Source of the DNA: an uncultured Pseudomonadota bacterium
GTDB lineage: Bacteria > Pseudomonadota > Alphaproteobacteria > Rs-D84
Length of the DNA: 64,000 bases
Assembly: GCA_949290785.1 (NCBI GenBank)
Contig: CASETE010000004.1
Span: 12,794-76,793, forward strand
Direction of reading: 5' to 3'
Part shown: one piece after another, positions 1 to 64,000 of the stretch
Layout: every line of letters begins with the position of its first letter
How positions within the stretch are numbered: position 1 is the stretch's first letter
Notes under the pieces: generated by a model
Told to the model about the DNA's origin: nothing
Database searches by the model: none
The model's input: only the letters and a program-made list of their open reading frames with translations
Translations under genes and position numbers: made by a program

Positions 1-214
1 CGTTTCCCATACGTTGAACAATATTTCCTTTGACAATAACAGGAACATCATCGCGCATTTCTTTTACTTGATTAACGTTAATGATTGTTTCTGTTCCACC
101 GACAAAACCACCTTTTACGGTTGGTTGTTGAGCATTATTACCGGGCTGGAACCCCGCATTTGCGGTTCCTGCAACCAAAGTACAAACAACTGCCAAAACA
201 TAACTTTTTTTCAT
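1..214 (-). CDS. YgiW/BOF-family periplasmic OB-fold protein, N-terminal part only (gene continues beyond window start)
   Basis: Not in the ORF track because it runs off the edge. Hand translation from ATG 214-212 gives MKKSYVLAVVCTLVAGTANAGFQPGNNAQQPTVKGGFVGGTETIINVNQVKEMRDDVPVIVKGNIVQRMGN. This has a signal peptide plus the RDD..V...GNIV.R core remembered from E. coli YgiW. A GGGGG Shine-Dalgarno lies 7 nt upstream. Confidence 0.6.
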   Translation of the reverse strand, partial: MKKSYVLAVVCTLVAGTANAGFQPGNNAQQPTVKGGFVGGTETIINVNQVKEMRDDVPVIVKGNIVQRMGN

Positions 215-321
215 GGATTTACCCCCTTTTGTTTAATTTTACAGTATTCATTATATCACAAAATTCCCCATAAAAGTCTAGGAATAAAAATGTTTTTTAT
301 CCCCGCTTTCGCGGGGATTCA

Positions 322-2814
322 TTACATAACGATATCTTCACATACAGGCTCCGACACTTCTGTCGTACATTCTGTATTCCGGCTGTTATGGAACCAACTG
401 CTACTACCTGTTGTCTTACAATTTTCTTTTGATATCGTTGTACATATATGGCAAGTTCTTGTATCACGACTAAATATCGCAGTTACTTCTTTAGTCATTC
501 CACCACCACTTAAACTTGAGCCTCCCAAATATCCGCTATTAGAAAACTTTACACCACCCGATTTTACGACTCCTGTTCCGCCTTTTGATAAATCTTCAAT
601 TGACAAACCGGCCCCAACATCATAACTGATAGAATAAGGTGGAGTTAGTGGCGTTGTCGCATCAGTACTTATACCTAAATCACTGCCACCATTTTCTGCA
701 ATCTTTTGACACATATACTGCGCCAAATCCACAGAAGCGTTTTTGGTTGCATCGGCAATCGCCGTATTTAACTTTGCGTTATAATTATCCTGAGCCTGAC
801 GCAATGCAGCAACCGCAATTTGCATTTTTACTTGATTCAATAGATTTGGAAAACGTCCCGTTGTTTTTGCACCGGATTTACCTGTTATTTGCGATAAATC
901 ACGACCGTTTACACAGAATTGAATTTCGGGGTCTTCTTCTATCATCGCAATTGTGCGATTGATTGTTCCTGCGATATTATTCAACTCTTCTTCTATGGAC
1001 GATATGATACCATCTGCATTTGCGACACCGGCGTTTTTCTCGCGGATTTTAGCAATGTATTCTTGGACGCCGATTTCACCCGGTCCCAATGTTACATTTC
1101 CTTCGGCGCCCGCATCAACTGTTTTACCGGAAGAATCGCCCATTTTTATGCTGCCGAAAGAAATCATACCAGTTACACGATATATATTGCCATCCTTTTG
1201 AGAACGTAATGAACCGGTTCCCAATGTATCATCGGCAGCAAACTTGTTACAATCAGTTGTGCTGCCACAAACCTCGGTCATCTTTTGATCAACTAAATTC
1301 TGACACTGTTCAATTGCAGCGTTATCAATATTCAAATACAACCCCATTAACATGCCATCCAAATCATCCATAGAGAAATTTGGATTATTTGCCTTGCAGA
1401 CGACCAAAGAATCTAATGGGCAAATGTCATGGATATAGTCATAGTCCATACCAATGCAATTTTCAAAGTTAGGACCGCAACGTGTATCCGCCGTAAAACA
1501 GTCTTTCACTTCTTGGGTACAGGCATCTACACGCATTGCTGCCAACTTATCTTCAACATATCCCCAAATAAGCGGTTCCATTCTTTCACAAGGGTCTATT
1601 TCAACCTTGCAAAAACTGCGCGCCATATCAGGACGCGATAAACAAGCGTCCATTGTTGCAATGCCCTTGCCTGCGATATCGTCTTTACACGCCTGTTGAA
1701 TACAATTAGAAATGTTGGTCAAACAAGACTGACGGAACTTTGATTCTGCCTGACTTTCGGCAAGCCTAATTGTTGGTGCAGCTTCGCGCAGGAAATTTGG
1801 CCAAACCATATCACGAACTGCAACGCAGTTATCTAACACATTTTCACAGATTACTCGTTTTGAATTTAAAACGTCCATAGTAGAGGCAGTTATGTCATAA
1901 GTTTCAACGCTTTGAACTTTTGTTCCGGCGGTACTTACGGTTTCATTATTTTGCATATTTTCTGACGCGACAATAGAAACACAATTCTCCCAATTTTCAC
2001 CGCATGCATCCGTTGTCAACATACACTTTTTAAACTCTACCATACATTGACCCAGGTCATATTTATTTGCTTCTTCAAAACTTTCTTGCAACGCCTGTCT
2101 GACTGCGGATTCCGCGCTTGCCAATTCGGCTTCGGCTTCGGCTTTCTTTTTAGTCAGCGTATTTTTGAACCCCAAACAATCCGAGGTTATTTGTCTGGAA
2201 TACAACTGTTCTAAGAAAGGTAAATCACCAGAACAAGATTCCGGTAACTGAGCGTTACATAAATCTTTGGCAGCTTTGTATAATGCGTTACCTGTTTTAT
2301 TTGCCAAACTGGTTATGTCGCTTTCTTCCGTTTCTTCATACGAGTTATCTTCAAACAAGGCTAATAAACTTGCACGTTCTTGTGATTTTTTTTCTTCCGC
2401 CGTTATTTCCGTATCGGAAATTATATTTCCATCTGCGTCATATTTGCGCTGACCCGTAAAAACAATATCTGCATTTGCGCCGGCTTTTACACGTTCAACT
2501 TCCACCGTCTTAATACGATTCGCCTCGTTTAACATATCTTGGATATCTGCGAAATCTTTTTCGTACTGAATGCTGTCGTCACTGCAAGTACAACTGCCAC
2601 CATTAGAATTATCTGTTATACAAAACTGATCCATACAACCAAAATAAGCATTATAACAGTCTTGATCATACAAACCGGTTGTTTCTGTACGAGTACGGAC
2701 GGTTGTTCCTTGTTGAATTGCAGATTGTTTCTTGGCAGTCGTTGCCGCATAAACTGCGCCAATAAACATACACATTACACATGATACAGGAACAATCGTT
2801 TTTCTTAGTTTCAT
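322..2814 (-). CDS. Large secreted cysteine-rich protein, family member 1 (about 830 aa), function unknown
   Basis: Long ORF 322..2850. The internal ATG at 2814 (MKLRKTIVPVSCVMCMFIGAVYA, signal peptide) is preceded by a GGGGGA RBS. It has dozens of Cys and the motifs DCYNAYFGCMDQFCITDNSNGGSCTCSD and NKYDLGQCMVEFKKCMLTTDACGENWENC, both shared with paralogs in this window. Confidence 0.85.
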   Translation of the reverse strand: MKLRKTIVPVSCVMCMFIGAVYAATTAKKQSAIQQGTTVRTRTETTGLYDQDCYNAYFGCMDQFCITDNSNGGSCTCSDDSIQYEKDFADIQDMLNEANRIKTVEVERVKAGANADIVFTGQRKYDADGNIISDTEITAEEKKSQERASLLALFEDNSYEETEESDITSLANKTGNALYKAAKDLCNAQLPESCSGDLPFLEQLYSRQITSDCLGFKNTLTKKKAEAEAELASAESAVRQALQESFEEANKYDLGQCMVEFKKCMLTTDACGENWENCVSIVASENMQNNETVSTAGTKVQSVETYDITASTMDVLNSKRVICENVLDNCVAVRDMVWPNFLREAAPTIRLAESQAESKFRQSCLTNISNCIQQACKDDIAGKGIATMDACLSRPDMARSFCKVEIDPCERMEPLIWGYVEDKLAAMRVDACTQEVKDCFTADTRCGPNFENCIGMDYDYIHDICPLDSLVVCKANNPNFSMDDLDGMLMGLYLNIDNAAIEQCQNLVDQKMTEVCGSTTDCNKFAADDTLGTGSLRSQKDGNIYRVTGMISFGSIKMGDSSGKTVDAGAEGNVTLGPGEIGVQEYIAKIREKNAGVANADGIISSIEEELNNIAGTINRTIAMIEEDPEIQFCVNGRDLSQITGKSGAKTTGRFPNLLNQVKMQIAVAALRQAQDNYNAKLNTAIADATKNASVDLAQYMCQKIAENGGSDLGISTDATTPLTPPYSISYDVGAGLSIEDLSKGGTGVVKSGGVKFSNSGYLGGSSLSGGGMTKEVTAIFSRDTRTCHICTTISKENCKTTGSSSWFHNSRNTECTTEVSEPVCEDIVM

Positions 2815-2831
2815 TTTTCCCCCACATACTT

Positions 2832-2850
2832 TTGTACATATGTTGTACAA
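2832..2850. promoter_or_regulatory. Perfect 7-bp inverted repeat TTGTACA-N5-TGTACAA in the 60-bp gap between two Cys-rich genes (operator-like)
   Basis: The plus strand reads ttgtacatatgttgtacaa. It lies 18 nt upstream of the 2814 start codon on the minus strand. Confidence 0.3.
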
Positions 2851-2874
2851 ACAAACATGTAATTCGCTGACGAA

Positions 2875-5037
2875 TTACATGTTAACGTCTTCGCAAGATT
2901 CAATTTCTTGACAGAATTCTTCCTCGCCCGCGGCGCTGCGACCTGCAAAGAAACCGCCAACTGCACCAACCACGCCACCGATTGCAGTTCCCCAACCCGG
3001 CGTAACCATTGTACCAGCCGCCGCACCGGCAGAAAGCCCCCCTGCAAGCCCCTTTAATCCTGCTGTGCCCTTGCTTTCACCGCCAACCTCGCAAACCTGT
3101 TGAACGCGACATACATGACAGTTTCGCAAATCCGGTTCAAAAGAAACGCTTCTTATGTAACTGTAATTACCGCTTTTAGAACTCGGCGTTTCAACTTTAT
3201 ATGTATTAAAGCAATTTCTTTCCGCCTCTTCTAAATCCTGCTGACGTGATAATTCAGCAATTTTTGTTTCCAGTTCACGCATAGCGCGATTTTCTGCATT
3301 TATCTGCGCAATCATTTTTGCGCTATTAAATACAGTACTTCCCAAACTTTTACGGTCGGCTGGTTTTTGACTGTCTTGACAAGCAGCCACTGTTATATCT
3401 TGTTCAAACTGTTTAAAGAACTCGTTTACAGTATTTTCCGTATTTGCACGAACCGTTTCACGCAACTCCGCCAACGCTTGTTCTGTATCTGGAACGGCAA
3501 CCAAAGATACGATTTTTGTATCGGTCGGCAAGCAAGACATATCCGTACCGCAAACAGCACCCAATTGTTCACCAAAATAATTCAAGCACCCCTGCAACAT
3601 CTGATAATCCATCTGCAATAACGCCGCCTGCACAATTATATCAAACTGCGTTTCATTTTTACATGATGGGAACATAGTCTGCGGACATAATTGTGCTATT
3701 TCATTTGCGCTTTTACCGACACATTCTGGCGCTGTGAAGTTTTCACCACACCTGTCGCGTAAACATTGGTCAATATCATTTTGACAAAACTGAGTACGCA
3801 AATATCCCAACTTATCATTTACAACTGATTTTATACCTGGAATCATGGCTTCACATTCATCAATAACCGGGCACACACCAGCCGCAACATTAACATCCGT
3901 TAAGCAAGCCGAATTTGTATCCGTAGAACAACTATCTTCCAAGCAAACTTGTATTCTTGCCAAGCATGTTCCACGCGCATTTTTATCTGCATACTTTGCG
4001 GCATCTGCCAATATACTTTTTGATTCCGCTTCCCAATCTTGTAAAACGTATTCACGTACCGCCATACATTGATCCAAGACATTTTCGCATGCATTTGCAC
4101 GTCTCCCCAGCAAGTCGGCGTCTAAGCAATTTTCAAAATTAACACCGCATCCGCCTTTATCAGCAATACACGCACGATACGCCAACAAACATTCACCACG
4201 GTTATACTTATTAGTCGTATCTAACATTTCAAGACGCGCTTGACGAACTGCGGCTTCGGCCGTACGTTTATTAGATTCCGCTATAGATTTCTGGTCATTT
4301 AAATAAGATTCAAACGCCTTACAATCTTGCACAATTTGACGCGCATACAACATTTCTTCCATTTCAGCAGTACTACCACAAGCCTCTAACTTACTGGCAC
4401 AAAATTCTGCAGCCATAGAATACAAACCGTCACCTATCAAATCATCGGCACCAAGGCTTGCCTCTGTTTCCGTACCGTCATTAATCCAATCAGCAAAACT
4501 TATTCCTGACGCCTTTGAACTTTTTTGCGCCTGCGCACTTTCACCAAATACTAATTTTGCCTGCGCACCAAGTTGCTCGCGCTCTACCCCTTCGGTATAT
4601 AATAAATCAGCCTCTTTTTGCAAATCTTGAATTTCTTGAATCAACGACTTTGACTGACGAATATTATCCGAGCAAGCACATCTACTACCTTCTGACTCAT
4701 CAAGCAAACAAAATTCATCCATACAAGCACGATATGCATCCCTACAACTCGTACTTATTGCCACACCAGAATCGTCTGTATTGTCGTCTGTTGTATTATC
4801 AGTGGCACCACCATTAGAACTTCCACCGCCGCTTGTACCACCGGGTTTAGTAGACATTGTCGGATTAGTCGGCCCAGAATTACTAGAACTGTTTATATTT
4901 GTCGCCATATTAGGCATTCTGGCCCCCGCCTGCGACATACGCGTTACACCAACCCTTACACTGGAATCACTGCGATCTGCACCAAAAGCTAATCCTGGCA
5001 CAGTCATAAGAAACGCTAAAAACAAACCTAATTTCAT
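2875..5037 (-). CDS. Large secreted cysteine-rich protein, family member 2 (720 aa) with C-terminal glycine-zipper segment
   Basis: Signal peptide MKLGLFLAFLMTVPGLAFGA. Motifs SCRDAYRACMDEFCLLDESEGSRCACSD and NKYNRGECLLAYRACIADKGGCGVNFENC. The C-terminus reads GLAGGLSAGAAAGTMVTPGWGTAIGGVVGAVGGFFAG followed by ...CEDVNM. Confidence 0.85.
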   Translation of the reverse strand: MKLGLFLAFLMTVPGLAFGADRSDSSVRVGVTRMSQAGARMPNMATNINSSSNSGPTNPTMSTKPGGTSGGGSSNGGATDNTTDDNTDDSGVAISTSCRDAYRACMDEFCLLDESEGSRCACSDNIRQSKSLIQEIQDLQKEADLLYTEGVEREQLGAQAKLVFGESAQAQKSSKASGISFADWINDGTETEASLGADDLIGDGLYSMAAEFCASKLEACGSTAEMEEMLYARQIVQDCKAFESYLNDQKSIAESNKRTAEAAVRQARLEMLDTTNKYNRGECLLAYRACIADKGGCGVNFENCLDADLLGRRANACENVLDQCMAVREYVLQDWEAESKSILADAAKYADKNARGTCLARIQVCLEDSCSTDTNSACLTDVNVAAGVCPVIDECEAMIPGIKSVVNDKLGYLRTQFCQNDIDQCLRDRCGENFTAPECVGKSANEIAQLCPQTMFPSCKNETQFDIIVQAALLQMDYQMLQGCLNYFGEQLGAVCGTDMSCLPTDTKIVSLVAVPDTEQALAELRETVRANTENTVNEFFKQFEQDITVAACQDSQKPADRKSLGSTVFNSAKMIAQINAENRAMRELETKIAELSRQQDLEEAERNCFNTYKVETPSSKSGNYSYIRSVSFEPDLRNCHVCRVQQVCEVGGESKGTAGLKGLAGGLSAGAAAGTMVTPGWGTAIGGVVGAVGGFFAGRSAAGEEEFCQEIESCEDVNM

Positions 5038-5063
5038 TTTAATCCCACCCTACAATTGATATA

Positions 5064-5092
5064 ATTTTACCAAAATAAGTTCTCTGGCGCAA
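5064..5092 (-). promoter_or_regulatory. Candidate sigma70 promoter for 2875..5037 (TTGCGC-17-TAAAAT, TGG just upstream of -10)
   Basis: Read on the minus strand: GCTTGCGCCAGAGAACTTATTTTGGTAAAATTATATC. Confidence 0.35.
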
Positions 5093-5166
5093 GCAGATAA
5101 AAACAACTTGATTTTTTATGTTTAAAACAGTACCATTCAACGCATAAAATTTGAATAAGGTTACAT

Positions 5167-5418
5167 ATGGCAAAAGACGACGTAATTGTTTTTAGCGGTA
5201 CCGTAGAAGATAAACTGCCAAACACTATGTTTCGCGTAAAATTGGAAAACGGTCATGAAATTTTAGCAACTGTTTGCGGTAAAATGCGCAAGGCGCGCAT
5301 CTGGGTTAACGTTGGCGAAAAAGTTCGCGTTGAAATGACCCCTTATGATTTAGACAAAGGACGTATAACTTTCGTTGAGCGCACCCGTCAAACAGGCGAT
5401 CAAAACCAATCTATGTAA
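5167..5418 (+). CDS. infA: Translation initiation factor IF-1
   Basis: The 83-aa sequence [72 protein letters not shown] is the canonical IF-1 S1-fold sequence. Confidence 0.95.
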
Positions 5419-5443
5419 AGTTGCCGAAGTCGGCGACTTTTTT
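5419..5443 (+). terminator. Intrinsic terminator after infA
   Basis: aagttgccg-aagt-cggcgactt stem-loop followed by TTTTT. Confidence 0.6.
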
Positions 5444-5508
5444 ATTATAATCGGCGCAAATACTTCTTTCATTAAAAAGACATTTTTGATATCATTATTA
5501 AGATAATA

Positions 5509-7962
5509 ATGAAAAAGAATTTACTTTTTATACTTATATGCCTTTTATGCATTGACAACGTCAATGCTGCTGTTCGCAGTGAAACAACCGTCAATCGTAA
5601 CGTTGGTGATAACTCCACAACAAATACGATAGTGGCAAGAACGGCAACAACCCCAACGACAAGAACACAAGCCTCTCAAAGTACGACACGTACATCTACT
5701 CTATCAACCGCACGTAACACAGAAAACACAGTTAACCGCAGTGCAATAACCAGAACAAATTTGCAACAGAACGTGTCGCGCAGTGCCGCCAACCCACGCA
5801 GCGGCTCGAACGCACTATCAACCGCCCGAAGCGCTGCAAACACATCCATAGTACGCAGCGCTACGAACGCCAGAAAAACTATTACGAACACAACCCAGGG
5901 CGTATCCAAGGCATCCGTTGCGCGCGCGGCAACACAATCAACGAATACTTTTGGCACTGGATATAACATTTGTCGTGACGCTTACTTTACATGTATGGAC
6001 CAGTTTTGTGCAACAGCAAATACCACCTATCGCAGATGTGTATGTTCATCGCGTCTAACAGACATACAAGACAAAGAGCGTGCGTTATCCCAAGCAGCCA
6101 ACCAACTGCAAGACTTCAAGGATTTAAATATAGAAGTTATACCGAAAACTGCTGCGGAAGTAAACGCAATGATATCCGCAAGCGAAGGTGAAAGTTCACT
6201 ATCTATGACCAAAAATACAACATCGGAAACATTGGCAGGCATCAGCGAAATATTAAGTTCTAACAAATCTAAATCTTTATCAACGCTTGGGACCCTAGAC
6301 ATAGCGGGCGATATAAATCAAATTTGGGCGACGACAGATTTAGCATCTGGTCAAGCAATATCTAATTTGACCGGCGAATCTTTGTACAACGCCGTTCATG
6401 CGCAATGTTCGGAATTAGTAAAAGCAAACTGTGGCGACAACACGACGTTACAAATGGTTGTATCGGCATATGGAATGTACATAGAAAACGATTGTACAAC
6501 CTTATTAAATTCTCTGGATTCACAGTTACAAAAAGCAAACAGCACGATACGTGAAACCGAACGTGAAATGAATCTAGCAAGGCTGGAAAATTATAATGCG
6601 CACAACTCTACTGCTATAAACGATTGCATCGCACAGGTACGCAAAGACATAACCGCCGATACCGCATGCGGTACGGATTATGTCCACTGCTTGGATATCA
6701 CAGGCAGGTATCTTAACCGTGACACTGGCGAGCCAATTTATTCAAGGGATTTTTATCAATTGCAAAATCAAACTTCTTTGGACGGCGACGTATTGACGAA
6801 TCCGACGAATCGGATGCTGGTAGCAGAATTAAACCGCAAACGTGCGTTTGCAGAAAACGGTCTGTCAACGTGCAGGGACATTGCTGACGAGGTATGGGAC
6901 GAATTCATGCGCCAAGCAATTACAGAAATATACCAAGGGCAACAGGCAAAAATCAGAGACGTCAAAAACGATTGCCTTGATACCGTTAACTTATGCTACG
7001 ACGAACAAAGCGAATCCTTGAAAGACTTTAGTAATATCAAAGAAGAATTATTATTAGGTTCCAGATTGGAATTATCAGAAGAATTGTGCCAAGAAAAATT
7101 ATACGCATGCAGTAATTTATATGGCGACCCCAACGGTGACGGCCTTAATTTGCTTATATCTGCGATGCACGACATAACAGACCAAAAGATTGCAAAAGAA
7201 TGTCGGACATTATTGGAAGAATATGCCCAAGATTTATGTACCGTCCCCAGCAACGACAGCTTACATTCTTATCCTTATGCCTGTCGCGTTTATGCACCTG
7301 GCGACCAAATTTACGCATCAAATTGGTATTGCAATCAATTACAATGGTCTACAAATACAGGTGGCACGACAGACGATTCAATTGGTCCCGCGCCCGCCAA
7401 TGGTTATAACTGTCCAACATTCAAACGGTACAAATCGTGTAATTTTGGATATTACCTTGCCACACTACAAACAGACGGGAATTGGATATACACATCAACG
7501 CCAATGTTTAATAACGCATGTATCAGATGTCCGTCTAACGCGCAATGCGCCGGTGGAACGACGGGCCCCGTATACGGCGATGAAAGCGGTGACGGTTCAG
7601 GTGCACCAGACTGCGGGACAGACTATGCGGGCAGTTTATATCAAAAGGTTGTAAAATACGCAACCCAGGTATGCATACGTCCATCTGAACTAGAAAACAT
7701 AATATCAGGGAAAACACAACTGCCCACAAATATATTAGAAGACGTAAATGTGGTAATGGATTCAATTCGTGTATCCATGTCACAGTCTTTATCGGCAGAA
7801 TGTGACAGGCTTGGTGGCACATGGGTAAACACACCATGGGTAGAGGGCTCAACCGGCGGTACAACGTTATTTAAAGCGTTCTATGATGAAACAGGCGCAA
7901 ATACTAAGTGGGGATATTGTGCGGACCCCAGCAGCATTTCAACATTAAATTCTGGTAACTAG
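5509..7962 (+). CDS. Large secreted cysteine-rich protein, family member 3 (817 aa)
   Basis: Signal peptide MKKNLLFILICLLCIDNVNA, then about 130 aa of R/S/A/T/N low complexity (RSAANPRS, RSAANTSIVRSATNARK), then ICRDAYFTCMDQFCATANTTYRRCVCSS and many further Cys. Confidence 0.85.
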   Translation: MKKNLLFILICLLCIDNVNAAVRSETTVNRNVGDNSTTNTIVARTATTPTTRTQASQSTTRTSTLSTARNTENTVNRSAITRTNLQQNVSRSAANPRSGSNALSTARSAANTSIVRSATNARKTITNTTQGVSKASVARAATQSTNTFGTGYNICRDAYFTCMDQFCATANTTYRRCVCSSRLTDIQDKERALSQAANQLQDFKDLNIEVIPKTAAEVNAMISASEGESSLSMTKNTTSETLAGISEILSSNKSKSLSTLGTLDIAGDINQIWATTDLASGQAISNLTGESLYNAVHAQCSELVKANCGDNTTLQMVVSAYGMYIENDCTTLLNSLDSQLQKANSTIRETEREMNLARLENYNAHNSTAINDCIAQVRKDITADTACGTDYVHCLDITGRYLNRDTGEPIYSRDFYQLQNQTSLDGDVLTNPTNRMLVAELNRKRAFAENGLSTCRDIADEVWDEFMRQAITEIYQGQQAKIRDVKNDCLDTVNLCYDEQSESLKDFSNIKEELLLGSRLELSEELCQEKLYACSNLYGDPNGDGLNLLISAMHDITDQKIAKECRTLLEEYAQDLCTVPSNDSLHSYPYACRVYAPGDQIYASNWYCNQLQWSTNTGGTTDDSIGPAPANGYNCPTFKRYKSCNFGYYLATLQTDGNWIYTSTPMFNNACIRCPSNAQCAGGTTGPVYGDESGDGSGAPDCGTDYAGSLYQKVVKYATQVCIRPSELENIISGKTQLPTNILEDVNVVMDSIRVSMSQSLSAECDRLGGTWVNTPWVEGSTGGTTLFKAFYDETGANTKWGYCADPSSISTLNSGN

Positions 7963-8044
7963 AAAAATTTTTATAAACCGTGATGAAAGGAATCTTGCGA
8001 TAAAAAAAACTTTTTGATACAATACAAATTATAAAGAGTAAAGA

Positions 8045-8749
8045 ATGAGGAAAATTTTTACAGTTTCTTTTATAAGTTTACTTATTGCAAGCCCCGCCGT
8101 TTCCGCAACGCCGTGGTGGCAACAACCGACCGTATGTCGTCTTGACCCGACAAATTGTTATACCAGTATGGGCATCGGGTACGATAGTGAATTGTGGGAT
8201 ACTAACGGCGGTTGTTGGGGTATGAAATTAATCTGTCCCGAAGCATTGATAAGCACATCGGAAAGTCAACCCATACCTATGGGCAAATCAGACATCGCAA
8301 AAAGTAAAAATATAAAACAAGATTTTGATACGAATAAACTAAACGGCGATTGTTTCGGCGTTCGCAAGACTATTTCTGACGGCGCAATGGCGTCCGTTAA
8401 CGGTCAATACGTAAAGGTTTGGTGTAACGGCGTTTTGAATAACCCAGATGAATTCTTACCAAACGGTGAAATAACATTCGGTGAACAACCCAGTTGTTCT
8501 GAATTGGCGGACTATGGTTATGTCGCCGTTGTAGATAATAATTGCTATGGGAAATATTATGACCCTTCAGAATACCGTATTGAATGTGACAGCGATGATG
8601 TATTACCGTCTCGTTTGGTGATATTAAACGGCGCGGATTATTCTACTACATCGGGAAAATTCCCTGCCGACGTATCTGCTGCGAACAAAATATTTGACGC
8701 AATGGAAAACGTATCTGAAAATCAACGTTCAAAATACTATAAAAACTAG
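8045..8749 (+). CDS. Secreted Cys-containing hypothetical protein (234 aa)
   Basis: Signal peptide MRKIFTVSFISLLIASPAVSA. Same strand as, and 82 bp after, the preceding Cys-rich gene. No recognisable domain. Confidence 0.7.
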   Translation: MRKIFTVSFISLLIASPAVSATPWWQQPTVCRLDPTNCYTSMGIGYDSELWDTNGGCWGMKLICPEALISTSESQPIPMGKSDIAKSKNIKQDFDTNKLNGDCFGVRKTISDGAMASVNGQYVKVWCNGVLNNPDEFLPNGEITFGEQPSCSELADYGYVAVVDNNCYGKYYDPSEYRIECDSDDVLPSRLVILNGADYSTTSGKFPADVSAANKIFDAMENVSENQRSKYYKN

Positions 8750-8785
8750 ATAAAAAAACTTATATTTATTTTCATAAAAAATAAT

Positions 8786-8816
8786 AAAAATCCCCCAATT
8801 AAATGGGGGATTTTTT
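8786..8816. terminator. Bidirectional intrinsic terminator between convergent genes
   Basis: aaaaa-tccccc-aattaaat-ggggga-tttttt. Confidence 0.75.
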
Positions 8817-8829
8817 ACACGTTTCGGAT

Positions 8830-11800
8830 TTAGAATTTATATCTGAATTTCAACATACCTGTTTGCGAGGTATAATCTTCGTGCAAATCCAAGTCATAGT
8901 TTACAGATATTTCTAAACCTTTGTATTCTGCGGTTAATCCGATTCCAAATTCACCGCCCAAGCGTGATAGACGATTACCGTTGACCATATAAGAAATATC
9001 ACCCGGCATCATAACTGTCGCAATCGCTTCGTCAGACAAGAAATCGTACGTTGCAGCTGCGCGCAATTCCGGGCGGAATTTCAATGTGGATTCCGTATCA
9101 ATTCCGAAACCGTACTTTATGCCGGCAACGCCTGTTACATAGTCGGTATCACCAACCTTTATATCTGCCAAGCCGTTATTATAATCATCTTGGGAGATAT
9201 GCAAGTATCTGACACCTGCCTCTGGCGTAAATCCGATTGGAAAATCATATCCGCCCATAAACTGACCGCCAAAAGAGGTTACGTCATATTCTGAATCAAT
9301 ACCGATACCAAAAGCGCTTGTTCTTTCAGTATAATCCGCCATTGTGTAATTCAACGCAGCGTTTACATACCACGCAGCAGGTTTGTACTGCGCATAAGCA
9401 AATATACTGTTGCTTTCAATATCTGTATCGCGTGCATTATCTGCATGAACATCTGTTGTGTTATAAGCATATCCAACACCGATTGTATAAGCACGATTAA
9501 TCAATGTATCTGCCCCGACAGCAACACCGCGTGTATAACCATGGAACTGCCCATTTAGTTTAGACTTATTGAATAACCCTTGGGCCCATACACCATAATC
9601 TGCTGTTACTGCATCACCACCGCTGCGCCCCGTCGCGCCACCAGACATACGTCCAGACGCCAAAGATAATACTTGGTTCTGAACCGACGTTGCGACAGAA
9701 TGAGCGACAGGTTTATCATCCGCTTTTAACTTTGCAGATTCGGCTTCAACGTATTCGGTATTACCTTCTGCCAAAGCCTGTTGCGCGTTCAGTGCGGCGA
9801 TACCCATATCATAACTGTCACTGTTTGCCAATCCGGCCAATACACTTGCGGAACCCACAGACAGATTTGTTGCTGCGACAATTTCTTCAACGGCTTTTGT
9901 ATTAACCACGATTTCATTATTTTGGTTGACAGATACATCATATAAAGCATCGTTTGCGTTTATGTTCAAACCGTCAACATCCGCCAAGGCACCATTTGCA
10001 AAGATATCGTATACACCCACGGCACCTATGTTTAACGTCAATGACTTGTCCCCATTTATTTCAACGTTTTCACCTACAATCTTTCCATAAGATTGCGAGT
10101 TTATGATAGACACAGCCAAATTACCGTTTAAATTAATATTACTTTGTTCAACTGTTGCCGTACCTATATCCAAGGTTGCACCGCTATCAAGATTTAAAGT
10201 CCCGGTTCCTGTTATGCCACCGCCAATAGAAGTGGAACCGTCAGAAATTGTCAATGTACCAAGATTATAAATATCGTTACTTACATCACCCGTCATATTA
10301 CCCGAGAACAGGTTTGTACCCTTGAAATTTATGACACCAGATTCATCGTTATAAATTGCACCACCTTTAATACTTACGTCATTTTTTCTGACTGTTGCGG
10401 AATTTCCGATAAATTGCGTATTAGAAATTTCCGAAATGGTGCCCTCGTTCCACAAAGCCCCACCGTTTGTACCCATATTGTTTTGAAACGTAGAGCCTGT
10501 TATTGACGCTATTGTGCCCTGATTTTTTATTGCACCACCTTGTGACGCGATATTCCCGTTAAATACAGAATCAGATATATTGTTTATCTGTCCTGATGCA
10601 TCTGTATTATTAATCGCACCGCCCTGTTGCGAGATATTGTTAAAGAAGTTCATCCCTTGTAAAGAATCTATTGTACCATTGTTATAAATGGCACCCCCAG
10701 CATACCCCGCCCTATTTCCATAGAACGTTAAACCGTCTGCAAGATTCAAGTTTCCAGAATTAAATATCGCGCCCCCGGCGGAACCAGACTCATGTGTATC
10801 ACTTTCCGCAGCGACACTGTTATTAGTAAAGTGCCCGTTTATTGTTGCCGTGCCAGAATTATATAACGCGCCACCATTCGCTGTTCCACCAACAGAAGAA
10901 GCAAAATTATTAATAAAGTTCCCTTCGGCAGAAAAAGTACCCTCGTTATAAACAGCACCGCCAAACGCATCTGTTGCATTTGTCGTTACACCATTACCCC
11001 CAAACATGCCCTTTACATTAACTTCGGCGTTCGTCACACTAGGTGTAGCATTTTTAATGGAAATGGCACCGCCTGTTGAATTTTTTTCGTACGCGACATC
11101 TGCAAACATACTGCTAGAAGCCTTTGCAACCACCCTGTTATTTATAAAGTTACCGTTTATTTGGTCAATGGTTGCATCATATCCTGTCTGTCCTTTTCTG
11201 TCGGCACCACCTTTAAGATATATCGCGCCACCATTTGCATAGGCGTCACCGGTCGCACTGTTACCTATAAAATTACCATTTATTGTTCCAATATTTGCAG
11301 GTCCGCCATTTCCATTATTATATTGACCTTCTATATGAATGGCGCCACCACCAGCAGATACTTGATTTTTATCATCTATATATTTTGAAGTAGAACTATC
11401 TGTACCTACATAAGTAGAAGAAATACTATTATTCGTAAAATCACCATTTATTTCATTTATGTTGGAACCCGCATACAACGCAAACACAGCACCATTTGCA
11501 GTAGCCTTGGACGCTGTTTCAGATGTATTTACTACAGAATTATTACTGAATGTACCGTTTATAGTACCTAAACTGCCTTTACTATAAAGAACAGACCCCT
11601 GTCCAACAACTTCACTGCCTGTTCCATTTTTAGATACGATAATTTTATTACCGTCAACATTACCCGCATCAATTACAACATCTTTATAATCAGAGCCAGA
11701 AATATTTAAAATCCCGCCATAAACAGACTGATTCGCTTCAGGGGTTTCTTTGATGCCACTCCAACTTTGAACGTCTGCAGGATTGGTAGCCGCGGCAAAA

Positions 11801-11874
11801 GAGCCCGTTGAAATCATGCCACACACCGCAAACACAGGCAGTACAGAACATGCTTTAAGTAGTTTATTAGACAT
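8830..11874 (-). CDS. Autotransporter adhesin-like protein with polymorphic-membrane-protein (Pmp) type GGA[ILV]/FxxN repeats
   Basis: Signal peptide. At least 10 GGAI/GGAL/GGAV repeats interleaved with F(S/T/I)(N/G)N (GGAIHIEG, GGAIYLKGG, GGAVYNEGT, GGALYNSGT and others). The C-terminal roughly 280 aa is a beta-barrel-like domain ending MLKFRYKF. Confidence 0.85.
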   Translation of the reverse strand: MSNKLLKACSVLPVFAVCGMISTGSFAAATNPADVQSWSGIKETPEANQSVYGGILNISGSDYKDVVIDAGNVDGNKIIVSKNGTGSEVVGQGSVLYSKGSLGTINGTFSNNSVVNTSETASKATANGAVFALYAGSNINEINGDFTNNSISSTYVGTDSSTSKYIDDKNQVSAGGGAIHIEGQYNNGNGGPANIGTINGNFIGNSATGDAYANGGAIYLKGGADRKGQTGYDATIDQINGNFINNRVVAKASSSMFADVAYEKNSTGGAISIKNATPSVTNAEVNVKGMFGGNGVTTNATDAFGGAVYNEGTFSAEGNFINNFASSVGGTANGGALYNSGTATINGHFTNNSVAAESDTHESGSAGGAIFNSGNLNLADGLTFYGNRAGYAGGAIYNNGTIDSLQGMNFFNNISQQGGAINNTDASGQINNISDSVFNGNIASQGGAIKNQGTIASITGSTFQNNMGTNGGALWNEGTISEISNTQFIGNSATVRKNDVSIKGGAIYNDESGVINFKGTNLFSGNMTGDVSNDIYNLGTLTISDGSTSIGGGITGTGTLNLDSGATLDIGTATVEQSNINLNGNLAVSIINSQSYGKIVGENVEINGDKSLTLNIGAVGVYDIFANGALADVDGLNINANDALYDVSVNQNNEIVVNTKAVEEIVAATNLSVGSASVLAGLANSDSYDMGIAALNAQQALAEGNTEYVEAESAKLKADDKPVAHSVATSVQNQVLSLASGRMSGGATGRSGGDAVTADYGVWAQGLFNKSKLNGQFHGYTRGVAVGADTLINRAYTIGVGYAYNTTDVHADNARDTDIESNSIFAYAQYKPAAWYVNAALNYTMADYTERTSAFGIGIDSEYDVTSFGGQFMGGYDFPIGFTPEAGVRYLHISQDDYNNGLADIKVGDTDYVTGVAGIKYGFGIDTESTLKFRPELRAAATYDFLSDEAIATVMMPGDISYMVNGNRLSRLGGEFGIGLTAEYKGLEISVNYDLDLHEDYTSQTGMLKFRYKF

Positions 11875-11946
11875 ACATTCTCCTTTTATAAATGATACTT
11901 CTTAGTTTTAGCGTATCATAGCAATTAAAAGTTGCAACACAAAAAA

Positions 11947-11975
11947 TAAAAATCCCCCGATTGGGGGATTTTTAT
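11947..11975 (-). terminator. Intrinsic terminator after 11987..15283
   Basis: The atccccc-gatt-gggggat hairpin is followed by a T-run on the minus strand. Its sequence is related to the terminator at 8786. Confidence 0.7.
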
Positions 11976-11986
11976 TTTAGTTATTT

Positions 11987-14900
11987 TTAGAAGTTATATC
12001 TAAACTTCAACATACCTGTATGAGAAGTGTAATCTTCATGCAAGTCTAAGTCATAGTTCAAGGATACTTCTACACCCTTATAAATACCTACCAAACCGAT
12101 ACCGAATTCACCGCCCAAGCGAGACAAGCGATCTGCATCGATTACATAAGATAGATTACCTGGTGCAGTAATTGTTGCGACTGCAGAATCAGACAAGAAG
12201 TCATATGTAGCTGCTGCACGCAATTCTGGGCGTAAACTTAATTCAGAATCTGTTTCGATTTCGAACGCATACTTAACGCCTGCTACACCTGTCAGATAGT
12301 CTGTATCCAACGCGTCAACTTCGCCCAACCAGCTCTGATATGCATCCTGGCTGATGTGCAGGTAACGCATACCAACTTCTGGTGTGAAACCGGATGCAAA
12401 GTCATAACCCGTCATGATTTGACCACCGAACGAATCGACATCATATTCTGTCTTGCGTTTGAATCCATATGGATCCGCAGATTCGTCATAGTTAGCCATT
12501 GTATAATTCAATGCTGCATTGACATACCATTCGTTTGGCTTGTACTGGCCATACAGGAACAAGCTGTTCGATTCGATACCTGTATCACGCGAATTCGAAT
12601 CGACATCAGTGTCATTGTATGCATAACCGATACCCAGAGTATATTTACCGTCAATCAGTGTATCTGCACCGACAGAAATACCCCATGTATCGCCGCTGAA
12701 CTTGCCATTATATTTCGAATGGTTGTACAGACCCTGGACCCACAGGCCATAATCCGCAGATGTTAAATCACCACCACTGCGGCCGACCGATGCACCGGAC
12801 ATACGACCCGCAGCCAGCGACATCACCTGGTTCTGGACAGACGATGCGACCGATTGTGCGACCGGCTTGTCATCTGGGTTCAGTTTTGCCAGTTCTTTTT
12901 CAGCATTGCCAGTCTTGCCCGCGACCAGGTCTTGTTGCGCCATCAGCGAAATCGTATTCAACACATCGTCATTTGTGTTGGCCATGATGCTGACCGCGTT
13001 TGCCGCACCCATCGACAGGTTTGTACCCTGGGCAATTTCTTCCACTGATTTGGTTGCAACAGTGATTTCACCTGTTTCACCGAATGTGGCGTCATAGATT
13101 GCATTGTTATACACAATCTTATCTTCTGGTACTGTCACACCAAAGTTATATGTACCCACAGATCCAAACATCAGGTTCAACAGTCCGTTATCGCCAACGG
13201 TGATATTGCCTGTTTCGACACGACCATACGAACCCTGGTTCAAGATTTGTGCAGTCAGTGTACCTTCCAGTGTAACCTCAGACTGTTTTACGGTTGTTGT
13301 ACCGATATTCAGTGTTGCACCTTCTGCAATATTCAAAGAACCAGTACCTGAGATACCACTGCCGATAATAGTTGTACCAGAAGCGACATCAATTATACCG
13401 TCGTTATGTATATCGTTTGCAACGCCTGCAGCAGTATTACCAGCGAAAACGTTGTTTCCAGCGAATTCCATTTTTGCAACGGATTCATTATAGATAGCAC
13501 CGCCTGAAACACCTGCTGTATTTCCTATAAATACTGCATCTGCAATACTTGTTTTCTCAAAAGTATTATAAATAGCACCACCATAAGTACCCGCTGCATT
13601 GCCAGCGAATTCTACCCTCTTCAGATTCAGTTCCGCTTTTGTATTTGGTTTCAAATAATCTGTAGAAGTATCATATCCTTCTGGGGCACTTCCTTTATCA
13701 TTAATTGTTTTATCTGTTGATGCACTATACCAATCCGCGCGAGTTGAAATGGCTCCACCAGTTACAGTAGAACTATTATTTTTAAACAACGCATTCTCAA
13801 CATCTGTTTTAGAAGCGCTACCAACAAACAAAGCACCACCACCATCTATACTAGTCCGCAAATTATGGTTATCATAACCGTCATCTACAAGTGCACCTGT
13901 AACTTTATTACCGTCAAATATGCTTTGTGAAATATTTATTTCCATATTAGCATAGTTTGCGATGGCACCAGCCCCATAAACCGCCTCATTTCCAGAGAAT
14001 AACGTTCCAGAAATAACCGCAGCACCCTTACCAGTACCATTATCATTATAACCAGAATATAGTGCACCGCCCACAAACTCCGTACTATTATTAACAAAAG
14101 AGGAATCAGTGATACTCATTTGTCCCTTAGAACCGATAGCACCGCCATATCCATAACCTGTACTTTTATTTTCTACAAATGACGCATTTTTAACTGTTAA
14201 ATTCGCATCAACATCGTTGACAATAGCACCGCCATCTAAAACGGCCGTATTATCACTAAATAATCCGCTAACTGTCAGGTCACCTGTATTATAAATAGCA
14301 CCACCATATGCTTTACCAGATTCTGATATCGCTTTATTGGCAATGAAATCACCATTTACTGTCAACGTACCTGCATTATAAATGGCACCACCCAACGCAT
14401 TGGTTGAATTTGTAGAAACATAATTATTTGTAAAATTACCATTAATATTGGCAACTACACTATATTCACCATCTTCTTTAATGGAAATCGCGCCACCAGT
14501 GGAATCTTTTTTATTATCATTTGTACCTGTTGTCGCAACAGCAAAGTTTCCATCAAAATTACCGACAATTTCATCAATTTGTACACCGTACTTATCTACA
14601 CCTTCACGGTCATTTGCACCAGCTTTGATATACAATGCACCACCGTTTGCATAACCGTCACCATGTGCGCTATTACCTGTGAAATTACCTTCAATACGTC
14701 CGATTGTAACAGGTCCTTCACCAAAAGCACCTTGGATATGCATTGCACCACCACCAGCAGAAATTTGATCATCACTTGTGTATGATGTTTCACCTTCACC
14801 AGCATACTTTGCTATTGCCGAGTTTCCTGTGAAATCGCCTGTGATAGAACCGATGTTGGTACCACCATATAAAGCAAAAGCACCACCATTAACGGTTGCT

Positions 14901-15283
14901 TTACCTTTATTTACTGTATCTGATGTATTTACAACAGAGTTATTTTCAAAGGTTCCTGTAATTGCACCAATACTACCATTATTATATAAAACAGAGCCTT
15001 GACCATAAATTTCGCCGCTACTGGATTCAGTTTTAATCAAATTAACTGTATTACCAGAAACTGTACCTGCATTAATTGCATCAATTTCTTTTCCCGATTC
15101 AACTTTTAATACGCCACCATTACGAGATGTATCGTCATCAACATCATATGTATTTTCGATCCAACTTTCTACATCTGTTGGATTACTATACTGAGCATTT
15201 TCAGCCATAGCAGGCATAATTGCCAGTGCTGGCAACACAGAGCAGATTTTTAATAAATCAGCCAAATGTTTGTATGTCGACAT
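11987..15283 (-). CDS. Autotransporter adhesin-like protein with Pmp-type repeats (tandem paralog)
   Basis: 1098 aa with the same GGAI/FxxN repeat architecture. The C-terminal beta domain is collinear with 8830..11874 and ends MLKFRYNF. Confidence 0.85.
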   Translation of the reverse strand: MSTYKHLADLLKICSVLPALAIMPAMAENAQYSNPTDVESWIENTYDVDDDTSRNGGVLKVESGKEIDAINAGTVSGNTVNLIKTESSSGEIYGQGSVLYNNGSIGAITGTFENNSVVNTSDTVNKGKATVNGGAFALYGGTNIGSITGDFTGNSAIAKYAGEGETSYTSDDQISAGGGAMHIQGAFGEGPVTIGRIEGNFTGNSAHGDGYANGGALYIKAGANDREGVDKYGVQIDEIVGNFDGNFAVATTGTNDNKKDSTGGAISIKEDGEYSVVANINGNFTNNYVSTNSTNALGGAIYNAGTLTVNGDFIANKAISESGKAYGGAIYNTGDLTVSGLFSDNTAVLDGGAIVNDVDANLTVKNASFVENKSTGYGYGGAIGSKGQMSITDSSFVNNSTEFVGGALYSGYNDNGTGKGAAVISGTLFSGNEAVYGAGAIANYANMEINISQSIFDGNKVTGALVDDGYDNHNLRTSIDGGGALFVGSASKTDVENALFKNNSSTVTGGAISTRADWYSASTDKTINDKGSAPEGYDTSTDYLKPNTKAELNLKRVEFAGNAAGTYGGAIYNTFEKTSIADAVFIGNTAGVSGGAIYNESVAKMEFAGNNVFAGNTAAGVANDIHNDGIIDVASGTTIIGSGISGTGSLNIAEGATLNIGTTTVKQSEVTLEGTLTAQILNQGSYGRVETGNITVGDNGLLNLMFGSVGTYNFGVTVPEDKIVYNNAIYDATFGETGEITVATKSVEEIAQGTNLSMGAANAVSIMANTNDDVLNTISLMAQQDLVAGKTGNAEKELAKLNPDDKPVAQSVASSVQNQVMSLAAGRMSGASVGRSGGDLTSADYGLWVQGLYNHSKYNGKFSGDTWGISVGADTLIDGKYTLGIGYAYNDTDVDSNSRDTGIESNSLFLYGQYKPNEWYVNAALNYTMANYDESADPYGFKRKTEYDVDSFGGQIMTGYDFASGFTPEVGMRYLHISQDAYQSWLGEVDALDTDYLTGVAGVKYAFEIETDSELSLRPELRAAATYDFLSDSAVATITAPGNLSYVIDADRLSRLGGEFGIGLVGIYKGVEVSLNYDLDLHEDYTSHTGMLKFRYNF

Positions 15284-15383
15284 ACTTTCTCCTTTATTAA
15301 ATTTTATTTTGGACCTTCTGTATAAAAAAGCCTATCATAACTAGGACTATCGTCAACAAAAATATTTTTGATAATAATCCTAT

Positions 15384-15620
15384 AAAAAACCGCCAAGGAA
15401 ATGGCGGTCGGGGAGTTAAGAAAATCACCCAAAAGTATGACCCCGCCAGTTTTCGGGATACCCTATTTTATAACTGACGGCTCCCCGACCTGATACGGGG
15501 TTCAGAGACAATAAATGGCGCAAATCCGCGCCGTGTATCATCCCTACATTTCAGCATAAAAAACTTATGCTGCTTTTGGGTTGGCTTTCTTACGGCCCGA
15601 AGCCACATCCCTGTGGATTC
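15384..15620 (-). ncRNA. Candidate structured RNA / attenuator leader, copy A (unknown class)
   Basis: It is bounded by a near-consensus promoter (15627-15654) and a terminator (ACCGCCA-loop-TGGCGGT plus T6 at 15384-15408). It contains a 10-bp long-range helix (15406-15415 with 15481-15490). That helix is mutually exclusive with hairpin 15483-15500 and overlaps the terminator stem by 3 nt. A paralog lies at 61028-61237. Confidence 0.5.
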
Positions 15621-15626
15621 AAAAAA

Positions 15627-15654
15627 ATTATACGAAAAGCGCATAAAAAGACAA
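15627..15654 (-). promoter_or_regulatory. Sigma70-type promoter TTGTCT-16-TATAAT driving element A
   Basis: The minus strand reads TTGTCTTTTTATGCGCTTTTCGTATAAT. Confidence 0.55.
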
Positions 15655-15667
15655 GAAAATATTTTGA

Positions 15668-15695
15668 TTGCAAATTAGCTAAAATAATATATAAT
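15668..15695 (+). promoter_or_regulatory. Sigma70-type promoter TTGCAA-16-TATAAT for tRNA-Gln
   Basis: The -10 element ends 11 nt before the mature tRNA 5' end. It is divergent from the element A promoter. Confidence 0.5.
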
Positions 15696-15706
15696 AATGC
15701 GCGCAT

Positions 15707-15780
15707 TGGGGCATAGTTTAATGGTAGAACAGCAGACTCTGACTCTGTATATCGCGGTTCGAGTCCGTGTGCCCCAACCA
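15707..15780 (+). tRNA. tRNA-Gln (anticodon CTG)
   Basis: Cloverleaf folded by hand. Acceptor stem TGGGGCA/TGCCCCA (U1-A72, as in bacterial tRNA-Gln), anticodon stem GCAGA/TCTGT with loop CTCTGAC, T-arm GCGGTTCGAGTCCGT, and an encoded CCA. Confidence 0.9.
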
Positions 15781-15787
15781 AGCATTT

Positions 15788-15810
15788 GACCGCCTTTTTG
15801 GCGGTTTAAT
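15788..15810 (+). terminator. Hairpin terminator after tRNA-Gln
   Basis: accgcc-ttttt-ggcggt followed by TTTAATTATTT. Confidence 0.5.
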
Positions 15811-15911
15811 TATTTGTCTGTTGCGCTTACAAAAACGAACAAACTAAACACACAATAATGCTCTTGTTACATAAAATGACATAGCAATTTTGATAAAAAA
15901 CAAACATAAAT

Positions 15912-15940
15912 TTTACTTATCAAATACATTATGCTATAAT
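15912..15940 (+). promoter_or_regulatory. Candidate promoter TTTACT-17-TATAAT with extended -10 TG
   Basis: ttttacttatcaaatacattatgctataat. The -10 element ends 6 nt before ATG 15947. Confidence 0.4.
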
Positions 15941-15946
15941 CACGAT

Positions 15947-16699
15947 ATGAAAAAAACTAAACAAGAGAGAGAACAAATGACACTAAACAAAACACACTAT
16001 ATCATACTTATAGCACTTGGCATAACATTGGCAGGTTTTTTCCCGGGATATTTTTATTATTCATCACATATAAATAACAGAACAGTTACAGTAAAAGGCT
16101 TGGCTGAAAAAGATGTAAAAGCAGACTTGGCGTTTTGGAAAATAAAGTTTAAAACCACAGGCAATGATTTAAATACGGCACAAAAGAAACTTGAATCAGA
16201 CCTAAACCTGATTAAAAGTTTTTTAAGCGAACAGGGTTTTGCAGACACAGAAATTTCTGTTGAAAGAATAAACACAAACGATTTGATGACAGACCCATAT
16301 CGTTCATCGCAACCGATTGATTCCAGATACATTCTTGACCAAACAATTACGGTACGTACGGACAAAGTTGATTTAGTAGAATCTACATTAAGCAAAATTA
16401 GTACACTGGTTTCCCAGGGGGTCATCTTTGATAACCAAAGTTATATGTCACCTGTATCGTACTTATTTACTGGTTTGAATGAAATAAAACCGGCAATGCT
16501 GGAAGAAGCCACACAAAACGCAAAAATCGCGGCTCAACAATTTGCGGAAAGTTCTAACAGCAAGGTTGGTAATATTAAAACAGCAAACCAAGGTGTATTC
16601 TCTGTATTACCGCGCGAACAAATTCCAGGTACAAACGAAAGCGAACAAATAAATAAAACTATTCGTGTGGTTTCTACAGTTGTATACTATCTGAATTAA
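15947..16699 (+). CDS. SIMPL/DUF541-like periplasmic protein (YggE-like)
   Basis: It has an N-terminal TM/signal segment, then TVTVKGLAEKDVKADLAFWKIKF...ITVRTDKVDLVE...AKIAAQQFAESSNSKVG. This resembles the YggE family by eye. The start could be ATG 15947 or ATG 15977. Confidence 0.55.
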   Translation: MKKTKQEREQMTLNKTHYIILIALGITLAGFFPGYFYYSSHINNRTVTVKGLAEKDVKADLAFWKIKFKTTGNDLNTAQKKLESDLNLIKSFLSEQGFADTEISVERINTNDLMTDPYRSSQPIDSRYILDQTITVRTDKVDLVESTLSKISTLVSQGVIFDNQSYMSPVSYLFTGLNEIKPAMLEEATQNAKIAAQQFAESSNSKVGNIKTANQGVFSVLPREQIPGTNESEQINKTIRVVSTVVYYLN

Positions 16700-16701
16700 A
16701 G

Positions 16702-16726
16702 AATCGCCATCTTGGCGATTTTTTAT
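16702..16726 (+). terminator. Intrinsic terminator
   Basis: aatcgcca-tct-tggcgatt plus a T-run. Confidence 0.7.
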
Positions 16727-16790
16727 TTATTCTTTCCTATGGTTTTATTTTCCTTTTCTATCATAATATATTTATAAACAGGAGAGAAGT

Positions 16791-17900
16791 ATGAATATAA
16801 AACCCTACTTTACATCGTTCTTGATAATATCGCTCGCAATTTTGCAATCTGCTGACGCCTGTACGGGAATCACACTGAAAGCAAAAGACGATTCTTTGGT
16901 GGTTGCCAGAACCATTGAATGGGGCGGTTCAGAAATAGACAACCAATATGTAATCGTCCCAAGAAACCATCTGCAAAAATCCTTATTACCTGACGGTACA
17001 AACGAAGGGCTAGAATTTACATCTGTATACGGTTTTGCCGGCTTATCTGTTGTTCAACCTGAATTTGTAGTAGACGGTACAAACGAAGCGGGATTGTCAG
17101 CCGGTTTATTTTACTTCCCAAACTATGGTGAATATCAAAAATTTAATCCGGAAAATAAATCTAACACAATCGCAGATTTACAGGTCGTTTCATGGATGCT
17201 TTCTAACTTTTCCACGATTGACCAAGTAAAAGCCGCGATAAATGACATACAAATTGTACAACTGGATCCCCGCGCGTCTACTGTGCATTGGCGAATAACA
17301 GACAGCACCGGTAAACAGGTTATTTTGGAAATAATTAATGGCAAGCCGACATTTTACGACAGCGAACTGGGGGTTTTAACAAATTCTCCGGGGTATGATT
17401 GGCAGATAAAAAATCTAAATAATTATGTAAACCTTATTCCCGGAACAGCGGGCCCGATAAAGTTTGGCAACATAACATTATCGGCGTTTGGCGCTGGCAG
17501 CGGTTTCTTGGGGTTACCAGGTGATTTTACGCCTCCTTCCCGATTCGTTAGGGCTGCATTCTTCCAAACATATTCTCTGCAACAAAAAACAGGATATGAC
17601 GCGGTAACGGACGCTTTTCATATATTGAATAATTTTGACGTGCCACTGGGTACAGAGTTCCCTGTTGGCAAAGCGCCTGTTAACATGCCTTCTGCTACCC
17701 AATGGACGATTGCTACCGATTTAAAAAGTAAGAAAATTTACTATCACACAATGTATAATCGTACAATTCGTTTAATAGATATGAACGCGATTGATTTTGC
17801 AACCGTAAAATATCAATATTACCCATTGGACAAAACAAAGGCAGAAACGATAATACCAGTTGAAATATCGCAAGAAAAAACGAACGTAACAGAAAGTTAA
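16791..17900 (+). CDS. Choloylglycine hydrolase / linear amide C-N hydrolase family (Ntn hydrolase), secreted
   Basis: The signal peptide ends ...QSADA, immediately followed by CTGITLKAKD. An N-terminal nucleophile Cys is typical of the penicillin V acylase / bile salt hydrolase family, and the length (369 aa) fits. Confidence 0.7.
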   Translation: MNIKPYFTSFLIISLAILQSADACTGITLKAKDDSLVVARTIEWGGSEIDNQYVIVPRNHLQKSLLPDGTNEGLEFTSVYGFAGLSVVQPEFVVDGTNEAGLSAGLFYFPNYGEYQKFNPENKSNTIADLQVVSWMLSNFSTIDQVKAAINDIQIVQLDPRASTVHWRITDSTGKQVILEIINGKPTFYDSELGVLTNSPGYDWQIKNLNNYVNLIPGTAGPIKFGNITLSAFGAGSGFLGLPGDFTPPSRFVRAAFFQTYSLQQKTGYDAVTDAFHILNNFDVPLGTEFPVGKAPVNMPSATQWTIATDLKSKKIYYHTMYNRTIRLIDMNAIDFATVKYQYYPLDKTKAETIIPVEISQEKTNVTES

Positions 17901-17904
17901 TACG

Positions 17905-17928
17905 GCCACCTGTAAAGGTGGCTTTTAT
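17905..17928 (+). terminator. Intrinsic terminator
   Basis: gccacc-tgtaaa-ggtggc-ttttat. Confidence 0.65.
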
Positions 17929-18004
17929 AATATTTTCCGACCTTATAATTTGCCTTTTGAAATCTTTCAGGTATAATTTCTTTTATACAAATAAGGAGCA
18001 AAAT

Positions 18005-19243
18005 ATGAAAATCAAACCTTTTGCCGGCGTTCGTCCACCAAAAGAAATCGCAGACCAAGTCGCTTCACGTCCATATGACGTACTAAACTCCATAGAAGCA
18101 AAAGCGGAAGCGGGTGAAAAATCTCTGTTACATATAATCAAGCCAGAAATTGACTTTGACCCGATTGCCGATGAACATAGTCAACCTGTATACGACAAAG
18201 CGGTTGAAAATTTCAAATTATGGCAAGAACGTGGCTGGTTGGTCCAAGATCCAAAAGAAATGTACTACATATACGCGCAAACGATGGACGGCCGTACACA
18301 ATATGGTTTGGTTGCCGCCGCTAATGTAGAAGACTATATGACCGGGAAAATCAAAAAGCATGAATTGACACGTAAAGATAAAGAAGAAGATCGTATGATT
18401 CATGTCAGAATTCAGAACGCAAACATTGAACCTGTGTTCTTTGCATACCCAGACGTAGAAGAAATGAACAAAATCATTTCCGACTATGTCGCAAACCATG
18501 CACCAGAATATGATTTCGTTGCCCCAGATGGTTTTGGTCATACTTTTTGGAAAATAGATGACGACAAAATAATCAATCGTATAACAGAAATATTCAAAGA
18601 AATTCCTGCATTATATGTGGCAGACGGACATCACAGAACAGCTGCTGCTGCGCTGGTTGGCGAAGAAAAACGTAAAGCAAATCCGAATCATACTGGCACC
18701 GAAGAATATAATTATTTCTTAGCGGTAATATTCCCAGAAAGCCAGTTAAAAGTCATTGATTATAATCGCGTTGTCAAAGATTTAAACGGTTTAACCCCGG
18801 CGGAATTTTTGAACAAATTGTCCGAGTCATTTGACGTTGAAGAAAAAGGCACAGAAATTTACAAACCAACCAAATTACATAACTTTGCAATGTACCTGGG
18901 TGGTAAATGGTATTCTTTGACAGCGAAAGAAGGCACATATAACGACAACGACCCAATAGGCGTCTTAGACGTAACGGTTTTATCAAACTTAGTTTTTGAC
19001 AAGATATTAAATCTGGGCGATTTGCGCACCAGCAAACGAATCGATTTCGTCGGTGGTATTCGCGGTCTTGGCGAATTACAGAAACGCGTAGATTCTGGTG
19101 AAATGGTTGCGGCCTTTGCACTGTACCCAGTGACCATGCGTCAAATTATTGATATTGCAGATACAGGTAATATCATGCCACCAAAGACAACTTGGTTTGA
19201 ACCTAAATTACGTAGCGGTTTGGTTATACATAAATTGTCTTAA
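18005..19243 (+). CDS. DUF1015 family protein
   Basis: ATG at 18005 follows an AAGGAG RBS. MKIKPFAGVRPP..., the conserved ADGHHRTAAA motif and a length of about 412 aa all fit. Confidence 0.7.
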   Translation: MKIKPFAGVRPPKEIADQVASRPYDVLNSIEAKAEAGEKSLLHIIKPEIDFDPIADEHSQPVYDKAVENFKLWQERGWLVQDPKEMYYIYAQTMDGRTQYGLVAAANVEDYMTGKIKKHELTRKDKEEDRMIHVRIQNANIEPVFFAYPDVEEMNKIISDYVANHAPEYDFVAPDGFGHTFWKIDDDKIINRITEIFKEIPALYVADGHHRTAAAALVGEEKRKANPNHTGTEEYNYFLAVIFPESQLKVIDYNRVVKDLNGLTPAEFLNKLSESFDVEEKGTEIYKPTKLHNFAMYLGGKWYSLTAKEGTYNDNDPIGVLDVTVLSNLVFDKILNLGDLRTSKRIDFVGGIRGLGELQKRVDSGEMVAAFALYPVTMRQIIDIADTGNIMPPKTTWFEPKLRSGLVIHKLS

Positions 19244-19245
19244 AA

Positions 19246-19272
19246 AAATCCGCCAAATTGGCGGATTTTTTT
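19246..19272. terminator. Bidirectional terminator
   Basis: aaaaaaa-tccgcc-aaatt-ggcgga-tttttttt between convergent genes. Confidence 0.75.
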
Positions 19273-20684
19273 TATTTTGCAAAGAAACGATTAAAAACTT
19301 TTTCGTTTACTTTCACAGGATATTCACGAATCAAAAATGCATTATAGTCATCCATAATTTCCAATGCCGACATATTTTGCATTTCTTTTTTCAAAGCGGC
19401 TTTTTGTTTTGCATCTTGCTTTGGCGCTATTTCTTTTTCTATATGCAAAACATAAAAAGCATCACTGCCTGGGACAATAGAATTCGTACCAATATCGGAA
19501 TTAAACGCGGCGACCAAGACATCCGTTGGCGCGCCCTTAGTCCGAGATACTGTTGCCGTTTGTTTATTTTTTAGCGTTTCGCCTTTATTAAGGTCAACTA
19601 AAATAGAATTTGCTTTCACATAAGCCTGTTTTCTTTGTTCTTCGCGCTTCCAATCAGATACTAAACTTTGTTTAACCGCTTCAAATTCCGCGTTATGAGA
19701 TGGAATTACTTTATCAACGCGAACAATCACAAATCCCTTTTTTGTTTCAATGATTTCGCTTTCCAACCCTTCGTCCATATTAAAGATGTTTGACATCATA
19801 GCGTCCGTCAATATTGCATCAACAGGTCTATGTTCAGCGTCAAAAGTTCCCAACGATATAAACTTTGCCTTGTTCTTGCTTGCCGCGGCAGACAACGAAT
19901 CGCCAGCAATTATATCATCTTCCACCTTTATTGCTTTTTCATAACCTTCGTCATAACTGTCTGGCTTATCCATATCAGCAGACACCAAGACATAAGAAAC
20001 GGTTCTTTTTTCTGGTACGACATGTGGATTTTTAGCATAAAAATCTTTCAATTGCTCATCCGTTGGATTATCAACAGCAAAATCACTAAATTTTACTGTG
20101 GAATAATCAATCTGACGCTGACCGTATCTTGCGTCATATGCGGCCGTCACAACAAAATCTGGTATATTAAGCGGCACAGACATTGCACCTAAAACATACG
20201 AACGCAAAATTTGACTGCGCAACACGTTTGCAAAGTCTTCTTCTGTATAGCCGGAATTCCTCAAAACCGAATCGAATAAATAAGTAGAAAAACGTCCGTT
20301 TAATTGAAATTCTGGGAAATCACGAATTTCACTGGCGATTCGCGCATCAGTAACAACGAACCCCAAATCGTTTGCACGATTTTCTGCCATCGCCTGCGTA
20401 GTCAATGTACTAAGCACCTTGTCGTTTAACGCCTGCCCTGTTGCAGCATCTGCGTATACAGCCCTTTGCTGCTCGCGGGTCATACTGGCCATCTCACGCG
20501 ATTTTTCTAAATTAAATTGTTGCATCGTAATTTCTTTATCGCCGACCTTGACCAAAGTATTGTCACCTGCAACACCGCCGAAAATCCATTCTGCGACCCC
20601 CCATCCAACGAACGAGAAAGTCAAAATACCTATCAAAATTTTTGCAACCGGTTTATCCGCTGCGTTACGTAAATATTCTAGCAT
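19272..20684 (-). CDS. PpiD-like periplasmic chaperone (SurA N-terminal domain protein)
   Basis: MLEYLRNAADKPVAKILIGILTFSFVGWGVAEWIFGG is the typical PpiD N-terminal anchor, followed by a chaperone-like region. Confidence 0.6.
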   Translation of the reverse strand: MLEYLRNAADKPVAKILIGILTFSFVGWGVAEWIFGGVAGDNTLVKVGDKEITMQQFNLEKSREMASMTREQQRAVYADAATGQALNDKVLSTLTTQAMAENRANDLGFVVTDARIASEIRDFPEFQLNGRFSTYLFDSVLRNSGYTEEDFANVLRSQILRSYVLGAMSVPLNIPDFVVTAAYDARYGQRQIDYSTVKFSDFAVDNPTDEQLKDFYAKNPHVVPEKRTVSYVLVSADMDKPDSYDEGYEKAIKVEDDIIAGDSLSAAASKNKAKFISLGTFDAEHRPVDAILTDAMMSNIFNMDEGLESEIIETKKGFVIVRVDKVIPSHNAEFEAVKQSLVSDWKREEQRKQAYVKANSILVDLNKGETLKNKQTATVSRTKGAPTDVLVAAFNSDIGTNSIVPGSDAFYVLHIEKEIAPKQDAKQKAALKKEMQNMSALEIMDDYNAFLIREYPVKVNEKVFNRFFAK

Positions 20685-20751
20685 TTAATCCCCTTTTGCG
20701 TTACCATAGCAAAACAACACTAATAAAATCAACGAAAAAGGTAAAAAATTC

Positions 20752-21453
20752 ATGAAAATCATAGCAGGAAATTGGAAAATGAACGGTTCTTGCAACCAGT
20801 TGCAGAAAATGGACCAAGCACTACGAGAAGTACAAACACAAAACACAGTGATTTTATGCGTCCCTTTTACATTGCTGAGTTTAAATACCCAAAATATAAG
20901 TCTTGGCGCCCAAGATGTCAGCACACATGATAAAGGTGCTTACACAGGCGAAGTGTCTGCCAAAATGATCGCCGACACAGGTGCCAGATACGTCATCGTC
21001 GGTCACAGCGAACGTCGCCAGTATCACCAAGAAACTAACGAAATCGTTCGCCAAAAGGCGTTACAAGCAATAAGCGCCGGTCTAATTCCTATTGTTTGCA
21101 TTGGTGAAACCATGTCTGAAAAGCAAGCGGGACTGACAACGAAAATAATACAATCAGGGCTGCAAGAATCTGTTCCCAGCGACGCATCAGAAAAAATCAT
21201 TATCGCATATGAGCCAAGATGGGCGATTGGCGCCGGCATAACACCGACCCCCGAAGAAATTACCCAAACCCACCAACTGATTGCGGACACATTAAAAACA
21301 ATGGGAATAGACGCACCGATTTTATATGGTGCCAGTGTTAACGCCGGTAACGCCGCAGATATTATGAACTTACCAAATGTTGACGGTGTATTGGTCGGCG
21401 GTGCGTCCTTGAAAACGGATGATTTCATACCTATAATAACAAGTATAAAATAA
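20752..21453 (+). CDS. tpiA: Triosephosphate isomerase
   Basis: MKIIAGNWKMNGS..., VIVGHSERR, AYEPRWAIGAG, and GGASLK near the C-terminus. Confidence 0.93.
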   Translation: MKIIAGNWKMNGSCNQLQKMDQALREVQTQNTVILCVPFTLLSLNTQNISLGAQDVSTHDKGAYTGEVSAKMIADTGARYVIVGHSERRQYHQETNEIVRQKALQAISAGLIPIVCIGETMSEKQAGLTTKIIQSGLQESVPSDASEKIIIAYEPRWAIGAGITPTPEEITQTHQLIADTLKTMGIDAPILYGASVNAGNAADIMNLPNVDGVLVGGASLKTDDFIPIITSIK

Positions 21454-21516
21454 ATATATAGTTTTACCGGGGGTGAAATCCGCCGCCCCCAAACATAAAA
21501 TAAGCGAGTGTATATC

Positions 21517-22056
21517 ATGGAAGAAAAAGACGTAAAAATAGAAGAAGTATCAATAACAGAAAACGCAAATACACCAAATGGGCCGACATCAAACAAAAAA
21601 ACAGAAACCGACACGACAGAGATAGAAACACTAAACAACCAACTTGCCGAACTGCAAGATAAATATTTGCGTCTGGCGGCGGAACTAGAAAACACGCGTA
21701 GGCGTGCCGCAATTGATGCGGAATCAAGCGCAAAAAACCGTGCAATGTCTGTCGCACAAAAATTCTTACCGGTTATGGACGCAATACAATCAGCATTAAA
21801 TCATAACCCAAACGATGATGGAATAAAGTCAATGGCGTTGGCAATGGAAAACGCCTTTGCACAAATAGGAATTACAAAGATTGAATCGGTTGGTCAGACA
21901 CTTAATCCGAAACTGCATAATGCAATACAAGTTATAGAGTCACCAAATAATGCCAACAAAAAAACACAACCGAATACGATTGTTGAAGAAATGCAAACGG
22001 GATATATGTTTGGTGATACCGTATTACGAACCGCTATGGTTGTTGTCAGTAAATAA
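21517..22056 (+). CDS. grpE: Nucleotide exchange factor GrpE
   Basis: LQDKYLRLAAELENTRRR plus a C-terminal beta domain. ATG 21517 is preferred over GTG 21508. Confidence 0.9.
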   Translation: MEEKDVKIEEVSITENANTPNGPTSNKKTETDTTEIETLNNQLAELQDKYLRLAAELENTRRRAAIDAESSAKNRAMSVAQKFLPVMDAIQSALNHNPNDDGIKSMALAMENAFAQIGITKIESVGQTLNPKLHNAIQVIESPNNANKKTQPNTIVEEMQTGYMFGDTVLRTAMVVVSK

Positions 22057-22057
22057 A

Positions 22058-22082
22058 AAATCGCCATTTTGGCGATTTTTAT
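22058..22082. terminator. Bidirectional terminator
   Basis: aaaaa-atcgcc-atttt-ggcgat-tttt between grpE and the convergent gene. Confidence 0.7.
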
Positions 22083-22480
22083 CTGCTTTTAACATTTTGT
22101 TGCTTAACAACATCTTCTGTGGTTAAAATATTTGCGTTTACTTTTTTGATAAATTCTATACACTCTTTTTTAGTATCAACATCTTTTACCAAAACACGTA
22201 AAACCGTTCTTTTAACCATAAAGAAATTACTTTTATGAACTTTTGGATGTAAACCGTTGCGCTTCATTAATAATTTTGCCCGCTCTATATCATTGACATC
22301 TAATGGACGATAATAATAATACAATTTACCGTTTGATGCGCGAATCTTAGAGATTTTTTCGGCACTTAACACCCACAATTCTTTTGCATCTTTATCTGCA
22401 TTAAATTCAACATCTTGTGTGGCGTTATTAGAAGAACCAAAAAAGTCTTTTATTGTTTGCACATTTTTATATAACTTCAT
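22079..22480 (-). CDS. Hypothetical protein (133 aa)
   Basis: ORF with its own near-consensus promoter and an AAAGGG RBS. No recognisable domain. Confidence 0.55.
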   Translation of the reverse strand: MKLYKNVQTIKDFFGSSNNATQDVEFNADKDAKELWVLSAEKISKIRASNGKLYYYYRPLDVNDIERAKLLMKRNGLHPKVHKSNFFMVKRTVLRVLVKDVDTKKECIEFIKKVNANILTTEDVVKQQNVKSR

Positions 22481-22506
22481 TTATATACCCTTTTTAAACC
22501 TCTTAT

Positions 22507-22534
22507 ATTATAAGCACAAATTTCACTTTGTCAA
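22507..22534 (-). promoter_or_regulatory. Sigma70 promoter TTGACA-16-TATAAT
   Basis: The minus strand reads TTGACAAAGTGAAATTTGTGCTTATAAT. Confidence 0.55.
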
Positions 22535-22564
22535 CATGTACTTAGACAAAAAATTTTTTTGTAA

Positions 22565-22595
22565 ATAATACCCATAATAATCATATGGGTATTAT
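22565..22595 (-). terminator. 12-bp hairpin downstream of 22616..26293
   Basis: ataatacccata-ataatca-tatgggtattat. The downstream T-tract is interrupted. Confidence 0.45.
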
Positions 22596-22615
22596 GCGCC
22601 GGACAAAATTTGGTT

Positions 22616-25600
22616 TTATATGCCTAACCTATGTGTCATTTTCAGCATGAATATGGATTCATTACCAAAATAATCTGTATTATTAGGATTTATGCGATAT
22701 ATAAAACCTATTGCCCCGTCAGTCCACGGTCCAAAATTATGACGATATGCACCAGACAAACGAACTTCGCGATGTTCCGGCGATAAATCAACATCTTTTA
22801 CATAAGCATCGTTTACAACCAAGTCATATTTTCCATCTGCTGTTTCAACGATACCGTAATCGGCATACGCATATTGCAAAGTACCGCGATTGACCGCCAA
22901 CGGTTGCGAGACCGAGAAACTAAAATTACCGGTATCCACCCCAAAAGCAAAAGCATTAGAATATATATCAGACAAACCTAATATAAAATCGCCGCTTGCA
23001 TCAGACGTAGTATACGCAAATGTTGAACGCAATTTAAACTTTATGTTTTCCCAAGGTTCATAGCGCAACTCTGTGTCAACATAGGTTGTATTCCCCTGCC
23101 CTATGCTTAACAAGCCCCCAGTCAAAGCGCCCAGTAAAGTATCTGTTTCTTGCGCGTTACCAACGGCAGACGTGAAACCAAATTTTTCACCGTTCCAAGA
23201 AATGTCAGATTGTGCACCTTGCATAAGTCCTAATCTGGCGGGCATATATTGCGAAGATATAGTTGGATCAGTATCCAGCATTTCTTCATCTGTAATATCA
23301 CCAGAAAAAGCGCGTGCCCCAAATGTCCATCTGCCCATGTTATACGCAACATCAGACACCAAAGCGTTTGACATCATATTTAATACAGGATTAGACAAGC
23401 CATCAAATCTGGACGCCCCATCTGTAAAATGTCTTTGGAAGCCTGCTGACAAAGTCCAATTATCCGACACATAATCAAGTTGCATGTTATCCAAACCATT
23501 TAAATTATCTTCATATGGTTTTTCAGACATAGACATAGAGAAACCGAAATCACCGAATTGGATTTTATTTTCCGATACGTTCCGTGTTTTCAATTCACCT
23601 AATACATCCCCCATATAAAGTCCGCGTTTATCTTGTACCCCCAGCGCAAATTCATTTTTCCAAATACGAGGCAAAGACAATTCACCGTCAAAACTTTCTA
23701 ACCTGTCAAAGAAAGGTGCACTTATTGTAGCGACTCTGGGATTAAATGCCGACGACGACCTAAATATAGTATTACTTGCCGCACGCCAATAAGCATTACC
23801 TGATGCCGATACGATATCTGTACCGTTATAATAATATACGGCATGACCAGGTGTGGTTGCTCTTTCAAGATTTATCAACCCATATCCAAAAACTTCCTTG
23901 AATACATCCAGATAATTCTCTCCGCCGTTTTTCCAACGATACTCATAATCATTTGGCATCTGATACATACTTTGCAAATAAGCTATCAGGCTAGACTCTG
24001 AAAAAGTGTTACCATTTCCATCAGTTCCCAAATAAGCCCCATCCGCAGTCAAAGCCATTAAAGCGAAAAGCTGTTGATTTGTCATGTCCGGGAAAGCAGA
24101 CTTCAATGCCCCAGACGCCCCTGCAGCACTAGCAACAGCCAATTCGTCTGTTACCCCAACAGAAGCAAAACACCACGGGTCAATACCATTTGCACCGTTT
24201 CCGGCAATACCGCAAACGCGCGCTTTAAAGTATGTATCATCGGCCGTAGAATCTGGGGTATTATTTGTATTTTGCCATTGCGCAATGGTATATTTATGTT
24301 GCGGAGTATACCCACTGACACTTTCTGTTCCGCTAGTTCCTGCACCACTTTGTACGACAGCAACGACGGACATAAATAAGTGTTCAAGATTATCAAAAAC
24401 AAGCGGTGCCGAATTTTCAAACGATGCGGTCAAAGTCTTGCCAGACCAAGTACTATCTGTTTCAAAAGCCCCCGTTGAAAATATAACAAGCGGTTTATAC
24501 GTAGACCCTAATCCGTTAAAGAAAGTTGTTGCATTTGTTCCAGGTAATGCATCTGTTGCTCCGTCACCATCTGTTGTATTTTGGTTATAATAATCGTTTA
24601 CAAGCGATGCAAATCCTGTTTGCATAGCATTATTCGCGCTGCCAAAAGCCAACACATCTTCAATAGTCGCCGAATCTACCTGATGTAGCGGTGATATCAC
24701 AGACGCATTTGCCAATATAAAAGGAGTAGAACGACCGCCCGCCAAATCCCCCGAAGGAACGCGACCTGCTGCGTCTAATAACGCCTTATAATTATAATAA
24801 TCCAAAGTTTCTTCTTTCTTTACCAGCGTCAAGTTATTATCTGCTAATTGATACGCTTGATTTATTTTCCCATCGGCTGCGCTATCTATGTACAACAGTC
24901 CATCCGCACCGATATAACCCGTATAAGTAGTATCAGAATCAGAGGCAACAATCTTATTACCGGTTCTTGTTACGGTCAACGTCTTATCAAAAAGGTTAAT
25001 AGTATCCCCAGTATCAAGACTTGTTCCCGCCATAGTATAAGTCCCAGTTGCAGATTGTCCCGTAACTGTAACTAATCCTTTTCCCCCGCCAGTTCTGTAT
25101 ATCAACATCTGACCGTTTGGTATAAATCCCATAAAATCGGCAGAACTATAACCTGCATCATTACCGCCGACAACTTTTGCTAATAAATCATCATCAGATG
25201 TTGCATAAGTATTGTTTACGGCCGTACCGAAACCCGATAAATCGAAATTATTTACCAACGTACCATCTTCTGACGTTGTAGCATTCGCAACTTGATTATC
25301 TTCAGAAGACCCCAAAGTTATGACATTATTATAATATTTACTGGACAACATGCTTACTTCTGCGGGCGAAGGCGTAGCCCCATTCATTTCCGTCCATGCA
25401 ATCAACTTATCATCCAAAGAATTAACACCTGCCGTAGACTCTCCTGCAGGTTTAGATGCCGCATTTATACCATTCGTAGTAATCAAAGCAACACCTACCG
25501 GTCTTCCTCCGCCAACAATCAGCCCGCCAACCGAATAATTTCCCAAAACACTAGAAGGAACTGGCGCCCCGTTATAACGTAACGTTCTTTGCCCCATATA

Positions 25601-26293
25601 ACCACGTGCCAAAGGCGAATAACCATGCATCATCAATAAATAATTTTGCTTATACGTACTTGTCATCAGTGTAAAATTATCTTTCAATATGCCTGCCGTA
25701 GAAGGACTGTAATAATTTAAATTAGAAACATAATTTGCAGCCTCTGACGCACTGTTTGGCATTGCCGGTCCATAAGGAATCTCAAACGCGGCCGTTGCAT
25801 TACCAGAAGTACCGCCGTCACCACCAGGTCTTGTACCGCCGCTGACCGACCCGCTAGAATTATCATTTCCTGGGTCTAACACGTCTGTCAACAAGAACAG
25901 CCCACCTACAACAACGGCGGCACCCGCCGCCGCCAGTGTTATACCGTGGGCGGTAGATAGCCCGCTAAACAACCCGCCACTACTTTGCGGTTTATTTTTA
26001 TTATTATATTGCTTTATTTGTTGATCGCATTTTGATGCATCTGCACCATACATCTGCAATATTTGCGCTGCCTTGATATCATTATTCATCAAAGCAGTAC
26101 AAACAATTGATAAACCCGTGCTATCAACATAATTAATATTTGCACCATTATTTATTAATATCTGTACCTGTTGAATATCACCGTTTTTGGCGGCAGACAA
26201 TAATTGCGCAGCAACGGTAAATTCATTTGTTGCAGCGAACAACGCCCCAGGAATAAAAAATAAAGAAAGGAATAAAATTCTGATGTATTTCAT
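22616..26293 (-). CDS. Ankyrin-repeat plus subtilase(S8)-like passenger with C-terminal beta-barrel-like domain; catalytic residues apparently substituted
   Basis: The start is moved to MKYIRILFLSLFFIPGALFA (ATG 26293). ANK-like segment: AAKNGDIQQVQILINNGANINYVDSTGLSIVCTALMNNDIKAAQILQMYGADAS. A hydrophobic segment follows. S8-like blocks are VIFSTGAFE, CGIAG..PWCFAS, GVTDELAVASAAGASGALKSAFPDMTNQQL...LTAD and FGYGLINLERA. The C-terminal ~350 aa has an alternating beta pattern. Confidence 0.75.
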   Translation of the reverse strand: MKYIRILFLSLFFIPGALFAATNEFTVAAQLLSAAKNGDIQQVQILINNGANINYVDSTGLSIVCTALMNNDIKAAQILQMYGADASKCDQQIKQYNNKNKPQSSGGLFSGLSTAHGITLAAAGAAVVVGGLFLLTDVLDPGNDNSSGSVSGGTRPGGDGGTSGNATAAFEIPYGPAMPNSASEAANYVSNLNYYSPSTAGILKDNFTLMTSTYKQNYLLMMHGYSPLARGYMGQRTLRYNGAPVPSSVLGNYSVGGLIVGGGRPVGVALITTNGINAASKPAGESTAGVNSLDDKLIAWTEMNGATPSPAEVSMLSSKYYNNVITLGSSEDNQVANATTSEDGTLVNNFDLSGFGTAVNNTYATSDDDLLAKVVGGNDAGYSSADFMGFIPNGQMLIYRTGGGKGLVTVTGQSATGTYTMAGTSLDTGDTINLFDKTLTVTRTGNKIVASDSDTTYTGYIGADGLLYIDSAADGKINQAYQLADNNLTLVKKEETLDYYNYKALLDAAGRVPSGDLAGGRSTPFILANASVISPLHQVDSATIEDVLAFGSANNAMQTGFASLVNDYYNQNTTDGDGATDALPGTNATTFFNGLGSTYKPLVIFSTGAFETDSTWSGKTLTASFENSAPLVFDNLEHLFMSVVAVVQSGAGTSGTESVSGYTPQHKYTIAQWQNTNNTPDSTADDTYFKARVCGIAGNGANGIDPWCFASVGVTDELAVASAAGASGALKSAFPDMTNQQLFALMALTADGAYLGTDGNGNTFSESSLIAYLQSMYQMPNDYEYRWKNGGENYLDVFKEVFGYGLINLERATTPGHAVYYYNGTDIVSASGNAYWRAASNTIFRSSSAFNPRVATISAPFFDRLESFDGELSLPRIWKNEFALGVQDKRGLYMGDVLGELKTRNVSENKIQFGDFGFSMSMSEKPYEDNLNGLDNMQLDYVSDNWTLSAGFQRHFTDGASRFDGLSNPVLNMMSNALVSDVAYNMGRWTFGARAFSGDITDEEMLDTDPTISSQYMPARLGLMQGAQSDISWNGEKFGFTSAVGNAQETDTLLGALTGGLLSIGQGNTTYVDTELRYEPWENIKFKLRSTFAYTTSDASGDFILGLSDIYSNAFAFGVDTGNFSFSVSQPLAVNRGTLQYAYADYGIVETADGKYDLVVNDAYVKDVDLSPEHREVRLSGAYRHNFGPWTDGAIGFIYRINPNNTDYFGNESIFMLKMTHRLGI

Positions 26294-26374
26294 GTGCCAT
26301 TCTCTCTTACTCAAAATATCTTAACACACATCAGAATTATATGTCTAGAAAAAACTTTCATAAAACAATAAATA

Positions 26375-26399
26375 AAGGGTTCGTTTAAACACGAACCCC
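26375..26399 (-). terminator. Intrinsic terminator after 26422..27141
   Basis: On the minus strand, GGGTTCGT-GTTTAA-ACGAACCC is followed by TTTATTTATT. Confidence 0.6.
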
Positions 26400-26421
26400 A
26401 TTACTGTGGCATCGCATATAA

Positions 26422-27141
26422 TTAACGCGAGTTCACTTTTTGTTTTGTAACTATGATATAACCATTTATTTCATAAGTTTTACATTTTTTCTTTTTATCT
26501 TTAACCTTTACTTCTACTTTACCGCAATCCGAACAACCGTTGTTAACATATATAGTCCCATTGTTAACAGCGCCCTGCTCCAATGTTATTCTTGTATTAT
26601 TGTTTCCACCGCAAGAATTACCAACAATCACATCGCCATCGTTTTTGGCCTGATTTTTCAGGGTTATTTCTGTATTGCTATTGACATATTTTTGTGCTTT
26701 TGGCTGTACAACGCGACGAGCATTTGAAGTACGTTTTACAGAACGACTTTTATTAACCTTGGAGTTTTCGCAATCTTCTAAACGAGAATTTACATCGTTT
26801 AAAGAATCACGCAACATAAATATTCTTTCTGTCGCCTTCAAACGTTTTTCTTGCAAGTTATCTATTTTACGTATGGCGTCTTTATAAGCGTCACAGTCTT
26901 TATCATTATCTTTCATACAATTACCAACACCTAAACCAACGCCTAAGCCCATCAACAAAATCGCCAATCCCCATACACCATAAGTGATTTTAGCCAACTT
27001 TTTATTACCATTTTTGTTTTCAAAATTTTGCCCCATGTTTTTATCATCATCTATGGGTTCTATGGGTTCTATGGGTTCAAAATTTTGCTCCATGCCTTCA
27101 TCATTTATGTTTATATCTATGTTTTCAAAATCTTTATCCAT
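26422..27141 (-). CDS. Single-pass membrane protein with glycine-zipper TM, coiled coil and Cys-containing C-terminus (hypothetical)
   Basis: ATG 27141 lies 7 nt after an AAGGAG RBS. The protein has an acidic N-terminus with EPIEPIEPI, the TM segment GVWGLAILLMGLGVGLGVGNC, and the C-terminal GNSCGGNNN...NNGCSDCG. Confidence 0.65.
   Translation of the reverse strand: MDKDFENIDININDEGMEQNFEPIEPIEPIDDDKNMGQNFENKNGNKKLAKITYGVWGLAILLMGLGVGLGVGNCMKDNDKDCDAYKDAIRKIDNLQEKRLKATERIFMLRDSLNDVNSRLEDCENSKVNKSRSVKRTSNARRVVQPKAQKYVNSNTEITLKNQAKNDGDVIVGNSCGGNNNTRITLEQGAVNNGTIYVNNGCSDCGKVEVKVKDKKKKCKTYEINGYIIVTKQKVNSR
27051..27077. repeat. 3 x 9-bp perfect tandem repeat (ctatgggtt) inside the CDS, encoding (EPI)3
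   Basis: Read directly from the sequence. It is flanked by the near-duplicate 17-mers caaaattttgccccatg and caaaattttgctccatg. Confidence 0.85.
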
Positions 27142-27282
27142 TTTCATTCTCCTTAAATAGTATTTATGTCTTTCTGAAAAGAATATAATACAAAAATATA
27201 AATTTGTCAAGGGTCTTTTTTATTTTCTTTTTTTACTTTTATGGGCGCGTATTTTTTGATATAGTTACAGATAAAGAGAGAA

Positions 27283-28149
27283 ATGGTAAAAAAAATCGTA
27301 TTTTTAATATCCAGCATATGCTTATGCCCTGGTTTATCGCTTGCCGCGACTTGTTCGCAAGCAAATTTAACGCGTTGCCTTGATTCTGTATGTGCGATAA
27401 ACATATCATCTAATCCTGCGGCTCGTTGCCAATATTGTGGTACGTCCAGTGCCGGCAGTCCAGACACAAAGAACGCTATGCGCAGTTTATCGCTTGGGCA
27501 ATCTGCGAAATATACGCTTAGTGAAAAAGAATTGAAAAATGCCCCCACCGACCCGGGTAAACGTTATATATGGGCAACAGAACAATGTATAAAAAAGATA
27601 GAAGGTTGTACAACCGAAGACGTATCCGACACATATGATAAATTAATAGAACAATCTTGCAAAGCAGCCGGCATAAACGCCCAAATGGCTTCATTACGTG
27701 CCGACGCGAACAAGACGGTCAGCAAAACAACCTGCTCTACGGATATAACGGCGTGCATGGTTGACAGCAAACGTTGCGGGCCCGACTATCGTTCTTGTGA
27801 AAGCGATTCGGAATTTAATAATTTCTTTGCTTATTGTTCTGTAGAGGCCAAGGGTTGCGACGAATACATATCAGATATTCGTTCCGATTTAATGTCTCTT
27901 CGGGACAACACCATCAAAAACGCGGACCTGGCCATAGACAACATTGTGTCTGCATATCAAAATGCACGTACTAAAAAAGTATCAGACGCAAAAAGTGCCT
28001 GTGCCAACAATACCGGACGTGACAGCTGCATTAAGATAGTATGCGAACGCAACATGCCAAACAAATGTGGCGAAGGTTATGAATCAGAAAAAAGCGCAGC
28101 AACACAATTCTGTAAATTTTATGAATTGGCTTGTGATACATTAAAATAA
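27283..28149 (+). CDS. Secreted cysteine-rich protein (288 aa), short family member, first gene of a 3-gene operon
   Basis: Signal peptide MVKKIVFLISSICLCPGLSLA, then CSQANLTRCLDSVCAINISSNPAARCQYCG and many further Cys pairs. Confidence 0.8.
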   Translation: MVKKIVFLISSICLCPGLSLAATCSQANLTRCLDSVCAINISSNPAARCQYCGTSSAGSPDTKNAMRSLSLGQSAKYTLSEKELKNAPTDPGKRYIWATEQCIKKIEGCTTEDVSDTYDKLIEQSCKAAGINAQMASLRADANKTVSKTTCSTDITACMVDSKRCGPDYRSCESDSEFNNFFAYCSVEAKGCDEYISDIRSDLMSLRDNTIKNADLAIDNIVSAYQNARTKKVSDAKSACANNTGRDSCIKIVCERNMPNKCGEGYESEKSAATQFCKFYELACDTLK

Positions 28150-28156
28150 ATAAGAT

Positions 28157-29734
28157 ATGACGACGATACGAAGAAAAATTTTTAACGACAAAAAAACAAT
28201 CGCTTGGTATAAGTCAGGCGGCGTAGTATGTATGGCGGTTATATGCTTATACAGCATGTATGCTAGCGGTGCCTCGGTTGTTCAGCGCGAAGTTGCGGCC
28301 AGACCAACCGTGGCATCCAACCGCCCAAGCACTTCTGCACGCATGCCCACGATGGCGACACAGATATCAGACACAGGAACAGGAACCGAAACAGTAACGA
28401 ACACAAACGATGAAGCAAATTCAGAAACCGTTGATACATCTGACGCGACAGAAGAAGAAATAGTTATAGAAAACAAATCGTCGCAATTTTCTGACGTTCT
28501 TGGCAACGCCAGCGTATCCAGCCAATCTGATACAAGCGACACCGAATTAGCGGAAATGATTCGTCGTCAACGGGCGGCCTTGGACGCAGAATCCGCGGTT
28601 AGCACGGTAACGCAATCAACGCAGGCGTCACTATCTACTGGTCAAAACGCATGCGACGTTGCATTACGTAAATGTATGCAGGGCAAATGCGGTAACGACT
28701 TTTCAAAGTGCAGTGGCGACACGGACACCGCATGGGGCAACAAAATGGATTCTTGCCGTCTTGACACAGAATGCACGGGTACAGAGTACAGCAAATTTGC
28801 ACCGGAAATAAAAGCGGACCGTGACACAAACGCCCAACTGGCACTATATAACTCTATACTTGATTGTGGTAACAGATACAACGATTGCATTGTCACCCAA
28901 TGTGGCACGACATTCAGCAAGTGCCTTGGTAAATCGGCTGGCGACGCTGCAATATCTGCATGTTCAACGATTGCGACTGAATGCAAATCCCAAGACAGTG
29001 GTTTGGCAAGTCGTGCAATGAGTTTATTTGCGACATTACGCGTAGACGCCGAAGAACAAGTAAAACGCGACGAAGAACGTTTATATGCATTGCGCGACAA
29101 GATGGCAGAACAATGCAACATGTTGGGCGCAATGTTTGACGAACGCACGTTTGATTGCGTTTACACGGTTGAATTTTATGCGGGCGACAACAATACTCTG
29201 TTTGCATCAAAGAAGGCATATGCAGGTTCTTCGTTTGACTGCACGCCGAATTGGTTTGGCATAGACATAACGATGTTTAAAGAAAACGCCTATCGTACTA
29301 CGCGCGCGCAGCAATCTGCGACATCTGCCTTGTTAGGTTCTGGTCTTGGTGTTGCGGCGGGTGCAGTAACGTCTGGTGCGATAGATCGTGCGATTGACAG
29401 ACAAAAGGCTGAAAACGCCCTTGACAAAGCAAAAGAAGAATACGAAGAAAATTATGGTGACGGGTCTAAGTCCACAACCACACAGACAACGGTAACGACG
29501 ACTGGCAATCCACAGACAAACCCAACAAAATCAGACACAACAACAAAGGACGAAGACAGAATAACGGCACAAATAGGAAAAACCAAGGTAACAATAAAAA
29601 CGAACACAGAAGCGTTCAATCAAGTAACCGGTACCCAAAATTTCACTGAGAGAGCGGTGAACAATCTTAATAACAACAATTCAAATGGTTTTGCCAGCAA
29701 ATTATCACAAAATCTTGATAAAAACACAAAATGA
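28157..29734 (+). CDS. Secreted/anchored cysteine-rich protein (525 aa) with ARMPTMAT motif and glycine-zipper segment
   Basis: It starts 7 nt after the previous stop. Features are an N-terminal hydrophobic segment, SARMPTMATQI, ACDVALRKCMQGKCGNDFSKC, ALLGSGLGVAAGAVTSGAI, and a T-rich tail. Confidence 0.8.
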   Translation: MTTIRRKIFNDKKTIAWYKSGGVVCMAVICLYSMYASGASVVQREVAARPTVASNRPSTSARMPTMATQISDTGTGTETVTNTNDEANSETVDTSDATEEEIVIENKSSQFSDVLGNASVSSQSDTSDTELAEMIRRQRAALDAESAVSTVTQSTQASLSTGQNACDVALRKCMQGKCGNDFSKCSGDTDTAWGNKMDSCRLDTECTGTEYSKFAPEIKADRDTNAQLALYNSILDCGNRYNDCIVTQCGTTFSKCLGKSAGDAAISACSTIATECKSQDSGLASRAMSLFATLRVDAEEQVKRDEERLYALRDKMAEQCNMLGAMFDERTFDCVYTVEFYAGDNNTLFASKKAYAGSSFDCTPNWFGIDITMFKENAYRTTRAQQSATSALLGSGLGVAAGAVTSGAIDRAIDRQKAENALDKAKEEYEENYGDGSKSTTTQTTVTTTGNPQTNPTKSDTTTKDEDRITAQIGKTKVTIKTNTEAFNQVTGTQNFTERAVNNLNNNNSNGFASKLSQNLDKNTK

Positions 29735-31875
29735 AAAAGATATTAAATATAATTTTTGCGCTATGTATATCGTTCCCCGCCTTCGCGGATTCTCTAAATG
29801 ATGCCGATCAAATGATTACCATTTCCGGGACAGTAACAGATGAACAACAGAAACCTGCTGAATATGTAAACATAGTCGCTCTTAATGCACAAAAAACAGC
29901 AATTCAACAAGGGGTCAGTACTTTGGGTACCAGTACAGATGCTAGCGGACATTTTACATTAGCACTTACACCAGATGCAAAATATTTACAAATTTCTTAT
30001 ATTGGGTATACAACGCAAACGATACCAATTGATGTTAGCAACACAACAAACTATAATATACGACTTAGTCCCAACGAAACAACACTAAATACTGGCATTA
30101 CCATAAATGCAACAAATGATTGTACAGAGGAAGAACTACAAAAACAAGATCCAAAGGCAAAAACTGGAAAATTAAAAACTGAAAATAATATAATTTATTG
30201 TTATATAGATACATGTATTGATAATTTTATTCCAAATGACGACCATACTAAATGTGTCGCAAGTACCCGCAAATGCACAACAGATGAACTGCAAAACATT
30301 CCTCATGCAACTGAAGGCGAAGTAACTGGTGATGGTGCCTGTCATGCAACAAAGTGTGAATATGGATATAATCCCCAAGATGGTGTGTGTGTCGGCACAT
30401 CCGGAGATTGTAATCCAATGCCACAAAACGCCACAAAAGCACATTCAGAATATAATGCAACAACTGACAGCCACACTTGCATTGTTGATGAATGCGAAGA
30501 AGGCTTTACAAGAACGCCTGACAAACTGGCATGCGCAAAAAAAACTCTATCCAAAGAAGACGCAGAAAAGCAAATTGCTGAACTGCAGCAAAACGCCGAC
30601 GCCATGAAAGAAAAAGAACAATCCACAGCAAACAAATTATTAGGGGCCGCGTCTATAGGTGCAATGGGCATCGGCGGAATGCAGGCTTTATCCGCACTAT
30701 CGGAACAAAGCGCAGACGCCGCCGCAGAACAAGATATGACCGCATACTTGGCAACTTTCCGTTGCGATTACGGTCAAGGACAAGATATTCATGGTGGCGA
30801 TACCGACATAATACTGCCCGGCGGTAACGAATTAATATCTTTGTATACTGAATACATTCAACTTGCCTCGGACTTGAAAACAAGAAAAGAATCATTGGGC
30901 ATGTCACCCGGCATAGAATCAGAAATGCTGTTGGATAAAGCAGACACAGGTTTATATGACGACGTAGGAACTGGTATAACCACAGGTACGTTTGCGTCTT
31001 TGGCGCGTGCATTATCTGACCCGAACAGTGCCGATGCTGCTTTATGGGCGCAACAACAGGCAGACACAGCCAGCAAGTTAAAAACCGGTTTAATTACCGC
31101 AGGTGCCGGCGCGGTCATAGGCGTTGCGGGAAATATTGCGATAAATAAAAACGCACCAAAAGAAAACTCGGAACAAATACTTGCCAGTTACGAGTCATTA
31201 AAGAAACTGGAATATGAAATCAGCCAACTGCCAGACCAAACGGCAGGCGCAACCTGCCCAGCAGGCACAACGGGGACTGTTCCAAATTGCAAACCCACAA
31301 ACACGAGAATTGAGTATAATTCAAACACCAATCAAACAGAAGTAGCATCGAACAACGATGACACACCATCACAAAATAATGAAGCAAACCCAACTGAACT
31401 AGAAAAGATAACCACTCTTACAAGCGTAGATAGTATCATATCAGCCATTGCAAATACTGACGCAGAAAATAAAAACGATGAAAATATCGTTTCTTTATCA
31501 GCACGCAATTTGTTTAAGTTAAACGAATATACGTTAGTACCGACATCAAAAACAATAATTGCAACATTCGCAACTCGAATATTAAGCACCAATAAGGACA
31601 ACCCAACATATTGTCTGATTGTTACTGGCAATACTGATAAAACAGGAAACGACCGTATAAATCAGCCATTATCAGAAAAACGTGCAAAAGCCGTTACATC
31701 CCAACTTAGCTTATTCGGAATTCCAGAAGCCAACATACTATCCAAGGGGGCAGGCTCGCAAAACTGTACAGATGCTTTTCGTAAGGAAAAAAATTGCAAC
31801 GGCAATAATTGCGAAGCGTGCAGAAATGTAACAATAGAATACAGACCTTCACCATGTACGCCTTGGACGTTTTAA
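29731..31875 (+). CDS. Multidomain envelope protein: carboxypeptidase-regulatory-like N-domain, three Cys-repeat modules, glycine-zipper segments, C-terminal OmpA-like peptidoglycan-binding domain
   Basis: ATGA start/stop overlap with the upstream gene. ISGTVTDEQQKPAEYVNIVAL...GHFTLAL...ISYIGYTTQTIPI is CarboxypepD_reg-like. The C-terminus F..NEYTL...LIVTGNTDKTGNDRINQPLSEKRAKAVTSQL is the OmpA/MotB C-terminal signature. Confidence 0.8.
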   Translation: MKKILNIIFALCISFPAFADSLNDADQMITISGTVTDEQQKPAEYVNIVALNAQKTAIQQGVSTLGTSTDASGHFTLALTPDAKYLQISYIGYTTQTIPIDVSNTTNYNIRLSPNETTLNTGITINATNDCTEEELQKQDPKAKTGKLKTENNIIYCYIDTCIDNFIPNDDHTKCVASTRKCTTDELQNIPHATEGEVTGDGACHATKCEYGYNPQDGVCVGTSGDCNPMPQNATKAHSEYNATTDSHTCIVDECEEGFTRTPDKLACAKKTLSKEDAEKQIAELQQNADAMKEKEQSTANKLLGAASIGAMGIGGMQALSALSEQSADAAAEQDMTAYLATFRCDYGQGQDIHGGDTDIILPGGNELISLYTEYIQLASDLKTRKESLGMSPGIESEMLLDKADTGLYDDVGTGITTGTFASLARALSDPNSADAALWAQQQADTASKLKTGLITAGAGAVIGVAGNIAINKNAPKENSEQILASYESLKKLEYEISQLPDQTAGATCPAGTTGTVPNCKPTNTRIEYNSNTNQTEVASNNDDTPSQNNEANPTELEKITTLTSVDSIISAIANTDAENKNDENIVSLSARNLFKLNEYTLVPTSKTIIATFATRILSTNKDNPTYCLIVTGNTDKTGNDRINQPLSEKRAKAVTSQLSLFGIPEANILSKGAGSQNCTDAFRKEKNCNGNNCEACRNVTIEYRPSPCTPWTF

Positions 31876-31951
31876 ATACAATAAAATAACGAACACATAT
31901 GCCTAGAAAGATTTCCCAATCAGGCTGTCAAATATATTAAAAATATATCAA

Positions 31952-32103
31952 TTTATATTGGCAAATGCGCCTGTGATATCACCGCTACATCAGGTAGATT
32001 CGGCGACTATTGAAGATGTGTTGAATTTTGGCAGCGCGAATAATGCTATGCAAACAGGATTCGCATCGCTTGTAAACGATTATTATAACCAAAATACAAC
32101 AGA
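31952..32103 (+). pseudogene. Orphan 152-bp fragment copied from the interior of the subtilase-like autotransporter gene (source 24570..24721, opposite strand)
   Basis: Hand alignment gives 4 mismatches over about 151 nt. The fragment encodes ILANAPVISPLHQVDSATIEDVLNFGSANNAMQTGFASLVNDYYNQNTTEL and then stops. There is no in-frame ATG after the upstream TAG at 31904. Confidence 0.8.
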
Positions 32104-32440
32104 ATTATGACATATAACTGCAATCGTTTAGAATAACAGATTTTTCCGAACGCTTATATGATAATACTTTTTATTTAGCATGAACGCCAACCAGATGCAG
32201 TTCTATATAAAAACAATTACATATATGCCCAATTGTCGCAATTAGAATATACAAGTTACGTCCACCACGGACTTCACAACCATTTCATCATATGATATAA
32301 ATCAAAACATATAAATTTACACGTTTAACAACACCGAAATATACCCAGAGCCTTTATATTTACCCTGCCCTTTGATTTAATCATTTATGCACATTTAATA
32401 TCTTTGAATATTAAATCATTTTAGATTTATACATACAACA

Positions 32441-32466
32441 AACAAAAACCGCCCGTTTGGGCGGCT
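32441..32466 (-). terminator. Intrinsic terminator after 32487..34577
   Basis: On the minus strand, CCGCCC-AAAC-GGGCGG is followed by TTTTTGTTTG. Confidence 0.7.
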
Positions 32467-32486
32467 TGTATAAAAAGCCCACAGAT

Positions 32487-34577
32487 TTACTCGCATGCAC
32501 CGTATGATTTTGCCACCGGATAGTTTTCTGTGCATACACTGCCTGCTACTGCGCACGCCGAAGATACCAACGTAGACGTAACTGCACCGGCTGGCTTGTA
32601 ATTAATTTGTGCGCTTTTGCATTGATTCAAATCCGTCAAGGTACCGCAAGTACGACGCCAAGACTCGCAATCTGTTGCCGTTCCTGTTGGTAAAATGTTA
32701 TCTGGCAAACGCAAATTCCACTTTACATAAAAGTCTTTTAACGAACCTATGGAATAAGATTTACCCAATCCAACCTGTGCCAAACCGTCACCAACCCGAC
32801 AGTTAATATTACTGCGTTCTACAAAGGCGGTAATTGCGGTTGCCAATCCACCTGCCCCGGCACCGATACCTGCACCAATGGCGATACTTTGTGCCATATT
32901 AGACTTTTCACCGTTTTGGATTAAGTCTACCAGATTATCGGTATAAATCTCTGCCAAGGCCTTCATATCAGGTTCCAACTGTTCTGGTGTTTTGCATTTT
33001 TGCTCGTCACCTTCACAAAATATCCCAGTACCCGATTTACGTGCCTGATTTATCGCCTTGAATAAACAAGCGGAATCTTTTGCGAGCAACTTATTAACAT
33101 CATCAGAATTAAGCGCTGCCATCAGTTTTTTTTGTATATCGTCTTCCAAGTCTTCAACCTCAACATTTTCTAATTCTACATCCCCTTGTTGAGAAGCATT
33201 TTGCTTCACATTTTGGCAAACTTCTTCGTCTTCTTCTTCCTCACAAACTTCTACAACAGCGTTAAATTTATACACCAATGTTTCAGAGGTTACGCTTGTA
33301 CTACATCTGGCCAATTCTGCCTGTAACTGACTATAAGTATCATACAACGTAACTATTTCTTCGCATTGCGCCTGGGTTATAACTTTATCATTTGCCCCTA
33401 TTGGCGATGACATATATTGACTAATCCGACCAAAATTGCCGTTTGAACGCAATTCTGTCGTCATCATTTCACGATGCTTTTCATTACTACAATCCAACAA
33501 ACGTGAACCATGACCAACAGCCGCGCCGATACCACCACCAACCAAAGTACCACCACCAATTCCAACGACCGCAACCGTGGCAGTATCATTTAATAATGAA
33601 AACCCAAATAAATCTTTGTTACAGGTAAACGTATCACCCGCCAGTTTCCATACCTCTGCCGGTTCATCGTCACCCAAGGCACCAAACAACCAATTATTCG
33701 TAATATGTTCGTCCTTGTTATATGCGGCAACACGTATCCAGCATTCTGCAGTAACCGGATCCCAACGAGAATAATGCCCGCGTTGTCCGTCGACACCATT
33801 ACTGCTGTTTACATTAACGCCTTGGGGTTGCGTTTTAATCAGCGCATTACCGTTTTGGTTGTTATAAGCGCCGACAGAAACGTTGTATTCCGCCGTCACA
33901 GAACCAGAATTAGAAACCGCATTAAACGAAGAACCATAAGTATTTCTGTCTAACAACAAACAAGTATTTTCAGCCTGATTTGGCGTTAAGCCCGTTTTAC
34001 GCAATACGAAATTATAGTATTCCGGTTGAACGATACGCGCATTAAAATCTAACCATACATCAGCCGAACTTCTGTATATATTTCTGCAATCCCTGCGAAC
34101 TTCACTTATACATCTTTCAACCTGTACTGTACACAGCCCCATACCGTTAACAATGGAATTACGTAATTCTTCGCTGAACAAGTCGTTTAATCCGTTTGGC
34201 AAAGCCCCATTATTAACGCAAGCCAAAACATCGTTCATACAATTATCAACAGTATATTCAGAATTTCTTACGCCGCCATCTGGGCAATCTGTTTCTGGTT
34301 TTGGTTCTGGATCAATATCACCGCCACCGCCATTGCCGTCATCACCGCCATCACCGCTTGGTAAATTAGGGGACAAGTTCCCGGTTGCAGAACCCGGTAA
34401 CGTCGGCATAGTCGGCATACGTTGCGTTGACGTATTCTGCATTTCACCAGAACGATTCAAAGAACGTACATTATACGCAGCCCGCCCCGCAGAATCAGCC
34501 GCATAAACGGTACCAATAAACACAAACAATCCTAATCCTGCAACAGAAGCACTGACAACGTTACGCATATTTGGCAT
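32487..34577 (-). CDS. Secreted cysteine-rich protein (696 aa), divergent family member with two glycine-zipper segments
   Basis: Signal peptide, QRMPTMPT motif, a Gly/Asp-rich linker and many Cys. The glycine-zipper segments are VAVVGIGGGTLVGGGIGAAVGHG and IAIGAGIGAGAGGLATAITAFV. There is an acidic EEEEDEE block. Confidence 0.8.
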   Translation of the reverse strand: MPNMRNVVSASVAGLGLFVFIGTVYAADSAGRAAYNVRSLNRSGEMQNTSTQRMPTMPTLPGSATGNLSPNLPSGDGGDDGNGGGGDIDPEPKPETDCPDGGVRNSEYTVDNCMNDVLACVNNGALPNGLNDLFSEELRNSIVNGMGLCTVQVERCISEVRRDCRNIYRSSADVWLDFNARIVQPEYYNFVLRKTGLTPNQAENTCLLLDRNTYGSSFNAVSNSGSVTAEYNVSVGAYNNQNGNALIKTQPQGVNVNSSNGVDGQRGHYSRWDPVTAECWIRVAAYNKDEHITNNWLFGALGDDEPAEVWKLAGDTFTCNKDLFGFSLLNDTATVAVVGIGGGTLVGGGIGAAVGHGSRLLDCSNEKHREMMTTELRSNGNFGRISQYMSSPIGANDKVITQAQCEEIVTLYDTYSQLQAELARCSTSVTSETLVYKFNAVVEVCEEEEDEEVCQNVKQNASQQGDVELENVEVEDLEDDIQKKLMAALNSDDVNKLLAKDSACLFKAINQARKSGTGIFCEGDEQKCKTPEQLEPDMKALAEIYTDNLVDLIQNGEKSNMAQSIAIGAGIGAGAGGLATAITAFVERSNINCRVGDGLAQVGLGKSYSIGSLKDFYVKWNLRLPDNILPTGTATDCESWRRTCGTLTDLNQCKSAQINYKPAGAVTSTLVSSACAVAGSVCTENYPVAKSYGACE

Positions 34578-34677
34578 AAAAACTCCCCCTTGTTTATCTT
34601 TGTAATTATACCTTAAAAATACATTAAAAAAAAGCCTTTTTTGATGAATTTATAATTAAATATACGACACAAAAAAC

Positions 34678-34705
34678 TTGACAAAATATACTTATAGTCT
34701 ATCAT
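34678..34705 (+). promoter_or_regulatory. Sigma70 promoter TTGACA-16-TATCAT, -10 ends 7 nt before the start codon
   Basis: cttgacaaaatatacttatagtctatcatataaatcATG. Confidence 0.5.
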
Positions 34706-34712
34706 ATAAATC

Positions 34713-35750
34713 ATGAGCAAGATTTTTAACCTTATCGCCACGCATAAAAATGCTATCATATGGTCAGCATGCTATGGCGCTGTGATATGGGGAATATTGC
34801 TTTGGCTGTTTAATTTCGACATATTTTCATCAAACGCTTGGGCACAGTTGCCCCAGGCTAACCTAAATAACTTTCCGGGCTTTGTGTTTGTTATATTATT
34901 ACTCGCAGCAATACCTTTGTACATTGCAACAACGACGCTAATAATCAGAACCAAGAAGCCTTTATTTACAATACCGATACCAAAATTTCTGTATCCGGTA
35001 CCAGAAAAAGAAGAAAGTACCGAATCGAAAAAAGAAACCAAAGACAACCCCGAAACAAATCAACCAATCGCAGAGACATTACCTGCGGGCATTCCTGCCG
35101 AGTTACGTACGCCGTTTTTACGCGCCCGCGAACACATTCGCGCCGGCATAACACCCCAAGCGATTAATAAGTACAACGAAATCGCATCTGCAGCGAATAC
35201 GGCTGACTTATCCTCACCCGCGCAGACAACAAGCAACGACAAGCAACCCGACAACAGCACAATTACCGACACAGACAACCCGCTGCCCATTCCTGAGAAT
35301 TTTGACTTTGACGCCCCCGACATAGACGATTCGGAATACGCCGAAGAATCCATGCCGCATTTTTCGCCTGTATTTACAGACATAGACTTTGATGAAAAAG
35401 ACGGGGACAGGGACGATGACACGACGACAGAGTCCCAAGAAACAGTGATAAAATTCTTGCAATCGCGTAAAGAGAGTTTTGAGCAAAAACAAGACATAAT
35501 AATCAGCGACAATTTTGTCATAGGCATTCATTCAGACCCTGATTTTTGGATAGCAGACGAAGAATTATGGTTTGCGTCTGGCAAGCAGAAAGAATCCCCT
35601 ATAAAGAAGATACAAGAAATAGCATCATCCAAGCAAATACAAGGTGTATTATATCTTGCTGAAACGAACATAATGGACCTAGATACCAAGATATCAGAAT
35701 GGTCAGAATCAGGAATAAAAGTGATAACGTCTATATCTGAATTGGAATAA
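34713..35750 (+). CDS. Membrane protein with acidic disordered linker (hypothetical, 345 aa)
   Basis: It has two or three N-terminal hydrophobic helices, a D/E/T-rich middle region and a C-terminal globular part. No recognisable domain. Confidence 0.6.
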   Translation: MSKIFNLIATHKNAIIWSACYGAVIWGILLWLFNFDIFSSNAWAQLPQANLNNFPGFVFVILLLAAIPLYIATTTLIIRTKKPLFTIPIPKFLYPVPEKEESTESKKETKDNPETNQPIAETLPAGIPAELRTPFLRAREHIRAGITPQAINKYNEIASAANTADLSSPAQTTSNDKQPDNSTITDTDNPLPIPENFDFDAPDIDDSEYAEESMPHFSPVFTDIDFDEKDGDRDDDTTTESQETVIKFLQSRKESFEQKQDIIISDNFVIGIHSDPDFWIADEELWFASGKQKESPIKKIQEIASSKQIQGVLYLAETNIMDLDTKISEWSESGIKVITSISELE

Positions 35751-35763
35751 ATCAAACATAAAT

Positions 35764-35788
35764 AAACACCGCCGTTTCGGCGGTGTTT
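35764..35788. terminator. Bidirectional terminator
   Basis: aaacaccgccg-ttt-cggcggtgttt. Confidence 0.75.
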
Positions 35789-35796
35789 ATGTAGCT

Positions 35797-38700
35797 TTAA
35801 TTATTCCATGCTGGTGCTGTAGTTATAGCTTCAGTAGTATTTATTGTATCAATTTTCATAGAATCAAGTCTAGATTCATAATTTGAAGTAGAAGTGCCTG
35901 AATTACTTACAGGACTAGCAGAAGAAGATGAACCCCTATTACCAATATTGCTGATATCGCCTGTACTAATACCAAGCGAAAATCCGCCCCCATTTTTCTC
36001 TGTTACATTACTGACCGAAGATTGATCATTATAATAAGACTGTAAATTACTACGTGTAGTTAAACCAAACGACTGTTGCGACCCAACCGCAAAACTTACC
36101 AACTGCTCGGTAATAACCGGTTCAGCATAAGTACTACAGAAATTCCCCTGATATGTATCCGAGGCTTTGGATTGAGAATATCCGGCACTTCCACCAAAAG
36201 GCCCAACCTGAGCCCCCGCCTCACCACTATAACTTGCAGATTCATAATTATATATCGCTTCAAACCCTGTACATGGATATGTAGTTGTGGTTATCCTGCA
36301 TGTGCTGGTACCTGGCTCATATATACCGGTAATTGTTTGTTTGCCAATCATACGACCACTACTAAATAACCCCTTAGATTCCACTATTACCTTTTCTACC
36401 CCTTTACTTTCCAACAATACATTTAACATTTCATCATCTGTTACACCGTTTATAATAACAGACCAATCATTTGATTCTTTAATTCCACTGTTTTTATTAG
36501 CCAATCTTGTTGAAGCATATTCTTCACCTTGCACCAAAGCATTGCAATATATCTGATTTTTATATTCATCTGCTGTACTGATTGCCTGTGCAAACAAATT
36601 TGCGTATTGTGCATCATAATTTGACTTTGCCGAATCCAAAACGGCATTAGCAATCACATTCGTATAAGAATCCAACAAATGCGGGAAACGCGCAGTTGTT
36701 CTATCTACTACGTTACGCGATGTAACACCGCGAATCTGACTCATATCACGACCGCTAACACACATTGTTATTTCTGGATCTGATGCCAATATATCTATCC
36801 GTCTTTGAATTTCATTCTGAATACCCGTCAAAGCGGTACGGATTCTTTCCTTTGATTCATCGTTAGCATCGGCAATTTGCGACATGTATTTATTAATATC
36901 CAAATTATACTGACCATTTGAATTTTGACCCAAAGTTAAATTGCTATATAAAATAACACCGTCTATAACATAATCACCACTGGAATTTTTATAACTTACC
37001 AAACTGTTTTTTCCTATATTAGCATCCTGAGAAAAAATATCACAACTTGTCAAATCTCCGCACAAGGCCAGCATTTTTTCATTAACTATATTTTGACACT
37101 GTTCTAGCATGGCATTATCTATACCCAAATAAATACCTTGTAACATATAATCAATATCAACCATACTTGTTAATTCACCATTTTGTTGACATGCGACAAG
37201 TTTTTCTAAAGGACACATTTGACGTATTGACGCCAAATCCAATCCGATACATTGTGTATAATCCTTTCCGCATCTATCATCTGCTTGCAGACATTCTTTA
37301 ACAGCAGTCGTACAAGAATCCACTCTCATAGAAGCCAATCTAGCGACAACGAAATCCCAAATCTGAGATTCTTCAGCCTTTGCGACAGAAGAAGCATCAA
37401 TACCGCAAGCATTTAAAGGGACCTTGCACAAATTCAACATAGTCTCTGGTCTTGTTAAACACATGTCATAAGAACCATCAGGGTCATTAGGATCAATGTT
37501 ATCTTTACAAGCCTTTTGGAAGCAATCAGAAATAGATCCGATACAATTTTGTCTTGCATCGTTTTCAGCGATTAATTCTGCGGATTTTATTTGAGGTGCA
37601 ATGTCTTTCAAGAAAGTGTCCCAAACTTTATCGGCGACAGCGACGCAAGACTTCGTAATGCCTTCGCATAAAGGTTTTTTTGCCAGCAAAGTATCATAAG
37701 TAGACGCGTAGATTTCTATACCTGTAACAGTACCTTGAATAGTATAAGTAGCAGGTTTTCTGTTAGCTCTTTGACTGGCATTAGTATTATCAAAAGCGGC
37801 AACAGATGCACATTTTGAAAAATCCTCGCCGCAACCAGCGGTAGTAATCATACAATTTTTAAACTCTACGGCACATTGTCCTAAATCATACTTATTAGCA
37901 GATTGATATTGCTCTAACGCCGCACTCCTTAATGCTTGTTCCGCGGCATATAATTTTTGCGCGCTTGAATTTTTTTGCTGTTTCAGACTATTTTCATATG
38001 CACTGCAATCCGACTTTATTTGTTGTGAATACATCAACTGTAACATTGATAATTCTGATTGACACTCTGGCACTTGTGCGACGCAAATATCATTAGCGGC
38101 ACGATACAACGCATCACCCTCTTTGCCTTCTATAGGATTGACTGACGCATTTTCACCGAATATATCTTCTTCATCTTCTTCAAAACTCATATTCCAAAGC
38201 GACAAATCCAAAGTCCGCTTTTGTTCTTCTTGACCTGCTTTTAATATAGAATCTGCAACAGCATTTGCGTTTGCGATTGCCGCATCGGCGGCATCGCCCA
38301 TTTCTATTCTTTCAACGCCGACCGTGGCCATTTGATAACTTTGCTGGTCCAGTTTTTCTATTTCTGCCAACACCGTATCCAATTCAGCGTTTTTATCACT
38401 GCAAATACAGCGACCACCGTTATCGTTATCCAACATACAGAAAGAATCCATGCACCCCATGTATTTCTGACGACAAGCCTCACTAACGATTACATTTGCC
38501 GTTGCCGAGGCGACTTTGGTTCCCGTAGAAATTACCTTTTGCGTTGTTCCAGCACGCGCAACAACGCCCGTTGTCGCGGGGGCGGTTGACGCCGGCGTCG
38601 CGCTTCTTGAAACGGTTGTTCTGCCCGTGGTTGCCGACCTGGCCGGTGCTGTTGTTCTGGTACTGGTCGCACTGCGCGCAGTTGTTGCACTGCGTGCAGA

Positions 38701-38841
38701 AACAGCATTTGTCCGCGAAGATGTCGCAGCAGTTGTCCCTTCTTCTGCAGCGGCCTGACCGCGCCGTTGCTGTGGTACCGCAGCATTTGCAGACGTAATA
38801 AGCAAACCCAAAAACGCAAAAAATACAACGAAACGTTTCAT
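35797..38841 (-). CDS. Large secreted cysteine-rich protein, family member (1014 aa), closest in layout to 322..2814
   Basis: Signal peptide MKRFVVFFAFLGLLITSANA and RSAT-type low complexity (ARSATTARSATSTRTTAPARSATTGRTTVSRSATPAS). Motifs ACRQKYMGCMDSFCMLDNDNGGRCICSD and NKYDLGQCAVEFKNCMITTAGCGEDFSKC. Collinear blocks are shared with member 1 (DPEI..CV.GRD.SQI). Confidence 0.85.
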   Translation of the reverse strand: MKRFVVFFAFLGLLITSANAAVPQQRRGQAAAEEGTTAATSSRTNAVSARSATTARSATSTRTTAPARSATTGRTTVSRSATPASTAPATTGVVARAGTTQKVISTGTKVASATANVIVSEACRQKYMGCMDSFCMLDNDNGGRCICSDKNAELDTVLAEIEKLDQQSYQMATVGVERIEMGDAADAAIANANAVADSILKAGQEEQKRTLDLSLWNMSFEEDEEDIFGENASVNPIEGKEGDALYRAANDICVAQVPECQSELSMLQLMYSQQIKSDCSAYENSLKQQKNSSAQKLYAAEQALRSAALEQYQSANKYDLGQCAVEFKNCMITTAGCGEDFSKCASVAAFDNTNASQRANRKPATYTIQGTVTGIEIYASTYDTLLAKKPLCEGITKSCVAVADKVWDTFLKDIAPQIKSAELIAENDARQNCIGSISDCFQKACKDNIDPNDPDGSYDMCLTRPETMLNLCKVPLNACGIDASSVAKAEESQIWDFVVARLASMRVDSCTTAVKECLQADDRCGKDYTQCIGLDLASIRQMCPLEKLVACQQNGELTSMVDIDYMLQGIYLGIDNAMLEQCQNIVNEKMLALCGDLTSCDIFSQDANIGKNSLVSYKNSSGDYVIDGVILYSNLTLGQNSNGQYNLDINKYMSQIADANDESKERIRTALTGIQNEIQRRIDILASDPEITMCVSGRDMSQIRGVTSRNVVDRTTARFPHLLDSYTNVIANAVLDSAKSNYDAQYANLFAQAISTADEYKNQIYCNALVQGEEYASTRLANKNSGIKESNDWSVIINGVTDDEMLNVLLESKGVEKVIVESKGLFSSGRMIGKQTITGIYEPGTSTCRITTTTYPCTGFEAIYNYESASYSGEAGAQVGPFGGSAGYSQSKASDTYQGNFCSTYAEPVITEQLVSFAVGSQQSFGLTTRSNLQSYYNDQSSVSNVTEKNGGGFSLGISTGDISNIGNRGSSSSASPVSNSGTSTSNYESRLDSMKIDTINTTEAITTAPAWNN

Positions 38842-38935
38842 AGAAAAGCCCTCAACATTTAATGTATTTTATCATAATTACAAAAATCACACAAGAACCT
38901 TTTAACATAATAATAAAAAATATCCAACAAGCATA

Positions 38936-38963
38936 TTGACAAATATATATATAGTGCTATAAT
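38936..38963 (+). promoter_or_regulatory. Sigma70 promoter TTGACA-16-TATAAT with extended -10 TGC
   Basis: ttgacaaatatatatatagtgctataat, 30 nt upstream of ATG 38993. Confidence 0.6.
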
Positions 38964-38992
38964 AACCATATAACAAAAAAGGAATAACTAAC

Positions 38993-39838
38993 ATGTCTAT
39001 AAAATCTTATGAACCAAATATCAACGTTGCAAAATCCTATTATTTCACATACAAATCTGGATTTCGCAAATATCTAAACCCAAACAAAAAAATGTTTAAC
39101 GAATATTCGCCTGCCTATATAAAGACAAACGAACCGCTTAGAACGATAACAGGTGCAACCGCTTCATTCGCAAAAGATGTTTTAACCACTGCTGCCAGCG
39201 GCGACCATCCTATGTTTTACAAATTAACCCCTGCGGAAAACATTGATACGTTTGACGTATCCTTTTGTGCCAAAGCCATCATGGACATAAAAGTTACAGC
39301 GTTGCAAAACGACCTATCTCTTGACCAATATACATATCTGTTGTCGCGCTTGTACAAAACAAACGACATAAAAAGCATTCCATATATGGAAGATATAATT
39401 AAAAAGCTGCCAAATGATACGAAACAATTCGTTAACGCAATGAATGATTATAACATATTTGGCAACGGGAATAATATTTCTGAGTCTAACAAACACACCC
39501 TGCCAACGAAACAAGAATTTGAAATTATGAAAAAATCTATTACCAAACCGTTTAATTTTATTTGGTCTGATATCATGTCATTGCATACGCACTTAACAAA
39601 GCAATATGATGTAATAAATCTGTCCAATATTCCGGAATATTTAACCGCCGAAAGTCTTTTAAAGTTATTAACAGATTTAAAAAACAATCTTAAAATCAAC
39701 GGTTATTTTGTATCTGATGCGCCTTCATTTGCCGAAGATAACACAAGAAGCAAAATGATAAAGATTTTACCAGAGATTAATTCTTGGGCGATTGCCAGAA
39801 TGCCGAAAGAAATTTTGTTTGTTCAAAAAATACGCTAA
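38993..39838 (+). CDS. Hypothetical protein, possibly DUF3419/BtaA-like SAM-dependent fold
   Basis: VLTTAASGDHPMFYKLTPAENIDTFDVSFCAKAIMDIKVTAL and YDVINLSNIPEYL loosely resemble the DUF3419 pattern as I remember it. The assignment is weak. Confidence 0.35.
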   Translation: MSIKSYEPNINVAKSYYFTYKSGFRKYLNPNKKMFNEYSPAYIKTNEPLRTITGATASFAKDVLTTAASGDHPMFYKLTPAENIDTFDVSFCAKAIMDIKVTALQNDLSLDQYTYLLSRLYKTNDIKSIPYMEDIIKKLPNDTKQFVNAMNDYNIFGNGNNISESNKHTLPTKQEFEIMKKSITKPFNFIWSDIMSLHTHLTKQYDVINLSNIPEYLTAESLLKLLTDLKNNLKINGYFVSDAPSFAEDNTRSKMIKILPEINSWAIARMPKEILFVQKIR

Positions 39839-39840
39839 AT

Positions 39841-39868
39841 AAAAAATGCGCCGTCGGCGCATTTTTTA
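39841..39868. terminator. Bidirectional terminator at the end of the alpha operon
   Basis: aaaaaa-tgcgcc-gtc-ggcgca-tttttt. Confidence 0.75.
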
Positions 39869-40423
39869 TTTACTTTTTGTAGTACGACTTTTTGTAGTTG
39901 TCGCCTTTTTAGCGTCTGTTTTCTTTGTAGCAGTTTTTGCTTCCTTGACATCTTTATCATCGGATGCGTTTGCTTTCTTTGTTACTTTTTCTTTTTTATC
40001 TGCCTTGTCTGCTTTATTTTCTTCTGTTGCTGCGGGCTTTGTGGCTTTCTTTGCGTTTATATCGCGATCAACCAATTCAATAATCGCCATAGGTGCAGCA
40101 TCACCGTAACGGAAGCCAGCCTTTAAAACGCGCGTATAACCACCAGGACGCTTTGCATAACGAGGCCCCAAAACCGTAAATAATTTCTTTACGGTTTCAG
40201 CCGAAGAATTCCCCAATTCACTCGCAATCAAGCGACGATTTGCAACGGTGTCAACTTTTGCGCGCGTAATCAATTTTTCCACTACGCTACGCAAATCTTT
40301 TGCCTTTGGCAAAGTCGTTTTAATTTGTTCTTTTTCAATTAAGTTCTTCGCCAGACCTATAAACAAAGCCTTGCGTGCATTTGTATCGCGATTAAAAGTA
40401 CGACCTGCTTTCATATGTCTCAT
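39866..40423 (-). CDS. rplQ: 50S ribosomal protein L17 with about 65-aa Lys/Ala/Thr-rich C-terminal extension
   Basis: [45 protein letters not shown]. The 185-aa length includes the tail ...[27 protein letters not shown]...[10 protein letters not shown]. Confidence 0.93.
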
Positions 40424-40552
40424 TGATTACTCCTTTATGTTCTTCAGCCTCTACCCGAGGATTCGTTGAGACGCCCTGACCTGAAACTCTTAATTTCAGA
40501 ACCAAGGATTTATTCGTGCCGGTGACAAATGCTTATCACCGACACAGAAACA

Positions 40553-41581
40553 CTATTTATATGGGTCTTCGTATTTTTTTGCTAATTCAGCAATGTTTTC
40601 TGGTGGCCAACCTGGCACGTCCATACCCAAACTTAAACCCATCGCTTCCAATTGAACTTTGATTTCGTTCAAAGACTTGCGACCAAAGTTAGGTGTTTTC
40701 AACATATCAGCCTCTGTCTTTTGGACCAATTCACCCAACCAATTAATCTTATCGTTCTTTAAGCAATTATTTGCACGAACAGACAATTCTAACTCATCCA
40801 CGTGCTTTAATAGCTTTGGATCAAACGGTAAAGCATCTTTTGCTTTTTCTTCTTCGTTCTTGGTGCTGATTTGTGCTGGATCTTCAAAATTAATAAATAC
40901 AACCAGCTGATCAGTCAAAATTCTTGCAGCAAAAGCGATTGCATCTTCTGGCGATACAGAACCATTCGTTTTAACAGTAAGTTCTAATTTGTCATAATCC
41001 GTAGATTGACCTACACGCGTTTCAGAAACATCAAACGCAACGTTTAAAATAGGCGAGAATATAGAATCAACAGGAATAACCCCCAACGGCAAACCATTTG
41101 CATGCGAACTGGCCGGTACATAACCACGACCCGTATCCAAAGTTATTTCCATATCAAAACTTGCGCCGTTATCCAAGGTACAAATTTCAGCATCTTTATT
41201 CATCACTTCAACGCCACCAGAAGTTTCAATCATTCCTGCAGTAACAACCGCTGGGCCTTTAACTTTTATATAAGCCTTATGTTGACCTTCTGTTAAAGCC
41301 TTGAAATAAACACCTTTTAAATTCAAGATAATATCTGTTACATCTTCACGAACGCCAGATATGCTAGAAAATTCATGTTGAACCCCATCAATCTTCACAT
41401 AAACAGGTGCACAACCTTGTAGCGACGACAATAATACGCGACGCAAAGCCGTTCCCAACGTACGACCGAAACCCTTTTCCAAAGGTTCTGCAATTAAAGT
41501 AGCAATATTTGGGTTATGTTCATCAACTTTGATATTTAATTTTTTCGGCTTAATCAAAGTCATCCAATTTTTTTCAATCAT
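40553..41581 (-). CDS. rpoA: DNA-directed RNA polymerase alpha subunit
   Basis: 342 aa with N-terminal [11 protein letters not shown]...[23 protein letters not shown] and C-terminal domain [24 protein letters not shown]. Confidence 0.95.
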
Positions 41582-41797
41582 GAATTTTTCCTTTTGGCTT
41601 AGTTTATCATTTTCACCATTTGGTACGTATAAACCTTTATACGCCCGCGCATTTTATATCACAAACTAAAAAAAGTCAAACATTTATTACAAAAACAACA
41701 ACATATAAAGCCCTAAAAATAGTAAGCACAAAAAACGCATTAAAAGTTGACATTTTATTTTATTGTACTAATATATCAACAAACAAAAGGATAAAAA

Positions 41798-42151
41798 ATG
41801 AAAAAATTATTATCATCTGTTACTTTCTTATTAATTTGTGGTGTTGCATACGCGGGCACATACCGTGAAACAGAAACATACACAGTAAGGGAAAATATAA
41901 CTATTGATACCGTCAGATACAGGGGCGTTTCCAAACCTTCTTGCAATTATCGCAAATGTAACGAATGTAACAAATGCAATCATGTTGCTTCTTCACTTGA
42001 TCTAAGCCGTCCATGCAAAGTATCAAAATGCAATCAACAGCCTGTCAAAGTAAAAACACACACAGAAGTCATAGATCATCATCAAATATACCAACCTGTT
42101 ACTGTTTATAAACCGGCAGGGACATGCACAACTCGTAGAATAATCAAATAA
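41798..42151 (+). CDS. Small secreted Cys-rich protein (117 aa) on the opposite strand inside the alpha operon
   Basis: Signal peptide MKKLLSSVTFLLICGVAYA, then SCNYRKCNECNKCNHV and PCKVSKCNQQP. It has its own bidirectional terminator. Confidence 0.6.
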   Translation: MKKLLSSVTFLLICGVAYAGTYRETETYTVRENITIDTVRYRGVSKPSCNYRKCNECNKCNHVASSLDLSRPCKVSKCNQQPVKVKTHTEVIDHHQIYQPVTVYKPAGTCTTRRIIK

Positions 42152-42165
42152 AAAAAATCAAAAAA

Positions 42166-42196
42166 TAAAAATCCCGTTAAAACGGGATTTTTATTT
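42166..42196. terminator. Bidirectional terminator
   Basis: aaaaa-atcccgt-taaa-acgggat-ttttatttt. Confidence 0.7.
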
Positions 42197-42210
42197 TTCT
42201 AAATCAATCG

Positions 42211-42594
42211 TTATACACGACGAACTTTCTTTGGACGGCAACCGTTGTGTGGGATACGTGTAGTATCAGTAATAGATTGAACAATCAAACCAGCGTTTGC
42301 CAATCCACGTACAGCAGATTCGCGACCTTGCCCAATACCGCGCATCAAAACATCAACTGTTTTCATACCCATTTCAGCAACCTTTTTACCAACGGCATCT
42401 GCAACAACCGTCGCTGCATATGGTGTAGATTTTTTTGCACCTTTAAAATTATTTGCCCCAGCGGTTGCCCATGTCAAAACGGCACCGGACTGGTCTGTGA
42501 TTGTAATACGAGTATTGTTATTAGTCGCAACCACATGAGCAATACCATGTGATACTTTTTTTACGACTTTCTTTTTTGCTTTTGTAACTGCCAT
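42211..42594 (-). CDS. rpsK: 30S ribosomal protein S11
   Basis: ...GIAHVVATNNNTRITITDQSGAVLTWATAG...RIPHNGCRPKKVRRV. Confidence 0.95.
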   Translation of the reverse strand: MAVTKAKKKVVKKVSHGIAHVVATNNNTRITITDQSGAVLTWATAGANNFKGAKKSTPYAATVVADAVGKKVAEMGMKTVDVLMRGIGQGRESAVRGLANAGLIVQSITDTTRIPHNGCRPKKVRRV

Positions 42595-42655
42595 TTTTTT
42601 AATACCTTTTTAGATGTCTTCAATTAACTATCGTGTTAATCTCTACCTGTTAAAA

Positions 42656-43033
42656 TTATTTACCCTTTACAGCGGACCCCGCAACAACAACGCGCTTTCC
42701 CTTACGAGTACGAGCATTTGTTTGCGTACGTTGACCGCGAACCGGCAAACGATTACGATGACGAATACCGCGATAAGTTTTCAAATCTTGCAAACGTTTA
42801 ATATTCATTGCAACTTCACGGCGAACATCGCCTTCTACTTTAAAGTTTTCTTCTATATACTTAGAAATTTTAACAACATCCTCGTCAGTCAAGTCTTTCG
42901 CACGCAATCCATCTTTTAATTTCAAAGCCTTGCAAATTTGCGCGGACTTTGCCGGTCCGATACCATGGATGTACTGCAACGCGATTTCAATGCGCTTTTC
43001 CGTAGGAATGTTAACACCTGCTATACGTGCCAT
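42656..43033 (-). CDS. rpsM: 30S ribosomal protein S13
   Basis: [26 protein letters not shown]. Confidence 0.95.
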
Positions 43034-43134
43034 TTTTCATTTTCCTTTTTATTTATTTCAGTGTACTAAATGCACCCTGATATTTTCTCTGTAAAACCGT
43101 TTTCAGATTTACAAGAGTTTTTATTTGTCGCCTT

Positions 43135-43162
43135 ATTTTATACAATATGCAACAAAAGTCAA
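43135..43162 (-). promoter_or_regulatory. Candidate internal promoter TTGACT-16-TAAAAT upstream of rpsM
   Basis: The minus strand reads TTGACTTTTGTTGCATATTGTATAAAAT, within the 162-nt secY-rpsM spacer. Confidence 0.4.
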
Positions 43163-43195
43163 ACTTTGTTTCCAATAAAAATATACAATATATCT

Positions 43196-44512
43196 TTAAC
43201 GGAAACGACCTTTTTTCTGCGCTGTTTTAATAACGCTTTTATATTTACCTGCAACCAAGTAAGACTGTACTTGATTAACGGTATCTAAAACCACACCTGC
43301 CACGATTAATACACTCGTTCCACCTATGACAAGCGGCATACCCATATGAGTATTTAAAATGATTGGTACGACGCATACAACAACCAGATACATCACACCA
43401 ATTGCGGTTGTACGTGATACGACAGCATCTAAATAATGCATAGTCTGTTCCCCCGGACGAACGCCAGGAACGTACCCACCTGCGTTTTTCAAATTAGTAC
43501 TTGTTTCTTCGGAATTAAAAACAACCGCCGTTTGAAAGTATGCAAAGAAAGCAATTAACACGGTATACGTAATAATATAAGACCAAGTACCATACGTAAA
43601 GAATCCCATGATGTTTTGAACGATTAAATTTTCACTTTGAACGAAACGTTGAATAAATGCTGGTAACATCATGATACTTGCTGCAAATACAGGTCCCATA
43701 ACACCGGACATATTGACCTTAATTGGTAAATACGAAGCGTTTGTATTTGCGACGCCGTTTGCTGTTACTTGTCTTGGATACAATATTTGTATACGGCGTT
43801 GCGCCTGTTCAAACAAAGCGATTAACGCAACAATACCTACAACGAACGCAACAATTAAAGCAATCATAGCAGGTGATATTTGCCCGACCGAACCCAAAGA
43901 GAATAACTTTGCGATTCCTCCTGGGACCTCTGCAATGATACCAGCAAAAATCAACAACGAAGCCCCCTGCCCTATACCGCGTGCGGTAATTTGTTCCGCC
44001 AACCACATGACGAACACGGTTCCGCCTACCAAGGCAATTATTGCGGACAATTCAAACGCAAACCCAGGATTAACAACCGCCGCAACGCCATTAACTGGTG
44101 CCATAGATTCCAGGCCACGAACAACGGCCCAACCTTGAACGACCGCCAAAAATACCGCTAGATATCTCGTATATTGATTTATTTTGATACGTCCTGATTC
44201 ACCTTCTTTGCGCAATTCATTCAAAGATTTACTGGTTGCAGTTAACAATTGCAAAACGATAGATGCAGAAATGTACGGGAATATATTCAAGGCCAATACA
44301 GACATACGAGACAAAGAACCGCCTGCGAACATATCGAACATCCCCATCATTCCGCTACCTTCGCCGCTGAACAAATGCAGCACAGCCGATGCGTTAACAC
44401 CTGGTAATGGAATAAAAGACCCTATACGATAAACAATCAACGCCCCAATAGTAAACAATATACGTTTTTGTAAATCAGATAAGTTTCCAAAAAAATCTTT
44501 CAAGAATTTCAT
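43196..44512 (-). CDS. secY: Preprotein translocase subunit SecY
   Basis: A 438-aa polytopic protein. ...RILFTIGALIVYRIGSFIPLPGVN... is the typical SecY N-terminus. Confidence 0.95.
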   Translation of the reverse strand: MKFLKDFFGNLSDLQKRILFTIGALIVYRIGSFIPLPGVNASAVLHLFSGEGSGMMGMFDMFAGGSLSRMSVLALNIFPYISASIVLQLLTATSKSLNELRKEGESGRIKINQYTRYLAVFLAVVQGWAVVRGLESMAPVNGVAAVVNPGFAFELSAIIALVGGTVFVMWLAEQITARGIGQGASLLIFAGIIAEVPGGIAKLFSLGSVGQISPAMIALIVAFVVGIVALIALFEQAQRRIQILYPRQVTANGVANTNASYLPIKVNMSGVMGPVFAASIMMLPAFIQRFVQSENLIVQNIMGFFTYGTWSYIITYTVLIAFFAYFQTAVVFNSEETSTNLKNAGGYVPGVRPGEQTMHYLDAVVSRTTAIGVMYLVVVCVVPIILNTHMGMPLVIGGTSVLIVAGVVLDTVNQVQSYLVAGKYKSVIKTAQKKGRFR

Positions 44513-44534
44513 GCGAACGAACTTTTATTTATAT

Positions 44535-44562
44535 ATTTGCATCTGGCGCACCAGATGCAAAT
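44535..44562 (-). other. Perfect 12-bp intercistronic hairpin between rplO and secY
   Basis: atttgcatctgg-cgca-ccagatgcaaat. No U-tract follows on the mRNA strand. Confidence 0.6.
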
Positions 44563-44570
44563 ATCAAAGG

Positions 44571-45029
44571 TTATTTGTTTTTGATTGATCCACCAGCTTT
44601 TACAATTGCTTCTTCTGCGGACTTTGACCATTTATCTGCAACAATATTTACAGCAGATTTGATTTCGCCTTTTGCCAAAACTTTTAAACCAGACTTTTTA
44701 CGATTAATAATCTTGGCATTTAACAAAGAATCAATTGTAATTGTTGACTTTGCGTCAATTTTACCAGATGCGATGAATTTTTCAATGTCACCCAAGTTAA
44801 TAGTAACATATTCTTTTGCAAATGGATTATTAAAACCAAATTTTGGGAAGCGACGTAAAATCGGCATTTGACCGCCCTGGAAAGTAGCCTGTTTACGAGA
44901 ACCGCTACGTGCTTTTTGACCTTTATTACCGCGGCCAGAAGTCTTACCCATACCAGAACCGATACCACGACCAACGCGTTTAGCGTTTGCACGAGCACCG
45001 AAATTATCCATCAAAGCATTAAGTTTCAT
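44571..45029 (-). CDS. rplO: 50S ribosomal protein L15
   Basis: Start moved to MKLNALMDNFGARANAKRVGRGIGSGMGKTSGRG (ATG 45029) after an AGGAAAAAGGAAA RBS. Confidence 0.93.
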   Translation of the reverse strand: MKLNALMDNFGARANAKRVGRGIGSGMGKTSGRGNKGQKARSGSRKQATFQGGQMPILRRFPKFGFNNPFAKEYVTINLGDIEKFIASGKIDAKSTITIDSLLNAKIINRKKSGLKVLAKGEIKSAVNIVADKWSKSAEEAIVKAGGSIKNK

Positions 45030-45108
45030 TTTGTTTTCCTTTTTCCTGCGAACTATTTTTAAGTATAGTTCTTTTTTCGCACACAAACAAGTGTACTCGG
45101 TTTAAAAA

Positions 45109-45288
45109 TTATTTTTCAACGATTTCTACTAAATGAGAAACCTTTGCAACCATACCGCGAACGGCAGGCGTATCACCCAATTCTTTTGTTTTACCGATAC
45201 GTCCCAAACCTAGTGCGGCGATAACCTTGCGTTGATCTTCTGGGCGCCCGATAACACTTTTAACCTGTTTAACAATTATCTTTGCCAT
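45109..45288 (-). CDS. rpmD: 50S ribosomal protein L30
   Basis: Not in the ORF track (59 aa). Hand translation gives [59 protein letters not shown]. Confidence 0.9.
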
Positions 45289-45318
45289 GATTCATTACTC
45301 CGTTTTTATTATCAGAAA

Positions 45319-45873
45319 TTATTTATCTTGTGTCTGAGGTTCCAATTTCTTCCCATCACGCCCAGCGATAATTTCTGCAACAGTTTTACCACGACGCGCT
45401 GCAACGGTTTTCGGCGAATTCATTTTTGCAAAAGCCAAGAACGCTGCACGAATCATATTATTAGGATTATTTGACCCTTGCGATTTTACAACCACGTCTT
45501 GAACGCCCAAGCATTCAAACACAGCACGCAAAGCACCACCAGCAATGATACCAGTACCTGGAACCGCGCTACGAACGACCAACTTACTTGCGCCATATTT
45601 TGCTGCGCTATCATGATGCAAGGTGCGACCTTCTTTCAAAGGAACGCGTATCATTTTCGCTTTTGCTGCCTTTGTTGCTTTTTGAACAGCCGCTTGTACT
45701 TCCAAAGCCTTACCTTTACCGAAACCAACCCTACCTGCCTTATCGCCGACCACAACCAAGGCCGAGAAAGACATATTGCGACCACCCTTTACAGTCTTAG
45801 ATACACGATTGATAGAAACTAATTTGTCTACCAAGTTATCTGTCTGTAATTTTTTATCATCAAAACGTGCCAT
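45319..45873 (-). CDS. rpsE: 30S ribosomal protein S5
   Basis: ...[27 protein letters not shown]... Confidence 0.95.
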
Positions 45874-45895
45874 TTATAAACTCCGTATTTCACAA

Positions 45896-46252
45896 TTAAA
45901 TTCTAACGCCACCAGCACGAATTGCTTCGCACAGTGCTTTTACGCGACCATGATAACGATAACCACCACGATCAAAATAACAATTATCAGCAATTTTTGC
46001 CTTAACTGCGCGTTCTGCAAAAGCCTTACCAACTAATTCAGCCCCGGCAACATTCCAGCCCTTACCCTTAAAGTCTTTTTCTTTTGAGGACGCAGCACAA
46101 ACTGTATGACCTTTTACGTCATCAATAGCCTGGATTTCTATATGACGACCAGAACGGAAAACCGACAGACGAATTTTTCCTGGATTTTTTCTTTTTAACG
46201 CAGCGCGATTTGCTAACTTACGTCTTTCTTCAGTAGACAAATGTTTTAACAT
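45896..46252 (-). CDS. rplR: 50S ribosomal protein L18
   Basis: ...[18 protein letters not shown]...[23 protein letters not shown]. Confidence 0.95.
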
Positions 46253-46270
46253 TTCGTTTCCTTTTTTCTA

Positions 46271-46288
46271 TTCCCGTAACAGCGGGAA
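46271..46288 (-). repeat. Intercistronic hairpin, family 1 (TTCCCG-TAACAG-CGGGAA), rplF-rplR spacer
   Basis: It has the same TAACAG loop and a related stem as 48230..48249. Confidence 0.6.
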
Positions 46289-46302
46289 CTAAACCTTATT
46301 TA

Positions 46303-46854
46303 TTATTTCTTTTTACCTTCTTTGCGACGAATTCTTTCGCCCTTAAAGAAAATGCCTTTACCTTTATATGGGTCTGCTTTACGAACTTTGCGGATTTTAT
46401 CAGCGAACTGCCCGACCAAGCACTTATCAATACCCATAACTGTAAATTCTGTTGGTGCATCGCCCATTTTTACGGTTAAACCTTCTGGAATTTCCATTAT
46501 AACGTCATGGGAATAACCGGCAACCAATACCAACTTGTTACCGTTTACAGAAGCCTTATAACCAACGCCGTTCATATACATTGGTTTTGAAAAACCTTCT
46601 GATACCCCCTGAACAGCAGCGCGAATGTTGCGAGCCATTGTTCCCCACATAGTACGTGAAGTCTTTTCTTCTGTGTCTTTTGGAGTAACAATAACATGTT
46701 CTGCATCAATCTTTATATCAACCAAACCAGCATGTTTTGTATCCAAAGATATTTTTATTTCACCTTTTGGGCCTTTAACCGTCAAGACGTCCCCAGCAAT
46801 TGCCGCAGATACGCCTTCTGTTAATTTTATTGGATATTTTCCTGCACGAGACAT
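46303..46854 (-). CDS. rplF: 50S ribosomal protein L6
   Basis: MSRAGKYPIKLTEGVSAAIAGDVLTVKGPKGE. Confidence 0.95.
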   Translation of the reverse strand: MSRAGKYPIKLTEGVSAAIAGDVLTVKGPKGEIKISLDTKHAGLVDIKIDAEHVIVTPKDTEEKTSRTMWGTMARNIRAAVQGVSEGFSKPMYMNGVGYKASVNGNKLVLVAGYSHDVIMEIPEGLTVKMGDAPTEFTVMGIDKCLVGQFADKIRKVRKADPYKGKGIFFKGERIRRKEGKKK

Positions 46855-46873
46855 AACTAAATCCTTACTTTAA

Positions 46874-47272
46874 TTAGATAACCTTGCACAACACTTCGCC
46901 ACCGACATTCATCAAGCGCGCCTTGTGGTCGGTCATAACGCCGTTTGGTGTAGAAACAATCGCAATGCCCAAGCCGTTTAATACTTTCGGCATTTTTGCG
47001 CTGCCAGAATATACACGACGACCTGGCTTTGAAACGACTGAAATTTCTTGGATTGCACCGTTTCCGCCTACATACTTTAATTCAATTACCAAATTAGCGC
47101 GATGTTCGTCAATCTGTTCTTTACGGAAATCAGTGATGAAACCTTCATCTTTCAAAACAGTTAAAACTGCTGCACGCAATTTGCTGTTTGGAACAGTTAC
47201 AAATTCTTTACCGGCATTCTGACCGTTACGAATACGGGTCAGCATATCTCCGATTGGGTGTGATAATGACAT
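46874..47272 (-). CDS. rpsH: 30S ribosomal protein S8
   Basis: MSLSHPIGDMLTRIRNGQNAGK. Confidence 0.95.
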   Translation of the reverse strand: MSLSHPIGDMLTRIRNGQNAGKEFVTVPNSKLRAAVLTVLKDEGFITDFRKEQIDEHRANLVIELKYVGGNGAIQEISVVSKPGRRVYSGSAKMPKVLNGLGIAIVSTPNGVMTDHKARLMNVGGEVLCKVI

Positions 47273-47345
47273 CTTTTACTCCTTCTAAGCGACGATATTT
47301 TCGTCCTTGTTTCCAGCTGCATTGTCCACAACTGGCGTTTAAAAT

Positions 47346-47648
47346 TTACCAACTAGATTTACGTACGCCCGGCAATTTACCTTCAGAAGCCATTGTACGA
47401 ACCTGTTGACGACACAAACCGAACAAACGTGAAAAACCGCGTGCACGACCAGTCACTGAACAACGATTGCGCAACCGTGTTGGATTTGCGTTACGTGGCA
47501 GTTTTGCAGCCTTCAACATTGCTTCCTGACGTTCTTCTGGTTTAGCGTTTCTAGACATTTTTGCTTTATTTGCTTCGCGCTTTTTTGCATATTGCGCGAC
47601 CAACTTTTCGCGTTTTTTCTGTTTATTTATTAATGCTAACTTTGCCAT
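47346..47648 (-). CDS. rpsN: 30S ribosomal protein S14 (long form)
   Basis: MAKLALINKQKKREKLVAQYAKKR...NRCSVTGRARGFSRLFGLCRQQVR...KSSW. Confidence 0.95.
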   Translation of the reverse strand: MAKLALINKQKKREKLVAQYAKKREANKAKMSRNAKPEERQEAMLKAAKLPRNANPTRLRNRCSVTGRARGFSRLFGLCRQQVRTMASEGKLPGVRKSSW

Positions 47649-47663
47649 TTTTATACCTTTTTA

Positions 47664-48209
47664 TTATTTTAAAACCAACGGCAAGCCGATTTTTGTCAGC
47701 AAAGCACGTGCTTCATCGTCTGTTTTTGCGGTTGTTGCAATAACGATATCCATACCACGAATTGAATCAATTTTATCAACCGAGATTTCTGGGAATATCA
47801 AATGTTCTTTAATACCAAAAGCATAGTTACCACGACCGTCAAATTTAGACTTTGATAAACCACGAAAGTCTTTTACACGTGGCAAGGCAACTGTAATTAA
47901 TTTGTCCAAGAAATCATACATTCTTTTACCACGCAATGTAACCTTGGTACCAATGGCTTGACCTTCACGTAAACGATACGTTGCGATTGACTTTCTAGCC
48001 TTTGTTACGACTGGCTTTTGTGCGGCAATAGCGGTCAAATCTGCAACTGCAGAATCCAATTTCTTTTTATCAGATACAGCTTCGCCGACCCCCATGTTCA
48101 AAACAATTTTTGACAATTTAGGAACTGCCAATGGGTTCGTGTACCCGAATTCTTTAATTAATTCAGGAACGATTTCTTTTTCATAAATTTCACGCAATCT
48201 GCTTTGCAT
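47664..48209 (-). CDS. rplE: 50S ribosomal protein L5
   Basis: [32 protein letters not shown]. Confidence 0.95.
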
Positions 48210-48229
48210 TTTTTATTCCTTAACGTTTT

Positions 48230-48249
48230 GTTTCCGTAACAGCGGAAAC
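48230..48249 (-). repeat. Intercistronic hairpin, family 1 (GTTTCCG-TAACAG-CGGAAAC), rplX-rplE spacer
   Basis: Loop TAACAG is identical to 46271..46288. The stem differs by compensatory changes. Confidence 0.6.
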
Positions 48250-48256
48250 CGGTTAT

Positions 48257-48559
48257 TTATAATTCTGCGCCTGACTTTTTAGCAACGCGAACTTTCTTAT
48301 CGCCATCCATTTTGTAACCAACGCGTGTTGCCTTTTTTGTTTTTGGATCAACCAAAGCAACGTTAGAAACATGGATAGGTGCTTCACGGTCAATGATGTG
48401 ACCTGCTTTTTCTTGCGTTGGTTTGATGTGCCATTTATGACGATTAACACCTTCAACAACAACGCGTGATTCGGACGGGCGTGCCTCCAAGACTTTGCCT
48501 TTGACGCCTTTATATTTTCCCGAAATAACTACGACTTCATCGCCTTTTTTAATTTTCAT
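48257..48559 (-). CDS. rplX: 50S ribosomal protein L24
   Basis: [24 protein letters not shown]. Confidence 0.95.
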
Positions 48560-48613
48560 TTCGTAACCTTTTATCTAACTTCTGGACTAAACTTATTGTT
48601 TTCAACCCATTTG

Positions 48614-48988
48614 TTATATTACTTCTGGTGCCAAAGACACGATTTTTTGAACGTCATATTTACGACGAACTTCACGCGCGATTGGTCCAAAGATACGCGT
48701 ACCAATAGGTTCAAAATTATTTTTGTTTATCAGAACAACAGCGTTGTCGTCAAAACGAATGATAGAACCATCTGGACGTTTAACAGGAAACTTTGTACGA
48801 ACGATGATAGCACGTTGTACAGTACCTTTTTGAACTTTACCGCGTGGAATTGCTTCTTTAATTGCAACGACAATCTTGTCGCCAACAGTTGCATAACGAC
48901 GGTGAGACCCACCTAAAACCTTGATGCACATAGCCTTACGCGCACCAGAATTATCAGCAACTGTCATAACTGTTTCATTTTGTATCAT
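48614..48988 (-). CDS. rplN: 50S ribosomal protein L14
   Basis: [27 protein letters not shown]. Confidence 0.95.
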
Positions 48989-49094
48989 AACTTCACCTTT
49001 TTACTGCGAGCTAGGCCATCCCTAACTGCTTTGTTATAGGTTCCGACTGTCTGTCAGTATACGCTGTACCCGACCTCAAAGAACCTGTTGTGAC

Positions 49095-49364
49095 TTAGTC
49101 AACGATTTCAACCGCATCGTCTTTAGAGACACCAACGCGCCCCTTAACAATCCAAGACTTTGTCTTAGAGATTGGACGATGTTCTTCAATGGCAACGATA
49201 TCACCAACTTTATATTCGTTGTTTTCATCGTGTGCCTTGTACTTTTTGTTCTGCTTCACGAACTTACCATACAACGGATGACGGAAACGGCGTTCTACTT
49301 CTACGACGACTGTTTTGTCATTTGCTGTACTTTTAACTGTTCCTTGCAGTATACGTCTTGGCAT
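49095..49364 (-). CDS. rpsQ: 30S ribosomal protein S17
   Basis: ...[32 protein letters not shown]. Confidence 0.95.
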
Positions 49365-49501
49365 AACTATAATCCCTTACATTTTCTTTTTCGTTTTCCG
49401 TTTGTATAGCCATACAAACCGTCAAACGAACACCCTTTTTATCTAAGATTTCGGCATATGATATCTAAAATTTTAGAAATCTCAACAAAAATCTACAATT
49501 T

Positions 49502-49696
49502 TTATTTTTTTGCAGCGTTTAACTTTGTTTTTACGCGTGCAATTTCGCGACGGGTTTGACGCATAACGTGCGTTTTTGGCATCTGCCCCGCAGCATGTTG
49601 AAAGCGCTGATTAAATTGATCTTTCTTCAAATTATCCAGTTTGCTTTGCAATGCTTCCAACGTCAAAGATTCTTTTTCCACTTTCTTTTCTGCCAT
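49502..49696 (-). CDS. rpmC: 50S ribosomal protein L29
   Basis: ...LQSKLDNLKKDQFNQRFQHAAGQMPKTHVMRQTRREIARVKT. Confidence 0.92.
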   Translation of the reverse strand: MAEKKVEKESLTLEALQSKLDNLKKDQFNQRFQHAAGQMPKTHVMRQTRREIARVKTKLNAAKK

Positions 49697-49737
49697 TTTT
49701 TTAACCTTTTTGCCTTGCTCTAGTGTTAAATTATAAC

Positions 49738-50151
49738 TTAGTTAACCTTACGTTCAACAATTTTTGTTTTAACTGGCAATTTTGCTGCTGCCAAAGCAAA
49801 CGCTTCATAAGCAACTTCCGGTTTAACACCGTCTAATTCAAACAAGATACGACCAGGTTTAACACGACAAATCCAGTATTCAACTGCACCTTTACCTTTA
49901 CCCATACGAACTTCGGCAGGTTTCTTTGTAACAGGTACGTCTGGGAATACACGAATCCATAATTTACCCATACGTCTCATATGACGAGTGATTGCACGAC
50001 GCGCGGCTTCTATTTGACGCGCAGTTATACGTTCAGGTGTCATGGCTTTCAAACCAAAAGAACCGAACGCCAATTCGCTACCACCTTTGGCAACGCCATG
50101 AATGCGGCCTTTGTGCTGTTTGCGAAATTTTGTTTTATTTGGCATTAACAT
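49738..50151 (-). CDS. rplP: 50S ribosomal protein L16
   Basis: [24 protein letters not shown]. Confidence 0.95.
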
Positions 50152-50180
50152 AATAACTACCTTTTAATTTTGCTCTTAAT

Positions 50181-50218
50181 TTTTGACGTCCCCGGCACCA
50201 TATAGATGACCGTCAAAA
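50181..50218 (-). repeat. Intercistronic hairpin, family 2 (contains CACCATATAGATGAC), rplP-rpsC spacer
   Basis: Outer stem ttttgacg/cgtcaaaa. The 15-mer at 50196-50210 is identical to the one at 51763-51777. Confidence 0.6.
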
Positions 50219-50220
50219 AA

Positions 50221-50922
50221 TTATTTACCTTTTCTTTCGCTACTGCCGGCGTATTCAGCGGGACGAGCCATTTCAGACGCCAACTTTTCTTTATTTACAA
50301 CGTCACCAGTATAAATCCAAACTTTTACGCCGATAACGCCATAAGTGGTTTTTGCTTGAATTGACGCATAGTCAATATCAGCACGTAATGTATGCAAAGG
50401 AATGCGACCTTCACGAATTTGTTCGCTACGCGCAATTTCAGCACCGTTAAGACGACCAGAGCACATAACCTTGATACCCTGCGCCCCTGCTTTCAAAGCG
50501 TTTTGAACCGCCTTTTTCATTGCACGTTTGAAAGACACACGGCCTTCAATTTGTTGTGCGATGCTCTGCGCGACCAATTGAGCATTCAAATCAGGACGAC
50601 GAACTTCATAAATATTCACAACTACCTGATCGTTTTTAACCAACTTTTTGATATCGTTACGTAACGCTTCAATATCGGCACCGTTCTTACCGATAATCAT
50701 ACCAGGACGAGACGTATGAACTGTTACCACTACTTTTTTTGCAAAGCGTTCAATAACGACCTTGGCCAAGCCCGCTTTTTTAAGTTTCTTTTCAATGAAC
50801 TTGCGAATTTTGATATCTTCCGCCAACAAATTCGCATAGTCTTTTTTACCTGCAATCCAACGTGAATCCGTAACCTTGTTAATAAATTCACGTAATGAAA
50901 TTGGTGATACTTTTTGTCCCAT
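50221..50922 (-). CDS. rpsC: 30S ribosomal protein S3
   Basis: [11 protein letters not shown]..., with KH and C-terminal domains. Confidence 0.95.
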
Positions 50923-51008
50923 TTTCTTACTTCCTTATTTTATCACAAGTGTTCTTGAAACCTTTCGGTTTTATTCAGGATAAAAATCCATACCACTTGT
51001 GTTTTACC

Positions 51009-51431
51009 TTATTTAGCCTTTTCCTTTTTGGCTGCTTTTTCTTTTTTTACGGTTTTCTTAGCAGGCGCCACCCCAGATTCTAAAATGATTGTCAAATTAG
51101 AAAAAGGTTTCAGAATTGGTCTTGCACTGCCACGCGGTCCCGGCATGATACGCTTCATTGTCAACGCCTTGCCACACCAAATTTCTTTGACGAACAAGCT
51201 ATCTGCAGGCAGATTTTTATTATTTTCTGCGTTTGCAACTGCTGACAATAAAGTTTTCAACACCTCACCAGCCACACGTTTCTTTGAAAACTTCAAGACA
51301 TCAATAGCACGTTCTACTGGCAACCCGCGAACAGTGTCGCAAACCAAACCAAGTTTTTGATGGCTGACGCGAATTAATTTATTAAACGCGCGCGCTTGAT
51401 TATCTTTTATTCCATATCTTGTCGTTGTCAT
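51009..51431 (-). CDS. rplV: 50S ribosomal protein L22 (Lys-rich C-terminal tail)
   Basis: ...RVSHQKLGLVCDTVRGLPVERAIDVLKFSKKR..., with tail APAKKTVKKEKAAKKEKAK. Confidence 0.93.
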   Translation of the reverse strand: MTTTRYGIKDNQARAFNKLIRVSHQKLGLVCDTVRGLPVERAIDVLKFSKKRVAGEVLKTLLSAVANAENNKNLPADSLFVKEIWCGKALTMKRIMPGPRGSARPILKPFSNLTIILESGVAPAKKTVKKEKAAKKEKAK

Positions 51432-51447
51432 AACTACTTACCCTATT

Positions 51448-51735
51448 TTATTTTTTGGCGGCCGCAGCTTTTTTGTTTGCTGCATGACCTTTAAATGTAC
51501 GTGTCGGTGCAAATTCACCCAATTTATGTCCAATCATATCTTCTACGATAGAAACAGGAATGAACTTGTTACCATTATGAACTTCAAAAGTCAAACCAAC
51601 CATTGAAGGTACAATCGTGCTACCACGAGACCAAGTTTTTATTGGTTTATGGTCGTTTTTTTCGTTCGCCGCCGCCGCTTTCTTTAAAACGGAAGGATGA
51701 ACATAAGGACCTTTCCATACTGAACGAGACATCAA
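51448..51735 (-). CDS. rpsS: 30S ribosomal protein S19
   Basis: [18 protein letters not shown]...[16 protein letters not shown]. Confidence 0.95.
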
Positions 51736-51757
51736 TTACTCCGTTTTTTCTTTTTTC

Positions 51758-51780
51758 TCCGTCACCATATAGATGACGGA
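51758..51780 (-). repeat. Intercistronic hairpin, family 2 (TCCGTCA-CCATATAGA-TGACGGA), rpsS-rplB spacer
   Basis: It shares the 15-mer CACCATATAGATGAC with 50196-50210. Confidence 0.6.
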
Positions 51781-51787
51781 CTATTTA

Positions 51788-52621
51788 TTATTTTTTCTTT
51801 GCCAAATGTCTGCTGCGAATAATCATCTTTGCAGTACGTTTATTGCTACGGGTACGATATCCCTTGGCTGGAATACCTGTACGTGATACTGGTTCGTGGC
51901 CCTTAGAGTGACCATTACCACCACCCATCGGGTGATCAACCGGGTTCTGCGCCATACCGCGAACAGATGGGCGAATACCCAACCAACGTGCACGACCGGC
52001 TTTACCCAAGTTTACATTACGTTGGTCAGGGTTAGAAACACTACCAACCGTTGCCAAGCAATCGGAATGAACTTTACGCAACTCGCCGCTGTTCATTTTA
52101 ATCTGTGCATAAACGCCGTCTTTACCCATTAATTGTGCATAGCAACCCGCACTACGTGCCAATTGACCGCCTGCACCAGGTTTTAGTTCAACGTTATGTA
52201 CGATTGTACCGATTGGCATATTTTTCAAAGGCATTGCATTACCTGGCTTGATATCTTCACGTTCACCAGATATAACAACATCACCGGCTTTTAAATCGCG
52301 CGGTGCCAATATATAAGAACGCGCACCGTCTGTATATTCAATCAATGCGATAAACGCCGTACGATTTGGGTCATATTCCAAGCGAACGACGGTTGCCGGC
52401 ACGCCCTTTTTCTTACGTGCAAAATCAATCAAACGATATTTGCGCTTATGACCACCGCCCTGATGAGGAACAGTTACATGACCAAAATTATTACGTCCAC
52501 CTTTGGACTTCAAACCAACCGTCAAAGATTTTTCTGGTGCACCACGATGCAATTCGCTGCGATCAACCAAAGTTAAACCACGTGTACCAGCTGTTGTTGG
52601 CTTATAATGTTTCAATGCCAT
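51788..52621 (-). CDS. rplB: 50S ribosomal protein L2
   Basis: [25 protein letters not shown]..., GGGHKRKYR. Confidence 0.95.
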
Positions 52622-52693
52622 TTTTTCTTACCTTTATTTATATTCTGACACTAACATCCCGAAAGCCTCGGATTCTCTGCCAGAATTATTTAA

Positions 52694-53026
52694 CTATATA
52701 TTTGCCGACAAATCCAATTTTGCATCTTTCGGCAAAGATACATACGCTTTTTTAACAGCGCGTTGCGCGCCCTTGCCGCGACCGCGGAAAGATTTTACCT
52801 TTCCTTTTACCACTATAATATTAACCTTGGTTGGTTTTATATTATAGATGGCTTCTACAGCACGAGCAACGTCTTCCTTGGTAGCATTTGCTGCAACTTC
52901 AAAAGCAACACCGTTACTTTCGGACAGCTTTGCCGCCTTTTCTGAGATTATCGGACGACGCAGTATATCATAAATACCAGCAGTCGCAACGATTTTTTTC
53001 TCTGCATTAACTTTCTTTTCTGCCAT
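52694..53026 (-). CDS. rplW: 50S ribosomal protein L23
   Basis: ...YDILRRPIISEKAAKLSE... Confidence 0.93.
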   Translation of the reverse strand: MAEKKVNAEKKIVATAGIYDILRRPIISEKAAKLSESNGVAFEVAANATKEDVARAVEAIYNIKPTKVNIIVVKGKVKSFRGRGKGAQRAVKKAYVSLPKDAKLDLSANI

Positions 53027-53064
53027 TTTTTTACCTTTTCGTCATCACTTAACAAATCATTTAA

Positions 53065-53685
53065 TTATGCCAAGCGTGCTTCAACAGCCTTGACCGCATC
53101 TGCTGTCAAAACTAATTTTTCATGCTTTAAAATATCCAAAACGTTCAACCCAATGGTTGGCAATACATCAATGTTTGGAATATTAGCCGCTGACTTCTTA
53201 AAGTTTCCATCTAACTCGGTCGCCCCGACAAACAAAGCAGAAGAAATACCTAACTTTTTCAACTGTTTTGCAAAAGCCCCTGTTTTAGCAGCGGATAACT
53301 TTTCAGAATCAATCACAACTAAACAGCCGTCTTTAACCTTTGAAGACAAGGCCATTTTCAAACCTAATGCGCGAACTTTCTTTGGCAAGTCAATGGCATG
53401 ATCACGAACGACTGGTCCATGAACTACGCCACCGCCACGCATATGAACATTGTATCTTTCGCCTTGGCGTGCGTTACCTGTTTTCTTTTGCTTAAAGGCT
53501 TTTTTGCCGCTGCCTTCTACATCGGAAACGGTTTTAACAGCATGCGTCCCTGCGCGGGATTTTGCACGTTGCCAAGTAACAACACGATGCAAAATATCTG
53601 CACGTGGATCCAAGCCGAAAATTTGATCAGCCAAATCTACTTTGCCGACCGCTTTACCATCAAAATTTATAATATCTACTTGCAT
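53065..53685 (-). CDS. rplD: 50S ribosomal protein L4
   Basis: Start moved to MQVDIINFDGKAVGKVDL (ATG 53685). Confidence 0.93.
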   Translation of the reverse strand: MQVDIINFDGKAVGKVDLADQIFGLDPRADILHRVVTWQRAKSRAGTHAVKTVSDVEGSGKKAFKQKKTGNARQGERYNVHMRGGGVVHGPVVRDHAIDLPKKVRALGLKMALSSKVKDGCLVVIDSEKLSAAKTGAFAKQLKKLGISSALFVGATELDGNFKKSAANIPNIDVLPTIGLNVLDILKHEKLVLTADAVKAVEARLA

Positions 53686-53716
53686 TTTTTTCACCTTACT
53701 CTTCTGTCGCCTTATA

Positions 53717-54454
53717 TTATTCCGCAACAGTTTCTGTTTCGGTTGTTTCTGTTACTTGTTCCGTACCAGATTCAACTGCAGTTTCAGTAACTTTTGTTGG
53801 AACTGGCAAATCTTTCTGTTCTTTTTTTACCGCATCAAAGACTAATACGAATGTGCCATTTGCACCTGGTACTGCGCCTTCTACGAAAATCAAGTTTTCA
53901 GCTTCATCTGTACCAAATACTTTCAAGTTCTGAACAGTAACTGTTTCATTACCCATCTGACCGGCCATCTTTTTACCCTTCAAAACACGACCTGGCCATT
54001 CACGCATACCCGTACTACCAATAGAACGATGAGCCTTCAAAACACCATGAGATGCTTCCTTACCACCAAAGTTATGACGTTTCATCGCGCCCTGATAGCC
54101 CTTACCTTTACTTGTCGCTTGTACATCGACGAATTGACCGGCAACAAAATGAGACGCAGACAACGCCGTACCCGCCGGGATAACGCAATCGTCAGAAACG
54201 CGGAACTCCACAACCTTACGATACGGCTTAACGCCCGCTTTTTCGGCTGCAACCGCTTGTGGTTTTGCCACGTGTTTTGCCTTTGCTTCGCGCATACCCA
54301 ATATATTCGCGACATAACCATTCTTTTCTTGCGTACGATTTCCAATGACTGTGCAGTCCCCAACAGACAAAACCGTTACAGGATGCGCAACACCGCCATC
54401 ATCATACAAACGCGTCATTCCTATTTTTGTTGTAATTAATCCGCTACGTTTCAT
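53717..54454 (-). CDS. rplC: 50S ribosomal protein L3 (acidic T/E-rich C-terminal tail)
   Basis: MKRSGLITTKIGMTRLYDDGG..., with tail ...TETAVESGTEQVTETTETETVAE. Confidence 0.95.
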   Translation of the reverse strand: MKRSGLITTKIGMTRLYDDGGVAHPVTVLSVGDCTVIGNRTQEKNGYVANILGMREAKAKHVAKPQAVAAEKAGVKPYRKVVEFRVSDDCVIPAGTALSASHFVAGQFVDVQATSKGKGYQGAMKRHNFGGKEASHGVLKAHRSIGSTGMREWPGRVLKGKKMAGQMGNETVTVQNLKVFGTDEAENLIFVEGAVPGANGTFVLVFDAVKKEQKDLPVPTKVTETAVESGTEQVTETTETETVAE

Positions 54455-54525
54455 TTTTTATGCCTTTTTCTTTTGTTAGTAGGTTAGTACCTGTACACAC
54501 TTTTTAGCAGCACTAACACAAACAA

Positions 54526-54837
54526 TTACAATTTAATTTTTACATCAACACCGGACGCCAAATCCAACTTCATCAAGGCATCTACTGTCTGAGGGGTTGG
54601 ATTAACAATATCTACGACCGCCTTATGATTGCGGATTTCGAATTGTTCACGTGACTTTTTATCAACGTGTGGAGAACGATTTACAGTAAATTTCTTAATC
54701 AACGTCGGCAAGCGAACGGGACCGACCACATCAGCGCCTGTGCGCTTTGCGGTTTTAACAATTTCTTCCACTGATTCCATCAAGACTCTGTGGTCAAACG
54801 CAGTCAATTTGATGCGAATTTTAGATGCTGGTACCAT
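54526..54837 (-). CDS. rpsJ: 30S ribosomal protein S10
   Basis: Start moved to [27 protein letters not shown] (ATG 54837) after an AAGGAAAA RBS. Confidence 0.95.
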
Positions 54838-54914
54838 TTGTTCGTTTTCCTTATTGTTACCCGGGCCGGTAATCACTGGCGTTTCATCCAGTTACACCGA
54901 CCCGCTTATTTTCA

Positions 54915-56102
54915 TTATTTAATTATTTTTGATACAACCCCAGCGCCAACTGTGCGTCCGCCTTCACGGATAGCAAAGCGACGACCTTCGTCCATAGCAA
55001 TAGGTGCAATCAATTGCACTGTGATACGAACGTTGTCACCCGGCAAGACCATTTCTTTGTCTGCTGGCAACGTAATTGTACCCGTTACGTCTGTTGTGCT
55101 GAAATAGAACTGTGGACGATAGTTAGAGAAGAACGCTGTATGACGGCCACCTTCTTCTTTCGTCAAGATATAAACTTCAGCTTCAAAGTCTGTGTGTGGT
55201 GTAATAGAACCTGGTTTGCAGATAATCTGACCGCGTTCTACATCTTCTTTCTTTGTACCACGCAACAACAAACCTACGTTATCACCGGCTTCACCCTGAT
55301 CCAACAATTTACGGAACATTTCAACGCCTGTAACTGTTGTTTTCTGAGTTGGGCGCAAACCAACGATTTCGCATTCGTCACCAACCTTGATTGTACCAGA
55401 TTCAATACGACCTGTTACCACTGTACCACGACCTGTGATAGAGAACACGTCTTCAATTGGCATCAAGAATGGTTTATCAACTGGACGTTCTGGCAATGGG
55501 ATGTATTCATCGCAAGCTTTTAACAAAGCGTCAATGGATTCTTTGCCCAAACCGTCTTTCTTGTCTTCCAACGCAGAAACAGCGGAACCACGAATGATAG
55601 GCGCATTGTCACCGTCAAAGTCATTAGCAGACAACAATTCACGGATTTCCATTTCAACCAATTCCAACAATTCTGGGTCGTTCGCTAAATCGCACTTGTT
55701 CAAATAAACAACGATTTTTGGAATACCAACTTGACGTGCCAACAAAATATGTTCGCGTGTCTGTGGCATAGGACCGTCAGTTGCTGCAACGACCAAAATC
55801 GCACCGTCCATCTGTGCAGCACCGGTAATCATGTTTTTAACATAGTCCGCGTGCCCTGGGCAGTCAACGTGAGCATAGTGACGATTTTCTGTTTCATATT
55901 CTACGTGTGCTGTATTAATTGTTATACCACGTGCTTTTTCTTCTGGTGCGTTATCAATCTGATCAACGCCCTTTGCTTGATCGGCACCAACACCATAGTA
56001 GTGAACAATAGCAGCTGTTAACGTTGTTTTACCATGGTCAACGTGACCAATAGTACCGATATTAACATGCGGCTTGGTTCTTACATATTTTTCTTTTGCC
56101 AT
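54915..56102 (-). CDS. tuf: Elongation factor Tu
   Basis: [32 protein letters not shown]..., 395 aa. Confidence 0.97.
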
Positions 56103-56213
56103 AGTTTTCTCCTTAGGCTTGGCTGTTAATTTGATTTCTGAAATCTGACTTCCGATTCATACATCTGCATTCAATCATAAACCAGAAATCAAAAATCACA
56201 ATCTTTTTTTAAT

Positions 56214-58295
56214 TTATTTTGTTAATTTCTTTATAACCTCATCTGCAACGTTCTGTGGAACTTCGTCATAGTGTGACAATTCCATATAAGGATTTGCACG
56301 ACCTTGTGACAAAGAACGCAACGTTTTTACGTAACCAAACAAGTTCGCCAATGGGACAAACGCAGAAATAACCTGATTACCAAACTGAGTTTCAATGCCG
56401 TTTATCTGACCACGACGACTGTTCAAGTCACCGATGATGTCACCGACGTATTCTTCCGGCGTCGTGACCGAAAGTTTCATAATCGGTTCCAGCAATTTCG
56501 GCGATGCTTTTTTCATTGCTTCGCGGAAGCAAGCACGCGCCGCTATTTCAAAGCACAATACATTAGAGTCAACTTCGTGATATTTACCATCTACCAATGT
56601 TGCTTTGAAATCCACTGTTGGATAGCCAATCAGAACGCCCGTCTGTTGCGCTATCTTCAAACCTTTTTCTACGCCGGGGATATATTCTTTTGGAATCGCC
56701 CCACCAACAATCTTGTTTTCAAATTCATAGCCCTTGCCAGGTTCCAAAGGTTCAAATTCAATCTTTACCTGGGCATACTGACCAGAACCACCAGATTGTT
56801 TCTTGTGTGTATATTCTTCTGTGACAGGTTTACGGAACGTTTCACGATATGCAATACGTGGTTCGCCAACATTAACGTCAACCTTGAATTCACGTAACAA
56901 GCGGTCAACCAGAATTTCCAAGTGCAATTCACCAACGCCCGCCAAAATCGTTTGACCGGATTCTTCGTCAACAGATACGCGGAAAGAAGGATCTTCTTTT
57001 GCCAACGCTTGCAAGCCCAAAGACATCTTTTCAATATCCGCCTTGGTTTTCGGTTCAACCGCGATACTGATAACAGGTTCTGGAACGTGTATGTTTTCCA
57101 AGATAATCGGATTCGCTTCGTCACACAAAGTATCACCAGTAATCGTTTCTTTCATACCAACCAAAGTAACGATATCACCAGCAGACGCTTCTTTGATTTC
57201 TTCACGTTGATTAGAATGCATTAACAACATACGACCAACGCGTTCACGTTTGTCACGATTAGAATTGTAAATATAAGAACCAGATGACAGTTTACCAGAA
57301 TAAATACGAATAAACATCAAGTTACCAACAAACGGATCGTTCGCAACCTTAAACGCCAAAGCACTGAAAGGTTCTTTTGGATCTGCATGACGTTCAGCAA
57401 CTGTTTCGCCATCCATTTTGGTACCCTTGATGGCAGGAATATCCAATGGCGATGGCAAGTAATCAACAATTGCATCCAACAACGGCTGAACACCTTTGTT
57501 TTTAAATGCAGTACCACACAAAACAGGATTAAAGTTTTGATTAATGGTACCCTTGCGAATCAATTGTTTGATCGTTGCAACATCAGGTATTTTACCTTCC
57601 ATGTACGCTTCCATAATTTCGTCATCTAATGTAACAACTTCTTCAATCAACTTATTATGCAGTTCTTCTGCTTTTTCTTTTAAGTCTTCTGGAATTTCAA
57701 TAACTTGAGGTTCTTTACCCAAATCATCTTCCCAAACGATACCGCGCATTTCAACAACGTCAACAACACCACGAAAATCGGATTCCGCACCAATTGGGAA
57801 ATTAACCACCAACGGATTTGCCCCCAAACGTTCACGAATCATATCAACGCAACGGAAAAAATTACCCCCGATACGATCCATTTTATTAATAAAACAAATA
57901 CGTGGAACGTTATAACGGTCCGCCTGACGCCATACTGTTTCTGTCTGAGGTTGTACACCAGATACAGACTCAAATACAGCAACCGCACCGTCCAAAACGC
58001 GCAAGGAACGTTCTACTTCCATAGTAAAGTCAACGTGCCCTGGGGTATCAATCAAATTAATACGATGATCGCGCCAAAAACAAGTAGTTGCCGCAGATGT
58101 AATTGTAATACCACGTTCTTGTTCTTGTTCCATCCAGTCCATAGTGGCGCCACCATCGTGAACTTCACCAATCTTATAGGTTTTACCAGTATAGAAAAGA
58201 ATACGTTCTGATGTAGTTGTTTTACCTGCGTCAATATGGGCCATAATACCGATATTGCGATACATATTTAAAGGTGCGGTTTTTCCGACTGACAT
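56214..58295 (-). CDS. fusA: Elongation factor G
   Basis: ...[26 protein letters not shown]..., 693 aa. Confidence 0.97.
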
Positions 58296-58359
58296 GTTAT
58301 TCTTTCCTTATTTTGTTTTTATTGTTCGCCTGTTTGATTTCATATATTCCATTACAATA

Positions 58360-58833
58360 TTACCAACGGAAATGAGCAAATGCTTTATTCGCTTCTGCCA
58401 TTTTATGAGTATCAATTTTCTTTTTGAACGCGCCACCTTGACCATTCAAAGCGTCACGCAATTCACCAAACAATCTATCTTCCATTGAACGTTCGCCACG
58501 TTTACGAGCAAACATAACCAACCAACGCAAAGCCAATGTCTGTTGACGATCTGGTCTTACTTCAACAGGAACCTGATAAGTAGCACCACCAACGCGACGG
58601 CCCTTTACTTCAACAGAAGGCTTTAACGCATCAACAGCTTCCAAGAAAGCGGCCAATTCGTTACCGTCTTTTGCTATCTTTTTCAATTTATCCAATGCAC
58701 CATAAACGATATTTTCGGCAACTTCTTTTTTGCCGTCCCACATAACAACATTAATACATTTTGCAACAACCAGATTATTATACTTGGAATCTGGTAAAAT
58801 TTCACGTTTTGCTGCACTTTTACGTCTTGACAT
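58360..58833 (-). CDS. rpsG: 30S ribosomal protein S7
   Basis: [28 protein letters not shown]... Confidence 0.95.
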
Positions 58834-58916
58834 TTCATTTCCTTTTTTATTTCTTCATCTGGGACATCCCAAATTACTCACACAGAACGAACTGCGTGTT
58901 TATGTTTATACTAAGC

Positions 58917-59288
58917 TTATTTACCAGCCTTTGCACCATACAAAGAACGGCCTTGCTTTCTACTTTCAACACCCTTGGTATCCAATACACCACGAATGAT
59001 GTGATACTTAACACCTGGCAAGTCCTTTACACGACCACCACGAATCATAACAACGCTGTGCTCCTGTAAGTTATGACCTTCGCCCGGAATATAAGCCGTA
59101 ACTTCACGACCATTAGCCAATTTAACACGGGCAACCTTACGTTGCGCAGAGTTAGGTTTCTTAGGCGTGGTTGTGTACACACGCGTGCAAACACCACGTT
59201 TTTGCGGACACGCCACCATATCAGGCGCAGTACTTTTAACAGCGACCTTTTTACGTGGTTTCCGAATCAGTTGATTTACTGTTGGCAT
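58917..59288 (-). CDS. rpsL: 30S ribosomal protein S12
   Basis: [48 protein letters not shown]. Confidence 0.97.
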
Positions 59289-59615
59289 TCAAAATCTCTT
59301 TGTTTTTTTACTACTTTTTGTCTGCACAAGCCCGTCTATCAGACTTATTTCAACGGCATGACCGCGATTATAAATCTGTCAAACAGTGCAGATTTCTGTG
59401 TTTTTTTCTTTCCTTGTTTACACGGAAAGCGAACATACTATAACCACGAACCCCAACATTGTCAAGAAAAATATGGGATTTTTTATCAAATAAATGACTT
59501 GAAAACCTTGCAAATCTGGGAATAAAAACACAACCAATAATGACAACTTTTTTATCAGTACAAAAACCAAACTAGACAAACAAAAAATTCGGACAATACA
59601 GTTTAAACAAACCAA

Positions 59616-60383
59616 TTAAAAGACCACGGAAAATTCGGCGCCTATTTTCCAATAATCATCGGGCTTTATATCATTATGCTCGCTATTTTTAGTTTTAAAG
59701 TGATACTTTAAATACGGATGCACAGATGCATTTTCCGACATATTATATACCAGCCCCAATTTTATATCTCTATCATACAAAGTTACTGGTGCTTGAATTT
59801 CTTTAAAAGCAAAGTTCAATTCTGTTTTCATGGCAAAACTATCCGAGAAATAATACATTCCTTCTAACGTCAAAGAAGCATTCCAAAAATTTTTTGGTTC
59901 TGCGAAAACGAACTGACCTGTTATTTTTGCTGCCCATTGAAACGCATCACCTGCTATACCGTGTATACGAACGCCAGCATCAAAGTTATTATTACCAATT
60001 CGCTCGTCCGTTTGCGCATCTTTGGTCCACGCAATTCCATAATCAGCAGACAAATCTAATTTAAAACCATTATCAGTCAAAACTTTATAACTTAAACCTA
60101 CCTGAGAATCAGAATAATCATTTCCTGTACTAAAAGAAACAGTCCAATCGTTTAAGAAAGTATAATCTAACTCAAAACCCGATTCTTCTATGGTACCAGA
60201 TGAAAAATCATCACGCGCAGTACCTTCTTTATTCATACCAGTTTTAAAAGCCGCACCGAACGTTGCTGAAAATTCACCATCTTCTGTTAAACGACTGACA
60301 TCCGATATTCCCCCTGCCCTGGCGCCACCATGCAAAAAAATCAAAGGAAATACTAATAAGAAGATTAAATTATTTTTTACCAT
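59616..60383 (-). CDS. Putative outer-membrane beta-barrel protein (hypothetical)
   Basis: Signal-like N-terminus, alternating hydrophobic beta pattern, and a C-terminal ...IGAEFSVVF ending in Phe. ATG 60383 is preferred over TTG 60392. Confidence 0.55.
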   Translation of the reverse strand: MVKNNLIFLLVFPLIFLHGGARAGGISDVSRLTEDGEFSATFGAAFKTGMNKEGTARDDFSSGTIEESGFELDYTFLNDWTVSFSTGNDYSDSQVGLSYKVLTDNGFKLDLSADYGIAWTKDAQTDERIGNNNFDAGVRIHGIAGDAFQWAAKITGQFVFAEPKNFWNASLTLEGMYYFSDSFAMKTELNFAFKEIQAPVTLYDRDIKLGLVYNMSENASVHPYLKYHFKTKNSEHNDIKPDDYWKIGAEFSVVF

Positions 60384-60457
60384 ATCCACCAACCGTTTTT
60401 ACACGATATATATTGACATACCAGCGCATAAAAATTCTACAGGAAGCAAATCACAAA

Positions 60458-60991
60458 CTAAAAAAGCGTTCTGAAAGACAGCCTAAAACCATTCGTATCT
60501 GCTGATAAATTTACTTTTGTATCATAAGAATCAACAACGCCCCACGTCACTATTGCGCTTACCGCGGCACCAGCCAGAACGTCATGCCAATAATGCGCCC
60601 TGACATGCACTCTTGTCCAACCCGTCAATACAGCCATAGCATAAGGAACAACGGCAGACCGCCAACCGTACCTTTTATGAACGAACATCGCACTAGAGAA
60701 AGCGCCCGCAGAATGCCCACTGGGGAAAGATAAATCATCACTACCATTTGGTCTTTCTTCACGGATTGTTCTTTTAAGAATTTCTGTAACTCCTTGTGAC
60801 AAGACGACAGATTCTGCAAATTGTACTGTACCAATAAAATCTTTTGCTTGTACCGTCATCCCCAGCGCATATCCAGCCCCCATTGTCATCAATAAGTCCC
60901 CTAATTTATTTGGGTCTGTAAAAGGTCCAGCAACAGCAAATTTTGAACCAAACAATACCGCAATAAACGATATACAAACTTTTTTATTCAT
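60458..60991 (-). CDS. PAP2-family lipid phosphatase (177 aa), secreted/periplasmic
   Basis: Start moved to MNKKVCISFIAVLFGSKFAVAG (ATG 60991). It has the acid-phosphatase motifs KRTIREERPNG, PSGHSAGAF and RVHVRAHYWHDVLAGA. The upstream part of ORF 60458..61216 overlaps RNA element B and is not considered coding. Confidence 0.8.
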   Translation of the reverse strand: MNKKVCISFIAVLFGSKFAVAGPFTDPNKLGDLLMTMGAGYALGMTVQAKDFIGTVQFAESVVLSQGVTEILKRTIREERPNGSDDLSFPSGHSAGAFSSAMFVHKRYGWRSAVVPYAMAVLTGWTRVHVRAHYWHDVLAGAAVSAIVTWGVVDSYDTKVNLSADTNGFRLSFRTLF

Positions 60992-61027
60992 TCTGTTTTT
61001 CCCTTTTTCTGCCAAAAAATGCAGCAA

Positions 61028-61237
61028 GAAAAACCACCAAATAAATTGGTGGTCGGGAGTTGAACAGTCAAATATACGATGACCTTGTTGCCTTCGGAAT
61101 AAGTACCTATTGTATAGCAACAACATCCCGACCAAAATCGGGACATAAGTCAGTTCGTTTAGTATATTCGGGTGTTCAAGCCCTTCCTTACTAACCATTG
61201 TCTTTATAAAGAACATCTAAACCCACATCTAGATGCA
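61028..61237 (-). ncRNA. Candidate structured RNA / attenuator leader, copy B (paralog of 15384..15620)
   Basis: Terminator ACCACCA-loop-TGGTGGT plus T5 at 61028-61053. The long-range helix is 61051-61058 with 61126-61133, and the competing hairpin is 61127-61142. Blocks shared with copy A are GAUGUGG, GUAAG.AAG, GGUCAU and U.AACUCCC.GACC. The 5' end is uncertain (weak TAGACA-17-ATTATA promoter near 61244-61272). Confidence 0.45.
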
Positions 61238-61277
61238 CTTTTATATAATAGCAAGTCAGTAAACTTTGTCTATAAAA

Positions 61278-61305
61278 ATAATCCGACCAAACGGCCGGAT
61301 TATTG
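61278..61305 (-). terminator. Intrinsic terminator after 61327..61911
   Basis: On the minus strand, AATAATCCGGCC-GTTT-GGTCGGATTATT is followed by TTTTATAG. Confidence 0.65.
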
Positions 61306-61326
61306 TCTTTTTTGCTGTCGCATAAC

Positions 61327-61911
61327 TTAGAAGTTATACAAGAACCCAATCTGGAAAGCACCGGTATTGGCAACGTTTGAAGAATCTACGTTAAAGCCAA
61401 AAGACCAGTCTTCTGGTACATCCAAATCTTTGTTTTCAAAGTTATAACCAGCATACACACCCATAAAGTTCAGGTTAGCATACAGTGTAAAAGCTTCTGA
61501 TATATCGTATGTTATCATTGGTACGACAGACGCTGACAAACCAATCGTTGTTTCGCCGTCGCGTACATCTACATCAGAAAACAGTGTTTGGAAGTTTGCA
61601 CCAACCGAGGCTTTTGCCAACAGTTTAAAATCGCCAAACTGTGCTATTTTATAACGCGTGAATCCGTTAACGCCGTAATTAAACACATCATCGTTATGTT
61701 CATCATCATTATAAGTATAACCCAGATTAATACCCATACCAAAATCCCAGTTATCGTTATATTTCCAGCCGACTTCTGGTGCAACATTTACAATATTAGT
61801 ATGTGTATCATCCATTGATAAGCCAGCAGAGCCGCCGACAAAGTAATTTGCCGCTTGGGCACTGGACACAGCAAAAACCGCCAACACAGAAGTTAAAACT
61901 ATTTTTTTCAT
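61327..61911 (-). CDS. Small outer-membrane beta-barrel protein (OmpW/opacity-porin-like, 8-strand class)
   Basis: Signal peptide MKKIVLTSVLAVFAVSSAQA, alternating beta strands, and a C-terminal GAFQIGFLYNF. Confidence 0.65.
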   Translation of the reverse strand: MKKIVLTSVLAVFAVSSAQAANYFVGGSAGLSMDDTHTNIVNVAPEVGWKYNDNWDFGMGINLGYTYNDDEHNDDVFNYGVNGFTRYKIAQFGDFKLLAKASVGANFQTLFSDVDVRDGETTIGLSASVVPMITYDISEAFTLYANLNFMGVYAGYNFENKDLDVPEDWSFGFNVDSSNVANTGAFQIGFLYNF

Positions 61912-62169
61912 TTTCCATCCTTATGGTTTCTTTTTTTCCTAACTAGTTTTTATGCTAGTTATTACTATTTTAATCTGTAAACAAACAGATACGCAAGATT
62001 AAAGATTTTTGCAAAAACGCAAAAAATATGATATGCTATGGCAGTTATCCGAATCGGATACAAATCCTAGCATCTTATTGAAAGCATTGATTTTTCTGAT
62101 ATTCGCGTTTTGACACAAGCGAATCGGCCTTCAAAAAAATTATTATAAAATATAATGAATGTCGTTTTT

Positions 62170-63183
62170 TTATTTTTTATTTCTATTTTTTTTAATTGCG
62201 CGCCAGTCAGCGTGGTTTTTTAAATGTTCTTCATAAGACTTTGCGAAATTATGTCCGCCCTGTCCATCCGCAACAAAAAACAAGTAATTCGTATCTGCGG
62301 GTTGCAATACAGCATATATCGCATCAATGCCAACATTAGCAATGGGTGCCGGCGGCAACCCATAATGTACGTAAGTATTATAAGAGCTGTCTATTTTCAA
62401 ATGTTCGCGCAACAAAGGCGCCCCTTGCATATCACCAAGTTTATCTGTTAAAGCATATACAACCGTCGGGTCTGCTTGCAATCGCATATTTTGACGTAAT
62501 CTATTTAAATATACACTGGCGACGATTGGCATTTCTGATTGCTTTGGCGTTTCTTTTTGTACAATTGAAGCCAAAGTAACGATTTCGTTCCAGTTTTTTA
62601 ACGGCTCTGGCAATATCCGACCCGCTTTTTCCCAGTTTGTATGTATATCGTCCATTTTTTTGCGCATTAAATCCAATACGGCCAAACGCGAAGTACCGCG
62701 CGCAACTCTATAAGTATCGGGGAACAAGTCACCGTCGCGCAAATCGCACACCGGTAAATCGGTTCCTTTACCGCATTCTACTGACCCTCTTAACGTTGCG
62801 GTTTGTAACAATAACTCTTTTATTTGCTTTACCGTTAAACCCTCTGGAATTATGACCGTAACAGTTGCGACATCACCCTTGGACATCATGCGGGCGATTC
62901 GCCAAACACTTGCCCCGGTATGAATGTCATAATTACCGGTTTGTATTTGACCGCCGTTCACCCGTACAGCAATTTTGAATAAAAGACGTGAATTAATCAA
63001 ACCATCTTGTTGCATTTGATTGGCGACCGCGGAAACGGTTTTACCGTTTTGCACATCAAATAATATATCTTCTTTTACGTTTGAACTGATGCCAAAGAAG
63101 TAGACAACAACGCATGCGATAAAAGCGCAAACCAAACACAATACTTGGATTAAACAATGTTTTGAAATTTTTCTTTTTTTCAT
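62170..63183 (-). CDS. mltG: Endolytic murein transglycosylase MltG (YceG family)
   Basis: Start moved to MKKRKISKHCLIQVLCLVCAFIAC (ATG 63183). ...TLASIVQKETPKQSEMPIVASVYLNRL...YNTYVHYGLPPAPIANVG... are the YceG signature blocks. Confidence 0.88.
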   Translation of the reverse strand: MKKRKISKHCLIQVLCLVCAFIACVVVYFFGISSNVKEDILFDVQNGKTVSAVANQMQQDGLINSRLLFKIAVRVNGGQIQTGNYDIHTGASVWRIARMMSKGDVATVTVIIPEGLTVKQIKELLLQTATLRGSVECGKGTDLPVCDLRDGDLFPDTYRVARGTSRLAVLDLMRKKMDDIHTNWEKAGRILPEPLKNWNEIVTLASIVQKETPKQSEMPIVASVYLNRLRQNMRLQADPTVVYALTDKLGDMQGAPLLREHLKIDSSYNTYVHYGLPPAPIANVGIDAIYAVLQPADTNYLFFVADGQGGHNFAKSYEEHLKNHADWRAIKKNRNKK

Positions 63184-63237
63184 AACGGACCCATTATACA
63201 ACGCGAAACGAAACCATACAGCATACACATTTTAACC

Positions 63238-63314
<77 letters not shown>

Positions 63315-63478
63315 ATTTCACACAATAAATCTGGCTTGATTATGCAACCCAGTTAAACAAAAATCAATCACTTTTATTTCATTTTTTAATTTACTTATTA
63401 AAATTATTTGCAATACTTTCCTTTGCAAGTTACAGATAATTTATATTTTATTTATTAATTAGACCAAAGGCACTACAT

Positions 63479-64000
63479 ATGTTTGCACTTAAATTTTTAA
63501 AAAAAGATAAATTTGAAAATTATAATGATTACGTACAGAACGGAAAACCACAGGTACCAGATAACTTTAATTTTTCTTATGATGTAATTGACGTCTTGGC
63601 GAAAGAAACGCCCGACAAAGTCGCATTACTGTGGACAAACGATACCAACGAAAAAAAATCTTTTACTTTTAGTGACCTATCAAGAATGTCAAACGCCGCG
63701 GCAAATTTTTTGACGTCACGTGGCTTACACAAAGGTGATACTGTTCTGTTGTTTTTACGTCGTCGGTGGGAATATTGGATTTTAATGCTGGCAATGCATA
63801 AAATCGGCGTTATACCCATTCCGTCTACTAATCAATTAAAAACCGAAGATATTGAATACAGAATTCAGCAAGCCGACGTAAAAGCAATCATTGCATTTGA
63901 TGACGGACACGTTTTCACCGAAATAAAAAACGCGTTAACGGATAAAGATATACAACTTATTTCTAATGATGATGTTGCGGCCTCGTTAACATCTATGCCC
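63479..64000 (+). CDS. AMP-dependent acyl-CoA synthetase/ligase, N-terminal part (runs off window end)
   Basis: The frame is open from ATG 63479 to the window edge. Hand translation gives MFALKFLKKDKFENYNDYVQNGKPQVPDNFNFSYDVIDVLAKETPDKVALLWTNDTNEKKSFTFSDLSRMSNAAANFLTSRGLHKGDTVLLFL.RRWEYWILMLAMHKIGVIPIPSTNQL. This is the typical N-terminus of medium-chain acyl-CoA synthetases. Confidence 0.7.
   Translation, partial: MFALKFLKKDKFENYNDYVQNGKPQVPDNFNFSYDVIDVLAKETPDKVALLWTNDTNEKKSFTFSDLSRMSNAAANFLTSRGLHKGDTVLLFLRRRWEYWILMLAMHKIGVIPIPSTNQLKTEDIEYRIQQADVKAIIAFDDGHVFTEIKNALTDKDIQLISNDDVAASLTSMP

What the first reader, a model, noticed from the sequence alone, without database searches (positions are those of the whole stretch)
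61028..61272. Second copy of the same RNA architecture (element B) upstream of a PAP2 lipid phosphatase, with compensatory base changes
Element B repeats the layout of element A with different sequence that keeps the pairing:
- Hairpin CCCGA-UUUUGG-UCGGG (A: CCCCG...CGGGG).
- Long-range helix GGUCGGGA...UCCCGACC.
- Terminator ACCACCA/UGGUGGU (A: ACCGCCA/UGGCGGU).

Collinear conserved single-stranded blocks are GAUGUGG, GUAAG(A/G)AAG, GGUCAU and U(U/C)AACUCCC. It lies between an OMP gene terminator and the PAP2 start (about 35 nt from terminator to ATG). Two paralogs preceding two different envelope genes argue for a cis-regulatory RNA class responding to a common signal, possibly linked to envelope or lipid remodelling.
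Basis: seen in the sequence. Interest (0 to 1): 0.62.

Follow-up and report, generated by a model that had tools for sequence, protein, structure and literature searches.

The report
Pseudoknotted terminator leader before PAP2 gene
Element B is a real folded RNA leader of about 210 bases, with its own promoter and stop signal, in front of a lipid-phosphatase gene; it belongs to a large family that tiny-genome gut bacteria place before surface-protein genes, and the family is built like the Bartonella Brt RNAs and the phage/integron RNA sRNA-Xcc1.

Summary
On the minus strand, 61238..61029, a sigma-70-like promoter drives a structured RNA that ends in an intrinsic terminator 37 nt before the PAP2 start codon.

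Element B is not one of two copies. This 1-Mb genome holds 8, relatives hold 2-50 each, and the family also occurs in at least 20 other alphaproteobacterial families. In 93 of 94 copies a co-oriented gene with a ribosome-binding site follows (median gap 24 nt), and about 80% of those genes encode exported proteins.

Covariation across 98 copies supports these features:
- P1, which encloses P2 and P3.
- A competing hairpin, P0.
- A terminator whose lower 4 bp reuse the 3' strand of P1.
- Two copy-specific pseudoknots that tie a 5' domain to the P3 loop and to J3/1.

The core scores below threshold against sRNA-Xcc1 (37.8 bits against a cut-off of 53). Bartonella Brt RNAs show the same architecture. 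Canonical sRNA-Xcc1 loci carry the same 5' domain plus two target sites that flank the downstream ribosome-binding site, the c4-type layout as I recall it; B lacks those sites.

Most likely mechanism: a cis-acting attenuator with terminator, antiterminator and anti-antiterminator. The signal is unknown and no experiment or usable RNA-seq supports it here.

Verdict: a new variant of a known kind.

The parts
61245..61272 (-). Promoter: -35 TAGACA (61272-61267), 16-nt spacer, extended -10 TG-n-TATTAT (61250-61245). The inferred transcription start is about 61238.
   Evidence: 10 of 12 matches, TG present. The 7 other genomic copies show comparable -35/-10 boxes by eye. The start site is inferred, not measured.
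61213..61236 (-). Pa, the 5'-terminal hairpin (GCAUCUAGAU / GUUUAGAUGU).
   Evidence: MFE fold. In the G117 ortholog the sequence differs, and by eye a short hairpin may still form there. A-type copies carry a GNRA loop (GGGA, GAGA or GAAA) here on covarying stems.
61170..61183 (-). Pb hairpin GGG-CUUGAACA-CCC. Its loop UUGAACA (61179-61173) is the 5' strand of pseudoknot PK2.
   Evidence: Read from the sequence. At least 6 Watson-Crick pairs between the Pb loop and J3/1 occur in 67 of 92 copies, against about 16 expected from permuted partners.
61162..61170 (-). 5' strand of pseudoknot PK1 (CGAAUAUAC; Watson-Crick core AAUAUAC at 61168-61162).
   Evidence: At least 7 Watson-Crick pairs with the P3 loop occur in 76 of 92 copies, against 3.3 expected. 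The sequence differs in each copy.
61138..61143 (-). Segment b, the 5' strand of P0 (UCCCGA). It pairs with 61131-61126 and mimics segment d. Proposed anti-antiterminator.
   Evidence: P0 is paired in 87% of cells. Column 4 covaries with column 35 (CG 62, UA 9, UG 6).
61126..61133 (-). Segment c, the 5' strand of P1 (GGUCGGGA). It is shared between P0 and P1.
   Evidence: The same column 35 covaries with both partners: column 148 in P1 (GC 74, AU 12) and column 4 in P0.
61085..61123 (-). P2, a long hairpin whose internal loop is conserved across the family (UAUACAAUA at 61116-61108; GAAGG at 61095-61091).
   Evidence: all 6 outer and 3 inner pairs show changes on both sides. The loop sequence matches the consensus of RF02221.
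61067..61083 (-). P3 hairpin (GUCA/UGAC). Its loop contains the 3' strand of PK1, GUAUAUU (61077-61071).
   Evidence: 98.6% paired, 5 of 5 pairs with double changes.
61060..61066 (-). J3/1, the 3' strand of PK2 (UGUUCAA).
   Evidence: read from the sequence.
61051..61058 (-). Segment d, the 3' strand of P1 (UCCCGACC). Its last 4 nt (GACC) are also the base of the terminator stem. Proposed antiterminator when paired with c.
   Evidence: P1 is paired in 95.7% of cells and 3 pairs show double changes; the lower terminator pairs 153-156 with 180-183 are kept in 88-96% of copies.
61029..61054 (-). Intrinsic terminator GACCACCAA-UUUAU-UUGGUGGUU plus U-tract.
   Evidence: The upper stem covaries (helix 5). 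In 91 of 98 copies, 7-9 of the 12 nt from the terminator's 3' GG onwards are T.
60458..61003 (-). Regulated gene: SD-like GGG (61003-61001), ATG (60991-60989), and a PAP2-family phosphatase of 177 aa with a signal-peptide-like N-terminus.
   Evidence: PF01569, E 2e-16, 60.4 bits against a cut-off of 27.2.
15384..15622 (-). Element A, a paralogous leader before the 1098-aa Pmp-type autotransporter gene (11987..15283).
   Evidence: 108.6 bits. PK2 UAAGAAA/UUUCUUA and PK1 CCCAAAAG/CUUUUGGG.
61274..61911 (-). Upstream OMP-like gene (194 aa, ends GFLYNF) and its own terminator. It bounds the element on the 5' side.
   Evidence: Pfam gives only a sub-threshold FadL-type match.

Best explanation
Element B is the transcribed leader of the PAP2 gene. 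It has its own promoter and runs about 210 nt (61238..61029, minus strand). It most likely works as a cis-acting transcription attenuator built from four segments.

The segments:
- b: UCCCGA.
- c: GGUCGGGA.
- d: UCCCGACC.
- t: the 3' strand of the terminator, GGUGGUU.

The two states:
- OFF state: b pairs with c (P0), and d plus ACCA pairs with t. This gives a full 8-9-bp hairpin that abuts the U-tract, and transcription stops 37 nt before the ATG.
- ON state: c pairs with d (P1) and closes a three-way junction with P2 and P3. This removes GACC from the base of the terminator stem, so RNA polymerase reads through into PAP2.

A 5' domain is tied to the core by two copy-specific pseudoknots: the Pb loop with J3/1, directly 5' of d, and the next segment with the P3 loop. 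It probably sets the balance between the states. The family-invariant internal loop of P2 is the best candidate site for a shared protein or small-molecule effector.

What is shown:
- All the helices, by covariation.
- The conserved overlap of P1 and the terminator.
- The fixed position before genes.
- The lack of room for a second promoter.

What is inferred:
- That termination and read-through actually alternate.
- Which state is the default.
- What the signal is.
For: (1) Anatomy of B: promoter and terminator, pairings.

(2) Family: 8 copies in the own genome, matches in 35 of 41 related genomes, 2-50 copies per genome of about 1 Mb.

(3) Covariation on 98 copies. P1, P2, P3 and the upper terminator reach 95.5% paired with 0 of 500 shuffles as high. 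P0 plus the full terminator reaches 92.9%. One column of c covaries with both its P0 partner and its P1 partner. The terminator's 3' GG that pairs with the CC of d is kept in 92-93 of 98 copies.

(4) Pseudoknots: PK1 in 76 of 92 copies against 3.3 expected; PK2 in 67 of 92 against about 16 expected.

(5) Cis position: 93 of 94 copies have a co-oriented RBS-ORF, and 82 of these start within 40 nt. Such a gene has no room for a promoter of its own.

(6) Purifying selection: the leader is 94% identical to the ortholog, the PAP2 coding sequence 73%.

(7) Bartonella Brt RNAs show the same P0, P1, P2, P3, PK1 and PK2 directly upstream of co-oriented XRE genes. For Brt1, deleting the 3' stem-loop derepresses the downstream gene, and the RNA is abundant while the gene is silent (PMC5387305, PMC8070961).

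(8) Established knowledge of intrinsic terminators: the stem must abut the U-tract. Loss of the lower 4 bp should therefore cripple termination.
Against: - There is no transcript-end or read-through data for B. Public RNA runs gave only low-depth contigs that miss the leader.
- In nested energy models the terminator fold wins by about 13 kcal/mol for B and about 10-12 for A. This is an upper bound, because the model cannot score the pseudoknots together with P1.
- The overlap of P1 and the terminator is only 4 nt, so a frayed P1 and a 6-bp terminator could coexist.
- A P0-like segment, seen by eye in about five canonical sRNA-Xcc1 loci that have no terminator, suggests P0 did not evolve for this switch.
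- No ligand or factor is identified.
- Homology with Brt rests on a weak model score (18.5 bits, E 0.025) plus shared architecture.
Confidence: 0.55

Rival explanations
1. The element is chiefly a gene for a stable, terminated small RNA that acts by base-pairing, as a c4 / sRNA-Xcc1-type antisense RNA. Its two exposed segments (P3 loop and J3/1) bind two sites on a target mRNA. The terminator is simply its 3' end, and PAP2 is expressed through constitutive leak.
For: - Canonical sRNA-Xcc1 loci carry two sites complementary to J3/1 and to the P3 loop at about +5 and +17. These flank the ribosome-binding site of the next gene.
- Copy D of this genome keeps such sites (UUAAUCA-AAAGGA-UAUUAC-AAUG).
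- Brt1 has reported trans effects (PMC5387305).
Against: - B has no such sites in its own mRNA.
- B's two-part address occurs once in the whole genome, in its own 5' domain.
- Family-wide there is no excess complementarity to the 120 nt downstream: 4.76 against 4.72 for the P3 loop, and paired sites in 6 of 98 copies against 3.1 expected.
- In cis both segments are occupied by the 5' domain.
Confidence: 0.18
2. It is a structural 5' leader whose compact double-pseudoknot fold protects or processes the mRNA, for example against 5' decay or as an RNase P substrate. This would use the tRNA-like P1 followed by ACCA. There is no regulated switch, and the terminator is merely leaky.
For: - In B, P1 is followed by ACCA and in A by GCCA. 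Canonical sRNA-Xcc1 cores are followed by RCC(A/C).
- From my own knowledge, c4 RNA is matured by RNase P.
- The pseudoknots can form in either state.
Against: - RCCA is not invariant. Those positions covary as terminator stem pairs (helix 5).
- The conserved mimicry of b with d, and of c with the terminator's 3' strand, has no purpose in a static fold.
- Placing a terminator before most surface-protein genes only to leak is costly.
Confidence: 0.12
3. It is a dispersed repeat or a remnant of a mobile element (MITE-like, or part of an insertion sequence) that happens to carry a promoter and a terminator.
For: - Copy number is high: 50 matches in G019, many of them near contig ends.
- Relatives of sRNA-Xcc1 travel on integron cassettes and phages.
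Against: - Paralogs share only about 54-66% mean column identity in alignment, yet keep every helix through compensatory changes.
- Orientation relative to the next gene is near-invariant.
- No terminal repeats or transposase were noticed next to the 8 genomic copies.
- It is conserved at an orthologous locus more strongly than the neighbouring coding sequence.
Confidence: 0.03

Closest known systems
Bartonella regulatory transcripts Brt1-9 with their downstream trp (XRE) genes (Tu et al. 2016, PMC5387305; review PMC8070961)
   Same: - Alphaproteobacterial, multicopy, about 200 nt, and directly upstream of a co-oriented gene that has no promoter of its own.
- Same parts in the same order in the 117 distinct Bartonella copies I extracted: 5' hairpin, G-rich Pb hairpin, P0, P1 enclosing P2 and P3, J3/1.
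- Both copy-specific pseudoknots are present: PK2 6.83 against 4.88 and PK1 5.61 against 4.14 for permuted partners.
- Reported behaviour: an abundant terminated RNA, a silent downstream gene, and derepression when the 3' stem-loop is deleted.
   Different: - Brt ends in a GC hairpin (GCGAG-GGCG-CUCGC) with no U-tract, whereas B has a canonical intrinsic terminator that overlaps P1.
- Brt precedes XRE regulators, B a PAP2 phosphatase, and the Rs-D84 copies mostly exported proteins.
- My model scores Brt only 15-20 bits.
- The Brt papers call the family genus-specific. In the parts I read they do not describe the pseudoknots or any relative outside Bartonella.
sRNA-Xcc1 (Rfam RF02221; Xanthomonas integron cassettes, Xylella islands, APSE phage)
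   Same: - The 90-nt core has the same P1, P2 with AUACAA and GAA internal loop, P3 and J3/1 layout. B aligns end to end over the model.
- Canonical loci also carry the upstream Pb hairpin and the next segment, complementary to J3/1 and the P3 loop, at about -95 and -82. By eye, about five of them also have a P0-like segment.
   Different: - B scores 37.8 bits and A 42.5, below the 53-bit gathering score.
- Canonical loci have no terminator after P1. Instead they carry two target sites flanking the ribosome-binding site of the next gene.
- B has the terminator and lacks the sites.
c4 antisense RNA of phages P1 and P7 (Rfam RF01695) and IsrK
   Same: - From my own knowledge: a leader-encoded RNA with two short antisense segments (a', b'). 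These match sites upstream (a1, b1) and at the ribosome-binding site downstream (a2, b2) in the same transcript, and they differ between related elements.
- This is the layout I found at canonical sRNA-Xcc1 loci.
- C4, IsrK and sRNA-Xcc1 are annotated one after another on the same strand, within about 400 nt, in one Xylella genome (PMC12189769).
   Different: - No Rfam match to C4 or IsrK in B or in 20 other copies, even at permissive thresholds.
- B lacks a2 and b2.
- The relationship is by layout only and was not tested by sequence here.
Classical terminator / antiterminator / anti-antiterminator leaders (trp-type attenuators, T-box, transcriptional riboswitches)
   Same: - Four-segment logic, 1:2 and 3:4 against 2:3, placed before the regulated gene.
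- A large structured sensor domain, as in T-box leaders or riboswitches.
   Different: - No conserved leader peptide: reading frames in the 5' domain are not shared among copies.
- No specifier or T-box motifs, and no Rfam riboswitch hit.
- Segments 2 and 3 are separated by a 65-nt junction that is clamped by two pseudoknots.

Membership tests
sRNA-Xcc1 (RF02221) | Score at or above Rfam's gathering threshold (53 bits) | tested here: not met
   B scores 37.8 bits and A 42.5. Five other copies score 37.9-44.5.
sRNA-Xcc1 (RF02221) | Secondary structure: a 9-bp closing helix around a long hairpin with an AUACAA/GAA internal loop, a short hairpin, and a 6-nt joiner | tested here: met
   Full-length alignment over model positions 1-87. 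The same helices are supported by covariation on 98 copies.
sRNA-Xcc1 (RF02221) | Two sites complementary to J3/1 and the P3 loop, flanking the ribosome-binding site of the downstream gene. This is a feature I found at canonical loci; it is not part of the Rfam definition. | tested here: not met
   Clear, correctly spaced sites (about +5 and +17) in at least 15 of 25 canonical loci. Absent in B. In the family, 6 of 98 copies against 3.1 expected.
Brt RNAs (Bartonella) | RNA of about 200 nt directly upstream of, and co-oriented with, a gene that lacks its own promoter; ends in a 3' stem-loop that attenuates | tested here: met
   Position and 3' hairpin are met for B. Attenuation itself was not testable here.
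Brt RNAs (Bartonella) | Sequence homology to Brt1-9 | tested here: inconclusive
   Model R1 hits Brt loci at 15.6-19.6 bits, E 0.014-0.12, on the strand of the XRE gene. The architecture, including both pseudoknots, matches.
Brt RNAs (Bartonella) | Downstream gene is an XRE-type HTH regulator (Trp) | tested here: not met
   The gene after B is PAP2. Some family members in other Alphaproteobacteria do precede XRE genes (L107, L108).
c4 antisense RNA (RF01695) | Match to the Rfam model | tested here: not met
   No C4 or IsrK hit at E up to 10 for B, or at E up to 0.01 for 20 other loci.
Transcriptional riboswitch | Direct, specific binding of a small molecule that changes the terminator/antiterminator choice | not testable with these tools
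   Only the expression-platform logic and a conserved internal loop are seen. No ligand is known. For Brt1 a response to heme concentration is reported, with no binding shown (PMC8070961).
Intrinsic (Rho-independent) terminator | GC-rich stem of at least 5 bp, a short loop, and a U-tract directly after the stem | tested here: met
   9 pairs, 4 of them GC, a 5-nt loop, and UUUUU after the stem. Conserved across copies.

The most novel reading that the evidence does not exclude
The Rs-D84 / Brt branch is a new class of effector-sensing transcription switch that evolved from a c4 / sRNA-Xcc1-type antisense module. The two antisense segments are permanently occupied in cis by the 5' domain and so build a double-pseudoknotted sensor. 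The invariant P2 internal loop binds one shared signal, either a small molecule derived from the host or a partner organism, or a protein. One input would then gate the whole surface proteome of these bacteria with genomes of about 1 Mb, up to 50 genes per genome, including lipid A or lipid phosphatases such as the PAP2 gene behind B.
Probability: 0.15. Interest if true: 0.85.

Novelty: new variant of a known kind. Interest (0 to 1): 0.6.

Why it matters
These gut bacteria are uncultured, have genomes of about 1 Mb, and are thought to depend on partner organisms (PMC12306168).

**A dominant control device.** Eight copies in this genome, and up to 50 in relatives, sit before genes for outer-membrane proteins, autotransporters, lipoproteins, glycosyltransferases and PAP2 phosphatases. 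If the leader works as an attenuator, it would be a main control device for the cell surface, which is the interface with host or partner.

**Three literatures joined.** The structural link brings together:
- the Bartonella Brt attenuators, which have genetics but no structural model;
- sRNA-Xcc1, a widespread RNA of unclear function, found over the Rfam cut-off in 46 of 401 sampled Pseudomonadota genomes;
- c4-type antisense immunity RNAs.

**Concrete hypotheses.** The link yields testable ideas for Brt and for sRNA-Xcc1:
- Two pseudoknots, and a four-segment switch, for Brt.
- Two target sites flanking the ribosome-binding site, for sRNA-Xcc1.

Tried and rejected
- **Leader-peptide attenuation.** ATG-initiated frames exist in the 5' domains of A, C, G and H. 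They are not conserved in E, F, B or D and lack a ribosome-binding site. Rejected.
- **c4-type self-targeting for B.** There are no sites in its mRNA, and no second occurrence of its two-part address in the genome. Rejected for B; true for copy D.
- **Dispersed repeat.** Rejected.
- **Expression evidence.** Four calls to find or lay runs gave only Logan contigs at depth 2-13. The B leader is not covered. The region of A is present in gut and chicken metatranscriptomes, but contigs also span a tRNA gene on the other strand, so DNA carry-over cannot be excluded. Inconclusive.
- **Other Rfam families.** Only RF02221, below threshold.
- **Brt probe in the 28 class-level genomes with hits.** No match, so I used the single named genome scan on the Brt probe instead. 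As a result the organism's name was not verified independently.
- **The look-up of encoding contigs for PAP2.** Not on record.
- **Nested energy comparison of the two states.** Computed, but not decisive, because the model cannot score the pseudoknots together with P1.
Full report
**1. What is at the coordinates**

The element lies on the minus strand.
- A sigma-70-like promoter, TAGACA-16-TATTAT with an upstream TG, occupies 61272..61245 (10 of 12 matches). It directly follows the terminator of an OMP-like gene (61327..61911, C-terminus GFLYNF).
- From about 61238 the sequence runs about 210 nt to an intrinsic terminator at 61054..61032. The terminator has 9 pairs, a 5-nt loop and a U5 tract ending at 61029.
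- The ATG of a 177-aa PAP2 phosphatase (PF01569, E 2e-16) follows 37 nt later, at 60991-60989.
- Element A (15622..15384, minus strand, before a 1098-aa Pmp-type autotransporter) has the same layout.

**2. It is a family, not a pair**

*Copies in this genome.* blastn and nhmmer on the window's own genome (999,534 bp, 23 contigs) found 8 full copies. Each has promoter-like boxes, a terminator, and a co-oriented gene 17-125 nt downstream. The genes are:
- a Pmp autotransporter;
- two PAP2 paralogs;
- a 246-aa beta-barrel outer-membrane protein;
- a bPH membrane protein;
- a GT2 glycosyltransferase;
- a 370-aa cysteine-rich secreted protein;
- a 91-aa lipoprotein.

*Model search.* A covariance model of the core plus terminator (R1) scores the 8 copies at 85-109 bits. 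In related genomes it finds:
- matches in 35 of 41 genomes, with 2-50 copies per genome of about 1 Mb;
- matches in 28 of 398 other genomes of the same class, in at least 20 families.

*Position before genes.* I collected 98 copies.
- Of the 94 with enough flank, 93 have a co-oriented ORF with a ribosome-binding site.
- 82 of those start within 40 nt of the U-tract, with a median of 24 nt.
- 74 of the 93 have a signal-peptide-like N-terminus.

*Gene families.* Pfam hits among the 89 downstream proteins scanned:
- GT2, 4 proteins;
- OMP beta-barrel, 4;
- Chlam_PMP and autotransporter, 3;
- PAP2, 3;
- YadA anchor, 2;
- single cases: an EcoRI-type methylase, PLD, a superinfection-immunity protein and others.

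Most of the rest appear to have no Pfam family at all.

**3. Structure**

*Nested helices.* On the 98-copy alignment the P1, P2, P3 and upper-terminator structure is paired in 95.5% of cells. Twenty-one of 28 pairs show changes on both sides, 0 of 500 shuffles reach the observed values, and slid controls fall to 31-53%. The alignment is fitted to the model, so this leans towards the structure.

*Alternative fold.* The fold that RNAalifold prefers is P0 plus the full 8-bp terminator. It is paired in 92.9% of cells.

*Evidence that both alternatives are kept:*
- One column of the shared strand c (column 35) covaries with its P1 partner (GC 74, AU 12) and with its P0 partner (CG 62, UA 9, UG 6).
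- The terminator's 3' GG pairs with the CC at the end of P1's 3' strand and is kept in 92-93 of 98 copies.

So the overlap of P1 and the terminator is a conserved feature. Segment b mimics d, and c mimics the terminator's 3' strand.

*Two long-range pairings.* I found two further pairings that differ in sequence in every copy.

| Pseudoknot | Partners | In B | In A | Support |
|---|---|---|---|---|
| PK1 | Segment just 3' of the Pb hairpin, with the P3 loop | AAUAUAC 61168-61162 : GUAUAUU 61077-61071 | CCCAAAAG : CUUUUGGG | At least 7 Watson-Crick pairs in 76 of 92 copies, 3.3 expected from permuted partners |
| PK2 | Pb loop, with J3/1 | UUGAACA 61179-61173 : UGUUCAA 61066-61060 | UAAGAAA : UUUCUUA | At least 6 pairs in 67 of 92 copies, about 16 expected |

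- GAUGUGG lies in a 5' hairpin that has a different sequence in the ortholog.

**4. Selection**

In another species of the genus (G117, locus L103) the same arrangement occurs: gene terminator, leader, then PAP2.
- The 3' 166 nt of the leader are 94% identical. The differences lie mainly in loops, plus one G-C to G-U change.
- The PAP2 coding sequence is 73% identical at the nucleotide level and 75% at the amino-acid level.

**5. Relatives that are already described**

*(a) sRNA-Xcc1.* Rfam's permissive scan aligns B end to end with sRNA-Xcc1 (RF02221) at 37.8 bits and A at 42.5 bits, both below the 53-bit cut-off. Other copies give 38-45 bits, and C4 or IsrK never appear.

*(b) Brt.*
- I took the Brt probe and primer sequences from Table S6 of PMC5387305 and scanned named genomes.
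- R1 hits them only weakly (15.6-19.6 bits). The hits lie on the strand of the XRE gene and directly upstream of it.
- The cloning orientation of the antisense construct in the paper agrees that this strand is Brt.
- The 117 distinct Brt copies show Pa, Pb, P0, P1, P2, P3 and J3/1 in the same order.
- Both pseudoknots covary: PK2 6.83 against 4.88, and PK1 5.61 against 4.14.
- For Brt1 the literature reports an abundant terminated RNA and a silent downstream gene. It also reports derepression on deletion of the 3' stem-loop, no effect of temperature or pH, and a reporter that rises as heme falls.

*(c) Canonical sRNA-Xcc1 loci.* Canonical sRNA-Xcc1 is common: 46 of 401 sampled genomes of the phylum score over the cut-off. 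At 25 such loci I found:
- the same upstream Pb hairpin and next segment, at about -95 and -82 (J3/1 7.76 against 5.13);
- in most loci, two downstream sites at about +5 and +17 that flank the Shine-Dalgarno sequence of the next gene (6.12 against 4.66; 5.68 against 4.47).

As I recall it, this is the layout known for phage P1/P7 c4. A Xylella genome annotates C4, IsrK and sRNA-Xcc1 one after another on the same strand within about 400 nt.

*(d) Downstream sites in the Rs-D84 family.*
- Family-wide the sites are absent: 4.76 against 4.72 for the P3 loop, and paired sites in 6 of 98 copies against 3.1 expected.
- The exception is copy D, before the other PAP2 paralog, which reads UUAAUCA-AAAGGA-UAUUAC-AAUG.
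- B has none, and its two-part address occurs only once in the genome, in its own 5' domain.

**6. Mechanism**

*Why read-through is needed.* The gene starts 37 nt after the U-tract, so it must be transcribed from the leader's promoter through the terminator.

*The switch.* The conserved four-segment design (b:c and d:t, against c:d) is that of an attenuator.
- P1 acts as antiterminator because it holds the 4 nt that form the stem base next to the U-tract. From established knowledge of intrinsic terminators, that contact is needed for termination.
- P0 acts as anti-antiterminator.
- The 5' domain, docked through PK1 and PK2 next to strand d, probably sets the balance.
- The invariant P2 internal loop is the best candidate effector site.

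*Energies.* Nested energy models favour the terminator state: B -70.7 against -57.7, and A about -100 against -90.8 kcal/mol. These models convert the pseudoknots into nested helices that exclude P1 and P3, so the gap is an upper bound.

*What I cannot say.* I cannot tell which state is the default or what the signal is.

*Odds:*
- Conditional attenuator: 0.55.
- Mainly a base-pairing small RNA with a leaky terminator: 0.18.
- Static protective or processing leader: 0.12.
- Repeat: 0.03.

**7. Organism**

- The genome is about 1 Mb, the sampled genomes of its order are all 0.5-1.1 Mb, and the runs that hold it are gut and chicken-gut metagenomes.
- This fits Candidatus Enterousia / order Rs-D84 as described in PMC12306168 and as named in earlier notes of this scan.
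- I did not verify the name independently.

**8. Novelty**

- The family is not in Rfam as such.
- The Brt papers treat Brt as genus-specific and, in the parts I read, give no pseudoknot model.
- The papers I searched do not describe an RBS-flanking layout at sRNA-Xcc1 loci. One of them places sRNA-Xcc1 upstream of symE.
- B differs from sRNA-Xcc1 by its terminator platform and missing target sites. It differs from Brt by its U-tract terminator and its cargo.
- I therefore class it as a new variant of a known kind.
- Earlier agents of this scan reached similar readings in other genomes. I treated those as leads and re-derived each point here.

Noticed in passing
L006:1990-2025 (= G000:C13 about 91330-91356, minus strand): Copy D, before the second PAP2 paralog, keeps a c4-type target. 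UUAAUCA is complementary to its own J3/1 and GAUAUUACAA to its own P3 loop, and the two flank the SD AAGGA just before the AUG. L038 (another family, PAP2 ortholog) has similar sites inside the first codons.
   Followed up: partly
L232-L256 (canonical sRNA-Xcc1 loci in other Pseudomonadota): The RF02221 core is the middle of a unit of about 250 nt. Upstream lie a G-rich hairpin and the next segment, complementary to J3/1 and the P3 loop, then a hairpin plus U-tract that looks like an internal terminator. Downstream lie two sites that flank the ribosome-binding site of the next gene. P1 is followed by RCC(A/C), which resembles a tRNA 3' end.
   Followed up: partly
G000:C11:36265-36877 (+), outside the window: Three tandem weak matches to model R1 (34-35 bits for two of them). 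These are the tandem 'Brt-like' RNAs that an earlier agent described, probably a divergent branch of the same superfamily.
   Followed up: no
G000:C2 about 47140-47300 (-), locus L008: The GT2 glycosyltransferase ORF behind copy F stops after 51 aa and starts 125 nt after the terminator. The ortholog in G005 is 285 aa. This may be a pseudogene, a frameshift or an assembly error.
   Followed up: no
G019 (same genus), many contigs: 50 matches in a genome of about 1 Mb, many of them 100-250 nt or about 1.2-1.6 kb from contig ends. Near-identical flanking genes, perhaps paralogous surface-protein families, may be breaking the assembly there.
   Followed up: no
window 43001-43085 (-): The Rfam Alpha_RBS model (RF00140), which I recall as a gammaproteobacterial leader family, matches just over threshold (39 bits against 38) in what appears to be an alphaproteobacterium.
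   Followed up: no
window 15595-15612 (-) and equivalent positions in L014, L015, L018, L020, L022, L023, L025, L029, L034, L040: The first hairpin (Pa) of A-type copies carries a GNRA tetraloop (GGGA, GAGA or GAAA) on covarying stems, which suggests a tetraloop-receptor contact. B, D, E and F lack it.
   Followed up: no
window 15384-15402 (-), run X14: A 3.7-kb metatranscriptome contig from a related strain matches element A down to 15402 and then diverges. The terminator loop and the downstream gene therefore differ between strains while the core is kept.
   Followed up: no
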